NCBI GenBank assembly: GCA_030684815.1
Contig: JAUXXQ010000196.1
Span: 13,930-77,929, forward strand
Reading direction: 5' to 3'
Source of the DNA: Methylobacter sp.
GTDB taxonomy: Bacteria > Pseudomonadota > Gammaproteobacteria > Methylococcales > Methylomonadaceae
Length of the DNA: 64,000 bases
The translations under genes were made by a program, and so were the position numbers. How positions within the stretch are numbered: the stretch's first letter is position 1; each line of letters starts with the position of its first letter. This document shows positions 1 to 64,000 of this stretch, piece after piece. The notes below the pieces were generated by a model, which was given only the letters and a program-made list of their open reading frames with translations, was not told where the DNA came from and did not search any database.

Positions 1-1389
1 AAAGGTACAAATACCCGTTTGAATATCGCTCAGACTGGCATAATTAGAAGCGGGCCCCACTTGATTAAGACCAGGGCCTGCGTTGTTAAAACAGGCGATA
101 ATCGCTGAAAAAGCGCTGATAAAATCCATGCCACTTAACAACAACATAAAAACTAAAATAACAATACTGATGAAATACAGAAAAATAAATCCGGTTACTG
201 AGGTAACGATTTTATTGCTGATGACCGTATCGCCTATTTTCATCGATTTAACGGCAAACGGATGAATAAACTTGAACAGCTCCAGGCGCGCCTGTTTCAT
301 CAGGATGATGGTGCGGATCATCCTGATGCCGCCTCCAGTGGAGCCTGAAGATGCCGAAACACAACTTAAAAACAACATCCACATCGGCACAAAAATAGGC
401 CATTGATTAAAATCCTGGCTCGCATAACCGCTAGTGGTGGCAATAGTGACCACGTTAAAGGTTGCATGGCGCAAAGCGGCCAAAAAATCAGGGTAAGCGC
501 CTTCTTGCCATAATACTGAAGCGGTCACCAAACAACTGCCCAAAACCAAAGCAAGAAAAGACCGCGTCTCCCTATCATAAACATAAGGATTAAATGAACG
601 TTTTCGAAGGGCGATAAAATGGGTGGCAAAGTTGATTGCCGACAGTAACTGAAAAAGGGTCAACACCACCTCAATGGGCACCGAGTCAAAATACCCAATA
701 CTGCTGTCATGGGTGGAAAAACCGCCCAAACTTACGGCAGAAAAAGCGTGGCAAAGCGCATCAAACCAATCCATCCCTGCCAAGCGTAAAGCGATAATGC
801 AGGCGACAGTAAATCCTGCATAAACTAACCACAACGCCTTTGCCGTTTGTGCGATACGCGGCGGCAAGTCCGATTCCTTGACCGTCCCCGGCGATTCCGC
901 CTTATACAACTGCATACCGCCGATACCCAAAATGGGCAAAATAGCGACCGCAAAAATGATGATGCCCATGCCCCCTATCCATTGCAACTCATGGCGCCAC
1001 AGATTAATCGACATCGGCAATTGGTCAAGACCACTCAATGTTGTCGCCCCTGTTGTTGTCAAGCTAGAAACAGCCTCAAAATAAGCATCGACCCAACTCA
1101 GTTCAGCCAAATAAAACAACAACGGCAACGCACAAAATACAGGGATTATTGACCAAGTAATCGCCACCATCAAAAACCCGGTCTGCCTTGACACCTTTTT
1201 AGGTATGTTAAGCGTCGGAATAAACATCAGCGACCCCAATAGCAGGGTAATCAAAGCGCTTTGAAAAAAAGCAGTGGCGGCAGCATCGCCATCAAGCATG
1301 ACGGACGTCAGCAAACAAGTGACCATCAAGCCGCCAAAACCCAGGGTAACTAAGCCGAAAATATTAACAATAGTGAAGATGACATTCAT
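1..1389 (-). CDS. trkH: Trk potassium uptake membrane protein TrkH (3' end runs off window)
   Basis: Absent from the ORF track. Manual translation from ATG at 1389 gives MNVIFTIVNIFGLVTLGFGG..., a hydrophobic protein still open at base 1 (...VGPASNYASLSDIQTGICTF, TrkH C-terminal pore-region style). Lies directly downstream of trkA. Confidence 0.9.
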   Translation of the reverse strand, partial: MNVIFTIVNIFGLVTLGFGGLMVTCLLTSVMLDGDAAATAFFQSALITLLLGSLMFIPTLNIPKKVSRQTGFLMVAITWSIIPVFCALPLLFYLAELSWVDAYFEAVSSLTTTGATTLSGLDQLPMSINLWRHELQWIGGMGIIIFAVAILPILGIGGMQLYKAESPGTVKESDLPPRIAQTAKALWLVYAGFTVACIIALRLAGMDWFDALCHAFSAVSLGGFSTHDSSIGYFDSVPIEVVLTLFQLLSAINFATHFIALRKRSFNPYVYDRETRSFLALVLGSCLVTASVLWQEGAYPDFLAALRHATFNVVTIATTSGYASQDFNQWPIFVPMWMLFLSCVSASSGSTGGGIRMIRTIILMKQARLELFKFIHPFAVKSMKIGDTVISNKIVTSVTGFIFLYFISIVILVFMLLLSGMDFISAFSAIIACFNNAGPGLNQVGPASNYASLSDIQTGICTF

Positions 1390-1400
1390 GGGGCAGGTTC

Positions 1401-1447
1401 AAGGCGAAAGGCGAAAGACTAAGGTTTTTCGCCTTTCGTCCGCCCTT
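1401..1447. repeat. Palindromic repeat, AAGGCGAAAG/CTTTCGCC family
   Basis: aaggcgaaaggcgaaag...tttcgcctttcgtccgccctt; related copies at 2849-2907, 9589-9645 and 12795-12857. Confidence 0.7.
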
Positions 1448-1450
1448 AGT

Positions 1451-2812
1451 TTAAAGGGTCTGGAATTTCTTCTCGACGTTAACAATCAGCTTCTTATCCA
1501 TCACAAACATCACCACATGGTCGCCTTCTTCAAATACGGTGTTACAGTGAATGGAAATAACCTGTTTATCGCGTATCAATGCCCCCATCACGATGCCTTC
1601 CGGGAAGCTGACAGCGTCCACCCTGCGCCCGACCACTGAATTCAAATCACTGCCTTGGTGCGCTATCGCCTCAATGGCTTCAGCGGTACCGCCACACAAG
1701 GAACTGACTTGCGCCACATCGCCACGACGGACATGCTTTAAAATACTCCCCAGCGTTTCCTGATTAGGCAGCACCGCGACATCAATGCCAGTGCCCGGCA
1801 ATAATTTGCTATACGAAATATGGTTGAGCAGACAAAAAGCTTTACGCACGCCCAAATTTTTTGCCAGCGAAGCCGAAACAATATTGACGCCATCATTTTC
1901 GGTAATTGCACAAAACAAATCAGTGTCGCCAATAGACTCATCGAGCAACAGCGCCTCATCGGTGCAGTCGCCGAGCAGCACCACAGTGCGTTCCAGATCG
2001 TTAGCTATCTTGTGTGCGCGCCGAGGGTCTTTCTCGATAACCTTGACTTGATGATCGGCCTCCAACGCCAACGCTAAACGCTTGCCGACATGGCCGCCGC
2101 CCGCAATGATAATGCGCTTTAACGGCGCCTCCAGCTTATTTAACGCCTTTAACACTTCCCGCACTTGTTCACGCGGTGCCACCAGAAAAACCTCATCACC
2201 GGTCTCAATAACGGCTTCACCATTGACCACTAAAGGCTTGCCTTGACGAAAAATAGCCACTATGCGGATTTTGTCGCCGGTCAAGCGATCGCTGAGCACT
2301 TTAATTTTCTTGCCGGTTAAAATGCCATCGTCCACCACCTTGACCGAAAACAACCGCACCAAGCCATCGGCAAAATCGGAAATATGCAGGACACCAGGGA
2401 ATTCGACCAAGTTGCGGATGGCCTCCATAACAATCTGTTCCGGGCTGATGACAATATCGACCGGAATACCGTTAGGGCCGAACAAGCGCGGGTTTTTCAG
2501 ATAATCGACCGCACGCACCCGGGCGATTGTTTTTGGCTGGCTATACAGCGCATTAATGATGACACAGGCCAGCATATTGGTCTCATCGCGGTCGGTAACC
2601 GCAATGATCATATCCGCAGTACGCGCACCGGCCTGTTCCAACACCCTCGGATGCGCCGCATTACCGGCAACCGTGGCAATATCGAAACGTTCTTTTAACG
2701 CGTCGAGCAACTCCGTCCTGAAATCAACCACGACAATATCGTTCTCCTCGCTTGCCAGGGCTTCTGCAACCGAAGAACCGGTGACGCCAGCACCAAGAAT
2801 AAGTATTTTCAT
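1451..2812 (-). CDS. trkA: Trk system NAD-binding regulatory subunit TrkA
   Basis: 453 aa with two RCK-N Rossmann motifs (ILGAGVTG, IAGGGHVG); adjacent to trkH. Confidence 0.95.
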   Translation of the reverse strand: MKILILGAGVTGSSVAEALASEENDIVVVDFRTELLDALKERFDIATVAGNAAHPRVLEQAGARTADMIIAVTDRDETNMLACVIINALYSQPKTIARVRAVDYLKNPRLFGPNGIPVDIVISPEQIVMEAIRNLVEFPGVLHISDFADGLVRLFSVKVVDDGILTGKKIKVLSDRLTGDKIRIVAIFRQGKPLVVNGEAVIETGDEVFLVAPREQVREVLKALNKLEAPLKRIIIAGGGHVGKRLALALEADHQVKVIEKDPRRAHKIANDLERTVVLLGDCTDEALLLDESIGDTDLFCAITENDGVNIVSASLAKNLGVRKAFCLLNHISYSKLLPGTGIDVAVLPNQETLGSILKHVRRGDVAQVSSLCGGTAEAIEAIAHQGSDLNSVVGRRVDAVSFPEGIVMGALIRDKQVISIHCNTVFEEGDHVVMFVMDKKLIVNVEKKFQTL

Positions 2813-2848
2813 TTATACCCTGTGGGTGTTAAAAAATAAAAGCAGACG

Positions 2849-2907
2849 AAGGGCGAAAGACAAAAGGCTAAAAACCTTATATCTTCCGCCCTTCGCCCTT
2901 CGCCTTT
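2849..2907. repeat. Palindromic repeat, AAGGCGAAAG family
   Basis: aagggcgaaag...cttccgcccttcgcccttcgccttt between mtkB and trkA. Confidence 0.65.
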
Positions 2908-2924
2908 CAGCTCGTATCTTTTCC

Positions 2925-3812
2925 TTACAACCGGGACAATACTGCCGCCACTGTTTCACCCATGGCCGCCGGAGCCGGACAGATAGTGACACCCAATTCC
3001 TTCAGTAGCGCGACTTTTTCTGCCGCGCTTTCACCCGCCGATGAAATAATCGCACCGGCATGACCCATGCGGCGGCCTTCCGGTGCAGTCAAACCTGCAA
3101 TATAAGCAACCACCGGCTTAGTCATGTGTTTATTGGCAAACATACCCGCTTCAACTTCTTGCGGCCCGCCGATTTCGCCAATCATAAGAATGACTTTGGT
3201 TTCCGGGTCGGCTTCAAACCTTTCCAGAATATCACGGTGCGAACTGCCGTTGATCGGGTCGCCGCCGATACCGACCGAGGTTGAAATACCGATGCCCAAG
3301 CGTTTCATTTGGTCAGCCGCTTCATAGCCTAACGTACCTGAACGACCGACGATGCCGACATTGCCCTTCATGTAAATATGCCCCGGCATGATACCCAGCA
3401 TGGCGCGCCCCGGACTGATAGTGCCCGCGCAGTTAGGGCCGGTCAACATCATGCGTTGTTCCAGCGGAAAACGGCGCAGGAAATTTTTAACCGTCATCAT
3501 GTCCTGAGTCGGAATGCCGTCGGTAATCGCCACACAATATTTAATGCCCGCATCGGCGGCTTCCATGATGGAATCGGCGGCAAAAGCAGGCGGCACAAAG
3601 ATAATGCTGGCCTCGGCGCCTACTTCGCGCACCGCCTCTTTGACCGTATTGAAAACCGGCAAACCTAAGTGCGTCTGCCCGCCCTTGCCCGGCGTGATGC
3701 CGCCGACGACATTGGAGCCGTAATTGATCATGTCCTGGGCGTGAAAGCTGCCGATTTTTCCGGTAAAGCCCTGAACAATAATGCGTGTTGTTTCGTCAAT
3801 TAAAATAGCCAT
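2925..3812 (-). CDS. mtkB: Malate-CoA ligase (malate thiokinase) alpha subunit, SucD family
   Basis: SucD-family motifs QGFTG, GPNCAG and MGHAGA (phospho-His). Clustered with mcl, sga and hpr, which favours MtkB over TCA-cycle SucD. Confidence 0.85.
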   Translation of the reverse strand: MAILIDETTRIIVQGFTGKIGSFHAQDMINYGSNVVGGITPGKGGQTHLGLPVFNTVKEAVREVGAEASIIFVPPAFAADSIMEAADAGIKYCVAITDGIPTQDMMTVKNFLRRFPLEQRMMLTGPNCAGTISPGRAMLGIMPGHIYMKGNVGIVGRSGTLGYEAADQMKRLGIGISTSVGIGGDPINGSSHRDILERFEADPETKVILMIGEIGGPQEVEAGMFANKHMTKPVVAYIAGLTAPEGRRMGHAGAIISSAGESAAEKVALLKELGVTICPAPAAMGETVAAVLSRL

Positions 3813-3814
3813 TT

Positions 3815-5008
3815 TTATGCTCCCTGTGCCGCTTCTTTTGCAACCGCTTCATTGCGCGCCTGCACCGCTTTTTCAGCCGCTTCGGCCAGCGTTTCCGCAG
3901 TAATGATAGGCAGGCCGCTGTCTGCAATAATTTTCCGGCCTTCCTCAACGTTAGTGCCTGACAACCTGACAATCAACGGTATTTTCATATCGATTTTCTT
4001 AACCGCTTCAACCACGCCTTCAGCAATCCAGTCGCAACGGTTGATACCGGCAAAAATATTTACCAACATGGCTTTGACGCCCTTGTCGGCCAACACCAAA
4101 CGAAAAGCCTTTTCGGTGCGTTCAGCCGAAGCGCCGCCGCCGACATCAAGAAAATTCGCCGGTTCGCCGCCCGCCAATTTAATCATGTCCATCGTCGCCA
4201 TCGCCAAACCGGCGCCATTGATCATGCAGCCGATGTCGCCATCTAAGCCGACATAACTTAAACCTCGGTCGGCAGCAGCCATTTCGCGAGGGTCTTCCTG
4301 CGTTTTATCGCGCAATTCGGAAATTTTCTGCTGACGGAACAAGGCATTGTCATCAAAACCCATTTTGGCATCCAGCGCGACCAACTCATTGCTACGGGTA
4401 ACCACCAACGGATTGATTTCCAACATACTGGCATCAAGCTCACGCAAGGCACGGTAACAGCCACGGATAGTCTTAACCGCATGGCTCAGCAATTCAGGAT
4501 CCAGACCTAGAGCAAAAGCCATTTCACGCGCCTGATAATCTTGCAGCCCCACAGCAGGTTCGATATAAATTTTAGTGATGGCTTCAGGATTGTTTTCAGC
4601 CAACTCCTCGATTTCCATGCCGCCTTGAGCCGAACCCACCATAACGATACGCTCAGAACTGCGGTCAACCAAAAAACAAAAATACAACTCCTTGGCAATG
4701 TCGGTGCCGGCTTCGACATATAACCGGCCGCATACTTTACCAGCAGGCCCGGTTTGATGGGTCACCAGCCGTTTGCCCAACAATGCGCCCGCCGCCGCCT
4801 CGACTTCATCGTGGGTCTTGCAAATTTTAATGCCGCCCGCCTTGCCACGCGCCCCGGAATGGACTTGCGCCTTGACCGCCCAAATGTGCCCGCCAATGTC
4901 TCTGGCACGCTGTACCGCTTCTTCAGGGCTGTAAGCCATACCGCCTTCAGCGATTTTAACGCCGTAACCGCTTAAAATTTCTTTCGCCTGATATTCATGA
5001 ATATCCAC
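3815..5008 (-). CDS. mtkA: Malate-CoA ligase beta subunit, SucC family
   Basis: Likely GTG start at 5008 ([10 protein letters not shown]) with AGGAG upstream. Motifs [23 protein letters not shown] and NFLDVGG. Directly downstream of mcl. Confidence 0.85.
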
Positions 5009-5064
5009 AGCATCTCCTAATTTATGTGTTGCGTAGGCCGGATTAAGGTAACCCGGCAAGACTG

Positions 5065-6012
5065 TTATTTTTTTGCCGCAATCGCTTCAGCAGCCCTAAC
5101 CACGTTATTGGCCATTTTTTCCGATGCCGCGTCAATCAAACGGCCATCGAGTGCTGCAGCGCCTTTGCCTTGTGCCGCTGCTTCTTTTAAAGCGACCAAA
5201 ATACGCTTGGCTTTTTCAACTTCAGCCGCAGGCGGGGTGAATATTTCATTGGCTAATTCGACTTGTGAGGGATGAATCGCCCATTTGCCTTCGCAACCTA
5301 AAGCCGCCGCGCGCCTTGCCGCTAGTTTGTAGCCTTCCGGGTCTTTAATATCGCCAAACGGGCCGTCAATCGGGCGCAAGCCATAAGCACGGCAAGCCAC
5401 CGTCATCCGGCTGATGGCAAAATGCCATTGATCGCCCGGATAATCGGGATTCAAGCCACCGATATTGGTGGTTCTAGCACGGTTGCTGGCCGCATAATCG
5501 GCCACGCCGAAATGCAAGGCTTCAAGACGGCCCGATGCGCCGTTGCGGGCAATATCTTCGACATTGGCCATGCCCAAAGCGGTTTCAATCAAGGCTTCAA
5601 TGCCGATTTTGTTTTTCAGCCCCTGTTGCATTTCCAGCTGGTTCAGCATCGCTTCAACCATATAAACATCGGCATAAACACCCACTTTAGGAATCAAAAC
5701 CGTGTCCAGCTTAGCGCCGCACTGTTCGACCAAATCGACCACATCACGCACCATGTACTGCGTGTCCAGGCCGTTGATGCGCACCGAAATGGTGACGCCG
5801 TGCCCTTTCCAGTCCAGGTCGTTAATCGCTTCGATAATATTCTTTCTGGCTTGCAGCTTGTCATCCGGCGCTACCGCATCTTCCAAATCCAGAAAAATAA
5901 AGTCCGCGCCACTTCTCATCGCTTTTTCAAACATCTCAGGGCTAGACCCCGGAACGGCTAATTCACAGCGTTGAACGCGTTGTACTGACGCTGCATATAA
6001 AGTGTGGCTCAT
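5065..6012 (-). CDS. mcl: Malyl-CoA lyase (CitE/HpcH family)
   Basis: [27 protein letters not shown] and GKWAIHPSQ motifs; start MSHTLY at 6012 with AGGA upstream. Confidence 0.92.
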
Positions 6013-6340
6013 GGGTACTTTCCTAATGTCATTGTAGTAAATCATCTAAGGTACGCACTGCGCACCCTCTGCGTAGTCGGCTTAATAACGGTACGCCGTG
6101 TACACCCTGCAAAGCCCTTGTAGATACAGACTATGCGGGCAACTTAAGCCAAACTCAAATTAACCGAGCATTTTACTTCGGGAGCCCTTAAAGTCAATTT
6201 TTACCGCGTATTTTCCAACCACTACCCTAATCTAATCTTGCCGATTTTTAGCGGCTATGTCATTATTGCCGGTTTTTGGGCGTTGGCTTTTCAGCGCCCA
6301 AACCGCGTTAATCACTCAACTACTACAAAGAGGCAATGCA

Positions 6341-7507
6341 ATGGCTGGTCGTAACCACCTATATATTCCTGGCCCTACCAATGTGCCAAACGAAATCCTG
6401 AACGCTATGCATGTCACCATGGAAGACCATCGTTCGCCTACATTTCCAAAACTGCTGACCCCCCTTTTACAAGATTTGAAAAAAATCTTCAGAACGGAAA
6501 CCGGGCAAGCGTTTATTTTTCCGGCGACCGGTACCGCAGGCTGGGAAGTTGCATTGACCAACACCTTAAATCCGGGCGACAAGGTCTTGATCTATCGCTT
6601 CGGCCAATTTAGCCATTTATGGGCTGAAATGGCAAAACGTCTGGGGTTCGACGTTGAAATCCATCAAGAAGCTTGGGGCAAAGGCATTCCTCTGGACAAA
6701 CTGGAAGCCCGTTTAAAAGAAGACACCAACCACGAAATCAAGGCCGTTTTAGCCACACATAACGAAACCGCTACCGGCGTTACTAGCGACATTGGCGGCG
6801 TACGCAAAGCCATGAACGCGGCAAACCACCCCGCATTTTTATTCGTCGACGGCGTCAGTTCGATTGCCAGCCTAGATTTCCGCATGGACGAATGGGGTAT
6901 AGACGGCGCCATCAGCGGTTCGCAAAAAGGTTTCATGATGCCTGCCGGCGGCGCGTTCCTGGCGTTTAGCCAAAAAGCCTTGGCCGCAGTTGAAACCTGC
7001 ACTTATCCGCGCTGCTTCTTGGATTTAAGGGATCAGATGAATGCCAACAAAGACGGCTACACACCTTATACACCCGCGTTGCCGATTCTTTACGGCTTGC
7101 GCAAAGCGTTAGACATGTTGTTGGAAGAAGGCATGGAAAACGTTTACGCACGTCATCATCGTTTGGCTGAAGGCGTCCGTAAAGCCGTTGCCGCTTGGGG
7201 TTTAACAACCTGCGCACAACCCGGTTTCGAGTCGGACACCGTGACTGCGATTATGGTTCCCGCAGATAAAGATGCTAAAGACGTGATCAGCACTGCTTTT
7301 AGCCGATACGACATCTCTTTAGGCGCGGGCTTATCCGAATTGGCCGGCAAAGCCTTCCGTATCGGTCACGTTGGCGACATGAACGATGTGTCAATGTTAG
7401 GTTGTATCGCTGGCGTTGAAATGGCGATGCTGGATAACGGCTTTGATTTCAAGCCGGGTGTTGGCGTTGCTGCAGCGATTGAATACTACCGTTCAACTGC
7501 ACAGTAA
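6341..7507 (+). CDS. sga: Serine-glyoxylate aminotransferase (class V PLP)
   Basis: MAGRNHLYIPGPTN start (ATG 6341, AGAGG upstream); HNETATG and SGSQKG PLP-Lys motifs. Confidence 0.92.
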   Translation: MAGRNHLYIPGPTNVPNEILNAMHVTMEDHRSPTFPKLLTPLLQDLKKIFRTETGQAFIFPATGTAGWEVALTNTLNPGDKVLIYRFGQFSHLWAEMAKRLGFDVEIHQEAWGKGIPLDKLEARLKEDTNHEIKAVLATHNETATGVTSDIGGVRKAMNAANHPAFLFVDGVSSIASLDFRMDEWGIDGAISGSQKGFMMPAGGAFLAFSQKALAAVETCTYPRCFLDLRDQMNANKDGYTPYTPALPILYGLRKALDMLLEEGMENVYARHHRLAEGVRKAVAAWGLTTCAQPGFESDTVTAIMVPADKDAKDVISTAFSRYDISLGAGLSELAGKAFRIGHVGDMNDVSMLGCIAGVEMAMLDNGFDFKPGVGVAAAIEYYRSTAQ

Positions 7508-7520
7508 ACGATAAAAAATA

Positions 7521-7606
7521 GAACACGGATGCCACGGATTTTAACTGATAACCACGGATAAAAATTTCATAAAGAAAATCCGTTTAATCCGTGCCATCCG
7601 AGTTCC
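7521..7606. repeat. Palindromic repeat, AACACGGAT/ATCCGTG family
   Basis: gaacacggatgccacggat...atccgtttaatccgtgccatccgagttcc; related sequences near 21165-21203, 36435-36533 and 39485-39571. Confidence 0.7.
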
Positions 7607-7668
7607 ATTATAAAACTAACAAATGCTGAATCCTTAACTTAACGGCATTGCCCTGATGAGGATAAAAC

Positions 7669-8640
7669 ATGAGCAAACCCAAAGTCTTTGTTACCCGAAA
7701 ATGGCCTTCCTCGGTCGAGGCCAAACTCAAAACCCTCTACGACGTCACCTTAAACGAAGATGACCGGCCATTAACTGCGGACGAATTCAAATCCGCATTG
7801 CAACACTACGACGCTGTTTGCCCCACGGTTTGCGATTCATTGCCTGCCGAGGTGATTAACGTCGACAACAAGCGCTGCAAAATCCTCGGCAACTTCGGTG
7901 TCGGCTACAACCATATCGACATTCCGGCGGCCAAGGCGCAAGGCTTAATCGTCACCAACACACCCGGCGTATTGACGCACAGCACCGCCGATATTGCGAT
8001 GACTTTATTGCTGATGTCCGCCCGGCGCGGCGCGGAAGGCGATCGTCTGGTTCGCGCCAAACAATGGCAAGGCTGGTGCCCGACGCACATGCTCAGCAGC
8101 GATGTCACCGGCGCAACTTTGGGCTTAATCGGCTTTGGCCGTATCGCGCAAGCGATGGCAAAAAAAGCCCATCACGGCTTCGGCATGAAAATCATCTATT
8201 TCAAACCCAGCCCGGCCGATGACTATGTTGTTGAAGACCTAAACGCCATTCGTTGCGAGTCTATCGAAGAGCTGTTGCAAGTGGCCGATTATGTGTCGCT
8301 GCACTGCCCCGGCGGCGAAGCTACCCGGCATTTAATCAATGCCGGCAGGCTCAAGCTGATGAAACCGACCGCGCATTTAATCAACACCGCCCGTGGCGAT
8401 GTGGTCGACAGCACCGCACTGATTGAAGCACTTAAAAATAAACGCATAGCCGGTGCCGGCCTTGATGTGTATGAGGGCGAACCCAATGTCCACGAAGGCT
8501 TTTTAAGCCTGGATAACGTCTCGTTACTGCCGCATTTAGGTAGCGCCACCTTAGGCACACGCACGGCGATGGGCGAAAAGGTGCTAGCTAACCTAGCCGC
8601 TTTTTTTGCTGGAAACCAGTTACCTGACCAGGTTGCCTAA
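7669..8640 (+). CDS. hpr: Hydroxypyruvate reductase / D-glycerate dehydrogenase (D-2-hydroxyacid DH)
   Basis: GVGYNHID, IGFGRIA, NTARG, LDVYEGEP and PHLGSAT motifs; follows sga. Confidence 0.85.
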   Translation: MSKPKVFVTRKWPSSVEAKLKTLYDVTLNEDDRPLTADEFKSALQHYDAVCPTVCDSLPAEVINVDNKRCKILGNFGVGYNHIDIPAAKAQGLIVTNTPGVLTHSTADIAMTLLLMSARRGAEGDRLVRAKQWQGWCPTHMLSSDVTGATLGLIGFGRIAQAMAKKAHHGFGMKIIYFKPSPADDYVVEDLNAIRCESIEELLQVADYVSLHCPGGEATRHLINAGRLKLMKPTAHLINTARGDVVDSTALIEALKNKRIAGAGLDVYEGEPNVHEGFLSLDNVSLLPHLGSATLGTRTAMGEKVLANLAAFFAGNQLPDQVA

Positions 8641-8886
8641 CGAACCCGTTGTAGCCCGGCAAATGCCTTGAAAACAGTACAGGCTAAATTTTCAATGGCT
8701 ATACTGGGGATTAGCCACTATAATACCGCCCTTAGTAAGGCGGCACTCCGTTCCCATACGGGACGTCTACTTTAAGTTTTGCATGTTATTCAGCACTTTT
8801 CAGAAACTCCATTCGCTTTTCTTTTTAAAATTGCCCGGCATGATTTGCAATCAAACATTTTCTCATTGATTTATATAGGTAATTTT

Positions 8887-9093
8887 ATGGCAACAGGTAC
8901 TGTTAAGTGGTTTAACGAAGCAAAAGGTTTTGGTTTTATTTCACCTAGCGATGGCAGCGCAGATGTGTTTGTACACTTTTCTGCAATCGCCAGCGACGGC
9001 GGCTACCGCACATTGGCTGAAGGCCAAGCGGTTAAGTACGACGTAGAATCAGGCCCTAAAGGCCCACAAGCATCACAAGTAAGCGCCGCTTAA
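8887..9093 (+). CDS. cspA: Cold-shock domain protein (CspA family), 68 aa
   Basis: [18 protein letters not shown] and VFVHFSAI (RNP1/RNP2); true start at ATG 8887, not 8779. Confidence 0.95.
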
Positions 9094-9114
9094 AAAACGC
9101 CTTACTTTTCCTAT

Positions 9115-9145
9115 CCAACCCAGCATCTCAACAATGCTGGGTTGT
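9115..9145 (+). terminator. Stem-loop after cspA
   Basis: caacccagcat-ctcaaca-atgctgggttg inverted repeat about 20 bp after the stop codon; the U-tract is weak. Confidence 0.5.
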
Positions 9146-9200
9146 GACATAACCGGATCATCCGGCTCATCAACTCACCCCCCAATTTAGGACATGTCTT

Positions 9201-9467
9201 TTGAAACGAATTTTTGTAGGAAACTTACCTAGCGAAGCCACTGAAGAAACTGTACAGGCTTTATTTTCTGAATACGGCAAAGTCCGTTCCATTCAACTTG
9301 TTTCCGACATATTTAGCGGAAAATGCCGGGGCTTCGGCTTTATCGGCATGGAAGGCCACGAAGCAAGAGCTGCAATAGCCGCACTGGACGGCAATCTCTA
9401 TTGCGGAAAACCTCTAAAAGTTAAATTTGAAGATACCACCGCCGGTAAAAACGGCAGACGCAATTGA
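9201..9467 (+). CDS. RRM (RNP-1) RNA-binding protein
   Basis: IFVGNL (RNP2) and RGFGFIGM (RNP1); TTG start preceded by AGGA. Confidence 0.9.
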   Translation: MKRIFVGNLPSEATEETVQALFSEYGKVRSIQLVSDIFSGKCRGFGFIGMEGHEARAAIAALDGNLYCGKPLKVKFEDTTAGKNGRRN

Positions 9468-9588
9468 AACAACATCCTGACTCCCCGCTACACCCCTGAT
9501 GACTCAACGACCTTGGCTATATGGCCAACAGAGCTTTAGAATCTTTCATTAGCCGCAACAGTCGGCAAATTCAGATAAAAATCAGGCA

Positions 9589-9645
9589 AAGGTACAAGGC
9601 GAAAAAGCCAAGCTTCAAGCAAGCTGCGTTTTCGCCTTGCACCTT
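9589..9645. repeat. Palindromic repeat (AAGGTACAAGGCGAAAA/TTTTCGCCTTGCACCTT)
   Basis: 17-bp near-perfect inverted repeat; same family as 1401 and 2849. Confidence 0.7.
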
Positions 9646-9702
9646 GAATTAACCGCCCGCATGCAAAAAAATAACGCTTGACATCAAATCCGGCCAATCA
9701 TC

Positions 9703-9949
9703 TTTTCCACAAGCGAATACAAACTATTTTTGTTTCAAGCGGATAATCGGAAAAGTTCACACGGCGACCAAAATAGTCCCAATAACGCCACCTTTTACAC
9801 AGCTAACTCATTGATAGTTATTATCATATCAACTGTAAAACAGGCAGTGGCCACAATCTGGCCGATTTAACAAAAAAGCTTTAGAAGTGAATAGTTAGAC
9901 ACTTTATTTTCAGTTTATACACAGAGTTATCCACAGAAAATGTGGATAA
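9703..9949. promoter_or_regulatory. Cluster of five DnaA boxes plus an IHF consensus site (DARS/datA-like)
   Basis: TTWTNCACA matches at 9703-9711, 9793-9801, 9915-9923 and 9927-9935 (+), and 9941-9949 (-). IHF consensus WATCAANNNNTTR on the - strand at 9804-9816. Confidence 0.75.
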
Positions 9950-9980
9950 CTCGGCTTCAGTATTTAGATGCAGCCATCCA

Positions 9981-11435
9981 TCAACCGAAATTGATTTTAG
10001 CCTCCAAATCATTGCTGGAATCGGCATTTCTCAACGCCTCTTCCAAGGTGATTTTTCCGTCCGTATATAATCCAAACAAGGCGTCATCAAATGTTCTCAT
10101 GCCTTTGCTGCCGCTAGATGCCATCGCTGCCTTAATTTCATGCAAATCGCCCTTTAAAATCAGGTTTGCAATGTGCGGGGTGTTGATCATTACTTCAATC
10201 GCGGCACAGCGCTTACCTGCAATGTCGGGAATCAGACGCTGGGAAATAACCGCACTCAAATTGGTAGCAAGATCCATAAATAATTGGCCATGGTTTTCAT
10301 GCGGATACATATTGATGACCCGTTCCATGGCTTGGTTAGCGTTATTCGCGTGCATTGTGGAAATACATAAATGACCGGTGTTAGCCAGTTCCAACGCCGC
10401 CGACATGGTTTCCCGGTCACGAATCTCGCCGATTAAAATCACATCCGGCGCTTCCCGCAAACAGGCTTTTAGCGCACGGGCGTAAGAATCGGTATCGACG
10501 CCGACTTCGCGCTGATTGACAATAGATTTCAGGTTAGGGTGCGAAAATTCGACCGGGTCTTCAATAGTCAAGATGTGTCCCGCTGAATTGGCATTACGGT
10601 GGTTAATCATCGCCGCCAGCGTGGTAGACTTGCCCGAACCAGTGCCGCCGACCATCAGCAACAAACCACGTTTGGCCATAATCAATTCCATTAAAATGTC
10701 CGGCGTACCCAAATCCTTGCCGGTCGGGATGACAGAAGGAATCAAACGCATGACCAAACCGACGGTTTTGCGCTGATAAAAGGCATTGGCGCGAAAGCGC
10801 GCACTACCATCAGGCAAGCTAATGGCAAAATCCAGATCTTTGGTGACTAAAAACTCGTCAATTTGTTCCTGCGTCATAATGCTAAACGCACCCGATTGGG
10901 TCAATTCAGGCGTCAGCAAAAAATCATCCAGCGGTACGGCACGGCCAAAAATCTTGGCTTTAACCTGTGAACCCACCGTCAGAAACAAATCCGATGCCTC
11001 CAAACGGGTCATTTCTTGCAGATAAGGCAAAATATTCAAGCCGCCTTCCGGTAGCGCCCCCAAAATCTGATGACTAACCGGCTGTTGCCTGCGCTCCGGT
11101 CCGGCATAAGACGCCGCATCGACGTCGGTCGATACCTGCTCCGGCACAATAAACAGCACCAGACCATTATCTTCAACCTTGGCGCTGACCAAAAACGTCT
11201 CGCCGCCGGGAGCGGCACAGCTAAATTCCAGTGCTTTATTGTGGACTAATTCCTGCTTTTGCTGCTCGTCAATCAGGCTAAAGGTGATTTCCTTGATAAT
11301 ATTCGGGCTTAACTCGTTTTTACCTAACGGATATGACTCGCCAGCCAAGCCCAAAAGCGCTGGTGAACCCGCCTTTAAAGACAGGCTATCGGCTTTTTTT
11401 TCCAACATTAATTTTAAATACGGTGTCAGGCTCAT
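9981..11435 (-). CDS. pilU: PilT/PilU-family type IV pilus retraction ATPase with a duplicated N-terminal domain
   Basis: GGTGSGKST Walker A, TIEDPVE, LREAPDVILIGEIRD and TMHANNANQ; extra ~130-aa N-terminal extension. Confidence 0.88.
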   Translation of the reverse strand: MSLTPYLKLMLEKKADSLSLKAGSPALLGLAGESYPLGKNELSPNIIKEITFSLIDEQQKQELVHNKALEFSCAAPGGETFLVSAKVEDNGLVLFIVPEQVSTDVDAASYAGPERRQQPVSHQILGALPEGGLNILPYLQEMTRLEASDLFLTVGSQVKAKIFGRAVPLDDFLLTPELTQSGAFSIMTQEQIDEFLVTKDLDFAISLPDGSARFRANAFYQRKTVGLVMRLIPSVIPTGKDLGTPDILMELIMAKRGLLLMVGGTGSGKSTTLAAMINHRNANSAGHILTIEDPVEFSHPNLKSIVNQREVGVDTDSYARALKACLREAPDVILIGEIRDRETMSAALELANTGHLCISTMHANNANQAMERVINMYPHENHGQLFMDLATNLSAVISQRLIPDIAGKRCAAIEVMINTPHIANLILKGDLHEIKAAMASSGSKGMRTFDDALFGLYTDGKITLEEALRNADSSNDLEAKINFG

Positions 11436-11446
11436 GGGTATTCCGC

Positions 11447-12631
11447 TTATTGTTGCTGTTTAATGACGCCAACATTGGCAGCGTGTGTCTCATCTTCATC
11501 GCCACCGTCATCTTTTGACTGCAATGAAAGCCCGCCACTCGACCGGTCTTCACCCGAAGCCAATTTGATTTGCAGACGCAACTCGTTTTGGGAATCGGCA
11601 TTCCTTAACGCTTCGTCATAATCTATTTTGCCCGCCTGATACAGCTCCAACAACGCCTGATCAAAAGTTTGCATGCCCAATTCACGTGATTTTGCCATCA
11701 ACGGCTTGATGCTGGCCGCTTCGCCTTTGGCGATATAATCCGAAATCAACGGCGTATTTAACAAGATCTCAATCGCCGCACAGCGGCCGCCATCAACGGT
11801 CTTGACCAAACGTTGGGAAATAATGGCGCGTAAATTGACCGAAATATCCTGCATCAGCTTAGTCTGAGCCTCCATCGGGAAAAAACCTAAAATCCGGTCG
11901 ATAGCTTGGTTGGCATTGTTCGCATGCAAAGTCGCCAATGCCAAATGGCCGGTTTGGGAAAACTCCAACCCGTATTCCATAATTTCGGCACTGCGGATTT
12001 CGCCCAGCACAATCACATCGGGAGCCTGCCGCAAGGTATTGTGCAGCCCGGCTTCCCAGCTTTTGGTATCGACACCGACTTCCCGCTGCATGACAATGCA
12101 GTTTTTATGGGCATGCACATATTCAATCGGGTCTTCCAGCGTGATGATATGGCCGTAACTGTTGGCGTTACGATGGTCGATCATCGCCGCCATCGAGGTC
12201 GATTTACCCGAGCCGGTACCGCCCACCATGATGATCAGGCCGTTTTTGTGCATCATCACCTCTTTTAAAACAGGCGGTAAACCCAATTTATCAAAATTGG
12301 GTATTTCTGCAGCAATAACGCGGATAACCAAACCCTGGCAGCCTTGCTGGACATAGGCATTGACCCGAAACCGGGATAACCCAGCCGGCGCAATGGCAAA
12401 ATTGCACTCTTGAGTTTCTTCAAATTCTTTCAGCTGCTTATCATTCATAATGCACTGTGTCAGCGCTTTGGAATCGTTAGCCGACAAGGGCTGCTGCGAA
12501 ACCGGCGACATCTTGCCTTTGATCTTGATGGCAGGCGGAAAACCGGCGGTAATAAATAAATCAGACCCTTCTTTATGCAACATAAGTTTGAGCAACTTAA
12601 TCATAAAGTCCATCGCTTCTTTTCTTTCCAT
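11447..12631 (-). CDS. pilU: Type IV pilus ATPase PilU
   Basis: GGTGSGKST, TLEDPIE, LRQAPDV and TLHANNANQAIDRI; PilU-type C-terminus. Confidence 0.9.
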   Translation of the reverse strand: MERKEAMDFMIKLLKLMLHKEGSDLFITAGFPPAIKIKGKMSPVSQQPLSANDSKALTQCIMNDKQLKEFEETQECNFAIAPAGLSRFRVNAYVQQGCQGLVIRVIAAEIPNFDKLGLPPVLKEVMMHKNGLIIMVGGTGSGKSTSMAAMIDHRNANSYGHIITLEDPIEYVHAHKNCIVMQREVGVDTKSWEAGLHNTLRQAPDVIVLGEIRSAEIMEYGLEFSQTGHLALATLHANNANQAIDRILGFFPMEAQTKLMQDISVNLRAIISQRLVKTVDGGRCAAIEILLNTPLISDYIAKGEAASIKPLMAKSRELGMQTFDQALLELYQAGKIDYDEALRNADSQNELRLQIKLASGEDRSSGGLSLQSKDDGGDEDETHAANVGVIKQQQ

Positions 12632-12871
12632 TGACTTCCCCCTGTAATATTTCGCTGGAACGGTGTTAACCGGAATAGGCTAAGCCCCGGCTGATTATAA
12701 TTTTAATTGTTAAAGACGCCTAAAAAAACACAAGCAGCCCAAGTTTTAGCCAACGGCCATAAGAATATAGCTTAAATTCTGATTATTTTTTAACAAAAAA
12801 GGCGGAAGGAAAAAGGCAAAAAATAAATTTTTTGCCCCTCCCCTTTCGCCTTTTTTTACCCGCTGATTAAG

Positions 12872-13942
12872 CTAACTCCGAAACAACCGGTAGCGCTGAT
12901 TTTTGCCATTTAAAATAACGCCGATTAATTCCATTAAACGCCACCATTTCGACAGCAGCTTATTTTTGACCCGCTCCTTGCCATAAACCAAGCCGACAAT
13001 TTCATTGCGTGCCTCCAGCCAATCGCGCATCTCATCGCCTGGACTAAAACCGCGTTTTTCAGCCTTGTAATAAGCCGCTTCGGCGATCATGTGGTTAAAA
13101 TTATCAGGCTCGGCGGCAGGATTACCAGCTATGCCAAAACCGCACTTGAGCAGATTAAAAAAACCTTGCGGCACACCGCCCTTGACGCCGATTTCCGCAG
13201 GTTCCAGCACGGCCAGCGTAGCGAACAAACGATCCCATACCGATAAAACAGTACCGTAATTGCGGTCGTGCTCATCGCGCACGGTTGAATGATGGGCGCG
13301 ATGTAAGTACGGCGTAATCATGACCCAACCGAGATAGTGTTCGCCCCGGAATGACGTGTTGGTGTGGTGCAGCATGGTGAAAAAGATAATGATCGCCTCA
13401 TTAACCAGCAACAAACTGCCTTTTATACCCAAAATAACCACCAACAGCGCTTTCATCACACTGATAAACAACACCTCCAAAAAATGTATCCGAAACGCGG
13501 TTGACACATTCAGACAAGGGTCGTTGTGATGCACCCGGTGCAACATCCACAGCCAATCGAAACTATGGCTGGCTTTATGCAAGCAATACAACAACAAATC
13601 CAGCGCCAAGAAGGCCAGCAGCCACTTGGTCACCGAGTCCGGAAGGTAGCTCAGCAAGCCTTTATCGGCGTAACGCTGGGCTAACACAAATAATGAGGGT
13701 ATCGCCAATAACGACATCGCCACACTATTAAAAACAAATAGCTGCATATTCTCGCGATAGGATTGCCGTAGGCGTTTCGCAAGCCACCTTTCTCTTGGGT
13801 TATAAAACTCAAGAATGATCAGGAAAGCAAAAAACAGGATCAAAATCAGTGTGGCCACCGCGCCTGAAGGCAAATTGATGATCCAGCTTAAATAGGATTG
13901 AAGTAACGTAGTTGAAGATTTAAGTTCATTTAACATTGTCAT
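12872..13942 (-). CDS. Sterol desaturase/fatty acid hydroxylase family protein with C-terminal DUF2934-like domain
   Basis: His boxes HKASH, HRVHH and HRAHH with TM segments; tail IAEAAYYKAEKRGFSPGDEMRDWLEA resembles DUF2934. Confidence 0.8.
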   Translation of the reverse strand: MTMLNELKSSTTLLQSYLSWIINLPSGAVATLILILFFAFLIILEFYNPRERWLAKRLRQSYRENMQLFVFNSVAMSLLAIPSLFVLAQRYADKGLLSYLPDSVTKWLLAFLALDLLLYCLHKASHSFDWLWMLHRVHHNDPCLNVSTAFRIHFLEVLFISVMKALLVVILGIKGSLLLVNEAIIIFFTMLHHTNTSFRGEHYLGWVMITPYLHRAHHSTVRDEHDRNYGTVLSVWDRLFATLAVLEPAEIGVKGGVPQGFFNLLKCGFGIAGNPAAEPDNFNHMIAEAAYYKAEKRGFSPGDEMRDWLEARNEIVGLVYGKERVKNKLLSKWWRLMELIGVILNGKNQRYRLFRS

Positions 13943-14156
13943 CTCCTCATTACAAAACTGACGTAATTATTAGAGCAAAGTTAGCTTAACTTAATATTAT
14001 GAAAAGGCTATGACAAGCAAATTTAAGCGGCTCTGGAGGGCATTAATAGATTATCAACACGATGATCCCCCTAACCGCGACGCCTACGTCGCGATTAGGC
14101 GCGATCATAACCATAAAAAACTGATTTTTATGAGTTATTTCAGCCCAACTTGAACC

Positions 14157-14498
14157 TTAAACCTTTTTAACAAATTCCGACTTGAGCTTCATGGCGCCAA
14201 TACCGTCGATTTTGCAGTCAATGTCATGGTCGCCATCGACTAGCCTGATGTTCCTAACCTTGGTGCCGACTTTGACCACCAAAGACGAGCCTTTCACTTT
14301 GAGGTCTTTAATGACCGTAACCGTGTCCCCATCTTGCAGCGCATTACCGTTCGCATCTTTAATGGCACGCCCGTCATCACTACTTTCAACTTGCGCGTCT
14401 TGCGGCCATTCGTGCGCGCATTCGGGGCAAATGTACTGGGTTCCATCATTGTAAGTGTATTCTGAGCCGCACTTCGGGCAATTGGGTAAGCTACTCAT
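14157..14498 (-). CDS. phnA: PhnA/YjdM zinc-ribbon protein
   Basis: CPKC..CPEC zinc ribbon; [23 protein letters not shown] and [10 protein letters not shown]. Confidence 0.92.
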
Positions 14499-14533
14499 TG
14501 ATTTATGTCTATACCGTTAATTAAAGTGAAAAT

Positions 14534-14758
14534 TCATTCTATGCCAACAGGTTGCGACCCTGCTGTTTTTTCTTGGACCCAGTCCACCATCTCCCCTGAG
14601 GCCCATGACATCAAAAAAGCAAGGGCAAAGATCAATGTTCCGCGTGTCATGCCCTTGGGCAAACCTTGTTTTTCCAGATAATACCGGAGATACCGGGCGG
14701 CAATGAAAAACACCAACGTGGAGATGATGATGTTCGCCGGGGATGCTAGCGTAAACAT
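14534..14758 (-). CDS. Small two-TM hypothetical protein
   Basis: 74 aa with two hydrophobic helices; start overlaps the upstream stop (TAATG). Confidence 0.65.
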   Translation of the reverse strand: MFTLASPANIIISTLVFFIAARYLRYYLEKQGLPKGMTRGTLIFALAFLMSWASGEMVDWVQEKTAGSQPVGIE

Positions 14759-15603
14759 TATTGGCTGTCCCCTTGGGCTTGCGTGTTAAATGCCGCTTCA
14801 ATTTTTAAAAACTGTTCTTTCCAGTAGTTAGCGACCTTAACCGCCTCTTCCTTTTCAATGTTCAGCTCGTTGATCCGTTGGTTTAAAACCCGGTTCAGTT
14901 CAGTCAATTTTTTAATCTCGTCAATTGATGCCGAAATCCTGTCGTCAGACTCAATAATTTGCAACAAAGCATGATTATCAATCGCGCCCGGTTGCCCATC
15001 AACAATGCCGTCCAACGGGGCTTCATAGCTACCATCGGCTACCTGTGCGTCTGCAGGAACAGGGTCAGGCTTGGGCGCTATCGGCTTAGGCGGGGAAATT
15101 TCTTTTATCGCTTTATTCAGGCTTTTTTTACCGTCTATCACTTCCTTGACCAATTCTGCGGGCGCTTCCTTAATCAACTTATCAGCCAGCTGTTGAGTGC
15201 GCTGGCCTACACCCGATTGTTTAGCCCGAGCCGACGTGCTGTCTAATGATGCCGTAGTGCTTGCCGGGGCGGAGGCCTGGGCATTGATCCAGCTTTGGGA
15301 AGCTGACACGATAGCCGCAGACTGGCCTTGCGTTAAATGCCGACGGTGCAAATTTGACGACAAGATAAATTGCGTGGGGTTCGTGCCGGTGTATTCAACC
15401 ACGACCGGTTCAATGCCCAGTTCGCATAGCGCACGATAGCGATTGCCGCCATCCAGAATCATGCCGTCTAGAGTATAAATAGGATGCGTTTGCCCGTTCA
15501 GCTGGATATTTTCTTTCAACGCACTAAATTCATCATCGGACATGCGTGGGAAATACGTGCAAAGCGGGTGCAGTTCCAGGGTTTGATTATTTTTTTCAGT
15601 CAT
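14758..15603 (-). CDS. ParB/Srx-like N-terminal domain protein (phage/plasmid type) with coiled-coil tail
   Basis: LHPLCTYFPRMSDDEFSALKENIQLNG...ILDGGNRYRA and SNLHRRHLT motifs. Confidence 0.75.
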   Translation of the reverse strand: MTEKNNQTLELHPLCTYFPRMSDDEFSALKENIQLNGQTHPIYTLDGMILDGGNRYRALCELGIEPVVVEYTGTNPTQFILSSNLHRRHLTQGQSAAIVSASQSWINAQASAPASTTASLDSTSARAKQSGVGQRTQQLADKLIKEAPAELVKEVIDGKKSLNKAIKEISPPKPIAPKPDPVPADAQVADGSYEAPLDGIVDGQPGAIDNHALLQIIESDDRISASIDEIKKLTELNRVLNQRINELNIEKEEAVKVANYWKEQFLKIEAAFNTQAQGDSQ

Positions 15604-15775
15604 GGCTCAACCTTAAATTTGGCCGACGATTATATCATGGTTGCACCCGATAATTTTAGGCGGAGCCAACACGTTACAGGGTTTTTTGCGCCTATAATAT
15701 CAAGCGCACCGACACTATCCGATATCCGGCGACCCCTATTTACGGCCAAAAACACCCTTTAAATAATTTAACCCC

Positions 15776-18217
15776 ATGCACCTTCCCGAACTCCTACTGA
15801 TCTTATTGCTTTTTTTGATGCTGGCCGTAATGGTTACCGGCTTAGGCAAATATTTGCGCTTACCCTATACCGTGCTGCTGGTGATCATAGGGCTGGGCGT
15901 TAATTTGCTGGCGCCGTTGTCGCCTTACGGCACCCTGATTGCAGAATTTCGTTTGACCCATGATTTGGTCTTGTTTGTATTTTTACCGGGGCTGATTTTT
16001 GACTCGGCGTTAAGCCTGGATGCCCGTGCTTTGGTGAAAGATTTGATCCCGGTTTTGGTGATGGCGATTCCCGGCATGCTTATTTCCGCTGTGCTGGTGG
16101 GTTTGGGCTTGTTTTTTTCGATGAATGTGGATCTGACCGTTGCCCTGCTGTTCGGCGCATTAATCTCGGCGACCGATCCGGTTGCGGTCATTGCCTTATT
16201 CAAAGAGCTGGGCGTAAACCGGCGCTTGACAGTCCTGGTCGAAGGCGAATCCTTATTAAATGATGCCACCGCGATCGTATTGTTTAATATTTTATTGGCC
16301 TTCATTGTACGAGGCGGCTTTCTGCCCGGCGACCTTTTGACGGCGACAACTGATTTCATTAAGGTTTTTTTTGGGGGCATTGCCGTTGGCGTGGTGCTCG
16401 GTTTAATGATGAGCGAGCTTATTGTCAGGCTGAAACATGGCGGCAACAGCGTGGTGTTGGTGGCGACGCTGATCATGGCTTATTTAAGCTTTATCGTCGC
16501 GGAACAGGGTTTCCATGTTTCCGGGGTGATGTCGGTATTATCGGCGGCGCTTTGTTTAAGCGCCACAGGATTGCCACGGCTGTCGGGGCATACCGAGCAG
16601 GACATTCGTGAATTCTGGACGACAGTGGTGTTAATTTTTAATTCGCTGCTGTTTATCATGATTGGCTTATCGGTGGACATCGGGTCATTGTTGGACAGCT
16701 GGGAGCCGGTGCTGTGGGCCATGCTTGCCGTTGCTGTAGCGCGGGCAAGCAGTATTTACGGCTTGATTCCGTTGGCAACTTTTGCCTTCAGCTTGCCTAA
16801 AATCAAATTAGGCAGCCAGCATGTCATGTGGTGGGGCGGCTTAAAAGGCGGCTTGGCCATCGCCATCGTTTTTTCCATTCCCGATACGGTGGCCGATAAA
16901 CAATTGCTAACCGAGTTGACGCTGGGCGTGGTGCTGATCAGCCTGCTGGTCAATGCATCGATGCTCAGGCCGTTATTGCATTGGCTGAAAGTCGACCGGC
17001 TCAGCGAGGACGAATGGCTGGAATGGCAACAGAGCAAAGTGCAGTTAAAAAATTCAATCAACCATGTATTGCGTAATTTTTCCAACGTCCATTTGCTGGA
17101 CGGCAAGCTTCAATCGTCGGTAATCTCGGCATTACGTAAAAACTTACGAACTGGTGCAGACAATCTGACCGAAGAACAATGGCTTAAACAAGTCCATTTG
17201 CAAGTCTTGCAAAGCGAAGAGGAGGAATTGAACCGGCTGAATGACATGGGCTTGGTTAATTACTATAATTATTTGAATTTTAAAGATATTTTAACAAAAG
17301 ACAAATCAAAGGGCATCGCCGAATTAATCGCTGCGCCTTCCACGCAACAGCAATCGAAAAACCCGTTTTTACGCTTTGAGATGGCGATGATCAAATATTT
17401 AAGCGAATATGCGTGGACGCTGGGATTATTGGTCAAGTACCAAAGCAGCCGGTTTTCAAATTTGATCCGCCATGATATTGCCGGCGTGTTACTCGCGCAT
17501 GAGGCACTGCTAAAAATTAAGCAGCTTGGGCAAAGTATGCCCGGACATAAACTCGATGCACTAAAAACCATTTACCAAACCCGATTGAACCGGCGGCAAG
17601 GACGGCTAAAACAATTAAATGAAGTGTTCCCCGATTTTTATCAGCAGTACGAATATCGGTTATTCCAGGAAGTTGCGCTACTGTATGCGCTGGAACAGGT
17701 TACCGAGGAGCATGAACGCGGAAAATTGTCGACAAAAGTTTTCCGACGCCTGGAAACAAGCCTGATTGACGCGCAAAAACAATTGCCGACAATGACCGCG
17801 AGTTTGAGTTTGAGCAAGCGCGACAATTGGCTCGACAGTGTGCCGTTATTTTCCGGGCTACCTCAAAGCGTTATCCGGCGTTTGGCGAAAAATGCGCACT
17901 ACATTAGCTTTTTGCCGGAAGATACGGTATTTAACGAAGGCGATAAGGGCGATTCGGTTTATGTGCTGGTCAGCGGCAGCGTCAATGTGTTTAAACTGAA
18001 CAAGGCTGGCGATAGCTTCCATGTCGCTGAGCTACGTAAAGGCAGTTTTATCGGCGAACATGCCTTGTCGGCCCGGTCAATCAGAACCGCGACGGTGCGC
18101 GCCAAAACCTATATTACCCTGCTGCGATTGACCGCCGATGAGGTGGTGGCCTTATCCCAAGATGCGCCGGAATTGGCAATGCGCTTACGCGATGCCGAAT
18201 TTGGGCATTACGCATGA
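15776..18217 (+). CDS. CPA1 (NhaP-like) Na+/H+ antiporter with C-terminal cyclic-nucleotide-binding domain
   Basis: ISATDPVAV, EGESLLNDATA and GGLKGG motifs; C-terminal FNEGDKGDSVYVLVSG...FIGEHAL...RTATVRA. Confidence 0.88.
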   Translation: MHLPELLLILLLFLMLAVMVTGLGKYLRLPYTVLLVIIGLGVNLLAPLSPYGTLIAEFRLTHDLVLFVFLPGLIFDSALSLDARALVKDLIPVLVMAIPGMLISAVLVGLGLFFSMNVDLTVALLFGALISATDPVAVIALFKELGVNRRLTVLVEGESLLNDATAIVLFNILLAFIVRGGFLPGDLLTATTDFIKVFFGGIAVGVVLGLMMSELIVRLKHGGNSVVLVATLIMAYLSFIVAEQGFHVSGVMSVLSAALCLSATGLPRLSGHTEQDIREFWTTVVLIFNSLLFIMIGLSVDIGSLLDSWEPVLWAMLAVAVARASSIYGLIPLATFAFSLPKIKLGSQHVMWWGGLKGGLAIAIVFSIPDTVADKQLLTELTLGVVLISLLVNASMLRPLLHWLKVDRLSEDEWLEWQQSKVQLKNSINHVLRNFSNVHLLDGKLQSSVISALRKNLRTGADNLTEEQWLKQVHLQVLQSEEEELNRLNDMGLVNYYNYLNFKDILTKDKSKGIAELIAAPSTQQQSKNPFLRFEMAMIKYLSEYAWTLGLLVKYQSSRFSNLIRHDIAGVLLAHEALLKIKQLGQSMPGHKLDALKTIYQTRLNRRQGRLKQLNEVFPDFYQQYEYRLFQEVALLYALEQVTEEHERGKLSTKVFRRLETSLIDAQKQLPTMTASLSLSKRDNWLDSVPLFSGLPQSVIRRLAKNAHYISFLPEDTVFNEGDKGDSVYVLVSGSVNVFKLNKAGDSFHVAELRKGSFIGEHALSARSIRTATVRAKTYITLLRLTADEVVALSQDAPELAMRLRDAEFGHYA

Positions 18218-18219
18218 AA

Positions 18220-18489
18220 CTATTTGATGTCAAAAGACGTTAACGCTTCACCCGCTTCAAGTTCAGTGATTTCAATCGCATCGACCCGTGCGGTAAGCGG
18301 GCCTTTGCGGCACCAGTCGATGAATTTTTCAAGAACCATCGTTTCCGCTTCGGCGATAATTTCCACCCGACCATCAGCCAGATTTTTGGCGTAACCTTTC
18401 ACGGCAAAATGTTGGGCCTTGTTCTGGGTAAAATAGCGGAAATAAACGCCTTGCACGCGGCCGGAAACCAGTATTTTAACTTTACGCAT
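18220..18489 (-). CDS. acyP: Acylphosphatase
   Basis: VSGRVQGVYFRY and GYAKNLADGRVE; start at 18489 overlaps the rlmKL stop. Confidence 0.92.
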   Translation of the reverse strand: MRKVKILVSGRVQGVYFRYFTQNKAQHFAVKGYAKNLADGRVEIIAEAETMVLEKFIDWCRKGPLTARVDAIEITELEAGEALTSFDIK

Positions 18490-20810
18490 TATTCTTGAAT
18501 CCTCCAGCAATAATGGATTTTGGGGTTGCGGGCAAAATCTTCCGGCACCGTTGCCGCACTGATGTCTTCTACAATCAACTCGGACAAGGCGGCTTTGTCG
18601 ATTTTAAAACGCCTGAAATTGGTGGAAAAATACAAGATACCGCCGGCTGCCAGCAAGGCAACCGCGTTATTAATCAGTTGAACGTGGTCGGTTTGTATAT
18701 CGAACGCCGCCTCCATACGCTTGGAATTGGAAAAAGTCGGCGGATCGAGAAAAATCAGGTCGTACAGTTTGCCCGGTTGCGCGGCTTGCTGTTCCAGCCA
18801 GTCCAGACAATCGGCTTGTATAAATTCATGATTGCCTTCGCTGACATTCAGCGCCAGATTTTTTTTCGCCCAGTTCAGATAGGTGTTGGACATATCCACT
18901 GTCGTGGTTGACTTGGCGCCGCCGACAGCGGCATGGACGGTGGCGCTGCCGGTGTAGGCAAACAGATTGAGAAAATGTTTACCCTTGGCTTGCTGCTGGA
19001 TCATCATGCGTATAGGCCGGTGATCCAAAAATAAGCCGGTGTCCAGATAATCCTCAAAATTCACCAGCAGTTTGCAGCCGCCTTCTTCAATGATATGGAA
19101 GCGGCCTTGATCGCCGTATTTTTCGTATTGATCGGTGCTTTTTTGTTTGCGGCGGATTTTCAAAAATACCTGTTCGGGATCGACTTTCAGTATACGCGGT
19201 ATTTCGGCCAACAGCCCCGCGAGGCGCTGATCGGCTTTGTGTTGGTCTATGCTTTTGGGCGGCTCGTATTCCTGGACATTGACCCAGGTTTGCGCTCCTT
19301 GGTAAATGTCGACGGCAACTGCGTATTCCGGCAAATCGGCATCGTAAACCCGATAGCAACTGATGCGGTTTTGTTTGACCCAGTTGGACAGTTTTTTCAG
19401 ATTTTTTTTGAGCCGGTTGGCGAACATCTCAGCAGCGACAGGCTCACGCCCCTCGCCTACATCCCTGTAGGCGAACATTTCAGCGCTGGCCGGTTCACTG
19501 GGAACGTTTATCGCTTCAGGCTCAATGGTTTCTTTGTCGGCATTGGCTGGCGTAGGGCGGTTTTCGGTTGTTTGAACAATAGGCTTACTACTTTCAAGCG
19601 CCTGCGTAATCCGCTCTTCTTGCGTTCTGGCTTTGGGAATAAAAAAATTGCGCTCTTCAATAGCCAACCGTAACAGCTTACATTCCAGCGCGCCGTTAAA
19701 CAGCGTAATCGGCTTTTGCGAGCGCAATCCCAAACGAAAGCCCAATTCCGGGTTGCTGATAATCATCGCCGCATTCCAGCCGACAAAATGCTTTTTCAAT
19801 GTTTCGCCGAATTTCTTGTATAACTCGGCAGTTTCCTGCTCGTCGCCCAAACGCTCGCCATAAGGCGGGTTACAAATCAATAAACCGGGTTTCCAGCTTT
19901 CGGCAGGTGCCGCATCGTCAATATCGCGGCGTTCAATATGAATCTTATTTTGCAAACCGGCATTGGCAACATGCGCCAACGCCGTGTTGACGGTCTGGCG
20001 GTTTTGATCGAAACCGACGATGACCGGCAATTTTTCAATGCCAATTTTTTTGCGCTGTTCGGCTTCCGTGCGTAATTTTTTCCAGCAGTTGGCATCGTGT
20101 TTTTTCCAGCCGCTAAAGCCGTAATAATCGCGCAGCAAACCGGGCGCGTAATCGGCGGCGATCATCGCGCCTTCCAACAACAGCGTGCCGGAGCCGCACA
20201 TCGGGTCGATTAACGCGCCCTGTTGCTGGGCAATTTGCGGCCAGCCGCTACGCAATAACATCGCCGCCGCCAGATTTTCCTTCATCGGCGCTTTGATGCT
20301 GACATCGCGATAACCGCGCCGATGCAGGCTTTCGCCGGAAAGGTCGAGGCTCAGCTGCGCGCTTTCGCCGTTCAAATACACATTGATACGGATATTAGGC
20401 TGTTCGGTATTGATGCTGGGGCGGGTTTGAAAGCGGGCGCGCATTTGATCGACGATGGCGTCTTTGACTTTTAACGCGCCAAAATGGGTGTTGTTAATGG
20501 CTTCTGAGTTTTTCGCACTGAACGACACGGCAAAGCTGTCTTCAGGATTAATATGCTCAAACCAGTCGATTTTTTGCACACCGTCATACAAATCTTGCTG
20601 GCTTTTTACCTCGAACGAACTGAGCACCAGCAAAATCCGGTTTGCCGTTCTTGACCACAGACAAGCCCGGTAAGCAGTTTCCAGATCGCCCTGAAAAGCG
20701 ACGCCGGCCAGCGTAGCCTTGATATGACTGACCCCGATGGCGCGAAGCTCATCGCTCAGGATGGATTCCATCGCTTTGGGCGTGGTGGCAAAAAGTTGGT
20801 AAGTGGGCAT
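18489..20810 (-). CDS. rlmKL: Bifunctional 23S rRNA m2G2445/m7G2069 methyltransferase RlmKL
   Basis: THUMP domain, DPMCGSGT, CNPPYGERL, DTGLFLDHR, LNLFAYTG and DPPTFSNS. Confidence 0.95.
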   Translation of the reverse strand: MPTYQLFATTPKAMESILSDELRAIGVSHIKATLAGVAFQGDLETAYRACLWSRTANRILLVLSSFEVKSQQDLYDGVQKIDWFEHINPEDSFAVSFSAKNSEAINNTHFGALKVKDAIVDQMRARFQTRPSINTEQPNIRINVYLNGESAQLSLDLSGESLHRRGYRDVSIKAPMKENLAAAMLLRSGWPQIAQQQGALIDPMCGSGTLLLEGAMIAADYAPGLLRDYYGFSGWKKHDANCWKKLRTEAEQRKKIGIEKLPVIVGFDQNRQTVNTALAHVANAGLQNKIHIERRDIDDAAPAESWKPGLLICNPPYGERLGDEQETAELYKKFGETLKKHFVGWNAAMIISNPELGFRLGLRSQKPITLFNGALECKLLRLAIEERNFFIPKARTQEERITQALESSKPIVQTTENRPTPANADKETIEPEAINVPSEPASAEMFAYRDVGEGREPVAAEMFANRLKKNLKKLSNWVKQNRISCYRVYDADLPEYAVAVDIYQGAQTWVNVQEYEPPKSIDQHKADQRLAGLLAEIPRILKVDPEQVFLKIRRKQKSTDQYEKYGDQGRFHIIEEGGCKLLVNFEDYLDTGLFLDHRPIRMMIQQQAKGKHFLNLFAYTGSATVHAAVGGAKSTTTVDMSNTYLNWAKKNLALNVSEGNHEFIQADCLDWLEQQAAQPGKLYDLIFLDPPTFSNSKRMEAAFDIQTDHVQLINNAVALLAAGGILYFSTNFRRFKIDKAALSELIVEDISAATVPEDFARNPKIHYCWRIQE
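19419..19484. repeat. In-frame 51-bp insertion/duplication in rlmKL: 15-bp direct repeats and an 8-bp-stem hairpin
   Basis: ggcgaacatctcagc (19419-33) and ggcgaacatttcagc (19470-84); hairpin TCGCCTAC-atccct-GTAGGCGA at 19453-19474. Confidence 0.75.
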
Positions 20811-20885
20811 AAAGGCTTGGGGAAAAGGTTAAAAATGCAAGGCGCAAGGCTCAATAAAAAAAGAAGTAACTACTCATCGGTTGTT

Positions 20886-21010
20886 AAGTAGGTAAGCCTA
20901 TTTCTTTTAACATTTACATTGGAGTCCAATAGCTTTAGCTATTGGCGGTAAAACAGCTAAAGCTGTTTTACTCCCAACTTGTTTGTTAAGAAACTTTTGA
21001 ATGACTACTT
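20886..21010 (+). mobile_element. ~120-bp MITE-like repeat (family A; AAGTAG...CTACTT ends, twin internal hairpins), copy 1
   Basis: Near-identical copies at 28811-28936, 46187-46283, 46506-46620 and 60529-60654 (-). Confidence 0.85.
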
Positions 21011-21062
21011 AAAAATAACTAAATGGAACTCAACAATTACTCCTGCATCGCCTAAAGGGCTT

Positions 21063-21142
21063 CCCATTTAAAGCGGGACAGGCATGCCGAAGTAAACTTT
21101 CCAGGTTTTAAAAACCTGGAAGGTCTGTCCCGCGTTAAGTTG
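21063..21142. repeat. Nested palindrome: outer GCGGGACA/TGTCCCGC around CTTCCAGGTTTTAAAAACCTGGAAG
   Basis: Inner REP-like palindrome recurs at 36697-36729 and 60746-60778; outer arm recurs near 37825-37842 and 32221-32348. Confidence 0.75.
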
Positions 21143-21233
21143 ATAGCCCGTCTATTTTAAAAAATCCATGTAAATCCGTCTGATCTGTGATGTCCGTGTT
21201 CTATTTCTTTTTCGGCTGAGTAGTTATAAAAAG

Positions 21234-21265
21234 AAAGGCACAAGACCTGCTGGCCTTGTGCCTTT
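21234..21265 (-). terminator. Intrinsic terminator after the FKBP gene
   Basis: aaaggcacaag/cttgtgccttt stem followed by a T-run on the - strand. Confidence 0.7.
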
Positions 21266-21287
21266 ATTCTTGAACCTTAATCCTGCT

Positions 21288-21770
21288 TTACTGAATCTTG
21301 ATCAACTCAACATCAAAAATCAATGCGGCATTCGGGCCGATGGCACGGCCTGCGCCGCGTTCGCCGTAAGCGAGTTCTGACGGAATATAAAAACGGTATT
21401 TGGCGCCTTCTTTCATTAATTGCACGCCTTCAGTCCAGCCTGCGATGACGCGGTTTAGCGGGAACGTGGCGGGTTCGCCGCGACTGTAAGAGCTGTCGAA
21501 TTCTTCGCCGTCAAGCGTAGTGCCTTTGTAATGCACGGTGACGTTGTCGGTTGCTGACGGTGAGGCGGTACCGGTGCCGGGCGCCAATACTTCGTATTGC
21601 AGGCCGCTTGCGGTGGTGACGATATTGGGTTTTTTAGCATTTTCTGCCAGAAAGGCAACCCCGGCGGCTTTACTCTCTGCGGGGGTGGTGGCATTGGCCA
21701 TTGAAAACATAGTAAATCCTGTAAGGAGAACGGTGACGAGCGAAATAACCTGGGTTTGAATTTTTCTCAC
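21288..21770 (-). CDS. FKBP-type peptidyl-prolyl isomerase with signal peptide
   Basis: TASGLQYEVL, VTVHYKGT, EFDSSYSRGEP, VIAGWTEG and IPSELAYG. Confidence 0.93.
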   Translation of the reverse strand: MRKIQTQVISLVTVLLTGFTMFSMANATTPAESKAAGVAFLAENAKKPNIVTTASGLQYEVLAPGTGTASPSATDNVTVHYKGTTLDGEEFDSSYSRGEPATFPLNRVIAGWTEGVQLMKEGAKYRFYIPSELAYGERGAGRAIGPNAALIFDVELIKIQ

Positions 21771-21805
21771 GACTTATCCTATATGGTTGATGTAGAAACG
21801 GTAGT

Positions 21806-22405
21806 TTACCAAAAAAACCAGCCTTTGTTGTCTAAATCACCTTGGCACTCACCCAATTGGCGTTGAAATAATTGTGCGCGCCTGTCCACTTTAGTGGCGA
21901 CTTGTTGCAGCCACGGTTTTTTTAGATAACTTCTGCGGGAAAAACCGCCGTGGCCTTCGTGGTAAGCGAGGTACAGGTTCCGGGCGTCCCCTTTCTGTAT
22001 GCCTAAGCGGGTGTGGCTGACATGGCAGTACCAGCCGATAAAATCAACGGCATCGACAAATTCGTCGCGATCCGCCCACCAACTGCCCGCCTTATTTTGA
22101 TAATCGCCCCAAGTTTCGTCTTTGGCCTGGGCATAACCATAAGCGCTGCTGGTTCTCGGTAGCGGAATAAAGCCCAAAAACCAAGGGCGCGGCGGCCTGG
22201 CATCGGCAACAAAGCGCGACTCCTGATGCATAATCGCCATTTGTACAGGAATGGGCACGCCCCATTTTTTAAAGGCGTTTTTAGTGTCATCATACCAACC
22301 GTCTTTTTCCCTAAAAAGGGAGCAGATATTGTCAGTGTTTTTAGGGGGCAATGCCGTACAGGCCGTTAAAGTAAGCAACAACAGCAAGGTGAATAATTTT
22401 TTCAT
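21806..22405 (-). CDS. Transglycosylase SLT-domain lipoprotein
   Basis: MKKLFTLLLLLTLTAC lipobox; AIMHQESRF catalytic Glu; AYGYAQA and LYLAYHEG. Confidence 0.85.
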   Translation of the reverse strand: MKKLFTLLLLLTLTACTALPPKNTDNICSLFREKDGWYDDTKNAFKKWGVPIPVQMAIMHQESRFVADARPPRPWFLGFIPLPRTSSAYGYAQAKDETWGDYQNKAGSWWADRDEFVDAVDFIGWYCHVSHTRLGIQKGDARNLYLAYHEGHGGFSRRSYLKKPWLQQVATKVDRRAQLFQRQLGECQGDLDNKGWFFW

Positions 22406-22514
22406 GGAGCCATTAGATTGTGTAGAATCGACATGTGTAGCAAGCCAAAAAAACAATTGAAACAGAAAGGGAAAAATATAACACAGGCACTATAATCATG
22501 CGGGTAGCTTTTAC

Positions 22515-22745
22515 CAAAAAAGTCCGTAAAGCCCCTTCCTTCAGGTGGGGGATGTAAGGATGCTCTTGATTTATTTTGCTTGTTCATCTAGTGTTCTCTC
22601 CGTTGGGTGCGCTGTTGCTGCGTATCTCCTGCCATCAGGCTCACACTGAGATGGCGTGAAGTAAGACGATTTTCAGAGTCGTCCCCTTCGGGCATGAAGG
22701 GCTGCACTAAGGAATCCCCTTGCTTTAGCTGGGGGAGGATGTCAA
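22515..22745 (+). mobile_element. Non-autonomous IS200/IS605 (IS608-like) mini-element, 231 bp, no transposase or TnpB ORF
   Basis: TTAC target at 22511-14; AAAG at 22528-31 before the hairpin CCCCTTCCTTCAGGTGGGG; right end GAAT-CCCCTTGCTTTAGCTGGGG-GAGGATG-TCAA. Confidence 0.88.
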
Positions 22746-22792
22746 AGCACTCAAAACGGTTAGGGTAAACGATAATCAGCGAGGAAAGTTAG

Positions 22793-23410
22793 ATGAATTT
22801 GGTTTTAAACCGGCATTACCGAAAAAGATTAATGTCAAAAGGTCTGATTTATTTGGGTGAAGAAGAGCTGGAAATCACCATTAAAGACCTTTCCTTAACC
22901 GGCGTACTGGCGGAATTGCAGTCCAAGCACATCAGCGCGGACGTCAAAGACATTTTTAACATGCTGTCGGTGTCAACGATGGTTGATATGTACCTTCCCG
23001 AGATGCGATTAGCTGGCGAGGCCGATGTGGTCAGGGTTGACATCTTCGATGGCCATATATTGATTGCCTTGAACTTCAGAAATGTGTCCTATGACGTCAA
23101 TAACCAGCTATACAAAAGAAAAGCCTATAGAAAAAACATGACTGCGCCGGGAAAAATCCTGTTGGATGGCGCCTATCATGAATTCAGCGCCATTAATGTT
23201 TCAGTCGACGGCTTAATGGTTAAGCTCGCCGAATCGGTAGCCGTCGAAGCGGGCGAAATAACCGTGTTCGAATTTGAGCGGCTGGGCTTGAAAGGCGAAA
23301 TAAAAGTGGTCTGGGTTGAGAATGCTGAAGATGGCGGCTTGTTGATCGGTTTAAAATACGTACACATGGAAAATACAGAAGTTAAAGGCATACCGCGTTT
23401 TGCGCTGTGA
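22793..23410 (+). CDS. Tandem PilZ-domain protein
   Basis: RHYRK...DLSLTG and RKAYRK...NVSVDG (RxxxR and D/NxSxxG twice). Confidence 0.85.
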   Translation: MNLVLNRHYRKRLMSKGLIYLGEEELEITIKDLSLTGVLAELQSKHISADVKDIFNMLSVSTMVDMYLPEMRLAGEADVVRVDIFDGHILIALNFRNVSYDVNNQLYKRKAYRKNMTAPGKILLDGAYHEFSAINVSVDGLMVKLAESVAVEAGEITVFEFERLGLKGEIKVVWVENAEDGGLLIGLKYVHMENTEVKGIPRFAL

Positions 23411-23465
23411 CAGATCAACGCTTCAGCGTACCGCCAGGCACGGCTTAAAACTTAATTGCAGCGGG

Positions 23466-24668
23466 CTACATGAATGATAAAAAAGAACTGACACGCTTAA
23501 GCAGACTTTTGTTGGCCTCGTTAAAGTTAATGCCCCCGATATTTTTGGCAAGCTCTTTCAGATCATAGGCAATTTTTGAATGGGCCGCCGATTCACAGAG
23601 CGGAACGCCCAAATTGGAAGCGCTGGCGACACGTTCAAAATCATTGGCGATGATGTAAACCTTGTCATGATTCACCATGTTTTTTAAATCCTCTATCCGC
23701 AAACTGTTTTTTTGATCATAGCGGTTAAGCGCAATCGATATTCTCTCCAGAGGAATATCCAGGTCTTTATTTAATATCTGGATCAAGCGCCGACCATCCC
23801 TAAACTGCGCCAGGCTTTGTTGAATAACCAAGGTAATCTGATCCGCCTGTTCCATAATGGTACTGGATACCGGATCGATTAACCGGGGCAAATCAACCAC
23901 GATCTGACTGTAATTCATTTTTAGTAACGCCAATAGCCTTTTTAAATGGGTGATATTAATTTCTCCCGGCAATAAAATATCCGATGGCGACGGCAATAGC
24001 AGGCTCAAGTTATCATTATATTTTGACATATACGCCTCTAATGAAATCGAATCCAAATCGTCTACCGCGTGCAGTGCTTCGGTAATCGTATATTTTGGGG
24101 TTTTATCAAAATTAAGCCCAATTGAACCGAATTGTAAATCAAGGTCAACCAGCGCCACTTTTAAATCACTACACTTTGATAAAACATAAGCCATATTACT
24201 GGCGATAAAACTGGCACCGCTGCCGCCTTTAGCATTAATCACCGCCGTTAAATGTTTCGCATGGTTATTATTGTAATTGTGTGTGATATTCTGCTTAATT
24301 TTACAAAATACGCCATCCAGTTTATTTTCATACTCTCTGGTATCAATAAAATCTTTAACACCAGCACGAATGGCCTGACTTAATAAGTCAATATTGGTCT
24401 GATCGCCGATAATAATAATGGCGGCTTTATTATTGTCAATCTCATTCAGCGCCTGCAATTCCTTTAAGCCGTTAGCCGTTAAATTGATAATGACTATACT
24501 GTGTTTATCTTGCGTATAGTGGTTAATAGCATCCGTTATTGACGGTGTGCAAATTATTTTACTTTTAATGTCGCCCGAATAAGCAAGAATAGCCTGCTGT
24601 TTTTTAAGCGCCAGCTCATCAGCGCCGATGAGTATCAAATTTATTTTATTTTCCGTCATGTTATTCAT
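23466..24668 (-). CDS. cpaE: Tad pilus CpaE/TadZ (receiver-like domain plus MinD-like ATPase)
   Basis: NAKGGSGASFIASN, LVDLDLQFG and VVDLPR; last gene of the tad run. Confidence 0.88.
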   Translation of the reverse strand: MNNMTENKINLILIGADELALKKQQAILAYSGDIKSKIICTPSITDAINHYTQDKHSIVIINLTANGLKELQALNEIDNNKAAIIIIGDQTNIDLLSQAIRAGVKDFIDTREYENKLDGVFCKIKQNITHNYNNNHAKHLTAVINAKGGSGASFIASNMAYVLSKCSDLKVALVDLDLQFGSIGLNFDKTPKYTITEALHAVDDLDSISLEAYMSKYNDNLSLLLPSPSDILLPGEINITHLKRLLALLKMNYSQIVVDLPRLIDPVSSTIMEQADQITLVIQQSLAQFRDGRRLIQILNKDLDIPLERISIALNRYDQKNSLRIEDLKNMVNHDKVYIIANDFERVASASNLGVPLCESAAHSKIAYDLKELAKNIGGINFNEANKSLLKRVSSFLSFM

Positions 24669-24700
24669 TTGTTACCTCGTTGCCATGCGCTTATTTATCG

Positions 24701-25171
24701 TTAAAAATCACACTTGGACGAACTTATTGGATCGCCTGGATAGGTCGGAACCGCGCCCAGGCTTTCAGTGGGTAAGGTCGTCGTGAATGCAGGAGCTGTA
24801 ATCGAACTGCCCCAAAGGGGAATCATGAGCGTATGCGGATAACCGGTGATACTTACCTGAACAAAGGTTGGACTAGCCGACACATCCGAATAACTTACAG
24901 TCACCATGGCAGGCGTCAAACCATTAATAATCGGGCTAGTTGCTAATGAGCCGCCTTTATCGCCAAACATAGCCACTTGCTTTGGAATTGAGCTTCCAAC
25001 GGGACAAATAACCGCCATCCGCGCACCCCGGCGGGTTGCTTCGGTCAAGGCATTCCAGACAAACAAAGCCCTGCTGAATTCTATGATGGCAAACAGCACC
25101 GCAAAAAACAGCAACGCAATCATCGCAAATTCCACGGTTTCAGCGCCTTTTTGTTTATATTTATTGATCAT
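24701..25171 (-). CDS. tadE: TadE/TadG-like pseudopilin
   Basis: KQKG|AETVEFAMI prepilin motif; ALTEATRRGARMA. Confidence 0.88.
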   Translation of the reverse strand: MINKYKQKGAETVEFAMIALLFFAVLFAIIEFSRALFVWNALTEATRRGARMAVICPVGSSIPKQVAMFGDKGGSLATSPIINGLTPAMVTVSYSDVSASPTFVQVSITGYPHTLMIPLWGSSITAPAFTTTLPTESLGAVPTYPGDPISSSKCDF

Positions 25172-25617
25172 TGGGCGAACCTCATTATGCTGCTGGCACG
25201 AAGTGTCATAACAGACGGAATACTGCCCCCTGTAACCATCCCCACCAGCGCATTCAGACTATTACCCAACATAAAATTGGAGTCATAGCCGACAACTTCC
25301 ACCTGGACATGTTGGGCAATGGGATTTGTTATGACTATATTGGCTGCCGTAAGGCCGGGCACTACGGGTGTCCCGGTGCCCACAGTATTTCCATAAACAG
25401 CGAGATTTTGGGCGTTGGTCTTATCAAGTGCTGTATTAGCGTTACTGACCGCAACATCGGACAAATAACGGGTAGCCACTTGCACCGCTTTGCTCACCGC
25501 ATTCAGCCGGTAAAATATAACCCCGAATTCAGACACCATGACGACCAGCAACAATAGCAACGGCAACAGCATCGCAAACTCGACGGTAGACGTGCCTTTT
25601 TGTTTAATGATGTTCAT
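25168..25617 (-). CDS. tadE: TadE-like pseudopilin
   Basis: KQKG|TSTVEFAMLLP prepilin motif. Confidence 0.88.
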   Translation of the reverse strand: MNIIKQKGTSTVEFAMLLPLLLLLVVMVSEFGVIFYRLNAVSKAVQVATRYLSDVAVSNANTALDKTNAQNLAVYGNTVGTGTPVVPGLTAANIVITNPIAQHVQVEVVGYDSNFMLGNSLNALVGMVTGGSIPSVMTLRASSIMRFAQ

Positions 25618-26786
25618 GAGTCGCTACTCCCTGGACTTTTAAATAACACGATTTTGTAGGGGCCGAATAACACAGGATGGGTTGGACTAAAAGCGCCAGG
25701 CGCGGAACAAGAACCCGTTAGTTCGCCTATGATTTCATTGACAGTCCCTTTATGCGTCGCTTGTTCTGTCATCAAAAAGCAACTGGCAGCGATAATCTTA
25801 ATAGGGAGTGCGTCACAATCTTCAACAACCGGAACAGCCATAACTCTGTTGTAGGCGGTGCCTGCCGGTATGGGAGTTTTTGCAAGTTCTACATTAGTAT
25901 CATCGACATACTGAGGATTGTAGCCTCCGTCTGGAAACACGCCCTTATATTCCGTTTTCACCAGATCCGCATTAAATCTATCTTCTATTCCTTGACTTAC
26001 CGGGCCTACTTTATTTCCATTCTCCCATGTGGCCGTGTTTGCACAGGTATTAACATTACCCCCTAAAAGTTTTTTTATATCATTTCCGCCAGCAAACCCA
26101 TCAAAACGCAATAAACCGAAGTTTCCGCTGGGCAAACTTGCATCCTGGCAGGTATCCTGTTTTGCTGCGTTGGTTCCTCCCTTCAAGCAAACTTTTGTAT
26201 GAAAAGGGATACCGTTACAACCCTCTGTATTACATCCTATTTGTGGTGTTCCATTTGTTGGCGCACTCTTAGCGTTGCAGATTACCAATGGCACTAAATT
26301 GCAATTTTGACCTACCGCACCCGCTGTCGCAATGGCCGGAATAGCCATATCACCACTGAACTGCTCTAAAATTCTTATTAATACCGGCGTCACCTGTAAC
26401 ATATTCGTCGATGTCACCCTAACAAACGCGAACTTATCTGAGGCGGGATTAAAAGATCCCCAGGGCTGTAATGTCCGTGAATACTCAAATACCAGAGACC
26501 CCGCATTCAAGCCTGCCAATTCATCATTACCTGCTGCAGCTTTAAATTGATTAAATGTTGCAATACCTGCGTTATTGGCATTGGTTATGTTATGCGTAAT
26601 ATCGCCGTTAATCGCTATCGCCGCGCTAAGTGCCGTAGCATCAAGCACATTTTGCAAGCGGGTTTTATTGACAAACACATGGCCGAAATCCAATGCCAGA
26701 CCCATAATAAGCAGTAATACCGGCAAGGCAATAGCCACTAATACAGTAATGACACCATGTTGTTTCTTTAAATAATTTAGTTTCAT
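25614..26786 (-). CDS. tadG: TadG-like pilus assembly/tip protein
   Basis: Start MKLNY at 26786 with AGGAG RBS; QHG|VITVLVAI, LALDFG..F..KTRLQ..LDA.AL; Cys-rich C-terminus. Confidence 0.85.
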   Translation of the reverse strand: MKLNYLKKQHGVITVLVAIALPVLLLIMGLALDFGHVFVNKTRLQNVLDATALSAAIAINGDITHNITNANNAGIATFNQFKAAAGNDELAGLNAGSLVFEYSRTLQPWGSFNPASDKFAFVRVTSTNMLQVTPVLIRILEQFSGDMAIPAIATAGAVGQNCNLVPLVICNAKSAPTNGTPQIGCNTEGCNGIPFHTKVCLKGGTNAAKQDTCQDASLPSGNFGLLRFDGFAGGNDIKKLLGGNVNTCANTATWENGNKVGPVSQGIEDRFNADLVKTEYKGVFPDGGYNPQYVDDTNVELAKTPIPAGTAYNRVMAVPVVEDCDALPIKIIAASCFLMTEQATHKGTVNEIIGELTGSCSAPGAFSPTHPVLFGPYKIVLFKSPGSSDS

Positions 26787-26840
26787 TAATGAGCTCCTGT
26801 TACTGCGAAAGTTCATCGTGGAAGCGATTTATGGGGGGGT

Positions 26841-26910
26841 TGTGGGAGCGACGTGGGCGTGAGTGCCATCATTCGCAGCCGGGTGGCCGCTCCCACAAAT
26901 CGCTCCCACA
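26841..26910. repeat. REP-like TGTGGGAGCG/CGCTCCCACA palindrome
   Basis: tgtgggagcg...cgctcccaca plus an extra arm; sits between the lipoprotein gene and tadG. Confidence 0.75.
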
Positions 26911-26916
26911 AACTAG

Positions 26917-27204
26917 CTACCGCCCAACCACACCCGGATCAAAAGTAACCCCCTCTTTGCCCTGCTCAAGCCGTTCCGACGCCCCTTCCCGATAAGCCCT
27001 GATAACCCCTTCGGCCTTTCTGCCGTCCAGCGTCAGAACGGGCTTGTCATCCTGGCCGTGCTCGGGATACAAGGTCTGCTGCTTAACCATGTTTCTCACC
27101 GCATTGCCAAAATTTTGCTCAACCACCACCGGGTGTGAATTCCACTCGGCGCAACCTGTCACCAGCGTTAACACCACCAAACCTGCTTTATTCAACGTTT
27201 GCAT
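26917..27204 (-). CDS. Tad-associated lipoprotein (CpaD/RcpB-like position)
   Basis: LVTGC lipobox; QNFGNAVRNMVKQQTLYP; directly follows the secretin gene. Confidence 0.75.
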   Translation of the reverse strand: MQTLNKAGLVVLTLVTGCAEWNSHPVVVEQNFGNAVRNMVKQQTLYPEHGQDDKPVLTLDGRKAEGVIRAYREGASERLEQGKEGVTFDPGVVGR

Positions 27205-28790
27205 TATTGACCTCCATCCATTAATTGCTGACCGTATTCGCCATCAAGGCCGCCTTTGTTAGCAACCGCATTGACATCATCTTTTAGCCAGCGGTTTCTG
27301 ACTTTTCTTGATTCGGTTCTGCCCAAGACATAAAAATCGACATCATCCGGCGGCACAAAGCTATCGGTGGGCATTTGCGCATTCTGTGCCAGCACCGGTT
27401 TGGCCAGCCTCGGGGTGACAAAAATCACCAGTTCCGTTTGCTGGTTCAAGAATTTCGAACTGCGGAATAACGCGCCCAGACCCGGTATATCGCCCAGCCC
27501 CGGAAACTTGTTCACATTCTCGCGCAGTTTGTCGCTGATTAACCCGGCAATGCTCATGGTTTGGCCGTCCGCCAGCTCCAGCGTACTGCTGGCTTCGCGC
27601 TTGGTTAATGAGGGTATGGCAAACTGGGTGTTGGTGTTGCCTGCCTGGGCAATAATCGCCGCATCTTCCGACAGTTCGCTGACACTGACATTCATGTTTA
27701 AATTAATGCGCCCGGAATCGAGCACTACCGGGACAAACTTTAAGCCGATGCCGAATTCTTTAAATTGAATGGTAATGGTGCCACCGCCAACCGAACCGCC
27801 TTGCGGTACCGGAATCGGGAATTCGCCGCCTGAAATAAAAGTCGCCGCCTGCCCTGATAACGTGGTTAGCGTCGGTTGCGCCAGGATTTTCGCCAACTGC
27901 TGGTCATTGGCGGCATCAATGGTCAGGTTAAACAAAAATTCACCGCTGATCGCCTGTAAAAAAACAGCAGCAGCGTTAAAACTGTGCGGGCTGAGTAAAC
28001 CGCCGATACCCAATGGATTGGCGCTGCCGCCCCCGCTAACCGTGCCTATCGAAAAGGCATCGGACACTTGCAGGGCGCTGAATTTAATGTTCAGCCCTTT
28101 GATCAGCTTCCGGTCTATCTCGGCTATTTTTACATCCAGCATCACCTGCTGGGCGCCGCCGACATTCATTAGATTGATCACTCTGGGCGCATTACCTTGA
28201 CTTGAACCACTACCCAAAGCTGAACTACCTGTTGCACCGGAACTTTGTCCGCTAACTTGGCTACCTGCACCGCCCATGCCGCCGCGTTGCAGCGGCAAAT
28301 AGCTTTGCGCCAAATCAAGTGCCGCCTGCATGGCTGCCGACGTGCTCACTTCGCCACTTAACACAATATTCCGTTGCGATGAGCGGGCGGCTATTTTTTC
28401 ATGCGGCAGCAACTGATATAACTGGGCTTTCAGTGAATCCAGATCATGCGTCACCTCAATATCCAGGGCTTGCATGATCTTGCCTTTATCGCTCCACAAA
28501 TACAAATTCGTGGTGCCCAGCGATTTGCCACGGATTAACAACTGATTCGGCGGCATAAAACTGGCTTCGGCGGCTTCCTCATCAATAGCAAAATCGGCAA
28601 CAACCGGATTGCCTTGCGATATTTCCACTATATTTTTATCCAGCGTAATCAGCCGCGATTTATTTAACGAAACCTGCACCTTGTCGGAGCGAATGCCCGC
28701 GCTGGTGATCGCGGCAAGGGCGTGATGACCGGCAAATAATGCGGCGATTGCAAAAATGCAGGATAACTTTTTCTTAGTATTATTAGTCAT
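27204..28790 (-). CDS. cpaC: Tad secretin CpaC/RcpA
   Basis: QVMLDVKIAE, LTTLSGQAATFISGGEFPIP, FKEFGIGL and TELVIFVTPRL. Confidence 0.93.
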   Translation of the reverse strand: MTNNTKKKLSCIFAIAALFAGHHALAAITSAGIRSDKVQVSLNKSRLITLDKNIVEISQGNPVVADFAIDEEAAEASFMPPNQLLIRGKSLGTTNLYLWSDKGKIMQALDIEVTHDLDSLKAQLYQLLPHEKIAARSSQRNIVLSGEVSTSAAMQAALDLAQSYLPLQRGGMGGAGSQVSGQSSGATGSSALGSGSSQGNAPRVINLMNVGGAQQVMLDVKIAEIDRKLIKGLNIKFSALQVSDAFSIGTVSGGGSANPLGIGGLLSPHSFNAAAVFLQAISGEFLFNLTIDAANDQQLAKILAQPTLTTLSGQAATFISGGEFPIPVPQGGSVGGGTITIQFKEFGIGLKFVPVVLDSGRINLNMNVSVSELSEDAAIIAQAGNTNTQFAIPSLTKREASSTLELADGQTMSIAGLISDKLRENVNKFPGLGDIPGLGALFRSSKFLNQQTELVIFVTPRLAKPVLAQNAQMPTDSFVPPDDVDFYVLGRTESRKVRNRWLKDDVNAVANKGGLDGEYGQQLMDGGQ

Positions 28791-28810
28791 GGCTGGCTTC
28801 CGGTGTTGAT

Positions 28811-28936
28811 AGATAGGTAAGCATATTTCTTTTAACCTTTACGCCGGAGTCCAATAGCTTTAGCTATTGGCGGTAAAAACAGCTAAAGCTGTTTGACTCC
28901 TGCAACGTTGTTAAAAAAACTTTTGAATAACTACTT
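28811..28936 (+). mobile_element. Family A MITE-like repeat, copy 2 (diverged)
   Basis: ggagtccaatagctttagctattggcggtaaaaacagctaaagctgttt...ttttgaataactactt, between cpaB and cpaC. Confidence 0.8.
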
Positions 28937-28993
28937 AATGTTGTATTTAATTCGGCTGCCAAGTTAATGAGCAACCGCTAATTCCCGCGCGTC

Positions 28994-29752
28994 TTATTGC
29001 CATGGAATGATTTTTAGCGAGCGTTTTTTAGGCTGTCTTTTGACCATCGGCTTTGGCTTTGGCGGCTGCGGCGGCGCTGCCGCCACTTCAAGCGGCGCGC
29101 TATCCACCGTGTCATCGAGCGGATTTCTTAAACTCAGCTGTATCGTGCCTTCCTGCATGGCCTGAACCATGATCTCAGCCTGTTCCGGCTTTAATTCCAG
29201 CGTGACCGCCCGGACAATCGCAGGCTTTTCTTTTTCCTGCGATGCTTCTTGGTCTACCGCCAATACCTTGATGTTCTGCAGCAGCGTTCGGGTATTGGCC
29301 TCATTGGCGCTGCGGTCTTTTTTCGTTGCCAGAATATCGACCTTGTTGCCGGGTAAAATAAACCCCGACACCCCGACCACATCATCGACGCGCACCGAAA
29401 CGGCGCGATAGTCCTTGGCAATCAGCGCCGACAGCGTGCTGCCGCCCAAATACTCGGAAATTCTTTTTTCGGTAATGATTTCATCAGGATAAAACTTGTT
29501 CATCGTAACCTTGTTGACCACTTGCGCTTTTGAGGAATAAGCCCCTTTCGGCGTTGTATTGCCCGGCCAGGCCATGACTTTCACCTGCGATTCCTCCAGC
29601 TTGACGCCAAAGGGTATTTCAACCGCCGCCACCACCACCGACATTGCCTGATCGGGCACTGTCTTGCCCAGCACCCAACGGTTGGCCATCCAGGCCGCAG
29701 AAAATGCCAGCATCAAGGCAATACTCAGCATGATAATAAAACGCTTGTTCAT
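28994..29752 (-). CDS. cpaB: Flp pilus assembly protein CpaB/RcpC
   Basis: SAF domain; YRAVSVRVDDVVGVSGFILPGNKVDI and LLQNIKVLAVDQ. Confidence 0.93.
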   Translation of the reverse strand: MNKRFIIMLSIALMLAFSAAWMANRWVLGKTVPDQAMSVVVAAVEIPFGVKLEESQVKVMAWPGNTTPKGAYSSKAQVVNKVTMNKFYPDEIITEKRISEYLGGSTLSALIAKDYRAVSVRVDDVVGVSGFILPGNKVDILATKKDRSANEANTRTLLQNIKVLAVDQEASQEKEKPAIVRAVTLELKPEQAEIMVQAMQEGTIQLSLRNPLDDTVDSAPLEVAAAPPQPPKPKPMVKRQPKKRSLKIIPWQ

Positions 29753-29765
29753 CTCTCCCCCTTTC

Positions 29766-31034
29766 CTATATATCGATAAAATAGGTGCTCCACGCCAGCC
29801 TGATATGAGCCTGGCTCAGATACCCCTTATTATTTTGGAACGCCGACATATCCAGCCCTATGCCGATTAAATCCCGGGGCTGGCACGGCAAAAAGGGCCG
29901 CCGGGTCTGTTGGTACAACTCGAAAAGGCATTCCAGTACACCGTCTTCCGTGGTGACCCCGCGCTCCTTGCAAACGTCATCCCAGATTCGGCTAAATTGT
30001 TGCTTAGTAATTTCGGTAAAGTATATTTTGTAGCCCAGGCGCCGTAGAAACGCCTCATCAGCCAATTCCAGCGGATGCAAATTGGTTGAAAACACCAGCA
30101 CGGTATCGAACGGCACCGGAAAATGTTGGCCGGTACCGACGGTGAGATAATCCTGATGCTCTTCCATCGGCACAATCCAGCGGTTTAGCAATTCAACCGG
30201 CGGCATCCGCTGCCGTCCCATATCGTCAACGATATAAATGCCGTTATTGGCCTTTAACTGGATCGGCGCCTGATTGAGCCGGGTGACCGGGTCATAGCGC
30301 AATTCGAGCCTGTCCATGGTCAATTCTCCGCCGCTAATTGCCACCGGGCGCTCGCATAAAACCAGGCGCTGATCGGTGCGCGTGTCAAAGTGATAGCCTG
30401 CTTTCTCGCTGACCTGATAAACCGGTTTATGAATCAACGGATCGAAAAACTGTATCACCTCGCGACCCACCGCAATTGAGTAGGGCAAATAAACCGGCCC
30501 GCCCAGACAGCGCGCCAAATGCTTGCAGATAAAGGTCTTGCCGGTACCGGCCGCGCCATAGACCATGATTGCGCGGCCGGAATGCAAAGCCGGGCCCAGT
30601 TGGTCGTACAGATGGTCTTCAATGACCACATCGGCAAAAGTCTCTACCAATTGCTCTCTACTGACCGTGCAATCAAACACCGATTGCGCTTCAACCAATT
30701 GCCGGTAATGATCGATAGTAATCGGTGCGCGGCCAATATAACCGCTGCGTAAATAAGCGTTTTTCGCTTCGGCCTGGCCCAGGCCGGTTAACTGATAGCG
30801 GAGACCTGCGCTATTGTCGTTGGCGCCAAGCACCTCAATCCGGGCGTCCTTGCGCAAGGTCAGCAGCATTTCTTCCATGATCTTGCCGGTTAAAGCCATG
30901 CGCTCGGCTAATTGCTGCAAATCGAGCACACCGCCGTCATAAAAATGCTTCAGCGTTAAATCGAGCAGCAGTTCCGCATCGAGGGCGCTTTCATTTAACG
31001 TGCGCGGTTGTTTAATCAGCTCTGTTAAAGGCAT
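29766..31034 (-). CDS. AAA+ ATPase associated with the tad locus (not CpaF/TadA type)
   Basis: GAAGTGKT Walker A, IYIVDDMGRQ Walker B, STNL..L.DEAFLRRL; probable start MPLTE at 31034. Confidence 0.8.
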   Translation of the reverse strand: MPLTELIKQPRTLNESALDAELLLDLTLKHFYDGGVLDLQQLAERMALTGKIMEEMLLTLRKDARIEVLGANDNSAGLRYQLTGLGQAEAKNAYLRSGYIGRAPITIDHYRQLVEAQSVFDCTVSREQLVETFADVVIEDHLYDQLGPALHSGRAIMVYGAAGTGKTFICKHLARCLGGPVYLPYSIAVGREVIQFFDPLIHKPVYQVSEKAGYHFDTRTDQRLVLCERPVAISGGELTMDRLELRYDPVTRLNQAPIQLKANNGIYIVDDMGRQRMPPVELLNRWIVPMEEHQDYLTVGTGQHFPVPFDTVLVFSTNLHPLELADEAFLRRLGYKIYFTEITKQQFSRIWDDVCKERGVTTEDGVLECLFELYQQTRRPFLPCQPRDLIGIGLDMSAFQNNKGYLSQAHIRLAWSTYFIDI

Positions 31035-31570
31035 GGATTCACCCCCAATGCGGTATTGCAAAGCGTCGGATAGAGAACATAACAGGTTGCCAAAGCGATC
31101 GCCGGAGCCAGCGGTATACGTTGCCCCGCCGCTTCCGAACTGTCCGGTTTTTGGTAGGCGAAGACCCCGGAAAACAAACCGTACAACATCAGTTGGTAGC
31201 GCCGTAACAGCTTCATGAGATCGCCTTTAATGACGATAAATAACACCGCCAAAACCAACAGCAGCAGATAACTGTAAACAACCACATCGACTATTGGCAT
31301 AGCGCCGACCACACTGCCGATAGCCGCCATCAACTTGACATCGCCCGCGCCCATACTGCCGAACAGATAACCGGGCAGCATCAGCGAAAAACCTACCGCA
31401 AGCCCTGCGCCGCTATCAGTCAAACTCAGTCCATTGATGGCAAAACCGTTCCCGATTAATCCCGATACCATCAAAGCTAATGAAAGCCAGTTGGGTATCT
31501 TTTTTATACGGACATCGTAAAGGGAGGCCAGCAATAAACAGAGAATTAATAAGGCATGAAGTATTGGCAT
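31025..31570 (-). CDS. cpaA: A24 prepilin peptidase CpaA/TadV
   Basis: YDVRIKKIPNW, MGAGDVKL and IPLAPAI. Confidence 0.92.
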   Translation of the reverse strand: MPILHALLILCLLLASLYDVRIKKIPNWLSLALMVSGLIGNGFAINGLSLTDSGAGLAVGFSLMLPGYLFGSMGAGDVKLMAAIGSVVGAMPIVDVVVYSYLLLLVLAVLFIVIKGDLMKLLRRYQLMLYGLFSGVFAYQKPDSSEAAGQRIPLAPAIALATCYVLYPTLCNTALGVNPCL

Positions 31571-31679
31571 AGTATATATTTTAATTATAGTATTTGTAGT
31601 GTTATTTTATTATCTGAAAAAAAATAAGTATTTCCATTTATTATAAGAACCCTATCAGTTTAAGGAGGTTATAATAAAG

Positions 31680-31712
31680 GCCTTCTCTTTTAATAAAATC
31701 AAAAGAGAAGGC
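31680..31712 (-). terminator. Stem-loop after flp
   Basis: gccttctctttt/aaaagagaaggc inverted repeat 20 bp downstream of the flp stop. Confidence 0.7.
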
Positions 31713-31731
31713 TAACCTTTATTACCTATTA

Positions 31732-31932
31732 TCAGCCACCAGCAGGGGCTGCAACATCTGACATAAAGCCTGTTATATTGCCTATAGTAGTATTTACGGC
31801 GCCACCTAATGTAGTCCAATAAGCAACAGATATAATACCGGACAATACTGCAGCAATCATCACCCATTCCACCGTTTCAGCCCCTTGTTCATCAGCTAAA
31901 AATACTTTTATTTTATTGATTATGTTATTCAT
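31732..31932 (-). CDS. flp: Flp/Fap pilin
   Basis: 66 aa; FLADEQG|AETVEW followed by a hydrophobic helix; AGGA-type RBS; first gene of the tad run. Confidence 0.88.
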   Translation of the reverse strand: MNNIINKIKVFLADEQGAETVEWVMIAAVLSGIISVAYWTTLGGAVNTTIGNITGFMSDVAAPAGG

Positions 31933-32220
31933 GATGTATTCCTCAATGCAAAATTAAAAAAATTTTGACAGGGTTGGTTTCCAATCAAAAAACACTTTAT
32001 TAAAGATCCCTCTTTTAAAAATACTCCGATATGTTATTAAAGTTCCTTTTTATAAAACTCCATACTGCACAACAACAATTAATGGCATTTTATTAATTGT
32101 TTTATGACATCTTCGGCTTCAATAAATACCGATCAAATAAAGAAGTTGTCATTATTCTAGGAAGAAAGGCGATAAAAAAATATTAGTATGAACACCTACA
32201 ACTTAGGTAAGCGGCAAAAG

Positions 32221-32348
32221 CCGGGACAGTTTTAAGCGAGTAGCTGGGAACGCCAAGCCCCAGCTTGGCGAGTACCCTCAATTATCGATATTGTCGAGCT
32301 GAGGCTCGGCGTTCCCGGTTCTTTATCGGTTGTCCCGTCTTAAGTGGG
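32221..32348. repeat. Nested palindromic repeats upstream of flp
   Basis: Outer CGGGACA/TGTCCCG enclosing GGGAACGCCAAGCCCCAGCT/AGCTGAGGCTCGGCGTTCCC. Confidence 0.7.
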
Positions 32349-32494
32349 TAGCCGGTTTTGTCATTCACGGCGCGCCTTACCTGAACAGCAAAAAAAATCA
32401 CCGGTTAAGGTGATTTGAGAAAAAAAGCGCTTTAGGCGGCATGAAGTTTTATTCTTCGTGATCTTCGCGTGCTTCGTGGTGACAATCTTTTTAC

Positions 32495-32554
32495 CAAAAA
32501 AGTCCGTAAAAACCCTTCCTTCAGGTGGGGGGATGTAAGGATGCTCTTGATTTA
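32495..32554 (+). mobile_element. Solo left-end fragment of the IS608-like element
   Basis: TTAC|caaaaaagtccgtaaa...ccttccttcaggtggggggatgtaaggatgctcttgattta, near-identical to 22515-22573; no right end follows. Confidence 0.8.
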
Positions 32555-32576
32555 CCTGTTATGAGTGGGAAGTCAC

Positions 32577-32637
32577 CCACGCTTAGCATAAAAGCCACAA
32601 ATCTTTCGTGTTTTTTTGCTAAACGTGGACAATTTTT
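32577..32637. repeat. CCACG...CGTGG palindromic repeat family
   Basis: Related copies at 33654-33727, 46150-46180, 46378-46400, 46688-46716, 48040-48087 and 52568-52625. Confidence 0.75.
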
Positions 32638-32661
32638 GCAATGCCTTTTTCAGGCAATCAC

Positions 32662-33552
32662 CTAATCAAGCACCAAGTTTTGCAGATAATCCCGGAACCC
32701 CTCCTTTAACTCCTCATGTGCCAAGCCGTATTCAACGGTTGCCTGCAAATAACCGAGCTTAGACCCGCAATCATAACGTTTGCCTTCAAACTCATAGGCC
32801 AACACCTGCTCATCACCCATCAAGGCGGCGATAGCATCGGTCAGTTGGATCTCACCGCCGGCACCGCGTGCTGTTGTTTCGATCTTTTCAAAAATGGCCG
32901 GCGTTAAAATATAGCGCCCGACGACGCCAAGATTTGACGGTGCGCACTCAGGCGTAGGTTTTTCAATAATCAGCTCGACTTGGCCGATCGAAGGCGATAG
33001 TTCTTTGGTTTTAACAATACCGTATTTGTCGGTCTCCTGCGGGCTGACCCGTTCTACACCTAATATACTGCATTGATTTTTATCGTATTGTCCGACCATT
33101 TGCGTCAAGCAGCCAGCGCCAGTCCTATTCGCAATCAAATCATCGGCCAAGATAACGGCAAACGGCTCATCACCAACCACCGATTTGGCGCAAAGCACCG
33201 CATGACCCAAGCCCAATGCCTCCGGCTGACGAATAAACACAAATGACACATGCGGCGGCATCATTTCCCGCACCATTTTTAAGATGCCGGTCTTGCCACG
33301 CATGGTCAGCTCGTTTTCCAATTCATAAGCCTTGTCAAAATGATCCATGATGACGTTTTTGGTTCGGCCTGTGACAAATATGATGGTGTCGACGCCTGCA
33401 GCGACCGCCTCTTCAACGCAATACTGGATCAAAGGCTTGTCCACAACCGGCAACATTTCTTTTGGGCTGGCTTTGGTGGCCGGTAAAAACCGGGTGCCCA
33501 AACCCGCAACCGGAAAAACTGCTTTTTTTATTTTTTTGTTCATTTGGGGCAT
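32662..33552 (-). CDS. galU: UTP-glucose-1-phosphate uridylyltransferase
   Basis: KAVFPVAGLGTRFLPATKASPKEMLP, LGLGHAVLCA and GEIQLTDAI. Confidence 0.96.
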   Translation of the reverse strand: MPQMNKKIKKAVFPVAGLGTRFLPATKASPKEMLPVVDKPLIQYCVEEAVAAGVDTIIFVTGRTKNVIMDHFDKAYELENELTMRGKTGILKMVREMMPPHVSFVFIRQPEALGLGHAVLCAKSVVGDEPFAVILADDLIANRTGAGCLTQMVGQYDKNQCSILGVERVSPQETDKYGIVKTKELSPSIGQVELIIEKPTPECAPSNLGVVGRYILTPAIFEKIETTARGAGGEIQLTDAIAALMGDEQVLAYEFEGKRYDCGSKLGYLQATVEYGLAHEELKEGFRDYLQNLVLD

Positions 33553-33653
33553 TCTCGATAATACAGATAGTTAAAAATCAAATGCTGGATACAGCATTTG
33601 GCTAGCCTTGCCTTTGTATCAAAGGTGATTAATAGTTAAATTCAGGATTTTTT

Positions 33654-33727
33654 GTCCACGAAAAACACAAAAAGCACAAAAATTACAGTTACACAGTTTT
33701 TTCGTGGCTTTCGTGCTAAGCGTGGAC
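33654..33727. repeat. GTCCACG...CGTGGAC palindromic repeat
   Basis: gtccacgaaaaacac...gtggctttcgtgctaagcgtggac. Confidence 0.75.
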
Positions 33728-33763
33728 TCTGTTTTTTTGCAGGCTGATAACGCAGTTACATTT

Positions 33764-34540
33764 TTATTTTACGCTAAAAAAATCTTCAACCCGAGCCAAA
33801 AAGGCCGCCGGTTGCTGTACATGCAGCCAATGTCCGGCATCCGCGATAGCGCAAAACGCCGCCTTCGGAAACAGCGATTTTAAGTCATCCGGCTTAACAT
33901 AATCTGAAGCGCCGCCCGCGATAAACAAGGCTTGGCCGGTAAAAGCCGCAACCTGCCCGGTCGCGGGAAAAGCGGCAATATGAGGCGCCGCCCGGTGAAA
34001 AATAGCCAAATCAACACGCCAAACATATTTGCCATCCTGCAACACAAGGTTCTGCAACAAAAATTGGCGGTAACTCAACTCGGGAATGCCCGGTGCGAGT
34101 AAGGTTTCAGCCTGTTTGCGGTTGCTGATGTCGGCCAGCGGCAAGGCTTTTAACGCCAGCACGGTCGCATCGAAATTGTGCGGGTAACTGACCGGCGCAA
34201 TGTCCGCCACCACCAGCTTATCCAGCCTGTTCGGAACGGTCAGCGCCAGCCACATGGCTATTTTCCCACCCATGCTGTGCCCCAACAGGCTGGCCGTTGT
34301 CAAGCCGCGCTCATCCATAAAATGCAACACATCAGCCGCCATGGTCGGATAATCCATCAGCGGATGGTGCGGCGACGCGCCGTGGTTGCGCATGTCCGGC
34401 ACATAAATATGGAAGTGCCCGGCCAGTTTTTGCGCAATCTGCCGCCAGTTGCGCGACGAGGCAAAAAAGCCATGTAGGATAATCAGCGGACGATTATCTG
34501 TATTGCCGAATTCCTCAAACGCAAGCTCAACCGTTTCCAT
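33764..34540 (-). CDS. Alpha/beta hydrolase (YbfF-like esterase)
   Basis: LHGFF, DMRNHGAS, GHSMGG nucleophile elbow and AGHWLH; start METVE at 34540 overlaps the upstream stop. Confidence 0.9.
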   Translation of the reverse strand: METVELAFEEFGNTDNRPLIILHGFFASSRNWRQIAQKLAGHFHIYVPDMRNHGASPHHPLMDYPTMAADVLHFMDERGLTTASLLGHSMGGKIAMWLALTVPNRLDKLVVADIAPVSYPHNFDATVLALKALPLADISNRKQAETLLAPGIPELSYRQFLLQNLVLQDGKYVWRVDLAIFHRAAPHIAAFPATGQVAAFTGQALFIAGGASDYVKPDDLKSLFPKAAFCAIADAGHWLHVQQPAAFLARVEDFFSVK

Positions 34541-35262
34541 CAGGCAAAGACAAACAAGGCGCCCATCAGGCCGCCGAAAATGCCGCCCCAAACCACCAGC
34601 CAACCGAGATGCTCGCGAATGATAGTTTGCACCATTTCTTTGACCAGTTGCGGCGTCAATTCACTCAGGCGCTTGTCGATGACGGTTTCGATTTTATCGA
34701 CAATGTCGCCGCCGATTTTATGCGCATCCAAACCCTGTTTTAATGCGGCTTTAAAACGCTCTGACTCGACCATTTCGGTCAAGGTGATTTTCATTTTTTC
34801 GGTAAACGGCGCTTTTAACGGCAGCAACGCTTCCTCGCCGCCCATCATCGCCAACATGCCGCCGAAAGACGAACCCATAATCGACGACACCAAACCTTCA
34901 TAAACCTTGTCATAATCGACCGCAGCCAATAAAGGTTCCAAATTCAACACACCTTTGCCTTGTTGCTCCTCGGTTTCAATAAACTGTTCGATGTTTTTTG
35001 CAGTAAAAAACTGCTGCATCATCAAATGCTTAATCGACAGCTTGAATTCTTCAAAGCGTGCCGGTATCACCCCGGAGCCGTACAAAAACGGCACTTTCTC
35101 AAACAGCATGTAAATGGCCAGCCAATTGGTAATGGCTCCCGACAGGGCAAAAAAACCGATGGATTTAACCAAATTCTGTTGTACCGGGCAAAGATAGCCG
35201 GTAACAATGATGGCGACCGCGATAAAATTGGTAATAAAGCTTTTGTTGAATAGTTTTTTCAT
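34540..35262 (-). CDS. DUF445-like membrane protein
   Basis: GAITNWLAIYMLF...GVIP and HLGWLVVWGGIFGGLMG. Confidence 0.8.
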   Translation of the reverse strand: MKKLFNKSFITNFIAVAIIVTGYLCPVQQNLVKSIGFFALSGAITNWLAIYMLFEKVPFLYGSGVIPARFEEFKLSIKHLMMQQFFTAKNIEQFIETEEQQGKGVLNLEPLLAAVDYDKVYEGLVSSIMGSSFGGMLAMMGGEEALLPLKAPFTEKMKITLTEMVESERFKAALKQGLDAHKIGGDIVDKIETVIDKRLSELTPQLVKEMVQTIIREHLGWLVVWGGIFGGLMGALFVFA

Positions 35263-35303
35263 AGTGATTAATTCAATTGGAATAGGCGTTTAACAACATC
35301 TGG

Positions 35304-35528
35304 TCAACGCAATTTTTTGATGCTGACGAATTTATTTTCCGGCGTTAACTCCATTTCAAAATAACCGCTGATGCCGTCCCGGGTCAAGAAAGGCTGAATT
35401 CTGCCCGCCGGGAAAGCAATACGCCTGCCGTCGTCGGCAAGCACAGTGACATTTTTAGCAACGCCTTGATAGACTTTAAGATATTGGTCATAAGACAGGT
35501 TGAGCGAAAACCGGATATATTGGTGCAT
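35304..35528 (-). CDS. DUF2835-like small protein
   Basis: FSLNLSYDQYLKVYQG.AKNV...DGRRIAFPA. Confidence 0.75.
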   Translation of the reverse strand: MHQYIRFSLNLSYDQYLKVYQGVAKNVTVLADDGRRIAFPAGRIQPFLTRDGISGYFEMELTPENKFVSIKKLR

Positions 35529-35546
35529 AGTTATAACGAATTAAGG

Positions 35547-35783
35547 CTACTGCAAAAAATCTTTAACCAGGGCGGCATCAAAGGGCCAGCCCAGTTCACG
35601 CCCCGTTTCGGGGTCATATAAAACCGGGATGCGCAAGGCGTAAAGCTCCTGCCATTGGCTTTGTTCGGCAATATCCACCGCATCAACAACCCAATCAACA
35701 CCGTCCTGTAAACACTCATGCAGGATAATGTCCGCCTGCTCGCAAAGGTGGCATGCCGAGGTGCCAAAGAGTATTAATCGCAT
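35547..35783 (-). CDS. Glutaredoxin-like protein (DUF836 type)
   Basis: CHLC motif; RIPVL...ELGWPFD. Confidence 0.85.
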   Translation of the reverse strand: MRLILFGTSACHLCEQADIILHECLQDGVDWVVDAVDIAEQSQWQELYALRIPVLYDPETGRELGWPFDAALVKDFLQ

Positions 35784-35786
35784 GGG

Positions 35787-36293
35787 TTAGTGCTTGCTCA
35801 GTTTTTCAAGATAGCCCATTAACAGCGCCGACAGCACCATGGTCAAATGAATGATGACATACCATAGCAATTTGCCATTATCGGTGGCCTCAATGTTCAT
35901 AAACACTTTCAACAAATGGATGGAAGAAATGGCCACAATCGATGATGCCAGTTTCATCTTTAACGAACCGTAATCGTGTTTGCCTAGCCACTCGAGTTTT
36001 TGGGTCGCTTCGGCGATGTCCAATTGCGAAACGAAATTTTCATAACCGCTAAGCATCACAATCAAAATCAGGCTGCCCACCAAAATCAGATCAATCATCG
36101 ACAACACTTTTAAAATCAAGCTGGCTTCATCCATGTCCAGTATATGCGGCAAAAAATGGTAAAACTCCTGAAAGAATTTTAGCGCCAGCGCCAATAACGC
36201 CAAACTCAGCCCGAAATAAACCGGCGCCAATATCCAGCGGCAGGCATACATCACCCTTTCCATCGATTGCACGATTTTGTCTTGTGTCGTCAT
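35787..36293 (-). CDS. TIGR00645/UPF0114 (YqhA-like) membrane protein
   Basis: [21 protein letters not shown] and [14 protein letters not shown]. Confidence 0.85.
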
Positions 36294-36696
36294 ATTTTTC
36301 TTTTGCTTTGAATTAAAGGGGACAGCAGCGGGTTAGTGGACAATTTCCCGCCCCGGCCAGCGCAGCAATTTTACCGAATATGGCCATTTTAAAAAGTATT
36401 TTTAATTTTTCGGCAACTACCCAGCGAAAAAAAAGAAATAGAACTCTGAGGGCACAGATAAAACGGGGTTATACGGCTTTTTAGAAAATACTGCGCTCAT
36501 TATCCGTTTGCTTCAGCGTCATCCGTGTTCCATACTTCCAATTAGTTACAGGTAACATAGAATCCACAGGGTTATTGAACGTATTTATTCACCACGAAGG
36601 ACATGAAGTTCCATTCTTCGTGCCCTTCGTGCCCTTCGTGGTGATAATATTTTTACCAGCCATTAATGGGAAGTTACGCCCAGGGCACTGCACGCC

Positions 36697-36729
36697 AAAC
36701 CTTCCATGTTTTCAAAACCTGGAAGGTCT
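36697..36729. repeat. REP-like ACCTTCCA.GTTTT.AAAACCTGGAAGGT palindrome
   Basis: Same family as 21094-21126 and 60746-60778. Confidence 0.75.
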
Positions 36730-36877
36730 GCCTAACCGCCTGTTTCTCGCCCAGCCTAGGCAAAGAATTATCAGGGTGACTGCCCGCAGACAGTTGTGTA
36801 TAACGATGCGAATACATCGTTATCAAATTTAACGATTCCCTCTAAAAGGGGAGTTTTCTAACCAACAAGGAAATACG

Positions 36878-37774
36878 ATGAACATACTAATGACCGGCGG
36901 TACCGGCTTTATTGGCAGCGCATTAACTAAAGAACTGGTCAATCAAGGCCATAGCGTGACAGTGTTAAGCCGCAATCTGGATAAAGTCGCCAAGCTATGC
37001 GGCCCCGGCGTTCAGGCGCTGGGCAGCCTGAGCCTGATTAACGCAAACGACCGCTATCAGGCCATCGTCAATCTTGCCGGTGCGCCGATTGTTGGTGCGC
37101 GCTGGAGCCAGGCGCGCAAACAGGAGATCAGGGATAGCCGCATCGGCCTGACAGAACAACTGATAACCTGCATTGCGCGTATGGAAATTAAACCTGAATT
37201 ATTAATCAGCGGCTCCGCTATCGGCTATTACGGCAATCAGGGCGACACGGTATTAAGCGAACAAGCAACACCCTATGAAGACTTCTCGCAGCAGTTATGC
37301 GCCGATTGGGAAGCCGCCGCCAAACAGGCCGAGCAATTCGGCGTTAGGGTCTGCCTGATCCGGACGGGTTTGGTGATTGCCGGGGGCGGCGGTTTTTTGC
37401 AACAAATGTTGTTGCCGTTCCGTTTAGGCTTGGGTGGGCGCCTAGGTGACGGGCGGCAATGGATGTCCTGGATTCATCGTCAGGACTGGATTCATATTGC
37501 TTTGACCATGATGGCAGATGCAACAATGCACGGCGCGTATAACGCAACGGCGCCTAATCCGGTGACCAATGCCGAATTTACCCGACTATTGGCGCAATGC
37601 CTGAACCGCCCTGCCCTGTTGCCAGTCCCCGCCTTAGTGTTGAAAATGATGCTCGGCGAAATGTCGCAACTGCTGCTGGGCAGTCAGCGCGTGGTACCGG
37701 AACGCCTGCTGGCGCAAGGTTTCAAGTTTCACTATGACGACCTTGCGGCGGCGTTGCATGAAGCATTATCGTAA
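36878..37774 (+). CDS. TIGR01777-type NAD-dependent epimerase (YfcH-like)
   Basis: TGGTGFIG, VNLAGAPI...RW, SGSAIGYYG and WIHRQD. Confidence 0.9.
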   Translation: MNILMTGGTGFIGSALTKELVNQGHSVTVLSRNLDKVAKLCGPGVQALGSLSLINANDRYQAIVNLAGAPIVGARWSQARKQEIRDSRIGLTEQLITCIARMEIKPELLISGSAIGYYGNQGDTVLSEQATPYEDFSQQLCADWEAAAKQAEQFGVRVCLIRTGLVIAGGGGFLQQMLLPFRLGLGGRLGDGRQWMSWIHRQDWIHIALTMMADATMHGAYNATAPNPVTNAEFTRLLAQCLNRPALLPVPALVLKMMLGEMSQLLLGSQRVVPERLLAQGFKFHYDDLAAALHEALS

Positions 37775-37967
37775 TGCCCTATCCGCAGGCAATAGGCATC
37801 CATCTACTTGCCTATAACGGCTTTCCATTTAAAGCGGGACAAGCATGCCGAAGTAGACCTTGAAACTCTGGATACGCGAAAGCCCTACATCAACTTATAA
37901 TGTCGCCCTACAGTCTTTCAGATAAATAATTCGGCCTAAGCCAAGGCTGCCATTGCGGGGATAACGG

Positions 37968-39473
37968 ATGAATAAAATCCAACTGCTGTATGTTGAAAAT
38001 GTGGTGTCCCGAAAAAAAGCCGGGGTTGAGCAAGGCTTGATTTTTTTTATGCAGGTGCAAAATGCCGGTTACGACAAGCGTGTTGAGGTATTTTGGGCGG
38101 GCGAGGATGGCGTCTGGCAAACCCTGCCCGCAAACTATCACAGCAAACTGGGGCATGATAAAGAATACTGGCAAGCGCAGGCCAGTTTTAAGCTGAATGC
38201 CGACCAATCGCTGCCCGGCAATATTCAATTCGGTGTGCGTTATCAAGTTTCCGGGCATGAATATTGGGACAATAACCAAGGCTTGAATTATGGCAGCGAA
38301 GCCGATTCCGGCATTAACGTCATCAACACGGCACCGGTGTTAAATATCGGCTTTGCAGACCGGTTTGAAGAGGGGCAAAAAAACATTCCGGTGACGGTCG
38401 CGGTGCATAACTTCCAGCCCGGCGATAAAGTGACCTTGCACTGGACGACCGACAACTGGCGGCACAGCCAGAAAACGCCCTGCCATTTTAAAAGGGCTTA
38501 TTGGGACAAAGAGGCGCTCAGCAATGCCAGAAACCCAAACCAATACGGCCGCGCAATTTGGAAAGGCTGGCTAAAAATCGGCCAGGCTTTTCGCCTGCAA
38601 TACAGCATTTGCCTTGAGCGCAACGGCGAGTTTTTTTGGGACAATAATGACGGCAACAATTACTCGCTTAGCCACGAACCGCTAAAAGTGTTAATCCTTA
38701 ACCTGCATTGTTACCAAGAAGACCATCAGGATTATAAATTCTCGCAAATAGCCAAAGCGATTAAGGAGCTGGATGTTGACGTGGTTTGTCTGCAAGAAGT
38801 GGCCGAACTTTGGAATGACGGGGCTGGGGATTGGGCGTCCAATTCCGCCCGGATCATTAATGACCGGCTGCCGGTGCCTTATCATATCCACACCGACTGG
38901 TCGCATTTGGGTTTTGACAAGTACCGCGAAGGCGTGGCCATTTTAAGCAAATATCCGCTGCACAAACACGACGCCCGCTATGTGTCGGACAGCCATGACG
39001 TTTACAGCATACACTCGCGCAAAGTGGTCATGGCGCAAATCAAAGTGCCCCGTATCGGCCTGATTAATGTGTTTTCGGCACATTTAAGCTGGTGGGAAGA
39101 CGGTTTTGCCGGGCAATTCCAACGCTTGTGCGAATGGGCCGACGCTAAAAAATCGGCGGCGGTGACCGCAACCTTATTATGCGGCGATTTTAATATTGCT
39201 GCCGGATCGACCGGTTATCATCTGGTGGTCGATGCGCACCAATATGACGACCAGTATTTGGCCGCCAATGAGCAAGGTGTATTTGACAAAATTTTCCGGG
39301 TTAACGATCCGCATTGGCAAGATTATTTGAGCGACGATTACCGTATCGATTATATTTTTCTGGATAAAACCAGCGGATTGCAAGTCATCTCAGCGCGGGT
39401 TTTATTCACCGAACAGGATTACGGCAGCGTTTCCGACCATTGCGGTTATTTTATGGTTTTTGAGCCTAAATAA
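37968..39473 (+). CDS. Tandem CBM21-like domains fused to an EEP (exonuclease/endonuclease/phosphatase) domain
   Basis: Two modules ending YWDNNQGLNY and FWDNNDGNNY; EEP motifs LNLH, LQEV, HLSWW, GDFN, RIDYIF and SDH; no signal peptide. Confidence 0.8.
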   Translation: MNKIQLLYVENVVSRKKAGVEQGLIFFMQVQNAGYDKRVEVFWAGEDGVWQTLPANYHSKLGHDKEYWQAQASFKLNADQSLPGNIQFGVRYQVSGHEYWDNNQGLNYGSEADSGINVINTAPVLNIGFADRFEEGQKNIPVTVAVHNFQPGDKVTLHWTTDNWRHSQKTPCHFKRAYWDKEALSNARNPNQYGRAIWKGWLKIGQAFRLQYSICLERNGEFFWDNNDGNNYSLSHEPLKVLILNLHCYQEDHQDYKFSQIAKAIKELDVDVVCLQEVAELWNDGAGDWASNSARIINDRLPVPYHIHTDWSHLGFDKYREGVAILSKYPLHKHDARYVSDSHDVYSIHSRKVVMAQIKVPRIGLINVFSAHLSWWEDGFAGQFQRLCEWADAKKSAAVTATLLCGDFNIAAGSTGYHLVVDAHQYDDQYLAANEQGVFDKIFRVNDPHWQDYLSDDYRIDYIFLDKTSGLQVISARVLFTEQDYGSVSDHCGYFMVFEPK

Positions 39474-39484
39474 AATTATTAATG

Positions 39485-39571
39485 GAACACGGATTACACA
39501 GATAAGACGGATTTTAAAAAGTGATTATCCGTTTCATCCGCGTTCTATTTCCTTTGTTGCTGAGCAGTTAC
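39485..39571. repeat. AACACGGAT-family palindrome ending in GCTGAGCAGTTAC
   Basis: gaacacggattacacagat...atccgtttcatccgcgttctatttcc...gctgagcagttac. Confidence 0.7.
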
Positions 39572-39626
39572 AAAAATACTTTCACAGTCTGGTAAGGCTT
39601 CGCCCTTTCATCATGGAGATAAAAAT

Positions 39627-41219
39627 ATGCAGATAGCAGAACATTACGCCGCACCCACCCATGCCAATCTGGGCGGTTCTTTCCAGCGCGTAAATGATTT
39701 TAACGACAAATTTTATATCCGCTGGGGAAAAATAGACTTTGATGTGTTTTACGGCGTTCTGGCCAATATCAAAGTGATCATCAAAGTTTACCGCGACGAA
39801 ATCTGTGAAACCTACATTGTCGACACCGATGCCTACGATATTCAGTGGGATAGGCACAAACGCTGCACCCGGGATTTTTATATCCACCCATTTTCCAATA
39901 ATTTCGGCCACATTAACTGCATTAAATTTGCCTTTATCGTGCATCTGGATGAACGCTCGATTGCCTCGCAAAACGAATATATCTTTATGGACTGGCAGCA
40001 ACTGCAAGGCGACCAGCCGCAGTACCGGCGCATTACCGGCGACTGGGCGACAGCAAACCCTTATCGCGCCTACGAGTTAAATGCTGACGAATTGCAGAGC
40101 GATGCGGATTGGTACAACCACCATTTTGACGCCTTGCAGCTGGTGCCCAAGTTCACCAAAGGCCAGCAGTTCCACCCCTTTCATCCCAAGCGTTATATAC
40201 ACGACCTGATCGACAAGGTTATCCGCAGCAAACACGAAAATCCAGGCCGTTTATGCACGATAAAGGTCAGCGTCGATTGCATTGACGATCATGATTTCAT
40301 TACCCATTTGCTGAACGCCAGCGATCAGGGGGTTTTGGTGCAATGTATCGTCGACTGGCGAAAAATGACCTTGACCAACAGCCAAAATTATGCGCGCCTC
40401 AAGCGTTCACGGATTGAATTGGTCGGCGTGTTTTGCAGCCCCAAGCATCACTTGATTGAAGTGGAGCCGGATATGCACACCAAGTTCATCATTTTCAATG
40501 ACGAAGACAGCATTCTGGGCTCATTTAACATCACTTTCGACCGCTGGTGGGCCAACTGGGAATCGGGGATGACCTTCCATTCCAAAGGCATCTGCCGCCT
40601 GCTGGACAACATTTTTCAAAGCCAGCGCGGCGGCGTTATCCAAAAATACGGCATTGACCCATTAAGCCATTTCAACCTGCTCTACACCTTTGGCCGCCAC
40701 GTCATGCTGAACGGCCAGCCGTACCGGCCGCATCACGCCATTTTGGCCGAGATTAACCGCGCCCGGCATTCGATTAAGCTGTCGATATTCCTGATTGGCG
40801 ATTTGCTCGGCGACCATCACGACAGCGTCGTCAACGCGCTGATCAATGCCAAAAACCGGGGCGTTTATGTGCATATCCTGCTGAACGGGCATTTGGCCCG
40901 GCAAGGGCGTGTCGGCGTAGAACGTTCCATGCACGATGAACTCAACCGCCCGCTGCTGCCGACGGTCGAACGCTTAAAACATGCCGGTATCCCGATAGGC
41001 CTGGTTTACGGCCAGGACGACCATCCGGTGCCTTATTCGCCGATACATTCCAAATACTGCATTATCGACGATTATATTGTCATCGAAGGCAGTTTTAACT
41101 GGTACAACACCTCGGTTTTTTCCCATGATTTATTGGTTATCGCGGCCAACCACGACGTGGCGCAACCTTATTTGTACGAGTTTGAACAAATACAGCACTC
41201 ATTCAGGGTGTACTATTGA
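39627..41219 (+). CDS. Phospholipase D superfamily protein with two HKD-type motifs and an uncharacterised N-terminal domain
   Basis: HTKFIIFN...GSFN...NWE and HSKYCIID...GSFNW; no TM segment or signal peptide seen. Confidence 0.8.
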   Translation: MQIAEHYAAPTHANLGGSFQRVNDFNDKFYIRWGKIDFDVFYGVLANIKVIIKVYRDEICETYIVDTDAYDIQWDRHKRCTRDFYIHPFSNNFGHINCIKFAFIVHLDERSIASQNEYIFMDWQQLQGDQPQYRRITGDWATANPYRAYELNADELQSDADWYNHHFDALQLVPKFTKGQQFHPFHPKRYIHDLIDKVIRSKHENPGRLCTIKVSVDCIDDHDFITHLLNASDQGVLVQCIVDWRKMTLTNSQNYARLKRSRIELVGVFCSPKHHLIEVEPDMHTKFIIFNDEDSILGSFNITFDRWWANWESGMTFHSKGICRLLDNIFQSQRGGVIQKYGIDPLSHFNLLYTFGRHVMLNGQPYRPHHAILAEINRARHSIKLSIFLIGDLLGDHHDSVVNALINAKNRGVYVHILLNGHLARQGRVGVERSMHDELNRPLLPTVERLKHAGIPIGLVYGQDDHPVPYSPIHSKYCIIDDYIVIEGSFNWYNTSVFSHDLLVIAANHDVAQPYLYEFEQIQHSFRVYY

Positions 41220-41313
41220 AACTGGCGGCATAACACACGGATTGAAAAACGTACAACACGCTTTAACCCGATGTTCAAGTTTTTAGTTAAACTAAAAACT
41301 TGAACATCGGGTA

Positions 41314-42645
41314 TCAGTGTTTGATTAACTGGTTAATCGCCGCCACATCCTGAACATTAACCACGCTGGCCGATTGTTTTAATTTAAGCCCATTAATCAA
41401 ATAATCGTAGCGGGCACGGGCATAATTACGCTTGGCTTCATACAAATCGCTTTGATTTTTTAACACATCAACCATCGTGCGCGTACCTACTTCAAGCCCC
41501 GCTTCAGTCGCTTCCAGGGCATTTTGCATGGAGGTCACCGACGCTTGCAAGGCGTTAACCTGGCCGATGCTGGAGATCACGCCGCGATAAGCATCTTTAA
41601 CCTGCCGATCCACCGCCCGCCGAACCCCATTAAGCTTTTCTTTTGCTTGAACATAACGATACTGCGCTTGCCGGGTGCGCGAATTGACCATGCCCCCGGC
41701 AAACAGCGGCAAATTGAGCTGAACGCCAATACGCTCCTGATCGCCGCGCAAACCAAAGGAGCTATTGTTGTCGGTTAGCGTGTAAGCGCCGACAATATCA
41801 ACCGTCGGATAATGCCCGCTCTGTTGCAATTCAATCGCTTTACGCGACACTTCGGCATCATTAAGCGCGGCCAACACTTTTAAATTCTGATTTTCGGCAA
41901 TTTTGCCCCATTCATCCGAATTATTAGGTTCCGGGCTGTTTAACGGCAAATGTGCATTCAAAGCCAACAAATTAAACTCAACCGGGCCGATAATTTCACG
42001 TAAACGCTCTTTGTTATTATCCAACTCATTTTGCATTCTGATCAGATCGGCCACCGCCTTGTCAAAAGCCGCCCTGGCCTCATAAACATCGGTCATCGCA
42101 ATCAAACCTACATTAAAACGTTGTTCCGCTTGCTCTAATTGCTGCTCAATCGCCTCTTTCTCTGCTTGGGTAAATGCGAGGCTTTCTTCCGCTGCCAGAA
42201 TATTGAAATAAGCCTCCGACACCCGCACCATCAAACTTTGCACCTCGTCCTGATAAAGGGCTTCAGCCTGGGCAATTTGATTATCAGCCTGCGTCAATTC
42301 AACCCAATAATCCCAATGAAAAACCGGTTGCGTCAGATTGAGGGTAAAACCATTGTCCCAATATTCTTGAGTGCCGGCCCCTTGAAAAGTAGGCCGGCTT
42401 TTAGTGTTCGTTAAACGGTTCCAGGCGCTATTGGCGCTCAAACCTAAAGTCGGCAATAACTTAGCAATGGCTTGGTCTTCGTTTTCACCAATAGCCATCC
42501 GGTTAGCTTCCGCTTGTTTAAGCACGGTGTCGCTTTCCAGCGCCAATTGATAAATTTGCACCAAGTCTTGGGCGTACACTGAGGTGTGCCAAAATCCCAA
42601 CAACATCCCAAGCAAAAAAACCAACATGTATTTTGTTTTCATCAT
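41314..42645 (-). CDS. tolC: TolC-family outer membrane channel
   Basis: Signal peptide then QDLVQIYQLA, LTQPVF, SGHYPTVD and GTRTMVDVL. Confidence 0.9.
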   Translation of the reverse strand: MMKTKYMLVFLLGMLLGFWHTSVYAQDLVQIYQLALESDTVLKQAEANRMAIGENEDQAIAKLLPTLGLSANSAWNRLTNTKSRPTFQGAGTQEYWDNGFTLNLTQPVFHWDYWVELTQADNQIAQAEALYQDEVQSLMVRVSEAYFNILAAEESLAFTQAEKEAIEQQLEQAEQRFNVGLIAMTDVYEARAAFDKAVADLIRMQNELDNNKERLREIIGPVEFNLLALNAHLPLNSPEPNNSDEWGKIAENQNLKVLAALNDAEVSRKAIELQQSGHYPTVDIVGAYTLTDNNSSFGLRGDQERIGVQLNLPLFAGGMVNSRTRQAQYRYVQAKEKLNGVRRAVDRQVKDAYRGVISSIGQVNALQASVTSMQNALEATEAGLEVGTRTMVDVLKNQSDLYEAKRNYARARYDYLINGLKLKQSASVVNVQDVAAINQLIKH

Positions 42646-42705
42646 TTTTTATTAATTAGAGCTACAGATTAAACAGATTTTTATCGTTACCGCTCGCCGC
42701 TTAAC

Positions 42706-44256
42706 TCAAACATCCGTGCTGACAGCCAAGCGCTTTAGCAAGCGGTGGAAATTGCCCCGATCCAGCCCCAGCGACCGTGCTGTTGCCGCCATATTACCCT
42801 GCTGCGCGGCCAATTGCTGCCGAATCAGTTGACGCTGAAACTCATCTACCGCCTGTTTGAAATCAATGGGTGCAGTCGGTTCCGCTAATAATGCGGCCGC
42901 ACTGTTAATGTCAGTCGGGGGCAACGGCTCCGGCACTATATCGAGATAAGACAAAGAAATGGTGATGAAATCGGCCTGCCGGTTGGCGCGGGTTGCCGAT
43001 TTTAGCGCCGCCCGGCTCAGCAAATGTTCCAGTTCGCGGATATTGCCCGGCCAGTGATAAGACAACAAGGCTTGTTTGGCGGCTTGATCCAGACGCAGTT
43101 TTTTAATGCCCAGACGTTGCTGGTTTTTTTCCAGAAAAGCCCCGGCCAGCAATAACACATCTTTGCCGCGTTCGCGTAAGGCCGACACCTGCATCGGATA
43201 AACCGCCAGACGATGGTAAAGGTCGGGGCGAAACAGACCGGCCGCCACTTCCTGTTGCAGGTTGCGGTTGGTGGCGGCAATAACCCGCACATCGACCTTG
43301 ATTTGCCGGTCGCTGCCGACGCGGTGTATTTCGCCATTTTGCAAGGTGCGCAATAATTTGGCCTGAATCGACAGCGGCAATTCGCCGATTTCATCGAGAA
43401 AAATGGTGCCGCCGTCAGCCAGTTCAAATTTGCCCGCCCGGTCGCTAATGGCGCCGGAAAAGGCGCCCTTAACATGGCCGAACAGCTCGCTCTCGGCAAT
43501 GCTTTCCGGCATCGCCGCGCAATTGACATACACCATCACCTGATCGGCGCGGTTCGATTCCAGATGGATGCGCCGGGCGACCAGTTCCTTGCCCACGCCG
43601 GTTTCGCCCAAAATTAACACCGCCAATTCCGAAGGCGCAACGATGGAAATTTCACTGCGCAATTTACGCATACAGTCGCTGTCGCCGATCATGTCTTGGT
43701 CGGTGTTTTCCTGAAACACGGTTTGGGTGGCATAACGTACCCGCTGCTCCAGCGATGCTATCAGCCCCGCCGCTTTGACCGTCGCCGCCGTCAGGCTGAT
43801 AAAAGTGTTCAGCTGCATCGGGTCGATATTGTCGAACGAGCCGGGCGTCAGCGCATCCAGTGTTAAAACGCCCCACGGCTTACCGTCGATAAACAGCGTC
43901 GCGCCCATGCAATCATGCACCAGCAGCTGTTCGCTTTCCGATTCAACCAAACCATCGTAAGGATCGGGCAGCTCGCAATCGGCGGCAAAACGCACCGATT
44001 GCTCGGAAGCCAAAATCTGCGCCAGACGCGGATGTTCACTGACCTTAAAACGCCGCCCCAGCGTGTCTTCCGATAAGCCGTTAACCGCCAGCGGCAGCAG
44101 ATAGGGGCTTTCAAGTTTGAGCAACGCCGAGGCGTTACACGGAAAAATACGGCACAAATGTTCCAGTAAACGTTGGTAACGCTGCGCTGTGGTCATCTGC
44201 GTAGACAGATCGGCAACAATAGCGATTAAGGCCGTAAAAAATAGATTTGTTGTCAT
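42706..44256 (-). CDS. norR: NO-responsive sigma54 activator NorR (GAF-AAA+-HTH)
   Basis: GAF motifs PDPYDGL, HDCMG and LTLD; [21 protein letters not shown] and FLDEIGELP; likely start at 44256. Confidence 0.9.
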
Positions 44257-44306
44257 AAGGATAACGCTGTTGTTAATTTGACAGCTTTTATTGATGTTAA
44301 TTGCAC
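44252..44306. promoter_or_regulatory. NorR binding sites (GT-N7-AC)
   Basis: GTTAATTTGAC 44272-82, GTTAATTGCAC 44296-306 and near-match GTCATAAGGAT 44252-62. Confidence 0.75.
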
Positions 44307-44348
44307 AACGATACCTGGGTGAAAGCAGTAAACACAAGGCTTTTTTCT

Positions 44349-44364
44349 TGGCATGGTAAATGCT
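44349..44364 (+). promoter_or_regulatory. sigma54 -24/-12 promoter for hcp
   Basis: TGGCATGGTAAATGCT with GG at 44350-51, N10, and GC at 44362-63. Confidence 0.8.
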
Positions 44365-44430
44365 GTTGTCTGGAAGTTGGGGAAAATCCAAGCCCCTCAC
44401 TTTCTTTTCAATCTCAAGGAGACTTATCTG

Positions 44431-46098
44431 ATGTTTTGTTACCAATGCGAACAAACCGACCGCACCAATGCCGACAGCGGTTGCGCAACCGCCAAAGGCA
44501 TGTGCGGCAAAGATGCGACCACGTCCGATTTACAAGATGTATTAATACACGCCGTTAAAGGCATTGCCCAATACACCAAGCGCGCCCGTGCGCTGAATGT
44601 GCCGGATAATGCCGCCGATGAATTTGTGCTGTACGCGATGTTCACCACCTTGACCAACGTCAATTTCAACGCCACCCGTTTTGTGGCCTTGATTCAGGAA
44701 GCCGCGCAAATACGCGACCGGGTTAAAGCCAGCTATCTTGCCGCTGCACAAACCGCCGGTATTACAGCGGAAGAATTGGACGGGCCTGCCGCTTGGCAAC
44801 CGGCTGCCGATATGGACGGCATGTTGAAACAAGCCGCCGATGTCAGCATTAATGCCGACCTTGATAAAGTGGGCGCGGACATTATCGGCTTGCGTTCTTT
44901 GGTGTTGTACGGTCTTAAAGGCGTTTGTGCTTACGCGCATCATGCTTATGTATTGGGCGGCGAAAGCGCGTCGATTTATGCCGGCATTGAAGAAGCGCTG
45001 GATTTTCTCAGCACCGATCCTACCGATGTCGATGCCTTGTTGAATCAGGCTATGGCGTTGGGCACGATAAACCTTGAAGTGATGGCCTTATTAGATAAAG
45101 TCAATAACGGCACTTTTGGCGCGCAACAGCCCACGCAAGTGCGCACCACGCCGATTAAAGGCAAGGCCATTTTGGTCTCCGGCCATGATTTGGGCGATTT
45201 GGCGGCTTTACTGGAGCAAACCAAAGACACCGGCATCAACATTTACACCCACGGCGAAATGTTACCCGCGCACGCTTATCCAAAATTGAAAGCTTACCCG
45301 CATTTGGCCGGTAATTACGGCGGCGCTTGGCAGGATCAACAAAAAGAATTTGCCGAATTCCCCGGCGCTATTTTGATGACCTCGAACTGCATCATTGAGC
45401 CTCAAGCGCAATACCGTCAGCGCATTTTTACCGCCGGCCCAGTTGGTTGGCCCGGTGTACGTCATGTCAGTGACAAAAATTTTGCGCCGTTAATTCAGGC
45501 GGCTCAAGCCTTGCCCGGCTTTAAAGAAGATGGCGCGGAAAAATTCGTCACCGTCGGTTTCGGCCATGAGGCGGTGTTGGGCGTGGCCGATAAAGTCATC
45601 GATGCAGTCAAAACCGGCGCCATCAAACATTTCTTCCTAGTCGGCGGCTGTGACGGCGCGGCATCGGGGCGTAATTATTACACCGAGTTCGCCGAACAAG
45701 CGCCGCAAGACACCGTAGTGATGACACTCGGTTGCGCCAAATACCGTTTCAATCAGCATGAATTCGGCGACATCGGCGGCATTCCGCGCCTGCTGGATTT
45801 AGGCCAATGCAACGACAGCTATTCCGCGATCAAAATTGCCACCGCGCTGGCCGGTGCTTTTGAATGCGGCGTCAACGAACTGCCGTTATCGCTGGTCGTG
45901 TCCTGGTTTGAGCAAAAAGCCGCCGCCGTGCTGCTGACCTTATTATCTCTGGGAATCCGCAATATCCGCTTAGGGCCGACATTGCCTGCGTTCCTGACGC
46001 CAAATCTGGTGCAAGTGCTGGTAGATAAGTTTGGCTTGTTGCCGATTACCACCGCAGAAGCCGATATTGAAGCCTCGTTAAACCGCAAAGCTGCTTAA
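44431..46098 (+). CDS. hcp: Hybrid cluster protein (hydroxylamine/NO reductase), class II spacing
   Basis: MFCYQCEQT with C-X2-C-X11-C-X6-C; [23 protein letters not shown] and DLGQCNDSY; AAGGAG RBS before 44431. Confidence 0.95.
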
Positions 46099-46186
46099 TC
46101 CGATACAGATCAAGCTAAGAGCTGAAACGACAAAGGGTAGAAAAATAGAGTCCACGAAAATCACGAAAGACACGAACAAATCAGTA

Positions 46187-46283
46187 GTAGGCAAGCCTAT
46201 TTTTACATTGGAGTCCAATAGCTTTAGCTATTGGCGGTAAAACAGCTAAAGCTGTTTTACTCCCAACTTGTTTGTTAAGAAAC
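46187..46283 (+). mobile_element. Family A repeat, copy 3 (3'-truncated)
   Basis: Matches 46506-46604 and stops at ...gttaagaaac, where the hcp duplicate begins. Confidence 0.8.
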
Positions 46284-46404
46284 GAAGCCGATATTAAAGC
46301 CTCGTTAACCCGCAAAGCCGCTTAATTCGATACGAATCAAGCCAAGAGCTGAAACGACAAAGGGTAGAAAAATAGAGTCCACGAAAATCACGAACAAATC
46401 AGTA
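46284..46404 (+). repeat. Diverged direct duplication of the hcp 3' end and downstream sequence (first copy 46057-46186)
   Basis: gaagccgatatt(g/a)aagcctcgtta...gctgaaacgacaaagggtagaaaaatagagtccacgaaaatcacgaa occurs twice. Confidence 0.85.
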
Positions 46405-46505
46405 AGGAACGTGCATGTTTTAACTTGAGCAAGTTTTCATTTGAACAGCACGGTACTAAAGGAATCAGTGTTTCAAGTTGCTCAAGTTATTTCGTGCACG
46501 TTCCT
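46405..46505. repeat. 101-bp long imperfect palindrome (AGGAACGTGCA terminal inverted repeats)
   Basis: aggaacgtgca...aacttgagcaa...ttgctcaagtt...tgcacgttcct. Confidence 0.75.
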
Positions 46506-46620
46506 AAGTAGGCAAGCCTATTTTTACATTGGAGTCCAATAGCTTTAGCTATTGGCGGTAAAACAGCTAAAGCTGTTTTACTCCCAACTTGTTTGTTAAG
46601 AAACTTTTGAATGACTACTT
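46506..46620 (+). mobile_element. Family A repeat, copy 4
   Basis: aagtaggcaagcc...gaatgactactt. Confidence 0.85.
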
Positions 46621-46864
46621 ACCTTCAGTTGATTTAGCCATCCCCCCGCTGGATAAGCGGTCTACAGTTCGGTATCTAATTGAAAATTTTCGTGATTTTT
46701 GTGTTTTTCGTGGACAAAATGATTTTTCTAAGATGAAGGAAGCCAATACCACAACATCTTTAAGCCCTTCATGATCTTCGTGGTAAAAGATAACACTATC
46801 CCCCACTCAGTTGCCGGACGCTTAGCCGCGTTTCCGGCAACATTTTTTTCAGAGCTAACACCAC

Positions 46865-47899
46865 ATGAACACTCACGCTATAGAACTCACCACCCGAGAC
46901 GGCGAACAGTTCCATTTCGACTGCCCGGCTGGGCAAAATTTACTCGAAGCCGCCGCCAGCGCCCATATCGTCTTGCCCGCCCAATGCGGACAGGGCAATT
47001 GCGGCACCTGTTATGCCGAAGTCACTGAAGGCGACTTTACCTTAGGCAAACATAATCCATCAGCCTTGCCCACAGCCGATAGCGCCAAAGGCGGCGTACT
47101 GCTGTGCTGCACCTTTGCCAACAGCGATTTGCGCATTGCCCTGCCGTTCGACCATGACCGCGTGTTGCTTGGCGAAATTCAAGTCAGAAACGCCGACATC
47201 ACCGCGATTGACAGCGTCGGCGAAAATACCTTGCGTTTGGAATTGCACCTCGAACCGAATGAAGACAGCGGCAGCGCCGCCGAATTTGAACCCGGCCAAT
47301 TCATGGAACTGGAAGTGCCGGGTCAAGACATCAAGCGCGCCTATTCATTATCCAATATCAGCAATTGGGATGGTCGGCTGGAATTTTTAATCCGTCTACA
47401 ACCGGACGGCCTTTTTTCTACCTGGCTGAAAGAACGGGCCGCTGTCGGGCAAACGCTGATCGTGCATGGCCCTAAAGGCGCTTTCGGCTTGGCTGAAAAC
47501 GGCTTGAGACCGCGCTGGTTTGTCGCGGGCGGCACAGGTCTGGCGCCGATGCTCTCGATGTTACGACGGATGGCCGAATTTCAGGAACCGCATCCGGCAC
47601 GGCTGTATTTTGGCGCCAACCGCGCCGAAGAATTGTTTTGCCAAGCCGAATTGAAAGCCTTGCAGGCAGAACTGCCGCAATTGCAGGTGATTTATTGTGT
47701 CTGGAAACCGGATGACCAGTGGCAAGGCTTTAGCGGCACGCCGGTCGATGCGTTAGCGCAAGACCTGGCCGATGTCACAGTTATGCCGGATATTTATTTA
47801 TGCGGGCCGCCAAAGCTGATTGATGCCGCCGAAGCTGCCGCACGCGCTAAAGGCGTGCCCGATATACAAGTGATGAGTGAGCGGTTTTTGCCTGCTTAG
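46865..47899 (+). CDS. 2Fe-2S/FAD/NAD(P)H oxidoreductase (ferredoxin domain N-terminal); probable Hcp electron donor
   Basis: CGQGNCGTC...LLCC, RAYSLSN, AGGTGLAP, YFGAN and YLCGPP. Confidence 0.85.
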   Translation: MNTHAIELTTRDGEQFHFDCPAGQNLLEAAASAHIVLPAQCGQGNCGTCYAEVTEGDFTLGKHNPSALPTADSAKGGVLLCCTFANSDLRIALPFDHDRVLLGEIQVRNADITAIDSVGENTLRLELHLEPNEDSGSAAEFEPGQFMELEVPGQDIKRAYSLSNISNWDGRLEFLIRLQPDGLFSTWLKERAAVGQTLIVHGPKGAFGLAENGLRPRWFVAGGTGLAPMLSMLRRMAEFQEPHPARLYFGANRAEELFCQAELKALQAELPQLQVIYCVWKPDDQWQGFSGTPVDALAQDLADVTVMPDIYLCGPPKLIDAAEAAARAKGVPDIQVMSERFLPA

Positions 47900-48039
47900 A
47901 CCGGTAGCGTATGCATCGCGCCGCTTTATCGCAGTTCAAGTAACGGCGTGCGGTGCGTGCCCTACAATGCTACAGCCCTTATGTTTCAATCCACATGAAA
48001 TAACTTCCCTTAATAATCAATAATCTGACAAAAAACAGA

Positions 48040-48120
48040 GTCCACGAAAAGCACGAAATTTCCGTGTTTTTCGTGCTTTTCGTGGACAATTTTTGGTATG
48101 TCTTTTTCAGGAAATAGCCT
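48040..48120. repeat. GTCCACG...CGTGGAC palindrome with shared tail
   Basis: The tail caatttttggtat.tctttttcaggaaat.gcc is shared with 52625-52660. Confidence 0.75.
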
Positions 48121-48296
48121 AAGTTATTGAATAATAGAATTATTATTTTTTAGAAGATGTCATTTCGACAGCCTAGATCTGTCCCTAATTTCATGAGTTG
48201 GAACTTGGGAACGAGACAGCCAGCTTTATTTAACCGCAGAGTCTCGCAGAGTTAAGCGCAGAGTATCGCTGAGTTTTTTCAGTCCTGTTGGGTTGT

Positions 48297-48443
48297 ATCG
48301 TTCCCACGCTCCAGCGTGGGAATGCATCCAGCAACGCTCCAGCGTTGCGAAAGGAGCGATTGTTTTGATGGAACTAGTCATTGCAATGATACGGGACGCG
48401 GAGCGTCCATAACTGCATTCCCACGCCGGAGCGAGGGAACGAT
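48297..48443. repeat. BIME-like REP pair (ATCGTTCCCACGCTCCAGCGTGGGAATGC)
   Basis: Inverted REP copies flank the internal hairpins GCAACGCTCCAGCGTTGC and GGACGCGGAGCGTCC. Confidence 0.8.
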
Positions 48444-48487
48444 TTAATTCCCCCCCAATTCCCCTTCTACCCCGTCGCGCGTCCGTT

Positions 48488-49447
48488 CTAAGGGGGGCAA
48501 GCCTTACTAAAACTACAGTTATTACCAGAGCATCCGGTAGCTGCACAGCAAGCATTATAGCCTGATGGAGCAGAGCTATAATTACTGCTATTACCTGAAC
48601 GAGAACATGTGACATTAATAGTTGTTTGTACAGTACATGAAGAATGTGTATAGCTTCCCGATAACGTGCCATTTACGCATTGGCGTGACTCGCTGACACA
48701 AGCGCTTCCATAAGCTACGGTTGCGGCTGAATAAGCGGTCACAGATGAGCCACTGGAAACCGTTGTTCCGCCTGGCCCATCACATGATAAGCTACCACCT
48801 TCACCACCTTCACCACCTTCACCACCGTCGCCACCGTCGCCACCGTCACCACCGTCGCCGCCTTCACCACCTTCACCACCTTCACCACCTTCACCACCTT
48901 CACCACCTTCACCACCTTCACCACCTTCACCACCTTCACCGCCTTCACCGCCTTCACCGCCTTCACCACCGCCACCGCCACCGCCACCGCCACTTATACT
49001 ATTCAACAACACCACACCCGACTTAACCGGGTCGGCCTCGGCAATATAGGAGGTCAGTTGTACAGTTTGAGTGGCGTTTTGCCGATCTATCCAAGTTACA
49101 GTGGTATTAGCTTGCTTATAATTGCCCTGAGCAGTGCAATTGCCGGAAACGGAACAGTCCGTAATCGTCCAAGTTCGGGTAAACGTGCTGTTAGCACCAG
49201 CAACGGTATTATTATCCGAGCCGGTATAACCGGTATAAGTGTTTTGATTAGCAAAACCACGCAACTCTTCAATTTTATCCTGCGCCAAATTCAACGCATG
49301 GGTTTTCATACGGCTATCGGCACTATTGATTAAGGTAATGCCTTGCAAATTGGCTAAACCCAGCATGGCTACCGCGACTACTACGGCGGCAATTAACGCT
49401 TCAATCAAGGAAAATCCCGATATTCTGCTATGTAATATTTTTTTCAT
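48488..49447 (-). CDS. pilV: PilV-like minor pilin with (GGE/GGD)n linker and Cys-rich C-terminal domain
   Basis: ISG|FSLIEALI prepilin motif; likely start MKKIL at 49447 (alternative 49474). Confidence 0.85.
   Translation of the reverse strand: MKKILHSRISGFSLIEALIAAVVVAVAMLGLANLQGITLINSADSRMKTHALNLAQDKIEELRGFANQNTYTGYTGSDNNTVAGANSTFTRTWTITDCSVSGNCTAQGNYKQANTTVTWIDRQNATQTVQLTSYIAEADPVKSGVVLLNSISGGGGGGGGGEGGEGGEGGEGGEGGEGGEGGEGGEGGEGGEGGEGGDGGDGGDGGDGGEGGEGGEGGSLSCDGPGGTTVSSGSSVTAYSAATVAYGSACVSESRQCVNGTLSGSYTHSSCTVQTTINVTCSRSGNSSNYSSAPSGYNACCAATGCSGNNCSFSKACPP
48794..48992. repeat. 9-bp tandem repeat (TTCACCACC-type) encoding Gly-Gly-Glu/Asp
   Basis: About 19 GGE/GGD units plus a poly-Gly stretch, read directly from the sequence. 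Confidence 0.95.
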
Positions 49448-49458
49448 GGAGACCTTCT

Positions 49459-50829
49459 TTAAAAATCTTTCCAAGTGCCGGGAATGGCGCTAATGGCATA
49501 AGGCAGTGTGGTGGGTAATACATCCGGTGGATAGAGAGTATTATTTATCGCGCCATCATTACTGAAATCGATAGCAATAAATCTTGAATTGGCGTTAGGT
49601 TTATCCACATCACCTTCCCAAATAACAGAACCATAAATGTCAGCGCCGCCCCAACCATTCGAGGCGCAGGCTGTTGTAGACTCAAAATAGACAATGCCAT
49701 AGATGACAATACCGCCATTAAGTTTAGGGCAGCCATAAGCACTGGGAACAATCAATATAACTGGCGTACTCGGCGTACCAATTGTCTTATTATTCACACC
49801 GACACCCGAGCAACTGCCTACTATCGCACCTGAGTTAATATTGCCGTTTTGATGAATAAGATAAATGGGCGCACCGGATGGCGCGCCACAAGGGATATTG
49901 CTGGTAAAAACATTACCTGCGCTGGTCGCGGCCGCTTTAGCTGCTGTCAAACTGCCACCATTAAACGCGTGGTTCCAGGCACAATTGTTAGTGTTAGGCA
50001 CGGGGCAGAGTTCATCGAATTGACCACGCTTAAATGTCGTTGAATTAGCTGCAGATTCACCGCTATCCATAACACCGTTGTTATTGGCATCGTTCCAAGT
50101 ACCGACATTCAAATGGCCTTGCGGCAAACAAGAAGCACCACTTGACTTGCCACTGATTACAGCAGTATCACCTGCTGCCAACAAAAAGGTATCCGGTGTT
50201 CCGGTAGCGGCTGAGGTAATGCAGCCCGCCATAACCCAAGGCGGCGGCATACTAAATCCAGTGGGCCCGACTTCGGGCGGCACATAATTGGTCGGTGCTT
50301 GACTAACAATAAACATTTCCGATGTGGCCGTAACACTGTTGTCTGCATTGCGTGCTACCGATTTAACACGGATAGCAGAGCCTGAAAAAGCTGCCGGTAT
50401 TTCAGTATAGACTAGCTCCCCTAATGTATAAGTCTCGCCTGAACTGGTCATGCCGCTGCCCGGTAACGCTAAAGCCGGACAATCGGCTGAGGGGGTAATG
50501 TCTGAGCCGCAAGCAAAATTTCTTTCACCATTTTCATCCATCGACTCCCATTTAAGAAAATGCACAGGTGCATAATGGCTGCCGTCTGCTACCCATTCTG
50601 ATTTTGTCGCATAAGCCAAGGCAAATTCCAATCCGGCTTCTGCCGATTCTCTGGCTTCACGGGCGCGAATATCATTACCGGTAATTCTTTGCTCCATAAT
50701 ACCGGTGCGTGCTGTCGTCAAGGCGGCAACACCCATAATCATCGCCAGCACCAGGACTACAATTAAAGTAGCAGCGCCTTGCTGGCGAGATTTTATATTG
50801 AGGTTAAAAGCAATCATGTCTGCCTCCAC
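49459..50829 (-). CDS. pilX: PilX-like minor pilin with a long C-terminal extension
   Basis: QQG|AATLIVVLVL (no E5), EQRITGND.RA.EA..SAEAGL. Confidence 0.85.
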   Translation of the reverse strand: MEADMIAFNLNIKSRQQGAATLIVVLVLAMIMGVAALTTARTGIMEQRITGNDIRAREARESAEAGLEFALAYATKSEWVADGSHYAPVHFLKWESMDENGERNFACGSDITPSADCPALALPGSGMTSSGETYTLGELVYTEIPAAFSGSAIRVKSVARNADNSVTATSEMFIVSQAPTNYVPPEVGPTGFSMPPPWVMAGCITSAATGTPDTFLLAAGDTAVISGKSSGASCLPQGHLNVGTWNDANNNGVMDSGESAANSTTFKRGQFDELCPVPNTNNCAWNHAFNGGSLTAAKAAATSAGNVFTSNIPCGAPSGAPIYLIHQNGNINSGAIVGSCSGVGVNNKTIGTPSTPVILIVPSAYGCPKLNGGIVIYGIVYFESTTACASNGWGGADIYGSVIWEGDVDKPNANSRFIAIDFSNDGAINNTLYPPDVLPTTLPYAISAIPGTWKDF

Positions 50830-50841
50830 AAAGCAATAGGA

Positions 50842-51657
50842 TTAAGGCAGCGCCGGCAAGAATTTATCATTGCGCACCCGCACTTGTCCGGTGATGGTTT
50901 GAGTCACATTAGGGTCGTCGCGCAAACGGCCCGTTAAGGTAATTTTAACGTTGCGGACATATAAACACGCTGGATCGGGTGCAGTGCCATCACGGTCACA
51001 TTCATTACATCCACCAACCTCGGCACTATTGCATAAATCATCAGCGGGATCGGAATTTTTTAATCTAGCATCCATCACGGTCACGTTAAGTTCGGTTTCG
51101 ATTAATTCAAACAACGGCTCAGTGTTAGGGTTGGGAATAATTTGAACCTCGGGTTCGGTGATGGTTTCCCAACTACCGTCTGTGCAGTTTATATTAGTAT
51201 TACCACTCTCTCTCATGCTTAATATGCCAGCACTGTTCAAGCGAAAACCAAAGCGTTGACTTTGAACATCAACCGGATTGCTATCATTTGCGTTATACGA
51301 ATAAACAATACAATTACCAGTGCCTCCGTCATAATCGTGCACGTCAATATCGGTTGTTGCTGCAAAAAAAGGATTATTTTTTAAGAAATCCAAATTAGCC
51401 GCTGGATCAGATGTCACAAAGCCTGCCCGTCGAATATCCCGCACCATAATATCCATCATGGCACGCATATCCTGATTTAAGCGGGAAAGTTGCTGGTTAT
51501 CGGTTTGGCCTCTAATCGATGTGGTAAAAACCTGGAGACCACCGGCAACAACAATCATGCCGACCAATAAGCCGATCATAAGTTCGATTAAGGTGATACC
51601 GGTTTGTTGTTTATGATGTATTAAGGGCATGCTTCGTAACCTCCCATTGAGCCGCAA
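50842..51657 (-). CDS. pilW: PilW-like minor pilin
   Basis: QTG|ITLIELMIGL and DIRRAGF; true start may be the downstream MPLIHH. Confidence 0.87.
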   Translation of the reverse strand: MRLNGRLRSMPLIHHKQQTGITLIELMIGLLVGMIVVAGGLQVFTTSIRGQTDNQQLSRLNQDMRAMMDIMVRDIRRAGFVTSDPAANLDFLKNNPFFAATTDIDVHDYDGGTGNCIVYSYNANDSNPVDVQSQRFGFRLNSAGILSMRESGNTNINCTDGSWETITEPEVQIIPNPNTEPLFELIETELNVTVMDARLKNSDPADDLCNSAEVGGCNECDRDGTAPDPACLYVRNVKITLTGRLRDDPNVTQTITGQVRVRNDKFLPALP

Positions 51658-52109
51658 ATTCTTACACGCCCGAGTGTACTAACTTCGACTCCGGCATTAA
51701 AGTTGGTTGTAGTGATTGTAGCGATACCTTTATTGGCCGTACCTCTTACTGCTTCAAAAGTAGTCATCCCACCGGTAAAATCAGTTGTCAGGCTGGTTGA
51801 CGCAAAATCGCTACCATTGACTGTTTTCGGCAAAACGCCATCGGAAGCTGCAAGCGCAGGGTTGGTATCAATGGTGTAGTTCCAGTTACTACCCGTCGTA
51901 AAAGTCACTCTAACTGGTCTGTTACGTTTAATAGATTCCGCCCGCGCCCAGCGCAGATCGGCTAATACAGTTTCCGCTACACCTACAATCCGTTGCTTTT
52001 CCAGCATTGAATTAAACGAGGGCGCTGCCATCGCTGCCAGGATAGCAATAATTGCGACCACTATCATGGTCTCAATCAGGGTAAAACCGGTGTTTTTTAT
52101 GCTATTCAT
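51621..52109 (-). CDS. fimT: FimT/GspH-like minor pilin
   Basis: NTG|FTLIETMI, LRWARAESIKRN and LGRVRIC. Confidence 0.88.
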   Translation of the reverse strand: MNSIKNTGFTLIETMIVVAIIAILAAMAAPSFNSMLEKQRIVGVAETVLADLRWARAESIKRNRPVRVTFTTGSNWNYTIDTNPALAASDGVLPKTVNGSDFASTSLTTDFTGGMTTFEAVRGTANKGIATITTTNFNAGVEVSTLGRVRICGSMGGYEACP

Positions 52110-52131
52110 GATATTGGCCTGGTATTTTTAT

Positions 52132-52506
52132 CCATGAGTAGCGTAAAACCCCGCCGTTCAGGGCGGGGATGTAAGCGGCTCAGTTTCGTATTTCTCATCG
52201 TGTTAATCCCTTCCATTGTGTTAAAACCGACTCTTGTTACTATCAGAGGACGCTATCGGCTCTCTCAATGACGGCAACTTAAGTTTTAAAAGGCTTCAAA
52301 ATCACAACTCGCGAAAACCAAGCAAACAGTGTGAAGCCTAAATAACCGTTTTAAAAAGTAAAATAACCGTCGGGCAGACGGGGCTAGCCTGCGAAATGAG
52401 CGGTACAGTATGCCGTCAGCAGCAGAAACCAGTGGGCAGTAGCGATACAATCCCACTCCTGATTCACATCAGGAATCTCCATGCTTTAGCAGGGGGAGGA
52501 TGTCAA
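52132..52506 (+). mobile_element. Second non-autonomous IS608-like mini-element, 375 bp, with a tnpB-tail remnant
   Basis: TTAT at 52128-31; AAAA at 52145-48 before the hairpin CCCCGCC-gttcag-GGCGGGG; right end GAAT...GCTTTAGC...GGAGGATGTCAA; TnpB-tail-like peptide TVGQTGLACE. Confidence 0.85.
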
Positions 52507-52684
52507 CAGTTTAGGCCATTTACGGGAAATAACATCCCTTGATGATCCATAGGTTGTAAAAGATAAAGTCCACGCTTAGCACAAAAGCAACGAAATTTTC
52601 GTGTTTTTTCGTGCTAAACGCGGACAATTTTTGGTATATCTTTTTCAGGAAATCGCCCTATTTCTATTTTCGCGGAGTAGTTAC

Positions 52685-53143
52685 CTAGCGTTTTAAGTTA
52701 ATGACAATCCCTGCGCCATCTACCGATTTTTGTTTATCCGCTTCCAGTTCTTGTGACATTAGCATCTGCCCATCAAGAGACAAGGCCTGTGACTTTTCCT
52801 TTTTTGTGGCAAATATGTTGGAAGATTCCCGCTGGACGGGTTTGTTCTGCTCCGGCTTTTGCCAAGTTTTTTCAGGCAATTTAAAAGGGACGGAAAGATC
52901 CAGCGTTTTTTGAAATTTAGTGTCGTCAATATCGCTGCTTTTGACGCTTGACACGGTGTTTTCAGTTTTGGTCTTTTTTTGTTTTGAGTTAACGGGGGGG
53001 GCTTTACTGTTGCCCTGTTCTTCTTTTGCTGCAACCGCTGCCGCCTGTTTTTCCGCTAATGGATCACTATTAAACCCGGTTAGAAAAACCAATGAAATCG
53101 TCAAAATAATCCGTAAAAACAGGCGGTCATTGTTTATCTTCAT
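52685..53143 (-). CDS. Hypothetical exported protein
   Basis: 152 aa with an N-terminal hydrophobic segment and a Lys-rich low-complexity middle; AGAGAGG upstream. Confidence 0.6.
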   Translation of the reverse strand: MKINNDRLFLRIILTISLVFLTGFNSDPLAEKQAAAVAAKEEQGNSKAPPVNSKQKKTKTENTVSSVKSSDIDDTKFQKTLDLSVPFKLPEKTWQKPEQNKPVQRESSNIFATKKEKSQALSLDGQMLMSQELEADKQKSVDGAGIVINLKR

Positions 53144-53403
53144 GTGTTGCCTCTCTTTGCCTTCCAGTATCCATAATTCACAGAGCCTTTACTGCTGTTT
53201 ATTTTAGACCAACACGCCAAAATTGGAATGGCTCAACAAGCTGATTAATCCGGCGGCGACTATAGCAAGTGCCAGCATTTTTACCATGAAGGGCGCGAAG
53301 ACAATTTAGGCGACTCCCTGAAAATGACATACCAAAAATTGTCCGCGAAAAGCATGAAAATCTCTTGGCTTTCATGGTGATACAAAACTTTTTGAAGGGC
53401 GAC

Positions 53404-56400
53404 TTATTTGCCCAAACGCCGTTCCGTTGCCAGCACCAATTGCGTGGTCTTCAACACGCTATCGGGATTCAGGCTCATCGAATCGATGCCGATTTCAACC
53501 AAAAACTCCGCCATTTCTGGATAATCCGACGGCGCCTGACCGCAAAGTCCGCAATGTTTGCCGTTACGCCGTGCGCCCTCAACAGCCAGACGGATCATTT
53601 CCTTGACGCCGGGGTCGCGTTCGTCAAAGTCCTCGGCAAGAATCGCGGAATCGCGATCCACGCCCAAGGTCAACTGGGTCAAGTCATTGGAACCAATAGA
53701 AAAACCGTCGAAATGTTGGGAAAAGGCGTCTATTTGAATGACGTTATTGGGGATTTCGCACATGACATAAATCTGCAAGCCGTTATCACCACGTTTTAAG
53801 CCCAGCTCTGCCATATAATCCAGCACTTTTTTAGCTTCTTGTACGCGCCGACAAAATGGAATCATTAAAATAACATTGGTCAGTCCCATTTCATCCCGCA
53901 CCCGTTTCATTGCCCGGCATTCCAACGCAAAACCTTCTGCGTAAGCGGGATGGATGTAGCGCGACGCGCCACGAAAGCCTATCATGGGATTTTCTTCATC
54001 AAACTCAAACCAACTGCCGCCCAGCAAGGTGGCGTATTCGTTGGTCTTAAAATCGGACATGCGCACCACCACCGGTTTCGGATAAAACGCGGCGGCAATA
54101 GTGCCGACGCCTTCCGACAGTTTTTCGATAAAGTAATCTTCGGGGCTGGCGTAATGGCGCGTTAATTGATTGAGTTGCCCGCGTTCAGCGGCGTCTTGCA
54201 CTTTCTCGGGGTGTATCAGCGCCATCGGATGCGCTTTGATGTATTCGGTGATGATAAATTCCATCCGCGCCAAACCCACACCGGCATTGGGCAGGAAACT
54301 GGTTTTGAACGCCAGTTCGGGATTGCCGATATTGAGCATGATGTGGGTTTTGGGCTGTTGCAGGCCAGACAAGTCGGTGCTTTGAATGTCGAAATCGAGC
54401 AGGTCGGCATAGACTTTACCGACATCGCCCTCGGCGCAGGACACAGTGACTAGGCTGTCATGCTGAATCAACGTGGTGGCATTGTCGCAACCGACTACGG
54501 CAGGAACACCTAGTTCACGCGATATTATCGCGGCGTGACAATTATTCACTAATACAGGCGTGTAGCGTTCGGAAAAGACAATATAATTGTGATGGTCGGC
54601 AACCGTGATGTTATAAACAGCTTGTTCCTCTAACTCATGTACCGTTTGTAAGCGCAATTGACGTAAATCGCTGGCTAATAATTTTTCTAAATTATTTTTT
54701 AATGTGCTATCGGTCACTTGTTCTAGTGTGGCGCGAAGCTGTTGTTCGTCAATCAAATAATTTTTAGCACTGCGATTATTAATATCAGAATTAAAGGGTG
54801 TGGTAAATAACTGACGCGTGTTAAAAAAGCGTGTGCCTGTCCTTACTCGTGCGTCCTGACAACGTACACGTTGCGTGTATTGATTCAATAAGTCTAATTT
54901 TTCCACAATCTGCACGTTATAAATTGTGCGATTGACGGTCACGCTAGGCACTGTGCCAATTCGTAGACACGCCACAATCACGGCTTCCAATAATTCTTGC
55001 TTGGAAACGTAGATATTAACGCGCCCGTTGTTGAAGCTGCCGTCACCATCAATCACGCCCGCTAAAAAAGAGCAGACTAAATCAGTATCACCCTTCAGCA
55101 AAGTTTGACTAATGGTTGTTGCTTCATCATGCAGTTGGTAGGCGACATCTTTAGAAAAACAACGGTAAGCCGTTGCCTCGCCAACAACTTGCTGACCACG
55201 AATAAACCCTTGGGATTGTTTTTTCTCGAAGGCTTTAAATAATTTGCCATACACGCTATGCAGTGCGTCATTCATGGCAGCAATAAATTGTTGTTTAACC
55301 GCTGTGGGTTTTTGAATAAACACCACTTCGCCGTGTGTACGGCTACGATGAATATGTCCATCAGTCATGATACCGCCCAACAAATAAGCCAGCTTTTTCT
55401 GTTTATTGGTGCTACTGGTTAGCGCGGGAATATATTGTGCAAGCAAAGCACATTCTTGATTGCTTAGCATCTCTTGCAGTTCTGTATCAACCAATTGACC
55501 ATCACGCAGGTTTAGCATCTTATGGTCAGCGGTTACTTTGAGCGTGTTGTTTTTCATACGCCCTGTTTGTGACACATTGACTTGCAACAATCGTGCGGTT
55601 TTTTTCATGACTGCTTCGACGTTTTTCCATTCTATTTTTAGCGTGTCACGGTTAAGCGAGGGAACTTGTATATCTTCACAACCACGCTGTTCTAGTTCAG
55701 CAAAGGTCAAGAAACCTTGATTGGTTAATAATATCGTATCACCTGAAAAACAGGTTCTGCCACCACGATTAGTGACGATTGCCGAGGCTATTTTCATCAC
55801 CGGTTCCCAGTCCGGCGTGGTCATGTCGGCCACCAGAATATCGCCCGCTTTAAAGCTGCTCAATTGTTCCAGTTTGTCGATAATGCGCGCGTTGCCGCTG
55901 GCAATTTTGCTGCCGACTGCATGGCCGATTACTATCGGCGCGGCTGACTGTTTAAGGCTGTATTGCTCCAAGACCATGCCGCGCAACTGCGAAACCACGG
56001 TCTCAGGGCGCGCCTGCACGATATACAAAGTGCCGTCGATACCATCTTTCGCCCATTCTATATCCATCGGCCTAGCCTGCCCGGCCTTGGCGCTGTAGTG
56101 TTTTTCTATTTTAATCGCGTAATCGGCCAAGGTCAGCACATCGGCATCGTTCAAGCAATAGCGGTTGCGCTCTTCGGCAGAGGTGACAATATTATGCGTC
56201 GGTTCGCGGGTGCGTCCGTCGCTGTAGACCATTTTGATTTTCTTCGCGCCCAGGGTGCGCCTTAATACCGCCCGATGGCCTTGTTCAAAGGTCGGCTTAT
56301 GCACATAAAATTCGTCGGGGTCGACCGCGCCTTGCACCACATTTTCGCCCAAGCCGTAAGCGCCGGTAATGAACACCACATCGGTAAAACCCGATTCAGT

Positions 56401-57027
56401 GTCCAACGAAAACATCACGCCGCTGGCGTCCAAATCCGAGCGCACCATCTTCATGATGCCGATAGATAAAGCCAGCTTGAAATGGTCGAAGCCCTGATCG
56501 ATTCGGTAATGTATCGCGCGGTCGGTGAATAGGCTGGCAAAACAGCGTTTGCAGGACTCCAACAGAGCCTGGTCGCCGCGTATGTTCAGGTAAGTGTCCT
56601 GTTGACCGGCAAAACTGGCGGTCGGCAAATCTTCAGCGGTGGCGGAGCTGCGCACGGCCACGCTTAAATCATCGCCGTACTGTTGTTTCAGCTGGTTGAA
56701 GGCGGCGATAATTTGCTGTTCAAGGTCTTTGGGGAAAGGCGCGGCATAGATGATTTCCCTGGCTTTGCGCGCACGGTTGGCAAGATCGGTCACATCGTCA
56801 GGGTTCAAGCCGTCCAATGCCTGATGCAGCGCATCCCAGCCCTGCGCCTGATCCAACACGTAACGGTAAGCCTCGGCAGTCACGGCAAAACCGTTGGGAA
56901 TCTGTATGCCTTGCGGGGTTAATTCCCGGTACATTTCACCTAAGGAGGCATTTTTGCCGCCGACCAACGGCACGTCTTCAATCGTTAATTCATTAAACCA
57001 ACGGATATAGTTTGCTTGCTCGGACAT
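53404..57027 (-). CDS. ppsA: Phosphoenolpyruvate synthase containing an intein (1207-aa precursor, ~803 aa after splicing)
   Basis: VGGKNASLGEM, VRSSATAEDLPTASFAGQQ, RGGRT|CHAAI, RMSDFKTNEY, MCEIPNN and FSIGSNDLTQ. Confidence 0.95.
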   Translation of the reverse strand: MSEQANYIRWFNELTIEDVPLVGGKNASLGEMYRELTPQGIQIPNGFAVTAEAYRYVLDQAQGWDALHQALDGLNPDDVTDLANRARKAREIIYAAPFPKDLEQQIIAAFNQLKQQYGDDLSVAVRSSATAEDLPTASFAGQQDTYLNIRGDQALLESCKRCFASLFTDRAIHYRIDQGFDHFKLALSIGIMKMVRSDLDASGVMFSLDTESGFTDVVFITGAYGLGENVVQGAVDPDEFYVHKPTFEQGHRAVLRRTLGAKKIKMVYSDGRTREPTHNIVTSAEERNRYCLNDADVLTLADYAIKIEKHYSAKAGQARPMDIEWAKDGIDGTLYIVQARPETVVSQLRGMVLEQYSLKQSAAPIVIGHAVGSKIASGNARIIDKLEQLSSFKAGDILVADMTTPDWEPVMKIASAIVTNRGGRTCFSGDTILLTNQGFLTFAELEQRGCEDIQVPSLNRDTLKIEWKNVEAVMKKTARLLQVNVSQTGRMKNNTLKVTADHKMLNLRDGQLVDTELQEMLSNQECALLAQYIPALTSSTNKQKKLAYLLGGIMTDGHIHRSRTHGEVVFIQKPTAVKQQFIAAMNDALHSVYGKLFKAFEKKQSQGFIRGQQVVGEATAYRCFSKDVAYQLHDEATTISQTLLKGDTDLVCSFLAGVIDGDGSFNNGRVNIYVSKQELLEAVIVACLRIGTVPSVTVNRTIYNVQIVEKLDLLNQYTQRVRCQDARVRTGTRFFNTRQLFTTPFNSDINNRSAKNYLIDEQQLRATLEQVTDSTLKNNLEKLLASDLRQLRLQTVHELEEQAVYNITVADHHNYIVFSERYTPVLVNNCHAAIISRELGVPAVVGCDNATTLIQHDSLVTVSCAEGDVGKVYADLLDFDIQSTDLSGLQQPKTHIMLNIGNPELAFKTSFLPNAGVGLARMEFIITEYIKAHPMALIHPEKVQDAAERGQLNQLTRHYASPEDYFIEKLSEGVGTIAAAFYPKPVVVRMSDFKTNEYATLLGGSWFEFDEENPMIGFRGASRYIHPAYAEGFALECRAMKRVRDEMGLTNVILMIPFCRRVQEAKKVLDYMAELGLKRGDNGLQIYVMCEIPNNVIQIDAFSQHFDGFSIGSNDLTQLTLGVDRDSAILAEDFDERDPGVKEMIRLAVEGARRNGKHCGLCGQAPSDYPEMAEFLVEIGIDSMSLNPDSVLKTTQLVLATERRLGK
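54541..55752 (-). mobile_element. 404-aa intein with LAGLIDADG homing endonuclease
   Basis: Starts CFSGDT, block B TADH, ends VYNITV...PVLVNN before the +1 Cys; motifs LLGGIMTDG and FLAGVIDGDG. Confidence 0.93.
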
Positions 57028-57215
57028 CGTAACTCCTTAAAATGAATGACTTGCTTAATTTAGGCGGTAATTTCTTATTCCTTAGTAATTTCTCATTACC
57101 CACTGGCCACATCAAATCCATCAAACCAACTTAGGAAAAAAATAGTCATTAATGAGAAGTTACATTGATTATATCCAAGTATGCGATTTTAGGTAGCCCC
57201 ACAAGCCAACCTGCA

Positions 57216-58205
57216 TTAATTTGTAGGGGCTGCCCGTAATTGCGCCATCAAATCTTCGGTTAAGGCCTTGACTTCACCATGGGTAATAATAACCAATCGC
57301 CCGATACCGTCATCAGAAGCCCTTGCCGGTAACCGCGTTTCAGGATAAAGCCTTCCGGCCGCGCCCTGCACCAATAAAGGTTGGTTTTGCCCAGGCGTGT
57401 AAACCATGCCTTTTAAGCGCACCAGTTGTTTAGGATAGTGTGAAACCAGGTATTCCAGCGCTTTTTGTAAACGCTCCCAAGGCAGCGGATGTTCAAGCTG
57501 CAAGCTGATGCTGCTAAAGCCGTGATCAGGCAAATCGAGCTCTTCAGTACCGCGCAGCCGCCGGAATTTCCGGGGGAAATTTAGCAATAGCTCGGGGTCA
57601 AGTTCACCTTGCACAGCGGTCAGCCGGGTTGCAGCCGGAGCCAATTGATTCAGGCGCGCACCGATGCGTTCAATTTGTTCGGCTGTCGCCAAATCGGTTT
57701 GCGTCATGACCACCGTATCCGCCCAGGCGCAAGCGGCTTGCGCCTCAGGAAAATAATCAAAATAATCTTCATCCATAACCGCTGAAACGGTAGTGATAAC
57801 GCCTTGCAGGCTATAACGCGCAGCCAGCCAGCGCTCCCGTAACAAAATATCCAGCACCGGTTCAGGATTGGCAACGCCGCTGGTTTCGATGATCACCCGC
57901 TCGAAAGGCCTGTCCTTAGAATCCCAGGCCATGCGCAGGTTTTTAAGCAAGGGCGTTAACGAACCTATCACCTGACAGCACAAACAGCCGCCGACCAACG
58001 TCGATAACGGCACTTTGTGCTCGCGCAGTAATTGTTGATCGATCGGCGTGGTGCCGAATTCATTGATAATCACGGCGGATTTGGGCGCATGGCTCAATAA
58101 ACGGTTCAATAACGTGGTTTTCCCGCTGCCGAGAAAACCGCTGATAATGAATACCGGTATGCGTTCAATGGTTTTGGATGGCCGGGTTGGACTGTAATTG
58201 TTCAT
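57216..58205 (-). CDS. COG0523/CobW-family G3E GTPase
   Basis: ISGFLGSGKTT, INEFG, GGCLCC (CxCC), IETSGVA; CobW_C-like RLKG. Confidence 0.9.
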   Translation of the reverse strand: MNNYSPTRPSKTIERIPVFIISGFLGSGKTTLLNRLLSHAPKSAVIINEFGTTPIDQQLLREHKVPLSTLVGGCLCCQVIGSLTPLLKNLRMAWDSKDRPFERVIIETSGVANPEPVLDILLRERWLAARYSLQGVITTVSAVMDEDYFDYFPEAQAACAWADTVVMTQTDLATAEQIERIGARLNQLAPAATRLTAVQGELDPELLLNFPRKFRRLRGTEELDLPDHGFSSISLQLEHPLPWERLQKALEYLVSHYPKQLVRLKGMVYTPGQNQPLLVQGAAGRLYPETRLPARASDDGIGRLVIITHGEVKALTEDLMAQLRAAPTN

Positions 58206-58312
58206 TTATTAAAGTGATTTCCAAAAAATAATATCCCTTGATGATCATGGGCGGTAAAAAATAGGGTTCACCTTCGCTCGACGTTTTAATATCACACGCA
58301 ATTATTCGGGGC

Positions 58313-58981
58313 TCAGCCAAAATCCAGCGTCAATAACAAACGTCTGGGCGAGTTGGGCGTCAATTTTGGCGAACGATGTATCGCGCCATGCTGTTCATTG
58401 CCCTCCCAAAGACCGCCTTTCAGCAAGCCGATAGCATAGGGCGGCATCTTATGTACCGCGTTATTGTCCAAAATCAGGCCTGAGAGTTCGTCGCTCAAGC
58501 CGCCGGAACCGCTGCCCAATTTACGCCGGTCGGCATAAGCATCTTCCAGCCATTCAGTGCCGATGTCGCCGTAAGTGCAAACCAGACGGCAGGTCACCGA
58601 GTCAACATGAAATTTGGGGCACATGGCGTGATCCAGGGTGTGCAAACGCAAGCCGACACGTTTTAGCTCGAACAAATCGCAATAAAGCGCTGTTAAAGCG
58701 GCCACATCCTTGCAAAATTCCCGGTAACCCGGCAAGTGCGCGGTGTGGGGCAGTAAACCAAAAAAATTAAACGATGCAAAGTCAATGCTTTCGATAAAAC
58801 TAATGGGATTCGGGAGCTTTAACAAATGCCCGACAAAGTGGCTCAGTTCGCTATCAACCTGGCGCTCTACCAGGCAAATATTGATAGCCGGTTGATAGAT
58901 TTGAGCCAAATCAGCCATGTCGTCAGACAGGTAAGCCTGGGAATAAGTCGGTGTTATTAAATGCTGCGCGGTGACAACCAT
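58313..58981 (-). CDS. DUF1826-like protein
   Basis: MCPKFHVD...RLVCTYG..GTEWL and HGAIHRSP; start at 58981 with GAGGA RBS. Confidence 0.85.
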   Translation of the reverse strand: MVVTAQHLITPTYSQAYLSDDMADLAQIYQPAINICLVERQVDSELSHFVGHLLKLPNPISFIESIDFASFNFFGLLPHTAHLPGYREFCKDVAALTALYCDLFELKRVGLRLHTLDHAMCPKFHVDSVTCRLVCTYGDIGTEWLEDAYADRRKLGSGSGGLSDELSGLILDNNAVHKMPPYAIGLLKGGLWEGNEQHGAIHRSPKLTPNSPRRLLLTLDFG

Positions 58982-59241
58982 ATTTGTCCTCATTGATTGA
59001 ATAAAAAACGTTCCAGAATAATCATTGGCTGCATCAAGTCGATGCCGATGGCAAAAATTACAGTTTGCCCAAACAGACGGGTGTCCGGTAAATAAAATCG
59101 GCAATCGCATTGGGCAACTGATGCGTTAGCGCATTGGCTAAGAACAGCACCAGCACAACCAGCAATACATTTAAAGCCATTCGTTTTAAACGTTTGCCCT
59201 CAAACCGATACTGACCGGCTGCCCGTGCGTGCGCCGTCCGC

Positions 59242-60453
59242 TCAAGACTGCTCATCATCAGCAAGCCATACAGGAAAATCATCCCGATAGGTTTTCCACG
59301 CTTCTTGCCCGGCCGATAATTCATCATCGCTCAACAAGCACAGGTCTAATTCCCGGCGCGCTTTATCGGCATTGATGTTTTGACCGATAAAGACCAGTTC
59401 TTGCCGGCAATCGCCAAAGGGGGCTTGCCAGTTAGCGTGAATATCCGCGATGTAGTCTTCAGGCCATTCCGATTCAGGCACCGATGCCCACCAGCGTCCG
59501 GCACAGCCATGTTGCATGGTGCCGCCGGCTTGCGACCAGTTGCCCACCCATTCAGGCCGCGAGGCCAGCCAGAAAAAACCTTTGGAACGCAGCAAGGTGC
59601 CGTTGTTCCAATCGTCGCGATGCAGATAATCGTAAAAACGCTCAGGGTGAAACGGCTTGCGGGCGGCGTAAACAAAACTGGCGATACCGTATTCCTCGGT
59701 TTCGGGCTTATGCGTACCGCGCATTTCTTGCAGCCAGCCCGGCGCCTGTTCCGCCTGTTCAAAATTGAAGCGTCCGGTATTGATGATTTTTTGCAGTGGC
59801 GCTTGCCCCATCACCATCGGGATGATCTCGGCATCGCGATTCAGGGTGTGCAAAATGGCGGTCAGGTTAGCCAGCTCGTCGCTGCACACCAAATCGGCTT
59901 TTGAAATCAGAATCACATTGCAAAATTCCACCTGCTCCACCAGCAGGTCGGCAATATTGCGCTCATCCTCCTCGCCCAGCTCGGCATTAATCTCTTTCAA
60001 CGATTGGGCTTCCAGATAATCGCGCATGAAGTTGACCGCATCGACCACCGTCACCAAGGTGTCCAGTTTGGAAATATCCGATAAGCTAACGCCGTCTTCA
60101 TCCCTGAAGGTAAAGGTCTCGGCAATCGGCATCGGTTCTGCGATACCGGTCGATTCAATTAACAAATAATCGAAACGGCCTTCCTTGGCCAATTGCCCGA
60201 CTTCCACCAGCAAGTCTTCGCGCAATGTGCAGCAGATGCAGCCATTGCTCATTTCAACCAGTTTTTCTTCGGCGCGATTGAGCGCAACCTCGTTTTTAAC
60301 CAGCGCCGCGTCAATGTTGATTTCGCTCATGTCATTGACAATCACGGCTATTTTTAAACCCTCACGGTTGGCGAGAATGTGATTGAGCAGCGTGGTTTTG
60401 CCTGCGCCTAAAAAGCCTGACAGCACAGTGACCGGTAGTTTTTGGGTTTGCAT
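59242..60453 (-). CDS. COG0523 Zn metallochaperone GTPase (ZigA/YciC-like)
   Basis: [41 protein letters not shown] and RQELVFIG; start MQTQK at 60453. Confidence 0.92.
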
Positions 60454-60483
60454 AATATATATTAAAGTGGCGTTTAATTGTAA

Positions 60484-60498
60484 TGTTATAATATAACA
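60484..60498. promoter_or_regulatory. Zur box
   Basis: Perfect palindrome TGTTAT-AAT-ATAACA 30 bp upstream of the COG0523 start. Confidence 0.85.
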
Positions 60499-60528
60499 CA
60501 CAGTATCCCCTATTTTGCAAACAGGCGT

Positions 60529-60654
60529 AAGTAGTCATCCAAAAGTTTCTTAACAAACAAGTTGGGAGTAAAACAGCTTTAGCTGTTTTACCGCCAATAG
60601 CTAAAGCTATTGGACTCCAATGTAAAGGTTAAAAGAAATAGGCTTACTTAACTT
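60529..60654 (-). mobile_element. Family A repeat, copy 5 (inverted)
   Basis: Reverse complement of the 20886 copy. Confidence 0.85.
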
Positions 60655-60745
60655 ATGAAGAAGCAGAGCGTGGGAATGAAAAAAATGTGCGCTGTGGTAT
60701 CAAATTTCTCAACCCAGGCAGGGCATTGAAAGTATTTAGTGAGTT

Positions 60746-60778
60746 AGACCTTCCAGGTTTTTAAAACCTGGAAGGTCT
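60746..60778. repeat. REP-like AGACCTTCCAGGTTTTTAAAACCTGGAAGGTCT palindrome
   Basis: Perfect-stem member of the family seen at 21094 and 36697. Confidence 0.8.
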
Positions 60779-60984
60779 GCAGTCAGGCCTATTCCTTGTT
60801 TAACATAAGCCGAAAATGTGACCGTTCAAAGTATAGCCTTTGTGGTGGGCATAAAAAGAGGACTCGAGCCGCTGCTGTTGGGCTAAGCGGTAGACCTGAG
60901 CAGTTACTTTCCTGTGGCTAACGAGGAGTTACCACCAATCCGGCTATCTTTGATGTGTTGAGGGACGAGACGATTCAGCAAAGG

Positions 60985-61326
60985 TCATTCAAGTAACACG
61001 TCTTCCATCAGCTGGCGTAAATTAGCAGGCATTTCCAGGGTCTCCAAGTCCCAACCTTCATGGCGCAACACATCATCTAAACAGGCCTGCATAATGTCGT
61101 GCGCCTCATGGGTGGCCTGGGCAATTAGCTCATGGGTTTTTATGTCCAGCGTCAATTTAACGTTGCTCATACAGTTAAGCTGGTAAGCAAACAAACGCCG
61201 TAAATTAGAAACCTGCTCACTCACTTGGCTCGGACAAGCGCACATATAAACCAAGCCTTGCCCACGGATTTTTTCCAACTGTGCATCAGAATATTTAATC
61301 GTTAAATTTGTTTTTTGCGGTTTCAT
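60985..61326 (-). CDS. Hypothetical protein with a CxCP motif
   Basis: YSDAQLEKI...MCACPSQV..., THELI; likely start MKPQK at 61326. Confidence 0.7.
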   Translation of the reverse strand: MKPQKTNLTIKYSDAQLEKIRGQGLVYMCACPSQVSEQVSNLRRLFAYQLNCMSNVKLTLDIKTHELIAQATHEAHDIMQACLDDVLRHEGWDLETLEMPANLRQLMEDVLLE

Positions 61327-61407
61327 TTCCCATTCCCATTCCCATTGCCATTGCCAAGCGGTACGCCCATCGTTACACACCAATCCTAATATAGGGTGCG
61401 CCGTGCT

Positions 61408-62067
61408 TCATAAAGCATCCCTCATCATCCTTTGCGTTAAATCCGTCCACAGGCTTAAACGCTCAGTTCCACCTACGCGCTGGCCACTGCCACGCGCCTT
61501 CGCCAGCCATAAGCCGGAACCGTTGAAACTATATACAGGCAACAAATCGCTACGCTGACTCGCCGGTTTAATTTGCGGAATCAGATTATCCAAAACGACA
61601 GGGACAGAACGCGGCGTCTCAAAATAAGTCAGTACCATGTGCGCCTGATTCAATTCAAGCGCTTTAACATAAGTAATGCGTATTTTCTCTTCAGGCACGC
61701 CTAAGGCCTTGAGCGTGAAATATTTGGCAATGGCATAATCCTCACAATCGCCAGCGCCTTGGGCCAAAAACTCAATCGGCGTGGCCCAGTAATCATTAAC
61801 CTTCCACAGCACAATATCATCAACAAAATCAATGCGTTGATTAAAGAAATCATTGACCTTCTTTAATTTTTCCTTTTCCGGCAGATTTTTAGCCGCCTGC
61901 GAATCGAGCAATTGCCGCCATTCTTCCACCCTAATACGCCCGGCGACACCGTATTTTTTTTCAACTTTGGCAAGCAGTTCGGCGCTGATATTGATTTGCG
62001 CCGCAGTAACAATACTGAGCGCAAACCCCAACAGCAAAAGCAGTATTCTAAAACCTCGACTAAACAT
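61408..62067 (-). CDS. lapG: Transglutaminase-like cysteine peptidase LapG
   Basis: DYWATP.EFL..GAGDCEDYAIAKYFTL, AHMVL and VLDNL; signal peptide; adjacent to lapD. Confidence 0.92.
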   Translation of the reverse strand: MFSRGFRILLLLLGFALSIVTAAQINISAELLAKVEKKYGVAGRIRVEEWRQLLDSQAAKNLPEKEKLKKVNDFFNQRIDFVDDIVLWKVNDYWATPIEFLAQGAGDCEDYAIAKYFTLKALGVPEEKIRITYVKALELNQAHMVLTYFETPRSVPVVLDNLIPQIKPASQRSDLLPVYSFNGSGLWLAKARGSGQRVGGTERLSLWTDLTQRMMRDAL

Positions 62068-62072
62068 AATGC

Positions 62073-63974
62073 TTACCGACTTGCGCCGAACAAGCCTATC
62101 TCGCGCATCACGGCATAGTCTGCATCCGACTGTACATTTTCTGCCAAAATCACAATATCAAGCAATTGCGCCGCTTGTTGCATGGTTTCGATAAAAGCTT
62201 TTTTACTTTCATCGCGGCTTAAGTCACTGCCTAAATCGCGCGCCAAACGGATATAGTCAGGCCTTAAATCTTTCGCCATATCCAGCGGCATGGATTGGGT
62301 TTCAAAGCGTTTTAACATCACCTTGGCACCCAAAGAATGGATAAATTCAAAAAAATCACGATAGACATTGGCTTCTTTTGCCACCGCATACGCCGAAATG
62401 CTAAACACCAATTGTGCGGCAATAGCCGAATCCCTGATCTCGCCAGCCAGCCAAACCCTAAAATCGGCATTTTTAACCGTCCGGGTTGACAGGTTGACGG
62501 CAACTGCATGGCTAATATTTTCCAACCGGATATGATCCATCACCCGCTGCGTCACGCCTTGATCCAGCTCAACGATTTTGGCGAATTTTTCCGCAATGGA
62601 AACAAAAGTGCCAATCGGAATAACCTTGCCTTGCGGGTCAAACGCCTGGGTAAAGGCCTCCTCCATGAACACGGTATCGGTTGCAAACTGCTTGATCTCG
62701 CCGATGTAACTTACCTGATAGGCTTTTTGGTCGATGATGTTAAAGACCAAATCCTTCCATTCGGCGATGTCTTTGGCATGGTTGCTGCCTATCCTAAAAT
62801 AATAACTGTTGGAGCCAATCAGTTGCGCCTGCTCGAACGCCTCATTGGCGGCCGCCAAAATGTCGGCGGTCGTACCTAATGGGTTAAACATGGCGATACC
62901 GATATGGGCAATATCCTTGCGCCGGTAATCGTCGCCCAGCCCGGCAAGCAAGGCTGACACCGATTGCGCCAATTGTTCCGCCTGCTCCCGGCTTAAACTT
63001 CTGGCCAGAATCGCAAATTCGGAGCCGAAAAAACGATAGGGCGTCACCAAACCAGGCTCATATTGCGCGGAAACCTTGTTCAACAAACCGGCAAAGCGTT
63101 TTAAAAATTGATCAATGGTATCGCTACCGTGTTCCTTGGCCAAACTTGCCAGACCGTCTATTTTGATAACAAAAACAAACGCCTCAATATCGGCCATAAA
63201 CAACTGCTTCATATCGGTTTCGAAGCTGCTTTTTTTATGTAAGCCGGTTAAATCATCCAATTGCAGCTTTTTGCCGATAGAATCCAGTTTTGTCGTAAAG
63301 CTGCTGATCGCCCCCTCAATCTTTTTCGACATGGTATTCATTGAAATGGCCACATTTCTAACCTCAAGCGTCCACGGCAATTTCTCAATGGTTTTAAACT
63401 GGCCGTTGGCAATCGCCAGCGCCAGCTCGTTAATCGCTTTTAACGGCAACAACATAAAGCGCAAAATCAAAAATAACAGCAACACCGCGCCGGTAAAGGT
63501 AATTAAAGAATAATTGAACGAACTTTGCGCCAGCTGATACAGCTTCAAATAGGCGAAGCCGGGATTAATCGTCACATAAACCGTACCGCCGATAGACCAA
63601 CCCGAGCTGATTTCGCTTTCCGCCGTCGCGGTTTGTATCGGTAAAAAGTCAATGAACCACTGCGGAACTTCAGTAAAAATCTTATCGTTTTTCACCGTCA
63701 CCAACGGCTTGTTATCGACATTCACCAACCTGATTTCGCCGTAATAGCCCATATCGAAAATGGCATTAATCATCGTCTCCAGCACCGGATCATTTTCATT
63801 GCCGATATAAGGACTTAGCGACAAACCCAGCGAAGTCGCAGTATCTTGGGCATGAACCTGGGATTCGGATTCCAAATAATCCCTGATTTTATTAACGCTC
63901 AACAAAAAATTGACACTAAAAATAATGAGAAAAATAGCGGAAACCAGTATTAACAACTGTTTAGATAAAGACAT
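62073..63974 (-). CDS. lapD: c-di-GMP receptor LapD (LapD/MoxY-HAMP-degenerate GGDEF-EAL)
   Basis: MSLSKQL, HAQDTATSLGLSL and IFDMGYY; degenerate FGSEF and EEAF motifs. Confidence 0.92.
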   Translation of the reverse strand: MSLSKQLLILVSAIFLIIFSVNFLLSVNKIRDYLESESQVHAQDTATSLGLSLSPYIGNENDPVLETMINAIFDMGYYGEIRLVNVDNKPLVTVKNDKIFTEVPQWFIDFLPIQTATAESEISSGWSIGGTVYVTINPGFAYLKLYQLAQSSFNYSLITFTGAVLLLFLILRFMLLPLKAINELALAIANGQFKTIEKLPWTLEVRNVAISMNTMSKKIEGAISSFTTKLDSIGKKLQLDDLTGLHKKSSFETDMKQLFMADIEAFVFVIKIDGLASLAKEHGSDTIDQFLKRFAGLLNKVSAQYEPGLVTPYRFFGSEFAILARSLSREQAEQLAQSVSALLAGLGDDYRRKDIAHIGIAMFNPLGTTADILAAANEAFEQAQLIGSNSYYFRIGSNHAKDIAEWKDLVFNIIDQKAYQVSYIGEIKQFATDTVFMEEAFTQAFDPQGKVIPIGTFVSIAEKFAKIVELDQGVTQRVMDHIRLENISHAVAVNLSTRTVKNADFRVWLAGEIRDSAIAAQLVFSISAYAVAKEANVYRDFFEFIHSLGAKVMLKRFETQSMPLDMAKDLRPDYIRLARDLGSDLSRDESKKAFIETMQQAAQLLDIVILAENVQSDADYAVMREIGLFGASR

Positions 63975-64000
63975 GCTGACAGCCCTGTATTTTGATAATT

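What the first reader, a model, noticed from the sequence alone, without database searches (positions are those of the whole stretch)
9703..9949. Five DnaA boxes and an IHF site between convergent genes: candidate DARS/datA-type initiator-control locus
Seen: five TTWTNCACA matches in 250 bp. Three form a tight core, TTATACACA-gag-TTATCCACA-gaaaa-TGTGGATAA (two direct, one inverted). An IHF consensus lies about 100 bp away (9804-9816, - strand), with two more boxes beyond it. At 50% GC about one such match per 16 kb is expected by chance. Established: E. coli DARS elements have a three-box core with one inverted box, and DARS2 and datA depend on IHF. Inference: this is a DnaA-reactivating or titrating site in a lineage where I know of no description. 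No dnaA, rpmH or mnmG context and no clear 13-mer DUE is visible, which argues against oriC.
Basis: partly seen in the sequence, partly recalled or inferred. Interest (0 to 1): 0.7.

Follow-up and report, generated by a model that had tools for sequence, protein, structure and literature searches.

The report
DARS-like DnaA/IHF control element

Summary
Five perfect TTWTNCACA boxes lie in 247 bp, the densest such cluster in the 4.29-Mb genome.

The three-box core (9915-9949) has the order, orientation and 3-bp/5-bp spacers of the E. coli DARS cores. Its only E. coli chromosomal match is DARS1, in the uvrB-bioD gap.

The core is one end of a ~280-bp element (9671-9950) kept in about 29 Methylobacter species, always after the csp-RRM gene pair and between convergent genes. 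The invariant parts are:
- a distal DnaA box
- the specified positions of an IHF consensus, whose N4 positions vary freely
- a Fis-type palindrome
- the core

Spacing is nearly fixed: 98 bp from IHF to the core and 92 bp from the distal box to IHF.

The genome holds a close paralogue (C173) and a more diverged one (C143). The same four-part layout, with a shorter arm, recurs across Gamma- and Betaproteobacteria.

It is not oriC. There is no GC-skew switch and no DUE, it is multicopy, and better origin candidates lie on other contigs.

DnaA keeps Gln208 and Leu290. Hda, IhfA and IhfB are present, and a Fis-like protein scores just below its cut-off.

Verdict: a DARS-type DnaA-reactivating site (about 0.68), with its own arm architecture. 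A datA-like or titration role is not excluded. No biochemistry has been done.

The parts
9589..9645 (+). Strong hairpin after the RRM gene; probable 3' end of the csp-RRM transcript, just upstream of the element
   Evidence: The fold gives -29.7 kcal/mol, z = -3.4. Metatranscriptome contigs of a related strain cover 8772-9469 and run on to about 9660, but do not cover the element.
9671..9950 (.). The whole conserved non-coding element (type A DARS-like element)
   Evidence: Alignment of 30 sequences has sharp conservation boundaries at ATAA.GCTTGACA and TGTGGATAAC. A paralogue on C173 aligns over the same span. 56 of 61 relatives have a match.
9677..9683 (+). Invariant CTTGACA block of unknown partner, specific to type A
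   Evidence: Invariant in 30/30 aligned sequences. No usable -10 hexamer lies at 16-18 bp. Not seen in the loci from other families of the class.
9703..9711 (+). Distal DnaA box TTTTCCACA, in the same orientation as boxes II and III
   Evidence: Invariant in all type A sequences. It lies 92 bp from the IHF site in 21/29, with outliers at 81 and 82 bp. A box in the same orientation lies further out, beyond the IHF site, in 13/20 loci from other families of the class.
9793..9801 (+). TTTTACACA box, not conserved and probably fortuitous
   Evidence: Absent from the paralogue and from nearly all orthologues.
9804..9816 (-). IHF-binding consensus (TATCAATGAGTTA = WATCAANNNNTTR)
   Evidence: The full consensus is present in 29/30 aligned sequences while the N4 positions vary. 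The gap to box III is 98 bp in 26/29.
9849..9863 (.). Fis-type palindrome GGCCACAATCTGGCC (GNNYANNNNNTRNNC)
   Evidence: The full consensus is kept in 28/30. It starts 66 bp before box III, the same offset at which 11/20 loci from other families have a full Fis consensus.
9864..9914 (.). Highly conserved spacer block (CGAT.TAACAAAAAAGCTT.A.AAGTGAATAGTTAG ... TTTATTTTCAG), including a possible weak fourth DnaA box AGTGAATAG at 9886-9894 (-)
   Evidence: Near-invariant columns. The weak box has 2 mismatches to TTWTNCACA, read directly from the sequence.
9915..9923 (+). Core DnaA box III (TTATACACA)
   Evidence: Positions 4 and 5 vary among species while CACA is invariant.
9927..9935 (+). Core DnaA box II (TTATCCACA, full consensus), 3 bp after box III
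   Evidence: Same position and sequence as box II of E. coli DARS1.
9941..9949 (-). Core DnaA box I (TGTGGATAA on +), head-to-head with box II across a 5-bp spacer
   Evidence: The 5-bp head-to-head spacing is the DARS hallmark (PMC6868365).

Best explanation
Window 9671-9950 is a chromosomal DnaA-reactivating sequence of the DARS2 type.

Proposed mechanism (inferred, not shown):
1. ADP-DnaA, produced by Hda-dependent hydrolysis, binds the perfect box II and recruits protomers to boxes I and III.
2. The head-to-head pair on boxes I and II (5-bp gap) releases ADP through the Gln208 interface.
3. Apo-DnaA leaves and rebinds ATP, raising ATP-DnaA for initiation at an origin elsewhere in the genome.
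4. IHF bound at 9804-9816 bends the DNA by about 180 degrees. This folds the distal arm (DnaA box 9703-9711 and the CTTGACA block) back onto the core.
5. A Fis-type site at 9849-9863 lies between the bend and the core.

Shown here: the site architecture, its conservation, its fixed spacing, and the presence of the protein partners.
Inferred: binding, looping and the direction of nucleotide exchange.
For: 1. Core architecture. The core TTATACACA-gag-TTATCCACA-gaaaa-TGTGGATAA has the same order, orientation and 3-bp/5-bp spacers as two E. coli cores. These are DARS1, TAATACACA-tgg-TTATCCACA-ggaat-AGTGGATAA, and DARS2, TTCTTCACA-act-CTATCCACA-gaaaa-GGTGAATAA. PMC6868365 defines that geometry as the essential DARS core.

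2. E. coli match. A blastn of the core against 5,426 E. coli genomes finds a match in 5,424, a median of one place per genome. The two chromosomal hits inspected lie in the uvrB-bioD gap, which is DARS1.

3. Conservation. The element is present in 56/61 relatives. In about 29 species of the genus it lies in the same place, after csp-RRM.

4. Footprint. Conservation falls on DnaA-box and IHF consensus positions, while N positions vary.

5. Spacing. The IHF-to-core gap is 98 bp in 26/29. The distal-box-to-IHF gap is 92 bp in 21/29, with outliers shorter by 10-11 bp.

6. Polarity. The order I-II-III-IHF matches E. coli DARS2.

7. Paralogues. Copies on C173 and C143 keep the core, the IHF site and a distal box.

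8. Partners. Hda, IhfA and IhfB score above their NCBIfam cut-offs, and a Fis-like protein is present. DnaA is 64% identical to E. coli K-12 DnaA, with K178, Q208, R285, L290 and the domain IV contact residues invariant.

9. No gene starts next to the element in any species.

10. Wider family. The core architecture is in 199/301 genomes of the class, against 0 hits for the reversed control.
Against: - No binding or nucleotide-release data exist for this or any non-enteric element.
- The arm differs from E. coli DARS2. The Fis-type site lies between IHF and the core rather than beyond IHF, and the distal partner is a consensus DnaA box.
- DnaA boxes on both sides of an IHF site also recall datA.
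- The Fis-like protein scores 90 bits, below the 99-bit Fis cut-off.
- There is no synteny with uvrB or mutH.
- In 4 of about 30 species, boxes I and II of this copy carry off-consensus changes.
- The position relative to oriC is unknown, because the assembly has 235 contigs.
Confidence: 0.68

Rival explanations
1. A datA-like or purely titrating locus. The DnaA boxes on both arms of an IHF bend assemble ATP-DnaA oligomers that either hydrolyse ATP (as in DDAH) or simply sequester DnaA. This would lower initiation potential rather than raise it.
For: DnaA boxes flank a single IHF site, as in minimal datA. Like datA after the tRNA-Gly operon, the element lies directly after the terminator of a highly expressed operon. 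All five boxes match the consensus, so they would titrate DnaA well.
Against: The core has the head-to-head 5-bp geometry that defines DARS. Its E. coli match is DARS1, not datA. The geometry is kept class-wide with invariant spacers, which simple titration would not require.
Confidence: 0.17
2. A transcription-linked element: a DnaA-controlled promoter for a small RNA, or a DnaA/IHF roadblock that insulates the convergent csp-RRM and downstream transcription units.
For: Conserved TACAAT-like and TTAACA...AATAGT hexamers lie inside the conserved block. The box II/I inverted repeat would form a 12-bp RNA hairpin. E. coli DARS1 and DARS2 overlap the uvrB and mutH promoters. DnaA binding can block read-through at datA and asnC.
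Against: No Rfam family matches. Promoter-like hits are at the chance level, 3 found against 1.6 expected. No -35 hexamer is conserved. RNA contigs stop before the element. Box I variants are not compensated in box II, and they fall at degenerate DnaA-box positions. No gene starts beside the element in any species.
Confidence: 0.08
3. It is the chromosomal origin (oriC) or a second origin.
For: It is the densest DnaA-box cluster in the genome and has an IHF site, as E. coli oriC does.
Against: GC skew is negative on both sides of the element across the 90-kb contig. The most AT-rich 40-mer is only 78% AT, against 95% at C146. The element has two paralogues in this genome. Better candidates exist: C146:5487-5912, which is single-copy in the 19 genus genomes where it was found, and the dnaA-dnaN spacer.
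Confidence: 0.02

Closest known systems
E. coli DARS2 (DnaA-reactivating sequence 2, rppH-mutH gap)
   Same: A three-box core with I/II head-to-head at 5 bp and II/III in tandem at 3 bp, even the same gaaaa spacer. The IHF site is on the box III side. The total length is about 260-280 bp. It depends on a bend placed midway between the core and a distal protein-binding arm. A Fis-type consensus is present. It is non-coding and lies outside oriC.
   Different: In E. coli the order is core, IBS1-2, FBS2-3, with low-affinity boxes V in the distal arm. Here the order is core, Fis-type site (-66), IHF (-111), consensus DnaA box (-212). There is one IHF site instead of two. The IHF-to-core gap is 98 bp against about 59-75 bp. 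There is no mutH synteny. Activity is untested.
E. coli DARS1 (bioD-uvrB gap)
   Same: It is the best sequence match: 30/35 identical across the core, with an identical box II and identical spacer lengths.
   Different: DARS1 is about 100 bp and needs no IHF or Fis. The window element has a 240-bp conserved regulatory arm. There is no uvrB synteny.
E. coli datA (DnaA-ATP hydrolysis locus)
   Same: It has a single IHF site flanked by DnaA boxes. It lies directly downstream of a strongly transcribed operon whose read-through reaches the locus.
   Different: The essential datA boxes (2, 3, 7) are not described as a head-to-head 5-bp pair plus a tandem box. The core found DARS1, not datA, in E. 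coli genomes.
Four-part DnaA/IHF/Fis platform of Beta- and Gammaproteobacteria
   Same: It has the same core, the same Fis-type site at -66, and the same orientation of the IHF site and distal box.
   Different: The widespread form has IHF at -98 and the distal box near -177. The window's type A form carries about 12 and 22 extra bp in the two arms, plus a CTTGACA block.

Membership tests
DARS (DnaA-reactivating sequence) | Three DnaA boxes, with I and II oppositely oriented across a 5-bp gap, and II and III in the same direction across a 3-bp gap | tested here: met
   9915-9949 reads III(+)-3-II(+)-5-I(-). The definition comes from PMC6868365.
DARS (DnaA-reactivating sequence) | Sequence relatedness of the core to the E. 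coli DARS cores | tested here: met
   30/35 identical to the DARS1 core. It matches 5,424/5,426 E. coli genomes (median one place each), and the two chromosomal hits inspected are DARS1. By hand count, 27/35 are identical to the DARS2 core.
DARS (DnaA-reactivating sequence) | Non-coding chromosomal site distinct from oriC | tested here: met
   It lies between convergent genes. There is no skew switch, no DUE, and it is multicopy.
DARS (DnaA-reactivating sequence) | The host DnaA keeps the residues needed for DARS-dependent ADP release (Gln208, Leu290) and the DnaA-box-reading domain IV | tested here: met
   Alignment with E. coli K-12 DnaA shows Q208, L290, R285, R399 and D433-T435 invariant. 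The roles of these residues are taken from PMC6868365.
DARS (DnaA-reactivating sequence) | The host makes ADP-DnaA through Hda (RIDA), so that reactivation has a substrate | tested here: met
   An Hda equivalog scores 264 bits against a 194.8-bit cut-off.
DARS (DnaA-reactivating sequence) | Promotes ADP dissociation from ADP-DnaA and raises ATP-DnaA and initiation in vivo | not testable with these tools
   This needs [3H]ADP-release assays plus flow cytometry or marker-frequency analysis.
DARS2 subtype | An essential IHF site between the core and a distal activator-binding arm | tested here: met
   The IHF consensus is 9/9 in 29/30 sequences and lies 98 bp from box III. The distal conserved arm lies 92 bp further on. 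Actual binding was not tested.
DARS2 subtype | Fis sites (FBS2-3) in the distal arm beyond IHF | tested here: not met
   The only conserved Fis consensus (9849-9863) lies between IHF and the core. The distal arm holds a DnaA box and CTTGACA. The host Fis-like protein is below its family cut-off.
DARS1/DARS2 orthology | Synteny with uvrB-bioD or mutH-rppH | tested here: not met
   The neighbours are csp-RRM on one side and pilU-like or other genes on the other.
datA | A cluster of boxes around one IBS that assembles ATP-DnaA and promotes hydrolysis | tested here: inconclusive
   Boxes do lie on both sides of one IHF site, but the core geometry is that of DARS. The E. coli match is DARS1, not datA. 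Hydrolysis cannot be tested here.
oriC | A DnaA-box array next to an AT-rich unwinding element at the GC-skew switch, in single copy | tested here: not met
   Alternative candidates lie on C146 and C163.

The most novel reading that the evidence does not exclude
The element is a genus-specific, lengthened version of an old four-part DnaA/IHF/Fis platform shared by Beta- and Gammaproteobacteria.

Throughout Methylobacter it is fixed directly behind the terminator of the cold-shock csp-RRM operon. Read-through from that strongly and conditionally expressed operon could evict IHF or DnaA from the element, as tRNA-Gly read-through does at E. coli datA.

That would couple the recharging of the replication initiator to temperature or growth state.
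Probability: 0.15. Interest if true: 0.75.

Novelty: new variant of a known kind. Interest (0 to 1): 0.55.

Why it matters
DARS-mediated recycling of ADP-DnaA has been shown only in E. coli. In the papers I could search, DARS-like sequences are reported only for its close relatives and Vibrio cholerae.

This methanotroph element has the exact DARS core, a strictly spaced IHF site, a Fis-type site and a distal DnaA box, and the same platform occurs across Beta- and Gammaproteobacteria. That would make nucleotide recycling of the initiator an old and general layer of replication control.

It also gives a natural variant in which a fourth DnaA box sits where E. coli DARS2 has Fis sites. Whether the distal arm activates or feeds back is directly testable in vitro, because the DNA-reading domain of this DnaA is conserved with that of E. 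coli.

Tried and rejected
- Rfam scan of 9000-10400 at E<=1: only two sub-threshold chance hits.
- Sigma-70 promoter and terminator scan: at the chance level, and no conserved -35/-10 pair.
- RNA fold of 9860-9965: the z-score of -4.4 is only the inverted repeat of boxes II and I. Box I variants are not compensated, so an RNA hairpin reading was rejected.
- Metatranscriptome contigs show csp-RRM RNA ending near 9660 and nothing over the element. Contigs cannot prove absence.
- GC skew gives no switch on C141, and is too noisy on C146 and C163 to fix oriC.
- CTTGACA as a -35 hexamer: the 17-bp partner is TCTTTT or CCTTTT, so this was rejected.
- Fujimitsu et al. 2009 (PMC2685538), which lists DARS candidates in other species, is not held. 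I could therefore not see how far those authors traced the core.
- Literature searches for DARS-like elements outside the enterics returned only the V. cholerae remark.

Full report
**1. Observation**

The window has 12 TTWTNCACA matches. Five of them lie at 9703, 9793, 9915 and 9927 (+) and 9941 (-). The core reads TTATACACA-gag-TTATCCACA-gaaaa-TGTGGATAA.

The window is C141:13930-77929 of a 4.29-Mb, 235-contig, 49% GC genome. An earlier scan note says it is a Methylobacter. Named Methylobacter records carry the same element.

Genome-wide there are 391 matches (0.091 per kb), so about 0.02 are expected in 247 bp. This is the densest cluster in the genome.

The IHF consensus is met 9/9 at 9804-9816 on the - strand.

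The flanking genes converge on the element:
- a cold-shock protein gene (8779-9093) and an RRM RNA-binding protein gene (9201-9467) on the + strand
- a PilT/PilU-type ATPase gene (9981-11435) on the - strand

**2. The core is a DARS core**

A blastn of 9900-9960 against 5,426 complete E. coli genomes found a match in 5,424, a median of one place per genome. The two chromosomal hits I opened lie in the uvrB-bioD gap, which is where DARS1 lies.

The three cores, read from box III to box I:

| Element | Box III | spacer | Box II | spacer | Box I | Source |
|---|---|---|---|---|---|---|
| Window | TTATACACA | gag | TTATCCACA | gaaaa | TGTGGATAA | |
| E. coli DARS1 | TAATACACA | tgg | TTATCCACA | ggaat | AGTGGATAA | |
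| E. coli DARS2 | TTCTTCACA | act | CTATCCACA | gaaaa | GGTGAATAA | |

I located the DARS2 core in MG1655 as the interval between the deletion primers of PMC4585315.

PMC6868365 states that the essential DARS core is three boxes. Boxes I and II face each other across 5 bp, and boxes II and III point the same way. It also says the spacing is conserved in DARS candidates of other species. The window core meets each of these points.

**3. The core is one end of a 280-bp conserved element**

A second copy on C173 (36526-36806, - strand) aligns with window 9671-9950 from ACGCTTGACA to TGTGGATAACTC.

A search of 61 relatives found the element in 56. In about 29 species of the genus it lies 450-600 bp downstream of the csp-RRM pair. 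The right-hand neighbour varies, but is always on the opposite strand. No gene therefore starts next to the element.

The 30-sequence alignment shows short invariant blocks in otherwise free sequence:
- CTTGACA (9677-9683)
- TTTTCCACA (9703-9711)
- TAA-N4-TTGAT, which are exactly the specified IHF positions, while N4 varies (9804-9816)
- a long block holding a palindromic Fis consensus (9849-9863, kept in 28/30)
- TTTATTTTCAG followed by the core

The box at 9793 is not conserved.

Spacing is nearly fixed. The gap from the IHF site to box III is 98 bp in 26/29 species. The gap from the distal box to the IHF site is 92 bp in 21/29, and the two short outliers (81 and 82 bp) differ by about one helical turn.

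The IHF site is thus about midway between the core and the distal arm. PMC11724364 describes the same for DARS2. Shifts of 5 bp hurt DARS2 more than shifts of 10 bp.

**4. It belongs to a family that reaches far beyond the genus**

- Other Methylobacter loci, and a third copy in this genome (C143:31633), have the same parts with shorter arms of 85-87 and 69-71 bp.
- The core pattern, allowing up to 2 mismatches, occurs in 199 of 301 genomes drawn evenly from the class. The reversed control gives 0 hits. There are usually one or two copies per genome.
- I fetched 20 loci from 20 different families. Positions below are counted from the start of box III:
  - 13 have a perfect DnaA box in the same orientation, starting 168-189 bp upstream
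  - 12 have an IHF consensus (at least 8/9) starting at -99 or -98
  - 11 have a full Fis consensus starting at -67 to -65
- The window's Fis-type site starts at -66, the same offset. Its IHF site (-111) and distal box (-212) are displaced by about 12 and 35 bp.
Named organisms include Acinetobacter, Stenotrophomonas, Xanthomonas, Haemophilus haemolyticus, Nitrosomonas, Thiobacillus, Sulfuricella, Methylotenera, Methylophaga and Methylobacter tundripaludum SV96.
- Earlier notes of this scan report the same family in many genomes. I treat these as leads only. My searches check the claim independently.

**5. It is not oriC**

- GC skew on the 90-kb contig is negative on both sides of the element.
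- The richest 40-mer in the element is 78% AT, against 95% at C146.
- The element is multicopy in this genome.
- Two better origin candidates lie on other contigs:
  - C146:5487-5912 has three perfect and two near-perfect boxes, an IHF consensus and an AT-rich run. It is single-copy in the 19 genus genomes where it was found.
  - The dnaA-dnaN spacer on C163 has two perfect boxes and three with one mismatch.

I could not decide between these two candidates.

**6. It is probably not a transcript or a promoter**

- No Rfam family matches.
- Promoter-like hits are at the chance level.
- Metatranscriptome contigs of a related strain cover csp-RRM and end near 9660, behind a -29.7 kcal/mol hairpin. 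They do not cover the element.
- Variants of box I (TGTGGGTAA, TGTGAATAA, TGTGGAAAA) are not compensated in box II. They fall at the degenerate positions of the DnaA-box consensus.

**7. The protein partners are present**

- Hda scores 264 bits (cut-off 194.8), IhfA 162 bits (cut-off 120) and IhfB 157 bits (cut-off 115).
- A Fis-like protein scores 90 bits, just under its 99-bit cut-off.
- DnaA is 64% identical to E. coli K-12 DnaA. K178, Q208, D235, R285, L290 and the domain IV residues are invariant.
- Q208 and L290 are the residues needed for DARS-dependent ADP release.

**8. Mechanism proposed**

- ADP-DnaA binds box II and then boxes I and III.
- The head-to-head dimer on boxes I and II releases ADP, and apo-DnaA rebinds ATP.
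- IHF folds the distal arm, with its DnaA box, onto the core. The Fis-type site lies just inside the bend.

All of these steps are inferred. What is shown is the architecture, its conservation and spacing, and the presence of the partners.

The arm differs from E. coli DARS2 in two ways. The Fis-type site lies inside the IHF site rather than outside it. A consensus DnaA box sits where E. coli has FBS2-3 and the weak boxes V.

A datA-like or titrating role remains possible, because boxes flank a single IHF site. The element also lies directly behind the terminator of a strongly expressed operon, as datA lies behind tRNA-Gly.

**9. Novelty**

In the library searched, DARS function is known only for E. 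coli. DARS-like sequences are mentioned only for related gammaproteobacteria and V. cholerae. The paper that lists candidates in other species is not held.

I file this as a new variant of a known kind: a DARS core with its own arm layout, in Methylococcales. It belongs to a wide family that this scan has met before. That repetition tempers the surprise of this single instance.

Noticed in passing
own genome C22:9040-9074 (outside the window): A DARS-type three-box core (TTTTCCACA-gag-TTATCCACA-gcttt-TGTGGGTAA) sits 38 bp upstream of a 750-aa ORF with PriA motifs (GSGKTEVY, DEEHD, Cys-rich zinc region). An earlier scan note also ties this family to priA.
   Followed up: partly
own genome C143:31478-31667 (outside the window): A third, more diverged copy of the element lies between convergent genes. 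It has the core CAATCCACA-gag-TTATCCACA-gcttt-TGTGAATAA, a perfect IHF consensus 86 bp from box III, and the short-arm layout that is widespread in the class.
   Followed up: partly
own genome C146:5487-5912 and C163:10507-10701 (outside the window): Two candidate origins. One is a single-copy box cluster with an IHF consensus and a 95% AT run, between a MoxR-type ATPase gene and an ion-channel gene. The other is the dnaA-dnaN spacer, with five boxes. Skew on these short contigs does not decide between them.
   Followed up: partly
own genome C173:36526-36806 versus other Methylobacter genomes: The C173 copy resembles the window's type A element, not the short-arm type found at other loci in most Methylobacter species. 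Full-length matches to it were found in only two of the relatives searched (G009, G021). The commonest short-arm variant elsewhere in the genus (box I TGTGGAAAA with a GATTG flank) was not found in this assembly, whose only short-arm copy is C143. This suggests a recent duplication or replacement.
   Followed up: partly
L039:7452-7486 and 7571-7583 (E. coli MG1655, right half of the DARS2 region): The dispensable right half of E. coli DARS2 holds a second core-like triplet (TCTTACACC-atg-TTATCCACA-gaaag-CTGGGATAA on the - strand). An 8/9 IHF match lies at the -98 offset typical of the class-wide platform.
   Followed up: no
window 8772-9660: The csp-RRM pair is present as one RNA contig in three groundwater metatranscriptomes, from a strain about 97% identical. 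It ends behind a strong hairpin (9589-9645) that lacks a U-tract.
   Followed up: partly
window 49601-49609 and 49790-49798: Two more consensus DnaA boxes (TTATCCACA and TTATTCACA, both +) lie 190 bp apart. Their context was not examined.
   Followed up: no
window 2925-8640: A serine-cycle gene cluster: malate thiokinase subunits, malyl-CoA lyase-like, serine-glyoxylate aminotransferase-like and hydroxypyruvate reductase-like ORFs. This assignment comes from reading the translations only and fits a methanotroph.
   Followed up: no
window 9981-11435 (-): The PilT/PilU-type ATPase next to the element is 484 aa long. It has an N-terminal extension of about 130 residues before the T2SSE domain, and a second PilT-like gene lies directly upstream (11447-12631).
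   Followed up: no

What the first reader, a model, noticed from the sequence alone, without database searches (positions are those of the whole stretch)
22515..22745. 231-bp ORF-less IS608-like element that may be a standalone TnpB omega-RNA cassette with its own promoter
Seen: TTAC|left end with AAAG 5' of the hairpin; right end with GAAT 5' of the hairpin and terminal TCAA; no protein ORF. An internal sigma70-like TTGATT-N17-TAGTGT (22566-22594) points at the right end, predicting a ~145-nt RNA plus the flank AGCACTCAAAACGG.... Established: IS608 uses TTAC/AAAG and TCAA/GAAT cleavage/guide pairs, and TnpB guide RNAs derive from the element right end plus flanking DNA. Inference: a minimal parasite that borrows TnpA and TnpB in trans yet keeps the RNA needed to cut its own empty site, in effect a natural RNA-guide module.
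Basis: partly seen in the sequence, partly recalled or inferred. Interest (0 to 1): 0.8.

Follow-up and report, generated by a model that had tools for sequence, protein, structure and literature searches.

The report
Gene-less mobile element carrying guide RNA
This 231-bp gene-less mobile element in a Methylobacter genome carries its own promoter and a shortened copy of the guide-RNA scaffold used by a TnpB nuclease encoded elsewhere in the genome, which is a clear natural example of an already described kind of element.

Summary
Window 22515-22745 is an ORF-less IS200/IS605 element (a PATE). It lies 3' of TTAC and ends in TCAA. It has subterminal hairpins with AAAG and GAAT guide tetranucleotides. 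The genome holds 7 full copies, and five sister Methylobacter species carry more. A sister species has the empty site.

The interior is not filler. Five helices are 98.8% paired across species, with 9 compensatory pairs. The promoter TTGATT-N16/17-TATAAT is conserved, though weak in this copy. Metatranscriptome contigs start just after that promoter and read through the right end into the flank.

A covariance model built only from tnpB-linked 3' regions of other taxa picks this scaffold as the best hit in the window. The shared parts are the junction, the base of stem S3, stem S4 with its GGGCAU loop, and the linker. The roughly 56-nt S3 interior is deleted, and the 5' part is different.

The cognate tnpB-only IS is multicopy here and co-occurs with the PATE. 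The cognate TnpA is absent from this genome. TnpB binding and cleavage are untested. Standalone omega-RNAs and omega-RNA-bearing PATEs are already published, so this is a new member of a known kind.

The parts
22511..22514 (+). TTAC target site, which is also the predicted TnpB TAM, immediately 5' of the element
   Evidence: TTTAC precedes all 7 full copies in this genome and nearly all copies in other species. The empty site in G009 reads GTTTTAC|AGCAC.
22515..22745 (+). 231-bp ORF-less IS200/IS605 element (PATE, called 'family A' here)
   Evidence: Full-length copies at 94-100% identity with identical boundaries. Copies in five sister species. No conserved ORF.
22528..22551 (+). Left-end DNA guide AAAG (22528-22531) plus the left subterminal hairpin (22532-22551)
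   Evidence: Read directly from the sequence and folded. Positions 1-69 of the element are 93-96% identical to the left end of the tnpB-only IS. Elements that insert at TTAT carry AAAA here instead.
22566..22594 (+). Internal sigma-70-type promoter, TTGATT-N17-TAGTGT, pointing at the right end
   Evidence: The -35 TTGATT is present in 13 of 15 aligned copies. The -10 is TATAAT in G012, G016 and G027 copies, and TATTGT or TAGTGT in this genome. The scanner does not call this copy. RNA contigs start just downstream of it in related copies.
22605..22627 (+). Helix S1 (GGGTGCGC / GCGTATCT), specific to the PATE
   Evidence: 8 pairs, 99% paired, 2 pairs with compensatory changes, several G-U pairs.
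22630..22656 (+). Helix S2 (TGCCATC / GATGGCG), specific to the PATE
   Evidence: 7 pairs, 100% paired, 2 compensatory pairs.
22657..22683 (+). Junction TGAAGTAA plus helix S3 (GACGAT / GTCGTC, 7-nt loop). S3 corresponds to the base of the long-range helix GAGAAU/AUUCUC in tnpB-linked omega-RNA regions, with the ~56-nt interior deleted.
   Evidence: Covariation within the PATE. The covariance-model alignments to tnpB 3' ends place it in the same register in both directions. The same helix is supported in TnpB relatives.
22684..22701 (+). Helix S4 (CCCTTC-GGGCAT-GAAGGG), matching the 6-bp stem with GGRCAU loop of the TnpB family's omega-RNA region
   Evidence: In 29 tnpB-linked sequences all 6 pairs show compensatory changes and the loop is conserved. 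The PATE has the same loop, stem length and spacing.
22702..22745 (+). Linker CTGCACTAAGGAAT (GAAT guide at 22712-22715), right-end hairpin (22716-22735) and tail AGGATGTCAA (TCAA at 22742-22745)
   Evidence: Read directly from the sequence. The last 36 nt are 86% identical to the right end of the tnpB IS. The last 42 nt are 95-100% identical to the right ends of family B PATEs and of the IS605-type element. Hairpin pairs covary.
22746..22761 (+). Flank AGCACTCAAAACGGTT, the predicted 16-nt guide if the RNA acts as an omega-RNA
   Evidence: Inferred from position. RNA contigs of related copies read through the right end into the flank. After excision this flank would sit next to TTAC, as in the G009 empty site.

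Best explanation
The element is a non-autonomous IS200/IS605 transposon (a PATE). It inserted 3' of TTAC in the intergenic region between an SLT transglycosylase gene and a PilZ gene.

It descends from a tnpB-only IS ('family C'). It kept that IS's left end, including a -35 box. It gained a -10 box at the deletion junction. It also kept a shortened version of that IS's omega-RNA scaffold: the junction UGAAGUAAGA, the base of S3, S4 with its GGGCAU loop, the linker, the right-end hairpin and the tail. In front of these sit two new helices, S1 and S2.

Transcription from the internal promoter, or from upstream host transcription, gives an RNA of about 145 nt that runs on into the flanking DNA. 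That flank supplies a 16-nt guide.

The inferred mechanism is that TnpB proteins from the family C copies bind this RNA in trans. When a TnpA excises the PATE, the complex cuts the rejoined TTAC+AGCACTCAAAACGGTT site, and recombination with a sister copy restores the element.

What is shown: the anatomy, mobility, conserved structure, promoter conservation, transcription of related copies, homology to the tnpB-linked scaffold, and presence and co-occurrence of tnpB.

What is inferred: binding by TnpB, cleavage and homing.
For: - PATE identity and mobility. Identical boundaries, a TTAC target, no target duplication, an empty site in G009, and insertion differences between species.
- Selected structure. 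Five helices are 98.8% paired across 15 copies from 5 species, with 9 pairs changed on both sides. No shuffle in 500 reached this, and slid controls gave 43-58% pairing. Many G-U pairs make the fold specific to the + strand.
- Promoter. Conserved and closer to consensus in other species.
- RNA. Contigs in five metatranscriptome runs start inside the PATE, after the promoter, and continue past the right end. There is no coverage of the left end or of 600 nt upstream.
- Homology to an omega-RNA. Model R1, built from the PATE, hits tnpB 3' ends in register at 13-15 bits. Model R2, built from 29 tnpB-linked regions with no PATE sequence, hits all 9 PATE copies tested at 19-27 bits. In an unfiltered scan of the whole 64-kb window, R2's top hit is this scaffold (20.3 bits, E=0.014). 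The next hit scores 11.5 bits.
- The tnpB-linked structure is itself well supported. It is 97.6% paired, and all 6 S4 pairs are compensatory.
- Cognate TnpB. The C35 copy is intact (364 aa) and at least 8 loci are present. PATE and TnpB-C co-occur in 6 of 6 genomes, against 1 of 35 genomes without the PATE.
- Precedent. Engineered deletion of ISDra2 stem 3b keeps activity (PMC10097598). Standalone omega-RNAs work in trans (PMC10691335, citing Altae-Tran 2021). PATEs often encode omega-RNAs (PMC10055086).
Against: - Only the 3' ~80 nt aligns to the TnpB-linked scaffold. The strongly conserved 5' segment AGUCCGAAAGGUAGAGCAGG and the ~56-nt S3 interior are missing or replaced. In ISDra2 the 5' stem 1, pseudoknot and triple helix contact the protein (PMC10097598).
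- The model scores are modest. With default filters neither model recovers the other family genome-wide.
- No cognate TnpA is present in this genome or in its source samples, so no excision is expected here now.
- This TnpB family has Gly at the RuvC-II Glu position. Nuclease activity for this clade has only been predicted (PMC10691335).
- The RNA evidence comes from assembled, unstranded metatranscriptome contigs of related copies at low depth, not from this copy.
- The transcripts run at least 430 nt into the flank. That also fits a simple outward-facing promoter.
Confidence: 0.6

Rival explanations
1. The RNA is a transcribed relic. The PATE descends from a tnpB IS and still carries part of the omega-RNA, but the shortened scaffold no longer binds TnpB. 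The element persists only because TnpA copied it and because it is young.
For: The 5' conserved segment and the S3 interior of the TnpB-linked scaffold are missing. Model scores are low. Copies within this genome are 94-98% identical, so they are recent. One orthologous site in this genome has already collapsed to a 48-bp solo hairpin.
Against: Compensatory changes occur in all five helices between lineages that are about 25% diverged (G016 versus G000). These include the PATE-specific S1 and S2. The promoter is also conserved. Both point to selection on the RNA over a time span similar to the TnpB-C divergence of 76-78%.
Confidence: 0.2
2. The conserved promoter and structure serve something other than TnpB. 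Candidates are an outward-reading mobile promoter or small RNA that alters neighbouring gene expression, or a top-strand ssDNA fold that helps TnpA-mediated excision and integration.
For: RNA contigs continue at least 430 nt into downstream DNA. This copy sits in the 5' region of a PilZ gene, in the same orientation. The + strand is also the strand TnpA would act on, and G-T pairs can form in ssDNA.
Against: The downstream gene is co-oriented with the PATE in only about half of 17 copies. Only the end hairpins are known to be needed by IS608-type TnpA. S3 and S4 match, in register, helices that covary inside tnpB coding sequence of relatives across orders. That covariation is the expected signature of an omega-RNA.
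Confidence: 0.15

Closest known systems
PATEs of IS200/IS605 elements that carry omega-RNAs (Geobacillus stearothermophilus ISGst family; Meers et al. 2023, PMC10055086)
   Same: An ORF-less element with the left and right ends of resident tnpB-bearing IS copies. It would be mobilised in trans. Its right-end-proximal RNA would have to be used in trans by a TnpB encoded elsewhere.
   Different: This one has a dedicated, conserved sigma-70 promoter. Its scaffold is naturally shortened: the S3 interior is deleted and there is a new 5' module. Cross-species covariation shows selection on the RNA. The partner TnpB belongs to a family with Gly at the RuvC-II Glu position. The host is a methanotroph, and this genome has no cognate TnpA.
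Standalone omega-RNAs that act in trans with OMEGA effectors (Altae-Tran et al. 2021, as summarised in PMC10691335)
   Same: Mobilised guide-RNA loci that lack both effector and transposase, in genomes that also hold effector-bearing loci.
   Different: In-trans activity was shown experimentally for those loci. Here it is inferred. Those loci were found as near-copies of effector-linked omega-RNAs. This scaffold is diverged and shortened.
ISDra2 TnpB omega-RNA and its engineered Trim2 version (Nakagawa et al. 2023, PMC10097598)
   Same: The scaffold ends at the transposon right end, with a UUUA-containing terminal hairpin followed by the guide. The tnpB 3' coding region overlaps the scaffold. 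An internal distal stem can be removed without loss of activity.
   Different: TnpB-C is only distantly related to ISDra2 TnpB (phmmer E=1.4e-20 over the C-terminal half). The TAM is TTAC rather than TTGAT. No pseudoknot partner could be identified in the PATE RNA. The deleted region is not known to be equivalent to stem 3b.
IS608 (Helicobacter pylori) end rules
   Same: TTAC target paired with AAAG 5' of the left hairpin. TCAA cleavage site paired with GAAT 5' of the right hairpin. No target duplication.
   Different: The resemblance is in the end rules only. The resident proteins are not close to IS608's. The autonomous relative in sister species has divergent tnpA and tnpB genes (IS605-type layout).

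Membership tests
IS200/IS605 non-autonomous element (PATE) | Subterminal imperfect hairpins at both ends, no terminal inverted repeats, no ORF | tested here: met
   Hairpins at 22532-22551 and 22716-22735. Only chance ORFs are present.
IS200/IS605 non-autonomous element (PATE) | Insertion 3' of a specific tetranucleotide, without target-site duplication | tested here: met
   TTAC precedes all copies and the 3' flanks are unrelated. The empty site GTTTTAC|AGCAC is present in G009.
IS200/IS605 non-autonomous element (PATE) | Guide tetranucleotides 5' of the hairpins match the cleavage sites and change together with them | tested here: met
   AAAG/TTAC and GAAT/TCAA in this element. Family B and the Thiofilum relatives have TTAT with AAAA.
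IS200/IS605 non-autonomous element (PATE) | A Y1 TnpA that recognises these ends is available in trans | tested here: not met
   The cognate IS605-type TnpA is absent from the assembly and from the contigs of the four source-like runs. It is present in G009, G012, G021 and G027. The only TnpA here is IS200-type, 31% identical, with different hairpin stems. This speaks to current mobility, not to what the element is.
TnpB omega-RNA | Scaffold abuts the right-end boundary, with the guide supplied by flanking DNA | tested here: met
   The structured region ends at 22745. RNA contigs of related copies cross the boundary.
TnpB omega-RNA | Sequence and structure homology to the scaffold encoded at the 3' end of a tnpB gene | tested here: inconclusive
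   The 3' ~80 nt match in register in both directions. The 5' conserved segment and the S3 interior are absent. With default filters there is no genome-wide cross-hit.
TnpB omega-RNA | A compatible tnpB in the same genome | tested here: met
   Intact 364-aa TnpB at C35:48220-49314 plus at least 7 further loci. Co-occurrence across the genus.
TnpB omega-RNA | Transcribed in the sense orientation | tested here: inconclusive
   Metatranscriptome contigs cover the scaffold plus flank of related copies. They are unstranded, of low depth, and not from this copy.
TnpB omega-RNA | Bound by TnpB and directs TAM-dependent DNA cleavage | not testable with these tools
   Requires biochemistry or an interference assay.
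Rfam HgcC / sot RNAs (RNAs overlapping tnpB 3' ends) | Reaches the family's gathering score | tested here: not met
   HgcC scores 15.2 bits on the PATE and 22.6 bits on the tnpB IS, against a threshold of 50. Most of the score comes from the right-end hairpin.

The most novel reading that the evidence does not exclude
The PATE may be a second-order parasite that has evolved its own minimal omega-RNA. It would keep only the guide-proximal core recognised by TnpB-C and replace the coding-constrained 5' part with two new helices and a private promoter. Dispersed guide modules (at least 9 copies) would then match or outnumber the nuclease genes and compete with them for TnpB. If so, it would mark out a naturally selected minimal scaffold for a TnpB clade with a rearranged RuvC-II motif. 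It would also stand as a stage between transposon guides and dispersed, CRISPR-like guide sets.
Probability: 0.35. Interest if true: 0.6.

Novelty: new member of a known kind. Interest (0 to 1): 0.45.

Why it matters
This is a clean natural case in which the guide-RNA module of a TnpB transposon has separated from the nuclease gene, gained its own promoter and stayed under selection. That supports the view that TnpA, TnpB and omega-RNA are separable modules.

Comparing the natural deletion with the full tnpB-linked scaffold suggests which parts of this clade's omega-RNA can be dropped. That could guide design of compact guides for a little-studied clade with a rearranged RuvC-II motif.

It also matters for annotation. 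Short intergenic repeats of this type in methanotroph genomes are transcribed, structured RNAs, not inert repeats.

Tried and rejected
- Rfam. There were only sub-threshold hits to HgcC and sot0042, driven mostly by the right-end hairpin. I did not use them as evidence.
- Looking for a tnpB whose 3' end is a close copy of the PATE interior. BLAST in the own genome found none. Model R1 found only PATE copies in the own genome and the genus, and nothing in 400 genomes of the class.
- Family B as the source of the scaffold. R1 does not hit the IS605-type tnpA+tnpB element and R2 does not hit family B PATEs, so this was rejected.
- Empty-site joints in DNA runs of the same or related populations. 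None was seen in assembled contigs. The empty site came from sister genomes instead.
- A pseudoknot between the 3' tail GGAUGUCAA and an upstream segment, as in ISDra2. The tail is nearly invariant, so there is no covariation signal, and no consistent partner was found by inspection of the alignments.
- The IS200-type TnpA on contig C91 as the mobilising enzyme. It is 31% identical to the cognate type and its hairpin stems differ (CCACCAGCTTTAGCTGGTGG), although the GCTTTAGC loop and the terminal TCAA are shared. This is left open.
- The element as a dedicated promoter for downstream genes. Orientation relative to neighbours is mixed.
- Protein remnants of TnpB within the PATE. None was recognisable in any of the three + strand frames.

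Full report
**Observation.** The window lies on contig C141 of a 235-contig genome bin assembled from groundwater metagenomes. Relatives place it in the genus Methylobacter.

- TTAC at 22511-22514.
- Left end CAAAAAAGTCCGTAAAG, followed by the hairpin CCCCTTCCTTCAGGTGGGGG.
- Right end AAGGAAT, followed by the hairpin CCCCTTGCTTTAGCTGGGGG and the tail AGGATGTCAA.
- TTGATT-N17-TAGTGT at 22566-22594.

The boundaries are real.
- The genome holds 7 full-length copies at 94-100% identity, plus truncated and rearranged ones.
- Every full copy is preceded by TTTAC, ends in TCAA, and has an unrelated 3' flank.
- Copies occur in five other Methylobacter species at 74-97% identity, with the same flank pattern.
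- The orthologous locus in sister genome G009 reads ...GTTTTAC|AGCACTTGAG... with nothing in between. The element therefore inserted precisely 3' of TTAC without a target duplication.

This copy sits between an SLT transglycosylase gene (minus strand) and a PilZ-domain gene (plus strand, ATG at 22793).

**The repeat landscape.** Three element families share these ends.
- Family A is the 231-bp PATE studied here.
- Family B is a PATE of about 400 bp. One copy is at window 52132-52506. It inserts at TTAT and carries AAAA instead of AAAG 5' of the left hairpin.
- Family C is a 1340-bp IS that carries only tnpB (364 aa; C35:47992-49331). Its left end is 93-96% identical to PATE positions 1-69. Its last 36 nt are 86% identical to the PATE's right end.

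The target/guide change from TTAC/AAAG to TTAT/AAAA also appears among tnpB relatives in Thiofilum. It also appears in an autonomous IS605-type element (tnpA and tnpB divergent) in sister species. This is the IS608-type rule.

**The interior is a conserved structure.** I aligned 15 copies from five species. A five-helix model (S1-S4 plus the right-end hairpin) is 98.8% paired. Nine pairs changed on both sides, spread over all five helices. No shuffle in 500 reached the observed values. Sliding the partner strand gave 43-58% pairing.

Most of the double changes separate one diverged lineage (G016) from the rest. They therefore represent few evolutionary events, but they fall in many independent pairs. 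Numerous G-U pairs make the fold specific to the + strand.

The promoter is conserved. TTGATT is present in 13 of 15 copies. The -10 is a perfect TATAAT in G012, G016 and G027 copies, and TATTGT or TAGTGT in this genome. The window copy has the weakest version, and the scanner does not call it.

**Transcription.** No RNA run exists for this organism, but several metatranscriptomes hold words from the element. Laid on the window, the RNA contigs from four runs begin at the equivalents of 22614-22646. Three of them cross the right end into flanks of other copies. None joins the left end to the scaffold.

I also laid the runs on the matching G021-type locus. There the contigs start at 1598, 1610 and 1620, against a predicted start near 1588. 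Those from two runs run at least 430 nt past the right end. The left end and the 600 nt upstream have no coverage.

This fits initiation at the internal promoter and read-through into the flank. The contigs are unstranded, low in depth, and not from this copy.

**Is it an omega-RNA?** A model of the PATE scaffold without the right-end hairpin (R1) finds only PATE copies in the own genome and the genus. It finds nothing in 400 genomes of the class. No tnpB therefore carries a close copy of the interior.

With filters off, R1 hits the 3' end of the family C tnpB, and of three relatives, in one fixed register (13-15 bits). In that register, these PATE segments line up with these tnpB-linked segments:

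| PATE | tnpB 3' end |
|---|---|
| UGAAGUAAGA | UGGAAUAAGA |
| S3 | helix GAGAAU/AUUCUC, which encloses about 56 nt |
| S4 (CCCUUC-GGGCAU-GAAGGG) | CGAUUG-GGRCAU-CAAUCG |
| CUGCACUAAGGAAU | CUAGCGGUAGGAAU |

I then collected 80 loci encoding TnpB-C relatives at 53-96% identity. They come from Methylococcales, Thiothrix, Thiofilum, Psychromonas, Pseudomonas, Halomonas and others. Their 3' ends show the same architecture. The S4 stem varies freely while its loop stays GGRCAU. On 29 of these sequences the structure is 97.6% paired, and all six S4 pairs are compensatory.

A model built from these sequences alone (R2) hits all nine PATE copies tested at the same place and strand. Scores are 19-27 bits, best for the G016 copies, against a background of 9 bits or less. 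In an unfiltered scan of the entire window, its top hit is 22637-22715 at 20.3 bits (E=0.014). The next hit scores 11.5 bits.

The scores are modest, and with default filters neither model recovers the other family genome-wide. The evidence rests on four things together: the fixed register, the shared loop, the identical spacing to the right end, and the reciprocal hits. R2 does not hit family B PATEs, and R1 does not hit the 3' end of the IS605-type element.

I conclude that the 3' ~80 nt of the PATE RNA descends from the family C omega-RNA region. The S3 interior, which encodes the zinc finger and RuvC-III in the gene, has been deleted. The strongly conserved 5' segment AGUCCGAAAGGUAGAGCAGG has been replaced by the PATE-specific helices S1 and S2.

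In ISDra2, removing the distal stem 3b keeps or improves activity, but the 5' stem 1, pseudoknot and triple helix contact the protein (PMC10097598). I could not find a pseudoknot partner in the PATE RNA.

**Partners.** TnpB-C is intact in the C35 copy and present at eight or more loci. Many of these sit at contig ends. It has the RuvC-I Asp and the DRDxN motif. The RuvC-II Glu is replaced by Gly across the whole family. This matches the 'rearranged' clades that Altae-Tran et al. predicted to remain active through an alternative Glu (PMC10691335). Activity is not established here.

Among 41 Methylobacter genomes the PATE occurs in six. Close TnpB-C homologues occur in exactly those six plus one other. 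The G016 TnpB-C (76-78% identity) and the G016 PATE copies (74-76%) are diverged to a similar degree. That suggests a long shared history.

The cognate transposase is a different matter.
- TnpB-C relatives in other taxa often have a divergent Y1 tnpA upstream.
- Sister species carry an autonomous IS605-type element with that TnpA.
- This genome has only an IS200-type TnpA, 31% identical.
- The contigs of four runs that hold this genome cover only the PATE-like ends of the autonomous element.

The element is therefore probably immobile in this population now. The expansion relative to G009 (one PATE-A copy there, at least 9 here) implies recent activity.

**Rivals.** The RNA could be a transcribed relic that no longer binds TnpB. 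Covariation in all helices and the conserved promoter argue for selection, but they do not prove TnpB use.

The RNA or promoter could instead act on neighbouring genes, or the fold could act as ssDNA. Neighbour orientation is mixed, and S3 and S4 match helices that covary inside tnpB coding sequence across orders. I therefore rate these rivals lower.

**Comparison and novelty.** Standalone omega-RNAs that work in trans, and PATEs that encode omega-RNAs, are already described (PMC10691335, PMC10055086). This is a well-documented new member of that kind. The points of interest are the dedicated promoter, the naturally shortened scaffold with a new 5' module, the evidence for selection, and the partner clade with a rearranged RuvC-II motif.

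Noticed in passing
window 52132-52506 (also C99:5502-5899 and about a dozen other copies): A second PATE family ('B', about 400 bp) inserts at TTAT and carries AAAA instead of AAAG 5' of the left hairpin. Its last 42 nt are nearly identical to this element's right end. Its parent appears to be an autonomous IS605-type element found in sister species (L181, L185) but absent here. That element has divergent tnpA and a 396-aa tnpB whose RuvC-III region reads NADLVGAIN.
   Followed up: partly
G000 C38:34813-34860, compared with locus L058:1499-1727 (G021): At the orthologous site, with the same flanks, G021 has a full 227-bp PATE. This genome has only a 48-bp hybrid hairpin: the left-end start, one hairpin and the right-end tail. 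That looks like a deletion between the two end hairpins that removed the RNA module.
   Followed up: partly
window 32495-32554: A left end of the same type, preceded by TTTAC but with GTAAAAACCC 5' of the hairpin. It diverges from the PATE after about 60 nt into unrelated sequence. Its right end was not located.
   Followed up: no
G000 C91:2610-3330 and C61:1-320: The only Y1 transposase gene in the assembly is IS200-type. On C91 it is flanked by an inverted duplicate of its own 3' end. Its hairpin CCACCAGCTTTAGCTGGTGG shares the GCTTTAGC loop with the PATE right end, and the C61 copy ends in TTCAA.
   Followed up: partly
G000 C127:14379-14989 and C107:12983-16425: Two PATE copies are disrupted. 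One has about 370 bp inserted within its left end. The other is split into two parts in opposite orientation about 3.2 kb apart.
   Followed up: no
loci L092-L171 (tnpB 3' regions): The segment AGTCCGAAAGGTAGAGCAGG inside tnpB is almost invariant at the nucleotide level, including third codon positions, across proteins only 53-96% identical. This points to an RNA-level constraint, possibly the 5' core of this clade's omega-RNA.
   Followed up: partly
window 22489-22497: CACTATAAT upstream of the insertion site is conserved in all five Methylobacter species compared. It may be the PilZ gene's own -10 box, so the PATE sits in that gene's 5' leader and could also be transcribed from the host promoter.
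   Followed up: no

What the first reader, a model, noticed from the sequence alone, without database searches (positions are those of the whole stretch)
37968..39473. Cytoplasmic tandem-CBM21 plus EEP phosphatase: candidate bacterial glucan (glycogen) phosphatase
Seen: two modules with the CBM21-like pattern (V.N...K.V...W...W..., ending WDNN.G.NY), no signal peptide, and an EEP domain with intact catalytic motifs whose start (LNLHCYQED..Q..IAKAI...D.V.LQEV) resembles maltose-6'-phosphate phosphatase MapP. Established: CBM21 binds starch/glycogen; eukaryotic glucan phosphatases (laforin, SEX4) are CBM-phosphatase fusions of a different fold; methanotrophs store glycogen. Inference: a convergent CBM-phosphatase acting on phosphorylated alpha-glucans, an activity I am not aware of being characterised in bacteria.
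Basis: partly seen in the sequence, partly recalled or inferred. Interest (0 to 1): 0.72.

Follow-up and report, generated by a model that had tools for sequence, protein, structure and literature searches.

The report
Glycogen-tethered phosphatase with PLD partner
A methane-oxidising bacterium encodes a cytoplasmic enzyme that joins two glycogen-binding modules to a sugar-phosphate phosphatase, always together with an uncharacterised phospholipase-D-type enzyme and often inside the glycogen-synthesis operon, which makes the pair an untested candidate for the first bacterial system that removes phosphate from glycogen.

Summary
ORF 37968-39473 (+) encodes a 501-aa protein with two CBM21 modules and an EEP domain with all catalytic residues. 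It has no signal peptide and no possible N-terminal extension.

The EEP domain belongs to the MapP/3teb sugar-phosphate phosphatase subfamily:
- 29% identity over its full length to the protein in MapP's gene position in Enterococcus faecium.
- Best fold matches are 3teb and the glycan 6-phosphatase BT3783.

The classical MapP setting is absent from this 99%-complete genome: no PTS EIIC and no GH65 maltose phosphorylase.

- The gene forms a module with the downstream two-HKD PLD-family gene (39627-41219). Both occur in exactly the same 61 of 201 genomes of the order, and they are adjacent in 27 of 28 loci.
- In at least eight genera the pair sits directly beside glgB-glgA. In this genome it has moved away from the glg cluster.
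- Relatives of the EEP domain are fused to other starch-binding modules (CBM25/26).

Best reading: a glycogen-targeted phosphoesterase pair, analogous by convergence to laforin/SEX4. The chemistry and the PLD's role are untested. No publication describing it was found.

The parts
37968..39473 (+). Gene for the 501-aa CBM21-CBM21-EEP protein (cytoplasmic)
   Evidence: ORF; Pfam CBM_21 x2 plus Exo_endo_phos; AF2 model pLDDT 89.8; TAA two codons upstream of the ATG
37977..38321 (+). CBM21 module 1 (about aa 4-118)
   Evidence: Aligns to Rhizopus oryzae glucoamylase CBM21 (2djm, E 6e-5). The equivalents of its ligand residues are kept: W47->W50, Y94->W100, Y32->Y35, F58->Y57, K34->K37, E68->E66, N96->N102, N101->N107. 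Only Y83->G89 is lost. These positions are conserved across homologues.
38337..38675 (+). CBM21 module 2 (about aa 124-236)
   Evidence: Best Pfam CBM_21 stretch, 137-234. Hits the PPP1R3C CBM21 structure 7qf7 at E 5e-7. W159, W164, W198, W224, D225, N226, N227, N231 and Y232 are conserved or nearly so; the site-II aromatic equivalent is not kept.
38679..39470 (+). EEP phosphoesterase domain of the MapP/3teb subfamily (aa 238-501)
   Evidence: 3teb_A E 5e-20 by sequence and 4e-19 by fold. 29% identity, E 3e-28, to the MapP-position protein of E. faecium. Residues invariant across the subfamily: N245 H247 E251 Q276 E277 N292 H313 E321 S340 R351 H372 W375 D407 N409 R459 S489 D490 H491.
39474..39626 (.). 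153-bp spacer between the two genes, with a GGAGA ribosome-binding site before the PLD start
   Evidence: Sequence. No terminator-like site on the + strand. The spacer is only about 20-30 bp in some relatives, e.g. L006, L024, L027.
39627..41219 (+). Partner gene: 530-aa soluble two-HKD PLD-superfamily protein
   Evidence: PLDc_2 E 1.4e-34, two stretches. Downstream of the EEP gene in 27 of 28 loci with enough DNA. Present in exactly the same 61 of 201 genomes as the EEP gene. 74-97% identical across the family.
39627..40076 (+). N-terminal all-beta domain of the PLD partner (about aa 1-150), no known family
   Evidence: AF2 pLDDT about 70-86, all strands. No PDB hit with a profile. No Pfam hit. 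Not CBM21-like by hhalign, probability 0.1%. Conserved also in the 63%-identical partners in L046 and L047.
40476..40529 (+). HKD motif 1 of the partner (H284-x-K286-xxxx-N291 ... G298-S-F-N301), with Asn at the usual Asp position
   Evidence: Alignment A2; H284, K286, N291, G298, S299, F300 and N301 are invariant in 21 sequences
41046..41099 (+). HKD motif 2 of the partner (H474-x-K476-xxxx-D481 ... G488-S-F-N491), canonical
   Evidence: Alignment A2; invariant in 21 sequences; Pfam PLDc 474-495

Best explanation
The gene encodes a cytoplasmic phosphoesterase held on glycogen. Two CBM21 modules bind alpha-1,4/1,6-glucan. They hold a Mg2+-dependent EEP catalytic domain of the MapP type against the polymer. 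MapP is a sugar 6-phosphate monoesterase that acts on alpha-glucosides. I propose that the domain hydrolyses phosphate esters on glucosyl residues of glycogen or of the maltodextrin chains released from it. Such esters would otherwise hinder the branching enzyme, the phosphorylase and the GH77/GH57 enzymes. The enzyme works as an obligate pair with the downstream soluble two-HKD PLD-family protein. That partner most likely handles a phosphodiester, or another phosphoryl-transfer step, on the same substrate. One possibility is diester to monoester by the PLD, then monoester to free hydroxyl by the EEP. Functionally the pair would be a convergent bacterial counterpart of the eukaryotic glucan phosphatases laforin and SEX4.

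Shown: the domain architecture, the intact catalytic and ligand-binding residues, the cytoplasmic location, subfamily membership of the EEP domain, strict co-inheritance with the PLD gene, and frequent placement in the glgB-glgA operon.

Inferred: binding to glycogen, the phosphoglucan substrate, monoesterase chemistry, and everything about the PLD's step.
For: - Architecture and residues.
- EEP subfamily: 3teb is the top hit by sequence and by fold. The E. faecium protein in MapP's gene position (PTS IIBC -> EEP, divergent from GH65-pgmB) is 29% identical over its full length and itself hits only 3teb in the PDB. BT3783, an EEP-fold phosphatase shown to dephosphorylate phosphorylated high-mannose glycans (PMC4978465), is among the next best fold matches.
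- Independent fusions of this EEP clade to other starch-binding modules: CBM25/26, X25 and CBM58 in P0267, and CBM21-Kelch in P0295.
- Glycogen context: the cluster malQ(GH77)-GH57-glgC <> glgB-glgA-EEP-PLD is confirmed by Pfam in L036. glgA lies within 5 kb of the pair in 10 of 27 sampled pair-positive genomes from 8 genera, in both co-directional and convergent arrangements. glg genes are present in 14 of 31 fetched loci.
- Pairing with the PLD gene: 27 of 28 loci. The two genes are found in identical sets of 61 of 201 genomes of the order, including six genomes where they are not adjacent (unlinked, about 18 kb apart, or on different contigs). The pair recurs in divergent metagenome contigs, with the PLD 63% identical.
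- Classical MapP physiology is excluded here: no PTS_EIIC and no GH65 in the 99%-complete genome. There is also no GlgE pathway.
- Both genes are covered by RNA-seq contigs of a Methylobacter relative at depths similar to glgA. This is weak evidence.
Against: - No biochemical data exist for any member of the family.
- Phosphate in bacterial glycogen is barely documented: 0.9 nmol/mg in E. coli, and a 2026 review calls the question open (PMC13666283).
- No glucan dikinase homologue is detectable in the genome, so the source of any glucan phosphate is unknown.
- The pair is dispensable for glycogen metabolism as such: 18 of 20 pair-negative genomes of the same family still have glgA.
- One pair-positive genome (G086) gave no Glyco_transf_5 hit.
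- In the window's own genome the pair is not linked to the glg cluster, which lies on another contig.
- EEP enzymes include diesterases and nucleases, and sequence alone cannot fix the specificity.
- The PLD model is of low confidence (pLDDT 58), and the PLD's N-terminal domain gives no functional clue.
Confidence: 0.55

Rival explanations
1. A MapP-like phosphatase for small soluble substrates. The enzyme dephosphorylates free phospho-maltooligosaccharides, for example 6-phospho-maltose or maltodextrins produced when phosphorylated chains are trimmed. The CBM21 modules only concentrate it at the granule. The polymer itself is not the substrate.
For: Characterised MapP acts on disaccharide phosphates (from my recollection of Mokhtari et al. 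2013, which I did not read here). The EEP domain keeps all residues that are invariant in the subfamily, including in the MapP-position protein. Many Methylomonadaceae also carry a stand-alone 280-330-aa paralogue, about 38-40% identical.
Against: Two tandem polysaccharide-binding modules kept over the whole family, and repeated fusion of this clade to other starch-binding modules, argue for action at the polymer. No PTS and no GH65 exist to make or use maltose-6'-P.
Confidence: 0.2
2. A writer/eraser cycle. The PLD-family partner is a phosphotransferase that puts phosphate on glycogen through a phospho-histidine intermediate, as in the PLD-like domains of polyphosphate kinase. The donor could be a nucleotide or polyphosphate. 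The CBM21-EEP enzyme removes the phosphate again. Together they would control granule solubility and turnover, like GWD/SEX4 in plants.
For: Strict co-inheritance of the two genes. No GWD homologue is present. The partner gives a Pfam PP_kinase_C match over the gathering score (27.8 against 25.8 bits, residues 184-242) and PPK1 structures among its fold hits. PLD chemistry proceeds through a covalent phospho-His intermediate (established for the superfamily).
Against: The PPK similarity is what any PLD fold would give. The fold model is poor (pLDDT 58). No nucleotide-binding or polyP-binding domain was detected. Most HKD enzymes are hydrolases or transphosphatidylases.
Confidence: 0.1
3. A function unrelated to glucan phosphate. 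The pair are nucleases or lipid phosphodiesterases, for example a defence or DNA-repair pair like Tdp2/Tdp1, or phospholipid remodelling enzymes. The CBM21 modules would serve only for localisation or bind another ligand.
For: Tdp2 structures are strong fold hits after the sugar phosphatases. The PLD partner gives weak DrmC/NucT-type matches. EEP and PLD superfamilies both contain nucleases and lipases.
Against: Matches to nuclease models fall far below their cut-offs (xth 21.8 bits against 99; DrmC 40 against 133). The EEP protein has no PADLOC hit. The CBM21 ligand residues are conserved. The operon with glgB-glgA occurs in many genera. No defence or mobile-element genes are consistently nearby.
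Confidence: 0.08

Closest known systems
MapP, maltose 6'-phosphate phosphatase (EC 3.1.3.90) of Enterococcus faecalis, and the structural-genomics structure 3teb (Leptotrichia buccalis)
   Same: Same EEP subfamily. 29% identity over the full length to the protein in MapP's gene position. 3teb is the best hit by sequence and by fold. The subfamily-specific invariant residues are shared. JGI already labels the homologues with this name.
   Different: MapP is a stand-alone enzyme of about 270 aa, tied to a maltose PTS and a GH65 maltose phosphorylase. This protein has two N-terminal CBM21 modules, sits in a genome with no PTS EIIC and no GH65, is paired with a PLD-family gene, and is linked to glgBA.
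Laforin (CBM20-DSP) and plant SEX4/LSF2 glucan phosphatases
   Same: The same design logic: a starch/glycogen-binding module fused to a phosphatase, cytoplasmic or plastidial, associated with storage-glucan metabolism.
   Different: The catalytic fold and mechanism are unrelated: a metal-dependent EEP fold here, a Cys-based dual-specificity phosphatase there. The CBM family differs (CBM21 against CBM20/CBM48). An obligatory PLD partner has no counterpart. No known kinase partner (GWD) is present.
BT3783, the mannosyl-6-phosphatase of Bacteroides thetaiotaomicron (PDB 4c1r/3mpr)
   Same: An EEP-fold phosphomonoesterase that removes phosphate from a glycan (phosphorylated high-mannose N-glycan/yeast mannan; PMC4978465). 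Foldseek E about 2e-11 to 5e-11.
   Different: Periplasmic, single-domain, specific for mannan, only about 16% identical, and part of a polysaccharide utilisation locus, not a storage-polymer operon.
Eukaryotic PP1 glycogen-targeting subunits (PPP1R3A/B/C) and Rhizopus glucoamylase CBM21
   Same: The same CBM21 family, with ligand-binding aromatic residues conserved. In the PP1 subunits the module also brings a phosphatase to glycogen.
   Different: There the CBM21 recruits a protein phosphatase that acts on enzymes. Here it is covalently fused, in tandem, to a sugar-phosphate-type phosphoesterase.

Membership tests
CBM21 (Pfam PF03370) | Profile match above the curated threshold | tested here: met
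   80 bits against a cut-off of 28.9, two stretches. It is the only CBM21 protein in the genome.
CBM21 (Pfam PF03370) | Beta-sandwich fold with the conserved starch-binding aromatic residues (Rhizopus CBM21 sites I and II) | tested here: met
   All-beta modules at pLDDT about 80-92. Module 1 keeps W50, W100, Y35, Y57, K37, E66, N102 and N107. Module 2 keeps the site-I Trp (W164) and the WDNN motif but not the site-II Tyr equivalent.
CBM21 (Pfam PF03370) | Binds starch or glycogen | not testable with these tools
   Needs a pull-down or ITC with glycogen, amylopectin or cyclodextrin.
MapP-type EEP sugar-phosphate phosphatases (EC 3.1.3.90, 3teb family) | EEP fold with a complete catalytic/metal-binding residue set | tested here: met
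   N245, E277, H372, D407, N409, D461, D490 and H491 are invariant. Fold match to 3teb at E 4e-19, TM 0.81 on the target.
MapP-type EEP sugar-phosphate phosphatases (EC 3.1.3.90, 3teb family) | Full-length homology to a MapP orthologue, with the subfamily-specific residues shared | tested here: met
   E 3e-28, 29% identity, to the protein encoded after PTS IIBC and beside GH65-pgmB in E. faecium. H247, E251, N292, H313, E321, S340, R351, W375 and R459 are shared. Orthology of that protein to the characterised MapP rests on synteny only.
MapP-type EEP sugar-phosphate phosphatases (EC 3.1.3.90, 3teb family) | Single-domain enzyme that serves PTS-imported maltose (malT neighbour, GH65 maltose phosphorylase downstream in the pathway) | tested here: not met
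   501 aa with two CBM21 modules. No PTS_EIIC and no GH65 in the 99%-complete genome. The neighbours are a PLD gene and, in relatives, glgBA.
MapP-type EEP sugar-phosphate phosphatases (EC 3.1.3.90, 3teb family) | Hydrolyses maltose 6'-phosphate | not testable with these tools
   An enzyme assay is required.
Glucan phosphatases (laforin/SEX4/LSF2) | Dual-specificity phosphatase (Cx5R) catalytic domain | tested here: not met
   No DSP family hit. The catalytic domain is EEP.
Glucan phosphatases (laforin/SEX4/LSF2) | Carbohydrate-binding module fused to the phosphatase, associated with storage-glucan metabolism | tested here: met
   Tandem CBM21 plus phosphatase domain. Operon with glgB-glgA in many genera.
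Glucan phosphatases (laforin/SEX4/LSF2) | Releases phosphate from C3/C6-phosphorylated glucan | not testable with these tools
   Needs assays with phospho-amylopectin or 33P-labelled glucans.
EEP nucleases (ExoIII/APE1, DNase I-like) | Match to the nuclease equivalog models | tested here: not met
   TIGR00633 21.8 bits against a cut-off of 99; TIGR00195 19.3 against 182.6.
PLD superfamily (partner gene 39627-41219) | Two HKD motifs (HxKxxxxD...GSxN) | tested here: met
   H284/K286/N291...GSFN301 and H474/K476/D481...GSFN491, invariant in 21 homologues. PLDc_2 E 1.4e-34. Motif 1 has Asn in place of the usual Asp.
Cardiolipin / phosphatidylserine synthases, DrmC, NucT (partner gene) | Match to the curated equivalog models | tested here: not met
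   All matches are far below their cut-offs: DrmC 40 against 133, NucT 28 against 297, cardiolipin synthase 25 against 290.

The most novel reading that the evidence does not exclude
The CBM21-EEP and PLD proteins together form a dedicated bacterial system for covalent phosphate on glycogen. One version is two-step repair: a phosphodiester or cyclic-phosphate lesion made by GlgA from ADP-glucose is opened by the PLD, and the resulting monoester is removed by the EEP. The other is a true write/erase cycle, with the PLD as a new kind of glucan phosphotransferase. Either would show that prokaryotic glycogen phosphorylation is real and managed, by enzymes of folds unrelated to GWD and laforin/SEX4.
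Probability: 0.3. Interest if true: 0.85.

Novelty: new variant of a known kind. Interest (0 to 1): 0.7.

Why it matters
Covalent phosphate controls starch turnover in plants, and its mismanagement in glycogen causes Lafora disease in humans. A September 2026 review states that prokaryotes lack laforin. It also states that it is unknown whether bacterial glycogen is phosphorylated, and by what machinery (PMC13666283). A comprehensive 2024 review of prokaryotic alpha-glucan enzymes does not mention a glucan phosphatase, CBM21 or MapP in the 300,000 of its 445,374 characters that are held.

A glycogen-operon-encoded, glycogen-tethered phosphoesterase pair makes that question directly testable in culturable methanotrophs. 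It would add a convergent, metal-dependent solution to the same problem.

It could also matter in practice. Glycogen is the main carbon sink that competes with product formation in industrial type I methanotrophs. The secreted CBM25/26-EEP relatives may be useful starch-dephosphorylating enzymes.

Tried and rejected
- **Defence-system reading.** PADLOC gave nothing for the EEP protein and only weak generic DrmC/Mko matches for the PLD. Rejected because of the glg synteny.
- **M1P phosphatase for a GlgE pathway.** Rejected: no GlgE domain in the genome.
- **Canonical MapP role.** Rejected: no PTS_EIIC and no GH65.
- **GWD-like kinase partner.** The only PPDK_N proteins are ppsA (with its intein) and an ordinary 937-aa PPDK.
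- **PLD N-terminal domain as a hidden CBM21 or other known domain.** hhalign probability 0.1%; no PDB or Pfam match.
- **Structure of the PLD partner.** The model is poor (pLDDT 58) with the shallow alignment available, and Foldseek returned only generic PLD/PPK1 hits.
- **3l1w as E. faecalis MapP.** Not supported: the MapP-position protein hits only 3teb.
- **Context of the stand-alone EEP paralogue in other Methylomonadaceae.** No carbohydrate genes nearby, so uninformative.
- **Context of a secreted CBM25/26-EEP relative.** Uninformative.
- **RNA runs for the window itself.** None found.
- **Literature searches.** 3TEB, 3L1W, and CBM21 with bacterial glucan phosphatase gave nothing relevant.
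- **Flanking genes in the window.** The SDR-DUF1731, TolC, UPF0114 and galU genes are not conserved next to the pair in any fetched locus, so I do not count them as part of the system.
Full report
**Observation**

The window comes from a Methylobacter genome. The closest loci are Methylobacter MAGs, and all 31 related genome loci are Methylococcales. ORF 37968-39473 (+) encodes 501 residues.

- Pfam finds two CBM_21 stretches (E 1.9e-22, 80 bits against a cut-off of 28.9) and one Exo_endo_phos domain (residues 256-491, E 1.2e-17).
- It is the only CBM21-bearing protein in the 4.29-Mb, 99%-complete genome.
- An in-frame TAA lies two codons upstream of the ATG.
- The AlphaFold2 model (mean pLDDT 89.8, pTM 0.78) starts its first beta-strand at residue 4.

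There is therefore no signal peptide and no room for one.

**The glucan-binding modules**

Module 1 aligns to the Rhizopus oryzae glucoamylase CBM21 (2djm, E 6e-5). The numbering of the aligned chain reproduces what I recall as the ligand residues of that domain (my recollection of the Rhizopus CBM21 literature, not checked here).

- Site I: W47 and Y94 correspond to W50 and W100.
- Site II: Y32 and F58 correspond to Y35 and Y57.
- K34, E68, N96 and N101 are also kept.
- Only Y83 is lost (G89).

Module 2 matches the CBM21 of the glycogen-targeting subunits PPP1R3C and PPP1R3B (E 5e-7 and 2e-5). It keeps the site-I Trp (W164) and the FWDNNxGxNY motif, but not the site-II Tyr equivalent. These positions are conserved among 20-30 homologues down to about 33% identity. 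Binding itself is inferred.

**The catalytic domain**

- The best solved relative by sequence is 3teb (E 5e-20 over residues 238-495).
- By fold, the best matches are 3teb (E 4e-19), then 3l1w, then 3mpr/4c1r, and only after these the Tdp2 structures. 3mpr/4c1r is BT3783 of Bacteroides thetaiotaomicron, an EEP-fold phosphatase shown to dephosphorylate phosphorylated high-mannose glycans (PMC4978465).
- A tblastn search of plasmids found Enterococcus, Lactococcus and Bacillus homologues.
- On an E. faecium plasmid the homologue lies immediately downstream of a PTS IIBC gene and divergent from GH65-pgmB. That is the arrangement I recall for MapP (Mokhtari et al. 2013, not read here).
- That protein is 29% identical to the window's EEP domain over its whole length (E 3e-28). 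In the PDB it hits only 3teb (3e-37).

An alignment of the window's domain with that protein and with diverse relatives shows the generic EEP catalytic residues invariant: N245, E277, H372, D407, N409, D490 and H491, with D461 nearly so. A subfamily-specific set is also invariant: H247, E251, N292, H313, E321, S340, R351, W375 and R459.

Matches to nuclease models are far below threshold. The domain is a member of the MapP/3teb sugar-phosphate phosphatase subfamily. JGI's label for the homologues, 'maltose 6'-phosphate phosphatase', reflects this.

The physiological setting of MapP is missing, however. The genome has no PTS EIIC, no GH65 maltose phosphorylase and no GlgE pathway.

**Independent support from domain shuffling**

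In the representative library, the same EEP clade is fused to other starch-binding modules.

- P0267 carries CBM25/CBM26 N-terminally and X25/CBM58-like modules C-terminally.
- P0295 carries CBM21 plus Kelch repeats.
- P0481 has what looks by eye like a signal peptide (MKRLVALTVGVSIMLCVIAVQA) and, from its alignment with P0267, a CBM25/26-like N-terminus. Pfam recorded only the EEP domain for it.
- Proteins made only of tandem CBM21 modules also exist.

Repeated recruitment of alpha-glucan-binding modules argues that the clade's substrates are alpha-glucan-linked.

**The partner**

The next gene (39627-41219, +) follows after 153 bp and has its own GGAGA ribosome-binding site. It encodes a 530-aa soluble protein with two HKD motifs (PLDc_2 E 1.4e-34). 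Motif 1 is H284-x-K286-x4-N291...GSFN, and motif 2 is canonical.

Its first 150 or so residues form an all-beta domain with no Pfam, PDB or CBM21 similarity.

- In 27 of 28 related loci with enough downstream DNA, this gene directly follows the CBM21-EEP gene. None of the other flanking genes of the window is conserved.
- In 201 genomes sampled from the order, the CBM21-EEP gene is present in 61 (all in one family, 16 of 52 genera).
- The PLD gene is present in exactly the same 61 genomes. These include six where the two are not adjacent: unlinked, about 18 kb apart, or on different contigs.
- The PLD protein is more conserved (74-97%) than its partner (61-93%).
- A sample of 400 genomes from the whole phylum contains no further copy.
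- Divergent metagenome contigs do carry the same pair, with the EEP 49-51% and the PLD 63% identical, N-terminal domain included.
- One distant CBM21-EEP gene (L041) has no PLD neighbour.

The two genes form a co-inherited functional module. The earlier first-stage note e1-5255946 had flagged the neighbour, and this is now tested.

**Glycogen context**

I searched for the glycogen synthase domain in 27 pair-positive and 20 pair-negative genomes of the family. In 10 of the 27 pair-positive genomes, from eight genera, glgA lies within 5 kb of the pair.

ORF maps and Pfam scans give the cluster malQ(GH77)-GH57-glgC <> glgB-glgA-CBM21EEP-PLD. It is co-directional in L019, L021, L023, L036, L039 and L040 (-style coordinates also place G120/L037, G130 and G160 here). 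An alternative, convergent arrangement, EEP-PLD> <glgA-glgB, occurs in Methylobacter tundripaludum and Methyloglobulus loci. In all, 14 of the 31 loci contain glg genes.

In the window's own genome the glg cluster is on another contig (L035) and the pair has moved away.

The pair is accessory. 18 of the 20 pair-negative genomes keep glgA, and one pair-positive genome (G086) showed no Glyco_transf_5 hit.

RNA-seq contigs of a close relative of M. tundripaludum cover the EEP gene, the PLD gene and glgA at comparable depths. This is weak evidence of expression.

**Mechanism**

Shown:
- a cytoplasmic protein with two ligand-competent-looking CBM21 modules;
- an intact MapP-type active site;
- obligate pairing with a PLD-family enzyme;
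- ancestral membership of the glycogen operon.

Inferred: the enzyme is held on glycogen and hydrolyses phosphate esters on glucosyl residues of the polymer or its chain ends. MapP's substrate carries the phosphate on C6 of the non-reducing glucosyl of an alpha-1,4-glucoside (from my recollection of Mokhtari et al. 2013). A 6-phosphorylated chain end would present the same motif.

The PLD partner, whose superfamily works through a phospho-histidine intermediate on phosphodiesters, plausibly performs a preceding diester-cleaving step. Less likely, it performs a phosphate-writing step.

The origin of the phosphate is unknown. No GWD homologue is present. One possibility is a side reaction of GlgA with ADP-glucose, analogous to what I recall being reported for mammalian glycogen synthase. 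This is my own inference.

I put 0.55 on the polymer-phosphoesterase reading, 0.2 on a granule-localised phosphatase for small phospho-oligosaccharides, 0.1 on a write/erase cycle, and under 0.1 on a nuclease or lipid function.

**Comparison with what is known, and novelty**

The catalytic domain is a member of the MapP/3teb subfamily. The protein fails the architectural and contextual features that define MapP itself. It works like laforin/SEX4 (a CBM plus a phosphatase at a storage glucan) but is not a member of that family, because it has no DSP domain.

No paper describing a bacterial CBM-fused glucan phosphatase was found. A 2026 review explicitly lists prokaryotic glycogen phosphorylation and its machinery as open.

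Earlier agents of this scan reached the same reading on homologues in other genomes. That agrees with mine but is not independent evidence.

I rate it a new variant of a known kind, with interest 0.7.

Noticed in passing
window 39474-39626; L003 about 9575-9772 and 12480-12540: The spacers around the pair carry short repeated elements. In the M. tundripaludum-like RNA-seq assemblies the contigs break exactly there, and the summed word depth jumps 5-10-fold (about 1000-2400 against 150-370). This points to a multi-copy, transcribed intergenic repeat family. The first-stage notes list the same modules elsewhere in the window.
   Followed up: partly
G198:C1:2633553-2634371 (L042:6036-6914), G054 (L043:6244-7086), and about 20 other Methylomonadaceae genomes: Many genomes that have the pair also carry a stand-alone EEP paralogue of 280-330 aa, 37-40% identical to the EEP domain. 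Its neighbours (ribA, M20 peptidase, methyltransferase) are not carbohydrate genes. The window's own genome lacks it.
   Followed up: partly
P0481, P0487, P0267 (representative proteins; L045): Relatives of the same EEP clade carry CBM25/CBM26-type starch-binding modules (Pfam-confirmed in P0267; inferred from alignment for P0481 and P0487). P0481 and P0487 start with a hydrophobic segment that looks like a signal peptide. P0267 also has X25/CBM58-like modules. They are candidate extracellular starch-phosphate phosphatases of starch degraders.
   Followed up: partly
P0295 (768 aa): CBM21 - Kelch beta-propeller - EEP architecture in a high-GC organism; another independent fusion of this EEP clade.
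   Followed up: no
G086 (genome search handle): A genome with both the CBM21-EEP and PLD genes (50% and 73% identity) but no Glyco_transf_5 (GlgA) hit, despite 99% completeness.
   Followed up: no
G010, G118, G176, G089 (pair-negative genomes of the same family): A second, much longer Glyco_transf_5 open frame (693-845 aa) next to the ordinary glgA. It may be a fused or extended glycogen/starch synthase.
   Followed up: no
L035 (own genome, contig C27) 1809-3503; L036 1634-3325: The glycogen cluster of these methanotrophs includes a GH57 protein of about 560 aa between malQ and glgC, besides the GH13 GlgB.
   Followed up: partly
window 53404-57027 (-): The PPDK_N search shows a 1210-aa open frame for PEP synthase. 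This fits the first-stage note of an intein insertion. I did not examine it further.
   Followed up: no
L046 7375-8819: In this metagenome contig the CBM21-EEP gene is split into a 215-aa ORF with weak CBM21/CBM53 hits and an overlapping 272-aa EEP ORF whose C-terminal part also looks frame-shifted. This is probably a long-read assembly error, not a pseudogene.
   Followed up: no
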